Positions 1 to 64,000 of a stretch of DNA of 64,000 nt are shown here, piece by piece. The translations under genes were made by a program, and so were the position numbers. Origin of the DNA: Pavona decussata. Lineage: Eukaryota. Positions within the stretch are counted from its first letter, which is position 1. Each line of letters begins with the position of its first letter. A model generated the notes under the pieces. That model was not told where the DNA came from and searched no databases. It saw only the letters and a list, made by a program, of their open reading frames with translations. The stretch covers positions 434,001-498,000 of the forward strand of contig CDRNST010000018.1 in the NCBI GenBank assembly GCA_977016875.1. The letters are read 5' to 3'.

Positions 1-11949: not shown

Positions 11950-14460
11950 TTGGTTTCGATCTCATATTCATTATTGTTTATGGCGGTCAACCTCCTCACA
12001 TGGTCTTTTCGTTTCCTTTCTTCTTTATTCCTGATTCTCTCCCCCTCATTTTATCGCGAACTTGTTTTGGCCTGGCGTTTTTGTAATGGCTCCTTCACCT
12101 CTGGCTCTTTGGATATTGGTCAGGGTATCGATTTTTGTAATATTTTTTCCCTTACCACTAAGTCTGCGTATTTGTACCTTTTGTCTGAGCGTCTTGTTCG
12201 TCCTCATTGTGAACTCAAGTTTTTTCTTCTTTTTGGTTCTTTCTATTGGTCATCCACCTGGCGCCAGCTTTTTTTCTTTGATTTGGATCGTCCAGTCATC
12301 GATCTTTGCTGGAAGGTTGGTCACGGTGTCCTTTATACCGCTGAACGCCTGTCCTCTTTCGGCTACGATCTCCCCACTGCCTGTTTTTGTGGTCATGCTA
12401 TGGAGTCGCGGTAAATGCCGTTGCTGTCCACAGCCTGGTCATCTGGCTCAGAACTGTAAAAATGCTCTGCGTGCTTGGGGTGCTGCTCCACCGGCTGGTT
12501 CTCGTTCTGTTCTCATTTCTCGTTCTACGTTAAAAGACTTTACTGCTGTATCTGAGGGTTATCATGTGGTTTGTATTGTCCTGACGCAAGATGTATTGTA
12601 TTTTGTCCCTATTGCTGATTGTAACTGGTGGGTGTGGTACTCCCGCCAGCCTGTTTAATGTGCGATTTGTAAGGAAACTGGCCATCTTGGTCGTGAATGC
12701 CCTTTCTCTGGTGTTTCTCGCCGATGTCACCAGCCGGGACATGTGGCAAGACAGTGTGCGCAGATCTGGGGACCTGCTCGTTCCACCGCTCATTACAACT
12801 TCACGCCGATTTAAGTGTGTCATTGAGAAATGGGTGACTCCGCTGGATTTTGTTGCCTGAAGGCTCTCTTTATTCCTTTAGGAATTCACTTCGGCGGCCG
12901 CGAAATTAGCTCGTTTTTACTCGGTTGAGAAAAGGTGAGAACTTTGCAGGTAGACCAAGATGCGAATTCAAAAGACAGGAACAATTGTCTAATTAAGCAG
13001 CCTTGAGCCGCGAAGTTGCGAGAGTATTCCTTTGTTCTTGTTATCAATAGGAACTGCGAGGAATTACTGCAGACGTTTGATGGTTTTAAGTTCTTCGCAA
13101 AATACTTTAAGCTGTTATTTATATCAGCGAACGAAGAGTCTTTTGAGAGCTTTAAAAAGAGATCTCAAACGTGGTGTTTTGATCACTATAAGCCGAGTTT
13201 CGATATTTTTCGCCAAGCGGTGCTTAGAGCGGCGAAGTTATTATGCTTAATTAAATTTGTGCATGGCATCATCAACTTCCCGACGCGTGGAAATCAATAC
13301 CATCTGTTCAATGATAACTTTTTTTACGAAAAAGCTAAAACATTGATTTGTATTCCCTAAACAAAGCACCTTAGGAGCTATGAAAGAGTCAAAAGAGTTC
13401 CAATTGTAATTCACGTACTGTAAGCAAACTGGTATTTGATGTTGTGCGCTTTGTTTGTTACGAGTGAAGATGTGGTCGATCGTAATTAAGTTTATGTTTC
13501 TAAAATACTCGCTTCAATTTTAGCAAAGAGATTCCAAAATATCAGACCAAAAAAGGAAGAAAAAAAAGGGAAACTCAGCGTGGAAGTCGCATTCTGATTA
13601 TACTTAATGGCGCATTGACAAACAATTACATCGGCTCTTTGGCCTATGTAGGCACGCGCTCTTTTCAGTTGACCTTATTTACATTTTAGACATTTTATAT
13701 TCAGCAATTCTCTAACTTTTAGCTGAAAAGCGAGAATCTGTCATAGATCGCTGTCATTAACGATGACAGACAAACAAATCGGCAAATCCATGTATCCGTT
13801 TAGCGAACGAAATTTGTTTATTGATTATTCGTTAGTTTGTAGGACGGGAAGTTGTTTTTAAAACTCTCGATACTGGAGCGGCGCGTTGCGAGTCGATGTG
13901 ATCAAGGTGACTCATTTCTCTACCCTCCCCAGGGAGCTTCCACAGGCCAGCAGAAAACTCTAAAACAAAAGATAAAATATCTCACCTACTTCAAAGGCTT
14001 TGCGATCTTCGGAAACATGCTCTATTATCGGAAATTGTTCGACAAAAGAGAGAACAATAGCTTGAATATATGAATACTTAACGACCCCAAAATTTGGGGT
14101 ACACACTTAAATCGGCGTGAAGTTGTAATGTGATGTCGATGATAATGCTACTGCTGATGATGATGAAAATAATGCCGTTTGTGATGTTCAACCTGCTGTT
14201 ATGGATGACCAACCTGCTGAAGCTCCTTCTCAGGATCCTCCTGTCTCTTCTCAAGCATCTGTGGTTCCTCCTTTGCCTGTGTAGTCTAAAATAGTTGTCC
14301 ATGTCTACTGTTCATTCTGCGGAGCCATCTACTCCAGGGTCTTCTAAAGCCTGTGAGCCTTCTAAACGTTCACCAAGACTGGAACAATTGAGAGTAGTAG
14401 CTGCGTTAAATTCTAGTTTGCATGACCTTTTGCGTATCATTGAACATGTAGTGAGTGAGC
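11950..14460 (+). mobile_element. Mosaic of Tx1 fragments (ORF2 C-terminus, then ORF1 zinc-knuckle pieces) split by a TIR element
   Basis: DLCWKVGHGVLYTAERL...CFCGH (zf-RVT-like), CRCCPQPGHLAQNC and WYSRQP motifs. The ORF1 resumes at 14131. Confidence 0.75.
12791..14130. mobile_element. Non-autonomous DNA transposon with CATTA termini (CACTA/EnSpm-like), 1340 bp
   Basis: Perfect 30-bp TIR CATTACAACTTCACGCCGATTTAAGTGTGT (12791-12820 and 14101-14130). No clear TSD; superfamily is tentative. Confidence 0.8.
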
Positions 14461-14499
14461 GTGTTTTGGAGCAGATTTAGTCTCCTATTTTCTCCTTTT

Positions 14500-16410
14500 T
14501 CGTTCATACGTTCCGGCTAGCGTCCTTTTTCCCCGTTTTTTCCTTGCTACGGCTTTAGCTAAGGATCTCATTCGTCTTTTGGTGAATTTTGGGTGCTGTG
14601 CGAGTGGTAGTTCTGTTTTTTTAGCCGTTTTACTGTTTCACCACGTGCGAGACAAGATGGCTGGCCTTCGCGCACAAGCAAACTGTTTGTTTGATGGCAG
14701 AGGACGGCATGACCGTGGACGCCCTATCAATAATTCAATCCTTGCCGGATTTTCAGCCAGACATCACTGGAGTTGTGCCGCTGTACGGAGGCAAATGCTT
14801 CAACATAACCTTGTCCAGTCCTGAAGCCGCTGCTCGCCTTGCAACAGTGGGCTTCGATTACGAAACCACCGTGAAACTAGTGAGGCTCCTTGGCCTGAAA
14901 AAAATATCCATGTTTCAATCTTTGTGACCGTGGAGTTCCCGGACAATCTACTATTAGTAATCAGAAGAAGAAGACTAATAACCCCCCTCCTTCGTGACTT
15001 CAAATTTTATCTCTTTGAACTCATGAGGTTTTGATGAGCGTTTTCAAGATAACCTTTTGCACAATCTTCGTTTAACTTCTGATGTTTTTTGTCTTCAGGA
15101 AACTCAAATTTCAGACCCGACTGTTTTTCACGCCTTTGCTTATGCCTGGCAAGGGCCCTGTTTTTGGTCGGCCACTATAGGCAAGCAAGGCAGTGCCCTT
15201 GTCTGTGTAAAGGAATCTTTTCACGGTATGGTTAAGACTTGGAAACGGGATGGTTATCAGTCTTCTCCTCAATTTTGATGGTTTTAACATTAATTTGTTG
15301 AACATTTATGCTCCCACCAATCTGACTGAACGGAAAGTTTTCTTGGAAAACCTACACGCACCTATTTTTCCTGCCCTCTGATTCTCATATTATTGCCGGT
15401 GATTTTAACTGCTATGAGCATCAGTTGGATAAAAGTGGTGGGAATTTTTCTCGCGTCACGTATCTTCCTGATTTCCGCTCTACTTTTTCGCTTAGTGATG
15501 CCCGGCGCCGCCTACACCCACACCTGCGCCAGTGCACATGGTTTAATTCCGATTTCTCTATTGGAGGTCACTTAGACAAAAAATTTTTCATTCCCAATTC
15601 GCTACTGCCTTCAATTATTTCCTGCGAAATTTCGCTGTGTTTTCTCTGACCATGATTTCGTTTGTCTTTCCATCCAACCTGACGAGAGTACCTCTCACCG
15701 CCCTGGTTTATGGAAATCCAATTCCTTACTTTTGAACAACAGTGATTTTACCGAATATATTACAAATTTTATTCATGACCTCGCTGCCTGTCTCGAACAC
15801 TTTCCGTCGGTCAAATCTTGATGGCACTTTTTTAAAACTTCCATTAAGTGTGATATTATTTCCTCTTCTTAGCATAAGCATGGAGACCCTCTCGCGATCC
15901 TGTACATTTGGTTAATGAAATCATCAGTCTTAAGGTTAGACTTTCTGCCGGTGACACTTCTGTTGCTGATGACCTTTTTGATCTTGAGAATCAGTTTAAA
16001 GCTTTAACCCTACGGGACTTAGAAGGTTCTAAAATCTGTTCTCGGGTTTTGTGGTTCGAAGAGGGCCAAAAGCCCACCTGGTATTTTTTCAAACTCGAAC
16101 GCGAACGCGTGGATCGTAACACGGTTACTTCAATTTTAAATTCCGACGATGTGGAAGTCTTCTCACGCGAGGAGATAGAACAGGTGCACGTGGATTTTTA
16201 TACCAATCTTAGCTTAGATTGCATTACGTGCTTTCTCTCTTCCACGCAAAGCGACTCGTGCGAGGGGGTCCCTATCTTTGAACGAACTTGCTAACTCCTT
16301 AAAGAACCTGAACACGGGAAAGTCTCTGGGATACAATGGACTTCCCGTGGAATTCTGTTTGCAATTCTGGGATATTTGGGTCCCCTCCTGCTTCGCCTTG
16401 CCAACCAATG
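14500..16410 (+). mobile_element. Tx1-clade fragments: ORF1 N-terminus (related to 33386-33700), then degraded ORF2 (APE and start of RT)
   Basis: VDALSIIQSLPDF...VVPLYGGKCFNITL; CLQETQ, NIYAPTN, AGDFNC, WFEEGQKPTWYFFKLE, GKSLGYNGLPVEF. Confidence 0.8.
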
Positions 16411-19400
16411 TTGGATTGTTGCTTGGCAGAAGGCCCTATCCTTTTGTGGTGGGGTGTAAGCTGGTTGCCCTAGGTGAGGATCGCCTCCACGTGCTGTTTA
16501 GGCGTGTTTTGGTTGTGTTTCATTGGCAGGTCACCCATCCGTTTTTTGGACTTCCAGATCAGAACTTAACTTGTAAGTGTTTTCTTTTTCTTTGGGTGTT
16601 GGCCGCCCATCCGTTTTTGGGCCCTGCCCATTGGGACTTTACTTTCTTCTTTTCCTTTTTTGTTTGTCTTGTCCTGGTCATGGCCCTGCAGCGCACGGCT
16701 GTGTTTAATTGTGGGGCGTTCCTTCGTGTGTGTTCTCGTTATGACATTGCTCAAGCTTTTTATGCTGCATTTTCGGACTATCATACGGTTGTGTCTATTC
16801 AAGTTGTGCCTGGCAAAGTTGTTAAGGTGTGTTTTGGCTCTTCAGAATCAACAAAGGCGGTTTGTGCCGAGAAGTCTTATGTCATTGATGGTGTAGAGTG
16901 CGAAGTATTAAGTTTTGCTCAGCGTGTTACTCTGGGGCAGGTTCATCACTATCCTGCAGAAGCGGATGATAAGGATTTGGAGCGTGTCTTGAGTGATTTC
17001 GGTGATTTTGTTGAGATTTGTGATCAGCATTGGGTTAAGCTTACAACTGTTACAACAGGTACTCACCTTTCTTCAATAAAGCTTGTGTGGAACATTCCCC
17101 GTCCGCTGAAAATGGAAAAGTCACGTCTCAAAGTATGATATAAGGGGCAGCCCCTTGAATGTGATATCTGTCAGAAGGGTCACAAGGCTTCTGACTGAGA
17201 TCTTCGTGGCAAGTGTAAATTGTGCCGGTCCTCTGATCATTTTGCTCGTACTTGTCCTACTTCGTGGGGCCCTCCTGCCCCTCTCCAGGGCCCTGACCCA
17301 GCCCCTGCTGATGCCCCTGGTCCTGACCCTGCCCCCTTCCCTCCTTCTGCCTCTGTCCTTGTCCCTGCTCCTTACATGGAGGTCGATGCTTCTGCTGTTT
17401 GTAAGGTGGAAGATTCTGCCTCACAAAGCATCCTCCAAGGTTTTTCTTCTGATTGTAATAGTACTAGTGATGTAGTTGCGCGCGATAATAATGGCCATGT
17501 AAGTAATAATATTAGTAATAATGAAGGTAATAGTGTAAGTATTGTAAGTAATAATGTAGAGGGAAATAATAATGAAAGTGAGGTTACAAGTGTAACCGAA
17601 GGATGTAATAATGAGAGTAATAATGAAGTAAGTAATGATGTAAGTGAGGTTCCATGCGTAACCAAAGAAAAAAGTATTGTTAGTGAGGTTACGAACGTAG
17701 CCAATGAAAATAGTAGTGTAAGTCAGGTTACTGATGTAACCAATGAAATTGTCAAATTGATATTGATACTGTCATTGAGATCTCATCTGCTGGTTTTGAG
17801 CAGTTTCTTGAGGGAATAATTGAGGAGGGTTTGCCCGACTCTGTGAGCAGCGAAATTTCTCTGGAGATTCTTGAGGATGCTCAGGTCGTTAATACACCTT
17901 TGGCCCCTGGTAAACGTGTTGTGGAAACGTCTTCTGATCTCGACAGTCTTGATATCAGTGATTGGCTTCCTCTTCGGAAACGGCCCAGTAGACCGAAGAA
18001 GACCCTTTTTAAATTTATTTCCAACAGGTGGTCAAATTCATAATTATGATACTAGAACCTCAGCTCATTTTCGACCTCACACCTGCCGAACTAATATCAA
18101 GCAATTTACTATACTCTTTAGAGGGCCAAAAATATTGACTGCTTTGCCAGTATCAATTACGTCTTCCCCTAGTCTATCCACATTCAAAAGAAAGCTTCTC
18201 GATTTCCTCAGTTAATTGTATGAAACGTCCAACTCTGTTATGTCTTTATAGTCTTACCACCGTATGTTAAAAAAATTAAATACAATGTCCTTACTAGTCT
18301 TACAGTCCTAACATATCTCCGAGGAGACCTCTCAGTATAAGCCTGGGGGTTTCTTGAAGTCTCCTCCCCACTTCTTACTACTTCTTAAATTAGTATTATT
18401 ATTAACTGAAAACTTATGTAACATTCTAGTCTATTATTCACTGTAATTTTTTTACAAAATTGTCATGGTGAATAAAATAAATAAATAAGAAGAATAAAGT
18501 TGTTGAAGATCCGGTCCATAGTCGTTCCCAGGTTGCTGAGGAAGTGTCTGTCGTTCCTTCTTGTGATGTTAAGTCGTGATAGCTCCTTTGTCCTCCTTTT
18601 TTCTCTCTGCCCTGATGGCCCTGTCTGTTGTTTTTTACTGCAATGGTCTTCGGGACCAACAGAAGATGACTGCTTTCTTGCAGTGGTTGCATGGGCTTCC
18701 GTGTACTGTGGATGTTGTTTGTGTCCAGGAGGCGCATTGTGTTTCGTCTGTCAAGTGTGAATTTTGGTTCCCTTCGTCCGTTTTTTTTTTTTTTTTCGGT
18801 TGTGTCTTCTGGCTCTAACAGGTCTTCTGGTTGTCTTGTCCTTTATCGTCCCGTGTTGTCTTTTGTCAAGTCATGGGTTAATAGTGATGGTCGTTTTTTG
18901 CAATGTGAGTTTCTTTTTCGTGAGGTTTTTTGTGTGGTTTCTTTGTATGCCCGGAACCACAACAATCAGGGGACCAGTTTTTTTATCTTGCTGCTTCCTT
19001 TGTCGACCGGTCAGTCCCCACGATGCTTTGTGGAGATTTCAATACGGTCTTTGATCGCTCTCTGGATTTTCCCTTGCGCGTCCTTTTGATACTGTCGTCG
19101 ACACTTGGCGCTATTTGCATCCCTCCTCCTCTTGCTTTACTTGGATCCGGCCTGATGGTTCTGTCTTCCCGTATTGATTTTGTTGGTTGTCCCTATGTTT
19201 GGTTGTCTTCTGTTTCGTCTTGAGACAATGTCCCTTGTCCTTTTTCTAACCACTGTGCTGTTCCGTTCGCCGTTACTGTTCCTGAGGTAATCACTACTGG
19301 TTTTTGGTCTGACTGGCGGCAGCAGAAGAGTCGTTTCCCTTCCCTTGCTAACTGGTGGGAAGCTGCAAAGTCTAAGATAAAAGGGTTTGCCATCTCTTTT

Positions 19401-19525
19401 TGTTCTGCTCAGTCTTCTGCTTCTTCTGTTAAGAGAGATGTTCTCTCCAAGTTAGCTTCTCATCTCAAGGGGAAAATTGATTCTGGGTCTTTGTTGTTTT
19501 TTGGCCTGTATCAGTTTGTCTTGTG
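16410..19525 (+). mobile_element. Tx1-clade element: 5'UTR, ORF1 (ATG 16680) and ORF2 APE start (about 18615), interrupted by a CR1-type 3' end
   Basis: The 5'UTR is similar to 41715-41976. ORF1 has QPLECDIC knuckles and an Asn/Ser-rich tail. ORF2 has CNGLRD, VCVQEAH, LCGDFNTV. Confidence 0.85.
18005..18495 (+). mobile_element. CR1/L2-group LINE 3' end
   Basis: HNYDTR...RTNIKQFTILFRGPKI...FKRKL C-terminus, 3'UTR stem-loop GAGGAGAC...GTCTCCTC, and (AAAT)n tail. Confidence 0.8.
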
Positions 19526-19529
19526 TCGA

Positions 19530-20447
19530 TCCTCATCCGGCTGATGACCTTGACTCAGCGCATGATATGGAAGGCCTAGCACAACCGGAGGTGATTTTAG
19601 ACGATGCTATAGATGAAGCACCTCCAAGGAAGTCCCAGCAAACTAGCAGACCACCGCTTAGAATACATATGATACACTGGGACAGCCTTCCTTTCAACCT
19701 TGCAACACAGCTGGAATTCAAGATATTATAGCATCACATCCACAGCAGTTTGTATGGCAACCATTTACAGTACCATGGATGTTACAATCTACCCTGCAGC
19801 CTTACAGTTGCTTTGTCTACCTTCCTGCACTAGCCCAACCGTTGCCCTGTGTGCCCTGGTGCTATTGATAGCTTCTTGGAAAGGAACAATTGAACTGATT
19901 TGTATCTGTTGGAGTTACGTTCATTTTGAGATAACACCAAGTAGTTAATGTCCCTTTATAAATCGCGTTATATTATGACTATTTTTGGCCTATGTTCAAG
20001 GAGAGTATTCAAGGGGTTTACAGCCGTTTCGGAGATCATTTCTTTTATGGAAAGTTCTTATATGGAGTATGAGATGATGTAGATATAGTGATTTTTGTGT
20101 CATGCTGCAGCAGGACACCGAGACTCGAGTGTGTCAAAAGCTATTGTTCTGGCCTGATCACCCGGAATAATAATTTAAATACGTTCACTCTTGGATAACA
20201 AATAACAACACAGAGAACTCATGTATATCAGTCAGTGACATTTCATTCACTACCTAATGTTGAGGACAACATTCTTTTTAGCGGGAAGTAATGTAGAGAA
20301 CTGGAACTAGTTACTAAGTTTACCGAAAAGGACTGGCACTAGCCTGAAGAGAGAATCGAACAGAATGTAAAACTACTGATCGCTGTAGAGCGAATAAAAC
20401 AGTTCTTTGTTGGATTGTTGTCGCTTCATGGGCATATTGGGCTAACA
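19530..20447 (+). mobile_element. Probable second Gypsy 3' remnant with PPT and a short LTR (20292-20447)
   Basis: Purine tract AGCGGGAAGTAA followed by TGTAG...AATAAA...CTAACA. No diagnostic pol motif remains. Confidence 0.5.
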
Positions 20448-20449
20448 AT

Positions 20450-22700
20450 CGTGCGTGAGCGTTTCGCAAAATCTCTGACTCGGTCGATACATCAAGTAAA
20501 CGTGGCCCCCACCGTCCCCATCCAAAGAGGATAAACCTGCCCTGAGGAAGGCCATGGTTGCATCTACCCTGGAGGAATCTCTGTTCATCCGCAATGCCAA
20601 TGGAGTAGACGTGTTTGTATGCCCTCCTGTATAAGTTAACAATTTACGACTCTTCTCGTCCGAGCAAACGAATACGCAAACGAACTAGCGTGACCTAAGT
20701 ATAACACTGCAGAGATGCCGCCAAAACCTAGCGAAAAGCGTTCGCGTGTGTTAAGTTCTGAAGAAGGCAGCCGCTTCAACGCCCTCGACTGCGACGCTAT
20801 CTTAAAAGACATACAGAAGAAATAAGAACCTTTACTTAGCCTAATATAAGTTCTCTACATGTTGTTAGCGTAGCTCATGCAAGCTTGTGTGTTTGTTAGT
20901 GAATGTAATAGTATGTTTGTATTAAAGCATTAAAAAAAAAAGGGCCATGGTTGCATCTACCCCGGAGGAATCTCCGTTCATGCGCCATTTCATGGGGGCG
21001 CTGAAGAAGCATGGCCAACACCGCGTTAAACTCATGAAGGCTATCCCCGGACAGGAGTTTAACAAGTACGAAGCACTATTTTTGCAGTACTCATTTGAAA
21101 ACGAGGTGGACCAGGAGTTGCGATCACTGGCGCGACATAACCTGAACGATCGTGAACTTGACGCTTGGGCCGACTTGCATCGTATGCTTAGCATGGATGT
21201 TTATGTGAAACACGCAAGCACGAGCTGCAGCCGGGGAGGGGGGGAAGGCCGACCTTGAGCCCCCTAACCCCCCCCCCCCCATCTCTTTGGGAGAATCTGG
21301 TAAAGCTATGGACACCAAGACCACTCAGGCCAACACGGTAACCCCTGCACCTTCAGCAGTGTCTACTTCGGCATCTCCGCCGCCATCTTATGCGAGCGTC
21401 GCACAAAATATCTTCAGTGACTCTGGCGATACCTCATAAAAACGGGGCCCCCCGTCTCCGGCCAAGGAAGATAAACCTGCCTCTAAGAAGGCCACTGTTC
21501 CATCTGCCCCGGAATCACCCTTTATGTGCAATTTCATGCTGGCGCTAAAGAAGCAAGGCCAACACCACTCTAAACTGATGAAAGCTATCTCTGGACTGGT
21601 GTTCTAAAATTACAGTGCACTCTTCTTACAATACAATTTTGGAAACCACGCGGACCAGGACCTGCGATCACTGGCGCGCCGCAATTTGAATGAACGCGTA
21701 CTTGATGCTTGGGCCAACTTACACCGAACGCTTAGCATGGATGCCTATACCAACCTTTTAGAAATCTGTGAAAATCTTAGGTGCATGAACCCGAAAACTT
21801 TAAATTCATGTTTTTGTTTACTATTTTCACCCCCCTCTTTTTATTTTAACTATGGCTGTCTCGCTCGCGTTCATTAACGTCAACGGCGTGGCCAGGCACT
21901 ACAAACGTGTTAAGGTTTTTGAAGCGCTTCGCTCCCTTTATAAAGATATTTTTCTGCTTCAGGAAACACATCTCGCCGACTTATTGCAAGGTAAGACATG
22001 GGTAAGGGAATGGGGTGGCCAAACTGTTTGGTCTCCAGGTTCTTATCGATCTGCCAGTGTGACCGTGCTTATTCATCCGAATAGCTCTGTCACTCTGTCG
22101 GATCATAAGACCGATCTAGCAGAGTTCTCTCTGTCAACCTTAGTAGGGATAATTTTCCCTTCCAATTACTCAACCTCTATGCCCCGAATAACTACGGGGA
22201 TCGGGTGCATTTCTTTAGTGACCTTTGGCATTTTGTTTCCCTAATTTGAAAAGTATGGTTGTGGGGGATTTTAACTGTGTTCTGGATATACGGTTAGATA
22301 AGTTTGGAGGAGATGACAGCTTTGGTGACAGGGCTTTCTCGTCTCTCGACACCTTTACTGACTCTCTTACTTAGGACGATTTTTATGGAGTTTCTTTCCC
22401 CTTGGGGCGTTCTTTTACCTGGTTCAATCGTTCACACACTTTTGGTTGCCAGCTGGATCGGTTTTATACTTCGAGATCCTGAGGTCCTGGATCCTGGATC
22501 GAAAGCCTGGAGATCTCGCATCGGAGATCACCATCTTATTCGCATTAATATCACACACGGGACTTCCAACCCGGGAGGTCACAGTATTTGGAAGTTTAAC
22601 ACTCAGCTGTTCAAGTCAGACTCATTTTGTTCAGCTGTTAACCACTTCTGGCCTACTTGGCGCAACGTAAAACCAGCATTCACTGACCCCCGGTTGGTGG
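20450..22700 (+). mobile_element. Tx1-clade element: duplicated ORF1 C-terminus and ORF2 APE (ATG 21852)
   Basis: The ESPFM...LKKHGQH...LSMD segment occurs twice (20947-21200, 21500-21745). ORF2 has FINVNG, FLLQETHL, GGDFNC, IWKFNTQL. Confidence 0.8.
20596..20941 (+). mobile_element. Short poly(A)-tailed retroposon (internally deleted LINE-like) flanked by a direct repeat of about 46 bp
   Basis: Ends in ATTAAA...A-run. Flanks 20550-20595 and 20943-20988 match at about 42/46 nt. Confidence 0.6.
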
Positions 22701-22719
22701 TTTAAGTACAAAGCCTTTC

Positions 22720-24060
22720 CCCCCATGTTTATAAATTCTTATTTGGCTCCCTGAACCGTGACGTTTTGTGGCGTTACCGGTGCGACATCTCTCAGAAAAC
22801 GCCTTTTTACGGCAGCCTTGCTCCAAACTGGTGATCAAATGGATACGGCTTCTAATGCCAGTAATCACACCGCAGAGGTATGAAAATGTTTCTGATGATG
22901 AATTTTCAGATGCGAACTCTGAGTTTATTGAAGAGGTTGCGCGATTGGAGAGGGAGTATTTCGATTCACTTCATGTGGAAAATGTTCCCGAAAATCCGTC
23001 GTACCGTGAAAATTATACCGCTCCGCTTTAACCCGTGAAATTTTGCTCACTGATTTTGAATGAGAGCACTGCAAATGTTACACCTGACTAGCCTTGTTCT
23101 GCGTATTTCAAGACTGACACTTTTATGCCAGCATCAGAAATTTTCGCGTTCTACCAACTGAAGGTTTTCGCCGAAACATGTGCGTTGCTAGCAACGTAGG
23201 CCAACAGGTGAAGTTTTTCTCACCTTCCGTAATAAGGCCTTGAGGGATGGGTTCCTGCTCTGGTTGCCATCATGTCCCCAACACAGGTGAACAGAGCTTA
23301 ACTTTCCTTACCGTTTATGATGCCCCGTACGAGCTTCCTGATTTAGCCATCATCCATCGCCTATTGCCATATTGTGAGGTTGCGTGGCATCGCCGGGAAC
23401 CTACAAGACCGTTAAAGAGGGTAGTGTCTTTAATGGTCTCTGCCATTATTGTGTTAGCCTACATCATGCACTGCGTAGCTTCTTACGTTTTGGCAAGTTT
23501 TTAATCCGCCTTTACCACGATGGCCAGCAACCTACATGTAGGAAATGTAATCGCCATTACCATAAGGCCGGGGAATGTCAGAACATTGTTTCAACTGTGA
23601 TGGGTTACAGTACACTGCCCGTGATTGTATAAAGCCAACTTATTGCTGTATTTGTAAGAGCGGGCAGCACCTAGCCTGTACCTGTCTGCACTCTTGGCAT
23701 TGCACTACTCCAGTGACCGTTACACGCCTATGTATACTTGTGAGGACAGTTTGCCAACGGAACCTGAACCTCCTGGTTTGAATGATTTTGTTATGTCTCC
23801 TGAGGAAATACGTATTGATAATGCTACTAATGCTCCTGACGCTGCCAGCGCTGCCTAACCAGTGGCTCCTGATGTGCATCCTAATGTTGCTGCTGGCAGC
23901 CTTTCAGGGCCTTCTTCCCCTCCTGTAGAACCGACTCGCAAGGATTAAGTATCGGAGTCCTTTAAGGGCGCTGGTGATCCAGAGGCCTCGGTCAACGGGA
24001 TGCCGATGTCCTCTAGCTCAGCTTCGGTCCTGGACTTGCAATTCTTTTAAAGCCCCAGTT
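22720..24060 (+). mobile_element. Tx1-clade ORF1 with three zinc knuckles (related fragment at 45465-45640)
   Basis: LTVYDAPYELPD; CRKCNRHYHKAGEC, CFNCDGLQYTARDC, CCICKSGQHLACTC. Confidence 0.8.
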
Positions 24061-36449: not shown

Positions 36450-37500
36450 CCAGGTTAAGCATTCAGAGCTACAATTTCTAGTCTTTATATCCGTGGCTTT
36501 GGCAACGATGCCAAGCAGAAATGTGTTTTTGATTTTGCTAAGCAATCCAATTCACAGGTTTTCTTTTGGCAAGAAACTTTCGCTTCTAGGCTGGAGGCGA
36601 TTACTTCCCTTCACGCTGAATGGGCCGGTTTAAGTCTTTGGTCCCTTGTCTCATGTAGACAGGGCGGAGTCACAATTTTAGTTTCGGATAATTCTCCGTA
36701 CGGGATTTTGCAGTGGGGAAGAGATTCTTCCGATAGAATTGGGAGTGTTTTAGCCACTCTCTGTGAACGCAAATTTAATTTTGTTAATACTTACGCGCCC
36801 ACAAATGTTACTGATCGTAAAGGCTTTCATGATACCATACATGAATATTTTTTGCAAACTCTTAAAAGCTCATTGGGGGTGATTTTAATTGCATTGAAAG
36901 TGGATTTTACACTTGTTAATGAATTGAAGGAATCCACACAGTTCATCACTCAACTGACATCTGGCAAAAAAACATGGGCGCCAGACCCAGTGGAGCTGGT
37001 TTAATGCAGGCTAATCAATAGGATCTCTGCTCTATAAATTTTTCCTAGCAGATGATGGAGTGGCAATAACGGTTAAGTATTAATTTACCTTGCATGTTTT
37101 CTGATCAGGACTCAGTTGTTTTGCAGCTCAATGTTATGAGATGTTTGGGCGTCGCCCTGGCCTTTGGAAGCTAACTTTAGACTTGCTCAAGGAGCTGGAG
37201 GTGGTGGACAGTGTCAAGTTGCTAGGTGTAACAATGAGTAGTTCCCTCTCATGGAACCTCCATATACATGAGGTGATAAAAAAGGCTAGAATAGCAGATT
37301 TATCTCTGGAATAACTATTATACCTGGTATAGTTTATGCTTCCTTCCAGGAACCAGCCCCAGGTAAATTATTGATTACGCTATACCGGACTTCTACCATG
37401 CCCTTCCCCAGTATCTTAAAAATGAACTAGTGCGTTTACAGAAACGGGCCATATTAATCATAGTTCCATGGGCCAGTTACAACACTGGTTTGTGGTACAG
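36450..37500 (+). mobile_element. Tx1 APE fragment followed by a CR1-type RT C-terminal fragment (from about 37190)
   Basis: WQETF, NTYAPTN, GGDFNC, PGLWKL; then VDSVKLLGV...LSWNLHI...KKA and RLQKRA. Confidence 0.7.
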
Positions 37501-40500
37501 ACAAGTTCTGAATGGCCATCAAGTCAGGATTTAGGTAAGCCATTCTTTGCCCTTCTCCATCTTTACTGGTGACCCACCCAGGGACTTCATGCTCTGCTTC
37601 TACCGTAACCTGGGTTAAGCCAGTCTTTTCTTTTGTTTCCTTGTCTAAGTTTTTTTCTCTCTTCCTTTCTTCTTGGTTGGTTTTCGTTGCATTTTTATTT
37701 TTGTTTGGTTCTTTGTAGTTGCCCTTCCATTTTTTGGTCCCCTATGGGGCGGCCTTAACTTGGTCGGGTTTGCCGTTGTCTTGCATGGGTCGCCCATCCC
37801 TTTTTTGACCCCTTTGGGGCGACCTTAACTTTCTTCTTTTTTGAAATTGTAGTTATTTGTAGAAGGGTTAGTTCCCTTACTCTTAATTGTTCTTGTTTTA
37901 TTAAAGGGGACAAAGACCCTTTTATTTTTAATAGTGTTATAATCATATTATTTGTAATTGTATTTGTAGTATTAAAGGTGACATACCCTTTAATTTAAAT
38001 AATATTGAAGTATTCGAGGGGTAAAAGACCCTGTCATTTAATAGTTCCTGTGTGTTATTAAAGGAGACAAAGACCCTTCAATTTAATTTAAATAGCGTTG
38101 TTATCTTTTTCTTTGTTATTGTACTTGTAGAATTAAAGGGACAAAGACCCCTTAATTTAAATAATATTATAATTATAAAAGGCCCTTCATTTAATACTTG
38201 TTCCACTTATTAAAGGGGACAAAGACCCTTACATTAAGTTGTATGAAAATCATATTATTATTAGTAGTAGTATTAAAGGGGACAAAGACCCTTTAATTTA
38301 AACAGTTTCATCAGAGGGGTAACAAGACCCTTTGATTTACTTCGTTTTCATTAACTGTGTGTAGCTCCTTGCCATACCTCCCCGTAATAGGAGGACAGTT
38401 ATCATTAAGACGAAGAATTTTCCCTCGTCTTTAAGTGCGGCAAAAATGGTCGAATGTATTACCAGCCATCTTCATGTTTCTAGTGTTGAAGTTGTTTAAA
38501 TTATTCCTGGCCTGTAGGCCAGAATTACTTTTAGGAACCTTGAGGCAAGAACTATGCATGAGTCTTTAAGCAAGATGACAATTGGGGATGTCATCTGTCC
38601 GTTGTACATCCCAAAATACACCTCGCAAGTTATAGCTTACCTTTATCCTTTTGAGAGGGACAATCAATTGGTAAGCAAGGCTTTGTCTGTCCTTGGTACG
38701 GTACAGGATGTCCGTAACGAAGAATGGTCTAACGTTGAGGGTGTCGCTACGGGCACCCGTCTTGTACAAATCGTGCAGCAACATCATATTCCTCGGTTCA
38801 CATCATCGATGGCTTCAAATGTAAGGTTTGGTAGAAGGATCAACCTTTAGAGTGTGATATTTCCCACCAGGGGCACAAGGCCAAAGTTTGTTCTCGAAAG
38901 GGTAAATGCCTCCGTTGCCACCTGGGTGGGCATTTTGTTGTTAATGTCCGAACCCTGCTTGGGTTTGCGAGGATCTTGCCCCTGCAGCTGCTAGTGCTTT
39001 GGCTGCACCATCTTCTGTTGATCCCATTGTTGGTGACACTTCTTCTGTTGATGAGGTGGCTTCCCCTCCTAGTGGTGTTGTTCTGATCCCTGGTGACGGT
39101 GTTCATAGTGTGACTGCCTTTGCTGCACCTCTTCCTGCTTCTGACGCAGTTGCCCCAGCCTCTGTTCCTGTCTCGGGTGTTGCTTTGAGAGATAACCAGT
39201 TGGACGAATTGTCCTCTGATTCCCAACCTGCCAGCCAGAGGTCTTAGTGTGGTAACTCCGTCATGTGATGTCTTTGCGTGTTCTGCAGAGGGTCCTTCCT
39301 AGAGTGACGCCCCTTCTGCACTTATGAATTGTTCACCTTTGCAGTCTTCGGATGTGCCTTCGTCTGGTCCCTCCGAGCCCATGTCTGTTGAACTTTCCTG
39401 TTTGTCCCCTGAGTTGGTTGGATCCCCTGTTGTGGCCTCTGTTTCCTCTGTGGATTCTCTGGCCAATGTTTTGGATCCTTCAAGTTTGCCTCCTGAGGTG
39501 GTTGGTCCTTCTGTTGTGGTGTCAGGTTCCTCTGAGGATTCTTTGGCCAATGTCCTGTCTGTTCCTCCCGATCCTGGTGTTCTGCAGCCTTCATCTGAGT
39601 TGGGTTCTGAAGTTGCTATGGCCTCTGATTCCTCTGAAGACTCTTTGGCCAATATTTCTGAATTTCTGTCACCTGAGTTTGTTGCTCCTCTCTCTCCAGG
39701 GGATGGTCCTTCTCATCGATCTTTCCCTGTGAGTGGGGCTGCTTTGTTCTTGGCAGGAGTCGCCGTCTCCCCCTTCTAAGAAACATAAGATGCTGGCTTT
39801 GCCTTCGGCCATTCCGGTGTGTAGGAGGAAATAGTTGAACCTAAAAATCATCATTGTTCATGGTGGGTTACCTTTTACTTACCCTACTTATGGCTCTTAA
39901 CGTTATTTGCATTAATGTAAATGCTCTTCGTGATTCTTATAAGAGGGCTGGTCTCTTGCAGTATCTTCGTTCCCTTCAGTCTGTTGTTGATGTTGTTTGC
40001 CTTCAGGAGTGTCATTGTTCCTGTGACAGCGAGTGTCAAATGACGTTCCGTTCCTTAAGTTTTTTTTTCTGTTGTGTCCCCTGGCTCTGTCAGGTCTTTT
40101 GGTTCTATAATTCTTTATCGTCCTTCCTTGTCCCTTATTAATTCGTGGTGTGATTCTGATGGTCGTTTTCTTTTCGTGATTCTGTTTTCAGAGTCTGTTC
40201 TGTATATGCCCCTAACAGGAATCCTGCTAGAGACCAGTTCTTTGATGATTTGATCCCCAAAATTGACCCCTCTGTCCCCACCATCCTCGCTGGCGATTTT
40301 GATGCTGCTCTTGATCGCCTTTTGGATAGGGTTGGCTATTCTCCTGATGACACGTCGAGAGAGAGCTCCGTTGTTCTCCGTCGCCTTTTTGACTCTTGTT
40401 GTGCTGAGGATGTGTGGCGCTACCTCCACCCCTCTTCTTCCAGCTTCACCTGGGCCAGGTGGGACCATTCTTGTGCGTCTGGTATTGATCTTTTTGGCGT

Positions 40501-41620
40501 GCCCTTTGCTTGGGCCCCTTTTGTTTCTTCTTGTGATATTGTGTCTTCCCCTTTTTCTGATTATTATGCTTTATTGTTGTCCCTCTCTATTCCCGAAGTG
40601 GTCCCTCATGGCCCTGGTCTTTGGAAGCTTAATGTTTCCTTCTTGGATGATGATGAATATGTTGAGCTCATCACTGACTTTTTGTCTTTGTGGCCTGGTC
40701 ATATGAATTGTTTCCCTACTCTTGCTCAGTGGTGGGATGCAAGGAAGTCGAAAATCAAAGGTCTGACTGTTTCTTTTTGTTCTAATCATTCGAGCCTCTT
40801 CCGTTGGCCCGAACCATTCCAGTCTGGATCGTCTAACGGAACTTGATTTGGAGGCTGCTCGTGGGGCGCAAGTTCACTCTCGTGTTAAATGGACTGAGGA
40901 GGGGGAGTTGTTTTCCTCTTACTTCTTTGGTCTTGAAAAGAAACGTTCTGCTGACGGTCATATTGCTGCTTTGCGTGCTGCGGACGGTTCTCTTGTCTCC
41001 TGTTCTGACGATCTTTGATGTGTTTTTTCGTTCTTTTACCGTGATCTTTTTTAGTCTGAGCCCTGTGACCCCACCGCTCAGTCTGAACTCTTTTCTCATG
41101 ATGCTTCTTCTCTTTCCGATATTGACAATCAGTGTTGTGAAGGCCTCCTCACCCCAAGGGAATGTTAGACCACCTTAAAGGGTATGGCTCATGAAAAGGT
41201 GCCAGGGTGTGATGGCTTCCCCATGGAATTTTATGTTAAGTTTTGGCCTGTGCTTGGTGTTGAATTGGTTCATGTTTTTAATTTTTCTTTTTCTTCTGGT
41301 TTGTCCTCTTCCTCTGAGTGGCGTGGTGTTATTTCCCTTTCCTACAAAAAGGGTGTTCATTTAGATCCTCATAACTGGGGACCTATTACCCTTCTTAATG
41401 TTAACTATAAAATTTCCCGGCAGGCTATCACTGCGCGTCTGTTAAAGCTTCTTCACCTGGTGGTTGAGAGAGACCAATCTTGTGGCGTTCCCGGACGGTT
41501 TATCGGAGAGAATGAGAACTGAGTTAAACTCCTTAGTTTTTAAGTTTCTTTGGTATGGCAAGCGTGATCTTCTTTCAGCATCAGGTGGTCTACCAGCCCA
41601 ATTTTTTTTGGTGCACCCTT
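37500..41620 (+). mobile_element. Tx1-clade element, 'MPPRNRR' family copy 2: long 5'UTR, degraded ORF1 (about 38376) and ORF2 (about 39890, truncated in RT)
   Basis: ORF1 aligns by eye with 10486-11950. ORF2 has CINVNALRD, CLQECH, AGDFD, GLWKLN, PGCDGFPMEFY, DQSCGVPGRFIGEN. Confidence 0.88.
37901..38335. repeat. Array of about 9 hairpin repeats TTAAAGGG-GACAAAGA-CCCTTTAA with AT-rich spacers
   Basis: Copies near 37901, 37973, 38016, 38058, 38133, 38175, 38210, 38273, 38315. Four more near 8076, 8136, 8179 and 10437. Confidence 0.9.
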
Positions 41621-41700
41621 CATTCGTTGGGATAAGTCGGAATGTCTGGTTGGCATTGCACTCCTCAATGGGGTCTTCCATTCGCCTTTAACATAAAAAA

Positions 41701-41715
41701 CGTACCTGACTCGGG
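41701..41715 (+). ncRNA. Degenerate U1 snRNA 5'-end-like remnant between a poly(A) and the next element's 5'UTR
   Basis: AAAAAA|CGTACCTGACTCGGG parallels 57113-57125. Confidence 0.5.
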
Positions 41716-44700
41716 TCAGTTGGCCGAAGCCCTATCCTTTTGTGGAGGGGTTTAGGCTTTTAGTCCTGGGTGAAAATCTCCTCCACGTGCTCTTTGGGAG
41801 TGTTTTGGTGGTTTCCTATTGGCTGGTCGCCCATCCAATTTTTGAATCCACGGATCAGTCCCTAACTTGTGTAGGTGTTCTTTTGCTCACCACAGGGGGG
41901 TTTCCCATCCCTTTTTGGGCCCCACCCATTCAGGCTCAACTTTTTTTCGTCTTTTTTCTTCTTTTTGGGCGTGGCTATGGCCACTAACTCTCGCACTGTT
42001 TCTCTCTGGCAGGGGAAATTTCCCGCTGGTACTAGTCGGGTGGATACTGCCCAGGCAGTTTATCATCGGTTTTCTCCTGTCCATTCCCTGCAATCAATTC
42101 AAGTTCTTCCGGGTGGGATTTGTAAAGTCATGTTTGAATCCCCAGATTCTAAACAGTCAATTGTTGCCCAGCCCATGTGTGTTATTGGAGGTCGAGAGCC
42201 AAGTTTTGAAGTATGTTCTGTGCTCAACCCAAGTCCAGGTTCATTATTTCCCTGATGTTCAACTTCTGTCGACTGAATTGCGCTTTTATGGTGAAATTGT
42301 TAGTTGTCAGCCTCACCATACACCTTATTCCAAAATGGCGGCTGCCTCAGACGATCTGGGTCGAGTAGCACAAAAGAGAGGCATTGAGGGCCACGATTCA
42401 ATGTTTGCATGTTTACATGTGGTAGTATAGTCCGAAAAATGACTCAAAACTGTTGTGTTCCCGGGTGTAACAAAAAGGATGGCGTTAAAATATCTTTCCA
42501 TACGTTCCCTGAAGACAGAGAACTGTTCAGAAAATGGATAGTTGTCATCCGAAGAGATGTTGGCAAAGAGTTTAGAGTGACTGATCATACAAGGGTTTGC
42601 TCAAGCGCTTTAAATCGAGTGATTATCTTACATTACTTACAAGCCGTTAAAAAATGTTAAAACCGACAGAGAGTGCCGTCTATATTTTTTTTGGAAGCAA
42701 GGCTCTCCGGTAAAGAGGAAGTCCCCGAAGAAGAGAAGTCTGAGGCAGCCGCCATTTTGGAATAAGGTGTATTGAGTGCATTTTCCCCGGGATATCCCGC
42801 ATACTTCACAGTTTGGGAGGCATTTTGGGGAGAGCCTCTTGAGTGTGACATTTGTAAGGGCAGCCACAGAGTGGCTGACTGTGAATACTATAACAAATGT
42901 CTTTTCAAGGCTGATGACCATTATGCGAAGGACTGCCCTTATCCATGAAGTGTTGCCCCTAATTCTGCCCCTGCCTCCCCCCCCTACCCCCACCCCCGCC
43001 CCAGCCCCTGCCTTGGCCCCTGTTCCGGCCCCTTCCTCTCTGGCTTCTGGTCTTAGCTCCTTTTCTGAACCTGCTTTGGATGTGGTCATGGATACCTCTA
43101 ATCTGCGATAACCAGCTCGATAGCCTGGTGTCTGTCTCTCGTGCTCTGTCTGACATTGAGGAGGTTGATGAGGCTATCAACCAGAGTATTTTGCCCCCTA
43201 TTGTTAGTGTTACTGATAGTTTAGATGATGTAACTGATAATTTGAATGTTACCGATAATAAAACGAGGCTAACCAACGCTCATATAGTTGTAACTGACAA
43301 AACTGTTACTGATAATGTAGAATGTGGTACCAGTGATCCCGATAGGTCACTGGTAAAGGAAGCACTGATAAAAGTATTGGCAAAGGCACAAGCAAAAAGA
43401 GTACTGTTACCCCTGAAAACTCTGTGGGTGAATTGGAGCTTAGGAAATCTCTGATGTGGATATGGATTCGTTGTCTGGCAAGCGTGCGGCACCAAATGAT
43501 TCATCTGGGCTTGACAGTGTTGACGGCAGTCCTGTGGATCCGTCTCACAGGTGTCCAAGTAAAGTTAAGAAGCCGTCTGTTAACATCTCCGTCAGGGGTC
43601 GGCGTGATGCACATAATCGTTCTTTTGTTGGTAAGGCCCCTGCTACTGGTAAACATTCCTTGCCACAGCAGTCCAAGTCTGTTCCCCTGGAGAGATGATG
43701 GCTCTAGTCTCTGCTGTTCTTCTTCCTTGCCTGATGGCCGTGTCGGTCGTCTCTGTCAACTGTAATGGTCTTCGCGACCCTCACAAAAGATCTGGTTTCT
43801 TGCAGTGGCTGTGTAGTTCTCCGTGTACTATTGATGTGGTTTGAGTTCAGGAGGCTCATAGTGTTTCGTCTGCTGAGTGCCAGTGTTGGTTTTGTTCGTC
43901 TGGTCTGTCTTTCGTTGTGTCTCCTGCATCAAATAAGTCCTGTAGTTGTCTTGTCCTTTTTCGTCCTGCATTGTCCTTTGTTAAGTCATGGACTTATTCC
44001 GATGGTCGTTTTTTTGCAGCCCGAGTTTCAGTTCCATGACTATTTGTTTCCTGTTGTTTCCTTGTATGCTACAAATCCCAACCCTGCAAGGGACAAGTTC
44101 TTTGATCTTGTCTCATCTGTTGACCCTTCTATCACTACGGTTCTCTGTGGGGACTTTAGTACTGTCTTCGATGGTGCGCTGGACCGCTAGGGCTCTGATG
44201 TCTATGCTCCTTCCGTGATAGCAGACTGCACTTGTCCGCCTCTTTGATGAGTGTTACATCATTGATACCTGGCGTTACCTGCATCATTCCTCCTCCCGTG
44301 GAACATGGTTTTAGCCTGATGGTTCCTTGTCTTTGCATATTGATCTCGTTGGTTGTCCTTTTGTGTGGGTGTCTTCTGTCTCATCTTGCATTATTGTTCC
44401 TTGTCTTTTTTCCGATCACTGTGCGTTTTGTTGTGTGTCCATCCCTGATGTCATTCCCCCTGGGCCTGGTTTGTGGAAATTGAATGTTTCGATCCTTGAT
44501 TAGAAGGGTTATGTTGGTGTCATCACAAACTTTTGGGTGGAGAAGCACCAGTTCCCCTCATTAGCCAAATGGTGGGAGGCTGTTAAGTCCAGAATCAAAG
44601 GGATCTCCATCCGTTACTGTTCATCAGGGTCGTCCGCTTTCTCCATAAAGAGAGGCCATCCTGTCGGAGCCGACTTTGCATCTTAAGAAGAAGGTTGATG

Positions 44701-45460
44701 CAGGCATATTGTCTTTGTTCCGGACTTACCAATCTGTCTTGTGTCAGCTGGCTGACCTCGACAAGGAGATCAGGTCTGTGTTGGGTTGAGATGGGGGAAT
44801 TGTCCTCCGCCTTTTTCTTTTGTCTGGAAAAGAAGCGTGGAGCAGACAGTCGGATTTCTGCCTTGTTACTGGATGATGGCACCATTGTCTCCTCTCCAGA
44901 AGAGCTTTGTCAGTCTGTCTGTTCTATCTTTGTCTTTTTTCCCACAGAGCCAACAGATGCGTCTGTGTGGGGTACTCTTTTCCTATGAACGTCCGTTCCA
45001 ATCCCCATAGTTTCCTGTGTCGTTCTCGGGGCCTGTCTCCCATCCCTCAGTATACGGACAATACGTCTCTTGTTGTCATTACTGATGATTCAATCGTGGC
45101 ATGCTTTGAGACTGATGATCTTTAAGAGCAGGGTTCTGGTTCTAAGCTAAATCTGTCTATGTCTAAGGCCTCACGGCTTGGTCCTTGGAGAGGTAGAGTT
45201 GATTCCCCTGTTTCCCTTGATTGGACTTCGTCAAAATTAAAGTTATGGGTGTTTTTATTGGTCCTGGCAATTTGGAAGAAGCCAACTGGAGACCAAGGAT
45301 TCAGGTTGTGGAAATTGTCTTGTGTTCCTGAAGGTAGCACATTCTCCCTTTCAAAGGGGGTGCTCTTGTAATTAATGCTTTAGCCTTGTCCCGGGTTTGG
45401 TATGAAGCCTCGCTTATTTGAATGCCTGCCTGGATTCTTGGTTAGCTATCTAAGCTGGTC
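41716..45460 (+). mobile_element. Tx1-clade element: 5'UTR, ORF1 (ATG 41977), ORF2 (about 43734), degraded
   Basis: SIQVLPGGICKVMF, PLECDIC, CNGLRD, LCGDF, GLWKLN, AFFFCLEKKRG, QYTDNTSL. Confidence 0.85.
42320..42770 (+). mobile_element. Non-autonomous THAP-bearing DNA transposon (ISL2EU/Harbinger-like), 451 bp
   Basis: Perfect TIR ACACCTTATTCCAAAATGGCGGCTGCCTCAGAC flanked by AT. THAP motif CCVPGC...FHTFP...W...VCS. Removing it restores the host ORF1 continuity. Confidence 0.8.
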
Positions 45461-46001
45461 TTCGCTACATGTGGAAGAGGTTGCTGAAAATCCACCGTTT
45501 CGTGAGAACTACACCACTCCACCTACCCGTGAAACCCCTCTTACCGATTTTGTACGACAGCATTTTCATCCAGCGAATATTACACCCGACAGACTCTGTT
45601 TAGCGTATTTTAAGACTGACACTTGCAGCGTGCCAGCATTGATATTAATAACAGTTATTAATAACCGTTGGAAAGATTGCACTGTTCGTTGTCTTTGATT
45701 GTAGTTAAATGAATAATTGCTTGAATTTCCTTGCCATGTATTTTATTTTCACGCCTAAAGGCGCTGGAATTTCATTCAAATGGAGTTTGTGGCGTCTCCA
45801 TTGTTGTTGCCTCGATAATTTGATGTCACAAAGGGTCAATTTAATGTCGTAGGCGAAATTTAAACATTCCTGCCACTCACAAACTCAGACCGCACATACC
45901 GTATTTACTCAAATAAGCGCCGCGGCGCTTATTTAATTTTGCGTTTCTCCTGTGCGGCGCTTATTCGAGGGCGGCGCTTACTTGAGGGCGGCGCTTATTA
46001 A

Positions 46002-48117
46002 GAGCGCCTTTTTTTCATGACCGAGTGAGTGATGGCACAGGGTTCAAAAATTGACTACCCTCATATTTTGCTCAGACTTACTCTATGATGAGTTAATAAA
46101 CGTGGTGTATTTCTTATGTTCAGCTCTACTTTTGTTTTCCAGAAAATTACCAATAACTGTAACGGGCGCCGACCGTCACAAAATGGCGGAAATTAGTGCG
46201 TCGAGTAACAACACAAGAACTTCGCTCGTGTAAAGGGCAAAAGGAAGCACGGTTTTTTCAAATTGGTATATTTGTGTAAGAGTCATTGGCAAACGATTCA
46301 AGTCCAAAACCAGGATTGTTTACTAAACTGGGAATGCACGGCACGAGTTTGAAAATCACCAATATTTCACTATTTAAGAATCTCATTTTGGAGCAGCTTT
46401 TCAATAAACATTTTTCTTATGCGGTATAACTCAGAAGCGCTTGAGATTAAGGTTGTGATTAGTGGAAATAGTCTTCTTTTCAAGGATATAAAAATTAGTT
46501 TGGGGCTTTTAACTTCTGCACGAAAACTGAAAACCATGCTCTATGTCGAGAAAATCACAAACTCCACTTGTCAACAAACACAAATAATCGAATTAGTCTC
46601 TGTTATCGAAGCCAATATTCCAAGCAAATCTTAGTGCTTAGCACCTATTTGATTAGAAGGTCAACATGACAAGTTTACCTTGCTAAAACAGTGGCTGTAG
46701 ATTGGTTTTCATTCCTACTTTCTCTTCAAAATTACCATCTTCCCTCTGACAGCGAGTTTACGAAATCAACAACTATCTGAACGATACCTGGGTGGCTCTT
46801 GTACAAACATCGGCGCTATTCTTCGCAGTTTCAATACACCATATCTGCTATCTTTCTCTAACGTACAACTGAGCTTGTTTCATCGTAAAAAAATGACCAT
46901 TGAGCGAGATTTTCGATTACTGAGCAACAATGTCGTTTTGACTTCTTCAATCCATGCATATCATTTGTATGTCACGCAATGACATATCACACTCCTTACA
47001 AGGAAGGCTTGGTTACCAATATTCCTTCACGTGTTACACAAGTTTTGCGGATAAGGAAATAATTTTGGTTTGTTAAAAAAGACACTCTGTGATCTAAAAT
47101 TCTTAAAACAAATGGAAAAAACGCCAAAAAGAGCGAGATAGGTTAAGGAAGAAAGAACCACCGATCGACCGACAGACAAGCAGCCCGAACGATAGAAAGA
47201 AAAAAAGAAAGAAAGAAAACGAACTTGTAAGCAAACAAAGGAAGAAATGAAAGAAATAAACAAATGTAAAATTTAGAAGAAGGAAAGTAGTAATAAAAAA
47301 ATGGGAAGGGAAAAGCGGGAGCGCTCAACACTAAAGAAAACCAAATTTAACAAGGTGAACCAATCCTAATGATATAATGACCATCGCGTCATTCAAAATT
47401 TTTAAACAAACATGATCGCGCAGCCACGTTGTCCTTCCGGATAACACATGAAATGGATATCAATTGCTCTTTTCAGAGGTTAGCTGGGGGACAGTTCTCC
47501 CAAGATAAACGAAGACGAGCAAAAGAAAAAAAGTGCCCTTATCCTCCCGTTGCTTTCATGTGGAAAAAGCATCTCAGCACACACACAGTCTGTCGGCGTA
47601 AGTGATGTTGAGTCGGAGATCAAGTTAATTTTAGCACGAGCTTCAATTTTCACTGCACCTTGTGACATTTCGGGCATGACCATCTGTCCAGTTCATCCCT
47701 CCTCTTTGGGCATTGGGTGGTGGAGAGGTTCCCAACGATACCTTATCGAGCTACGCCAAAGGGAAATCGCGCAAGGCTGACCGCGGTATTAACAAGGCGC
47801 TTTCGGAGACTATCTAAGACGTACCAGAGCCAACAGGTACAAATTTTTCCGCAAGGCAACGTAGTTTTGCTAATTCATGTTAGGGGAAGGTCAATATGAA
47901 ATTTAAAAGTTGTGTCTTATTTTCAAACTGAGCGAAAAGCCGTAAGTCGGAAAAAATTAACATATATAACAAGAAGCTCGCATTTTTAATAACTAGCCTT
48001 TTTTTGGTGTGCGATAATTTAATTACAATGTTTATCACGAACTTAAATTTTTTTTCCGTAAATGAAACCAACATGCTTATTTTCCTGGAAACCCAACTAT
48101 AAATGCAACGCTTATGC

Positions 48118-48153
<36 letters not shown>

Positions 48154-64000: not shown

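Follow-up and report, generated by a model that had tools for sequence, protein, structure and literature searches.

Two dead LINE copies joined head to tail across a scrap of U1 snRNA gene in Pavona decussata, with a conserved AUUGCAC-bearing module in the 3' tail

Introduction

LINEs that insert at a specific target serve as models of how retrotransposons choose a safe site, and as starting points for site-directed gene insertion. For the Tx1 group, the targets named in the searchable literature are the genes for U2 (Keno), U5 and 5S (Mutsu), together with satellites, microsatellites and transposons (Kojima and Fujiwara 2004 via PMC4494074 and PMC3706591). In the searchable literature, U1 has not been reported as a target of Tx1- or L1-type LINEs. 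The elements described as specific for U1 snRNA genes, Dada-U1A and Dada-U1B of zebrafish, are DNA transposons (PMC3706591, PMC8869645). At the level of the element RNA, 'stringent' LINEs have conserved 3' stem-loops, and it is their own reverse transcriptase that reads them (Kajikawa and Okada 2002 via PMC4494074; PMC3472496). The U1A protein, in turn, contacts the heptamer AUUGCAC and its closing C:G pair, both in a hairpin, stem-loop II (SLII) of U1, and in an internal loop of its own pre-mRNA, the purines being the most sensitive positions (PMC2203988). No paper in the searchable literature combines AUUGCAC with retrotransposons.

Here we describe a junction in a window of 64,000 nucleotides of Pavona decussata (positions 434,001 to 498,000 of contig CDRNST010000018.1, assembly GCA_977016875.1); all coordinates below are those of the window, which is the whole stretch of DNA that was analysed. 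The junction, which we call site A (41623-41716), lies between two dead LINE copies arranged head to tail: the decayed 3' end of the upstream copy, a run of six A residues, a scrap of U1 and then the next copy. We put the probability of this reading at roughly 0.88.

Results

The junction at site A

Site A is made up of the following features, the motifs and the A-run being read directly from the sequence.

41623-41694, + strand: conserved 3' tail module of the upstream element (covariance model R1)
41631-41638, + strand: motif GATAAGTC
41652-41663, + strand: motif GGCATTGCACTC
41678-41694, + strand: motif CCATTCGCCTTTAACAT
41695-41700, + strand: A6 tail of the upstream element
41701-41715, + strand: U1 snRNA positions 4-18, CGTACCTGACTCGGG (from the U1 sequence, single-insertion junctions and a pattern search)

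Between 41631 and 41694 the motifs follow one another in the order GATAAGTC..TGTCTGG..GGCATTGCACTC..GGGG..CCATTCGCCTTTAACAT, and the covariance model of the tail matches 41623-41699 with 79 bits, at an E value of about 2e-13. The piece behind the A-run agrees with U1 4-18, CTTACCTGACGCGGG, at 13 of 15 letters, the remaining two being substitutions; by our own arithmetic, the chance of such a match at a fixed position is about 9e-7. A search of the whole window for the U1 4-18 15-mer, allowing up to three mismatches, gave two matches only, each of them directly behind the A-run of a tail. The Rfam U1 model (RF00003) has no match in the window at its gathering score and none around site A at E values up to 10; just 15 nt of U1 are left there, and neither a U1 promoter nor a U1 body survives in the window. 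The heptamer ATTGCAC is found seven times in the window against 9.3 expected and is thus not enriched, so that the weight of the copy at site A comes from its homology and conservation and not from a count. Short-read contigs of two samples (X1 and X2, from one study that is possibly the source of the assembly) cross 41457-41742 without a single difference, and the junction is therefore not an artefact of scaffolding. No RNA run containing the site A locus was found.

The second match of the 15-mer search belongs to a comparable junction further downstream, which we call site B.

57030-57110, + strand: tail of site B (covariance model, 89.7 bits)
57113-57125, + strand: U1 positions 5-17, TTACCTGACGCGG, after an A-run and followed by another 5'UTR

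In a pairwise alignment of site A with 56980-57320 the motif order is preserved, and the homology runs on for about 200 nt past the point where the two elements meet; sites A and B are therefore homologous on either side of that point. The first-pass annotation had read 41620-41715 as a second, divergent copy of the site B junction that is followed by the 5'UTR of a new element. The shared motif order and the tail match bear out the first part, and the second holds as well: the downstream 5'UTR starts at 41716 with TCAGTTGGCCGAAGCCCTATCC..., and from there onward the sequence is 77% identical (blastn) to the 5'UTR that stands behind U1 1-18 at C18:319166, on the window's own contig.

The two dead elements and their surroundings

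The elements on either side of the junction, and the remains of the host locus, are as follows.

37698-41551, + strand: body of the upstream dead element (comparison with other copies by tblastx and blastn)
37698-37842, + strand: upstream element, 5'UTR remnant
about 38392-39091, + strand: upstream element, ORF1-like region
about 39860-40801, + strand: upstream element, APE endonuclease
40806-41551, + strand: upstream element, N-terminal part of the reverse transcriptase (RT)
41535-41610, + strand: upstream element, remnant from downstream of the RT (by-eye comparison of the printed L017 flank with the window sequence)
41716-44967, + strand: downstream dead element (blastn to L058 and to a three-element train)
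41716-42254, + strand: downstream element, 5'UTR
42409-42660: THAP ORF within the interruption of the downstream element (Pfam THAP)
43400-43517, + strand: downstream element, ORF1 remnant
about 43675-44770, + strand: downstream element, APE
to about 44967, + strand: downstream element, start of the RT
45651-45884, + strand: spacer of a U1-5S repeat unit (blastn, 88% identity with the sequence that lies 435-672 nt 3' of a U1 gene)
50833-51061, + strand: continuation of the U1-5S unit (blastn, 77% identical)

The upstream element is without its first 100 nt or so and without a U1 promoter, and it carries many frameshifts. By our by-eye comparison, about 1.4 kb lie between the homologue of 41535-41610 and the tail in another copy, on C101, which indicates a large internal deletion in the upstream element, ending near 41610. 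The downstream element is interrupted at about 42318-42820 by high-copy DNA, whose contig depth is in the thousands, and its 3' part, tail and U1 body are deleted; the covariance model finds no third tail in the window. The second stretch of U1-5S sequence, 50833-51061, extends into the portion of the unit where the 5S gene lies, on the opposite strand, and is separated from the first, 45651-45884, by about 4.9 kb of other DNA. These two pieces of spacer show that the train of elements at site A lies inside a decayed U1-5S unit.

U1 genes and the geometry of insertion

A genome scan with the Rfam U1 model gave 42 scored matches, 41 of them at 157 bits, and the U1 genes lie in tandem arrays of about 1.98 kb on C18 (the contig that holds the window), C332, C501 and C627. 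The species' U1 reads ATACTTACCTGACGCGGGAGG, the start of the gene being ATACTTACCTGACGCGGGAGGTACTG. Genome searches with both junctions led to 18 and 22 places, from which the two ends of the inserted elements can be read. At the 5' junctions, a U1 promoter and U1 1-18 are followed by the 5'UTR, TTRCTTGGCYGAAGGCCCTATCC. At the 3' junctions, the tail and its A-run are followed by CTTACCTGACGCGGGAGG..., that is, by U1 from position 4, at 14 of the 23 distinct tails whose flanks were read, and a whole U1 body stands behind seven of these 14, one of which (on C67) is called by Rfam as a full U1. Terminal copies read tail, A-run, then CTTACCTGACGCGGGAGGTACTG... and the rest of U1. The A-run is about 5-9 nt long in the copies of this genome (G000) and about 14 nt at one train junction of another assembly, L060:5365. 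Complete split U1 genes occur at L053 and L054, each with an insert of 2.09 kb, and at L058, with one of 4.1 kb; all three have the promoter and U1 1-18(20) on one side of the element and U1 from position 3 to the end of the gene on the other, except that in the decayed L058 copy the 3' U1 resumes at position 8. Position 3 of U1 is an A and cannot be told apart from the tail, and the 3' start is therefore position 4 (or 3). Taken together, the 5' and 3' junctions of single insertions give a target-site duplication of U1 4-18, and the piece at 41701-41715 in site A covers exactly this span.

The same first-pass reading had explained the head-to-tail arrays by repeated insertion into U1, with the short U1 piece as the duplication. 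It needed the species' U1 to continue ACTTACCTG with ACGCGG, which it does, and it proposed a search for elements lying between a U1 promoter and a U1 body, which are what L053, L054 and L058 contain; the U1 sequence and the junctions thus support the explanation. Its further expectation about the flanks of other tails holds in part, for the U1-flanked 14, and fails at the other nine of the 23, which have flanks other than U1. Some of these other flanks are fixed in their turn: on C104 both tails share one 13-nt 3' flank, to which Rfam has no match, and the tails on C200 and C8 share a different one. Two sister lineages with fixed flanks of another kind thus retain the AUUGCAC loop, and the tail is accordingly not exclusive to U1 insertions. 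The covariance model finds 63 genomic places in all, some 40 of which are dispersed and lie outside the 23 tails with flanks read.

As we read the junctions, the element's endonuclease would nick the bottom strand of the U1 gene between positions 3 and 4, and reverse transcription would be primed on the short A-run of the element. The 5' end is joined after U1 position 18, or in some subfamilies after position 15, and a nick at 3/4 together with a join after 18 leaves U1 4-18 duplicated. A second insertion into either copy of the 15-bp duplicate could produce the order element, A6, U1(4-18), element. Later decay would have removed the 5' end, most of the RT and the 3'UTR of the upstream element, and the 3' part of the downstream element along with the U1 body, while the U1 piece gained its two substitutions.

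The 14 U1-flanked tails include copies from two other assemblies and seven train junctions, which hold only U1 4-15 up to 4-18 between the elements: sites A and B, three more on the same contig (C18:347k, 420k and 424k), and two at L060 (398 and 5365). Neither the size of the U1 piece nor the start of the 5'UTR is constant among these junctions, which argues for separate events rather than one junction that was copied. The RT fragment of a train copy has 827 relatives at E <= 1e-10, of which the best 120 listed are 55-73% identical, and two contigs that encode RT relatives, in the ENA assemblies ERZ26858540 and ERZ25067879, show the U1 architecture. L059 holds a tail, then U1 and then 5S in reverse orientation; at L060 three elements form a train, the last tail lies directly against U1, and 5S on the minus strand comes next. 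The U1 genes of L059 and L060 differ slightly from those of G000, which indicates that they come from other genomes.

The RNA module of the tail

The tail at site A divides into the following parts.

41647-41654, + strand: 5' arm of the outer helix, UGGUUGGC
41655-41661, + strand: heptamer AUUGCAC
41663-41672, + strand: small hairpin
41673-41680, + strand: 3' arm of the outer helix, GUCUUCCA
to 41694, + strand: conserved end of the tail, CCAUUCGCCUUUAACAU

The covariance model R1 was built from 16 distinct tails and used to align 23. As shown at the level of the family by comparison of the aligned copies, the last 80 nt or so form a conserved RNA module with an outer helix of 8 bp. In the consensus fold AUUGCAC is unpaired on the 5' side of this helix, and a C/G hairpin of 3-4 bp stacks on its 3' arm. 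Over the 23 tails 89.6% of the cells pair, against 81.2% after shuffling (none of 500 shuffles reaches the observed value) and 39-60% when the partner is slid, in an alignment that was fitted to the model and consists of related copies, and so as good but non-independent evidence. Seven of the eight pairs of the outer helix vary on both sides, for example as CAGGC/GCCUG, UGGGC/GCCCA, UGAGC/GCUCG and CAAGC/GCUUG, and the C:G pair adjoining the heptamer is kept in 22 of the 23 tails. The heptamer itself is exactly AUUGCAC in 18 tails, the others having AUUGAAC (two), AUUGUAC, AUUGCAA and AUUGCAU; A1, U2, U3, G4 and A6 are therefore invariant, and only positions 5 and 7 vary. This structured tail is common to subfamilies whose identity elsewhere is only about 75%. 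Most likely, the tail would serve as a cis signal that selects the element RNA for target-primed reverse transcription.

Folding of single sequences gave no signal over shuffles (z from -0.8 to +0.6). At site A, where a 2x2 U.U mismatch interrupts the outer helix and one of its pairs is G.U, ViennaRNA gives a minimum free energy of -18.2 kcal/mol (z -0.8), a mean unpaired probability of 0.15 for the heptamer and a probability of 0.00 for the closing C:G pair, the preferred fold pairing the AUU of the heptamer; across 19 tails, the motif is predicted to be at least 75% unpaired in 10. RNAalifold on the raw MAFFT alignment found nine pairs with little covariation, a poor result that we attribute to a bulged base that shifts the register of the 3' arm, and for this reason the tails were realigned with the covariance model. 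The fold GGC-[AUUGCAC]-UCC..GGG-GUC, drawn by the first-pass annotation, can be drawn at site A but is not the fold that ViennaRNA prefers there. The likeness to the PIE element that went with this drawing stands, at family level, for the motif and the topology of the internal loop, and falls short at site A in having one box and no poly(A) signal.

Several other identities of the tail region were considered and rejected. Rfam searches of both junctions at E values up to 10 gave only noise for a Penelope-like element with a hammerhead or for an HDV-like 5' ribozyme, and a tRNA-like box upstream of the tail, GGGTTCGATYCCCCGG, was not called by ARAGORN. Capture of the tail from U1 was likewise rejected, as local alignment at family level shares only CATTGCACT; for similarity beyond these 9 nt, shuffles score as high or higher in 66 of 2000 cases at site A (the best of three tails) and in 272 and 483 of 2000 for the other two, which is non-significant at family level.

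Discussion

Alternative origins of the junction

The sequence between the two elements at site A can be explained in more than one way. The U1 piece might have arrived on the RNA of the downstream element, as a 5' leader made when a U1 promoter drives transcription from U1 +1, and have been joined to the upstream copy by microhomology or by template switching of the reverse transcriptase. At every full 5' junction the element does begin 18 nt after the start of U1 and immediately under its promoter, from which it follows that a donor transcript would start with U1 1-18, and the junction at L014 reads AAAATACTTACC and could contain U1 1-3; the piece at site A, however, begins at C4 right after the A-run, as all terminal 3' junctions do, which is what a staggered cut predicts, and we consider the leader unlikely as the source of the piece. 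Separately, U1 has an A at positions 1 and 3; the duplication and leader models give near-identical letters and are not mutually exclusive.

Recombination inside the U1 array, as unequal crossing-over or as segmental duplication, in place of a second insertion would draw on a process that does operate here, since U1 arrays amplify inserted units and identical inserts recur along C18 (eight of 2.09 kb, plus two further identical ones). It is nevertheless a very improbable origin for site A: the elements would then be separated by an entire U1 body with its spacer and promoter and not by a 15-nt piece equal to the duplication, the two halves of site A come from different subfamilies (85% identity of the tail with the type at C18:94k and 77% of the 5'UTR with the type at C18:319k), and at the other junctions the U1 piece measures 12, 13 or 15 nt and the start of the 5'UTR varies too. 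As for a chance likeness to U1 and to site B, one could point to the lack of enrichment of the bare heptamer in the window and to single-sequence folding that does no better than shuffles; the E value of the tail match, the match of 13 out of 15 letters at the one place that is fixed by the end of the A-run, and the recurrence of the architecture, seen in over 20 places as well as in other assemblies, leave it a negligible probability, and we regard chance as ruled out by the pattern search, the tail model and the recurrent flanks. The reading that we prefer is thus that of a second insertion into U1 4-18, with the scrap of U1 as the target-site duplication.

Does the tail mimic a U1A binding site?

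Perhaps the AUUGCAC loop mimics stem-loop II of U1, or the U1A PIE, and binds host U1A/SNF, which could bring the element's RNP to the biogenesis or the loci of U1 snRNPs, or could limit polyadenylation. The C preceding the heptamer and the heptamer itself are the same as in the species' own U1 loop, CATTGCACT; the invariance of the purines A1, G4 and A6 and the retention of the closing C:G pair fit the contacts made by U1A (PMC2203988); as in PIE, the motif occupies a single strand of an internal loop; copies in two other assemblies conserve it; and an unrelated LINE tail at a 5S junction in the same window is without it. Weighing on the other side, sister lineages with flanks other than U1 have the motif too, which weakens the link between loop and target, and many copies, site A included, are predicted to pair it. 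The arrangement of PIE proper, with a box on either side of a short helix and a poly(A) signal further downstream, is absent from site A, which has a single box and neither AAUAAA nor AUUAAA between the heptamer and the A-run; a second box occurs only in the sister copies L050, L051 and L052, within a separate stem. LINE ORF2 proteins, moreover, commonly read a conserved 3' stem-loop, so that conservation can be explained without a host factor, and the similarity of the tail to U1 beyond the shared 9 nt is the non-significant one given above. On balance we hold such binding to be less likely than not. That the loop is a working mimic of SLII, with host U1A/SNF aiding access to the target, its recognition or a PIE-like control of the 3' end, is in our view rather unlikely. 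Were it true, a parasite would have taken as its model the protein-binding site of the RNA gene into which it inserts.

Class of the elements and what site A adds

By their domains the elements belong to the L1 superfamily, and in their insertion they behave like the Tx1 group. The relatives and the train copy carry zf-CCHC, Exo_endo_phos and RVT_1 domains (Pfam), CCHC motifs are visible in ORF1 of the element downstream of site B, and among solved structures the best relatives of APE and RT are those of human LINE-1 ORF2p (1.9e-9 and about 5e-15), with R2 at about 3e-6. Sequence-specific insertion into a repeated target is found in the U1 genes of G000 and of two other assemblies.

Site A is an old dead copy, and its worth lies in the independent confirmation that it gives of the insertion geometry and of the letters that are retained in the tail; a clean 15-bp duplication can be read even in wrecks like this one. 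With one nucleotide of U1, the family adds to the targets of LINEs one that is not named in the searchable literature and that is used in at least three assemblies. Covariation supports the tail as a compact module, and the letters left unpaired in its consensus fold are those of the best-studied site of RRM-RNA recognition; the question that the tail poses is whether its reader is host U1A or the element's own protein.

Comparison with known systems

The closest parallels are Keno in U2, Mutsu in 5S and the other target-specific Tx1 LINEs. They too are L1-superfamily elements with an APE and CCHC motifs in ORF1; each inserts at a single, constant nucleotide within a gene for a small RNA that is present in many copies, ends in a short A tail and leaves a duplication of defined extent, and stacked copies occur in both. 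The differences are the target, which here is U1, and the points of cutting and joining, with a nick at 3/4 and a 5' join at position 18. The Dada elements share the target gene and little of the machinery: they are DNA transposons with a transposase and duplications of 6-7 bp, whereas the elements described here have an APE, an RT, an A tail and a duplication of 15 bp. Like the 'stringent' LINEs, the elements have a structured last 80 nt or so ahead of a short A-run, recognition by their own protein being a candidate here. And like U1 SLII and PIE (PMC2203988), the tail, in its consensus fold, presents AUUGCAC behind a C:G pair, as one strand of an internal loop in the manner of PIE, with variation at position 5 of the heptamer, including AUUGUAC in one copy; it differs from both in the extra unpaired letters that follow the heptamer and, at site A, in a predicted fold of its own that hides the motif.

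Sister lineages with other flanks

The covariance model of the conserved 3' tail, built from 16 tails, also recovers copies in the same assembly whose 3' flanks are not U1. Two tails lie close together on one contig, C104:

L051:1325-1405 and L051:1503-1582, minus strand, tail pair, 178 nt apart

Directly behind each of these tails stand the same 13 nt, CTTTACGCAGCGC, and because the flank is identical behind both, the pair suggests a sister lineage with a fixed target of its own and its own stacked copies. Rfam gives no known RNA at this flank; the 13-nt piece may resemble the 5' end of U4 snRNA. The top-scoring tails of the model in this assembly, at 96 bits, belong to two further copies, L043 on contig C200 and L044 on contig C8, which carry the heptamer as AUUGAAC and have in common a 3' flank, CCRACCACCTTCGKGCC..TGAAAATGTGGTCG. 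This flank, which has no Rfam match, is either another fixed target or the product of a duplication.

Beyond these copies, about 40 matches to the tail model are dispersed across many contigs of the assembly, with identical scores recurring among them (17 at 68.8 bits and 5 at 71.4 bits). These matches probably represent a family, young and dispersed or SINE-like, that carries this tail.

Surroundings of the two junctions

Within the dead LINE copy that begins at 41716, 3' of the decayed junction at 41623-41715 (site A), lies DNA of very high copy number, with contig depth in the thousands:

window 42318-42820, high-copy DNA
window 42409-42660, THAP-domain ORF inside it

One contig connects 41927 directly to 43305, as if other copies were without this insert. 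In X5, a run whose label names another organism, one contig follows window 41521-41607 and then passes into unrelated letters, its break falling exactly where tail homology starts at site A.

Just 5' of the 3'UTR at the comparison junction (57030-57125, site B), a different LINE holds an intact 707-aa RT ORF at 54088-56211. About 150 nt 5' of the A-run is a conserved box that resembles a tRNA T-arm, in which ARAGORN finds no tRNA; at site A it is deleted.

window 56962-56985, box GGGTTCGATYCCCCGGTGA; equivalent place in L014, L032, L050 and L052

The U1 tandem repeat unit, of about 1.98 kb, also contains a gene for 5S rRNA, encoded on the strand opposite to U1; this linkage is present in two other assemblies as well (L059, L060).

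L001 (C18:2883-6046), U1-5S repeat unit
window 7958-8072 and 50833-51061, U1-5S repeat unit

The 5' end of the 5S rRNA gene at window 7938-8055 adjoins the poly(A) run of a LINE, in whose tail AUUGCAC is absent. A histone 3' stem-loop lies at 10166-10211.

A second box

Some sister tails have an extra AUUGCAC-type box about 50 nt further 5', within a separate stem of its own:

L050:1440-1560
L052, minus strand
L051

In the copy on contig C382 the two boxes read AUUGCAC and then AUUGUAC, the same pair of variants as the boxes of the polyadenylation inhibition element of U1A pre-mRNA.
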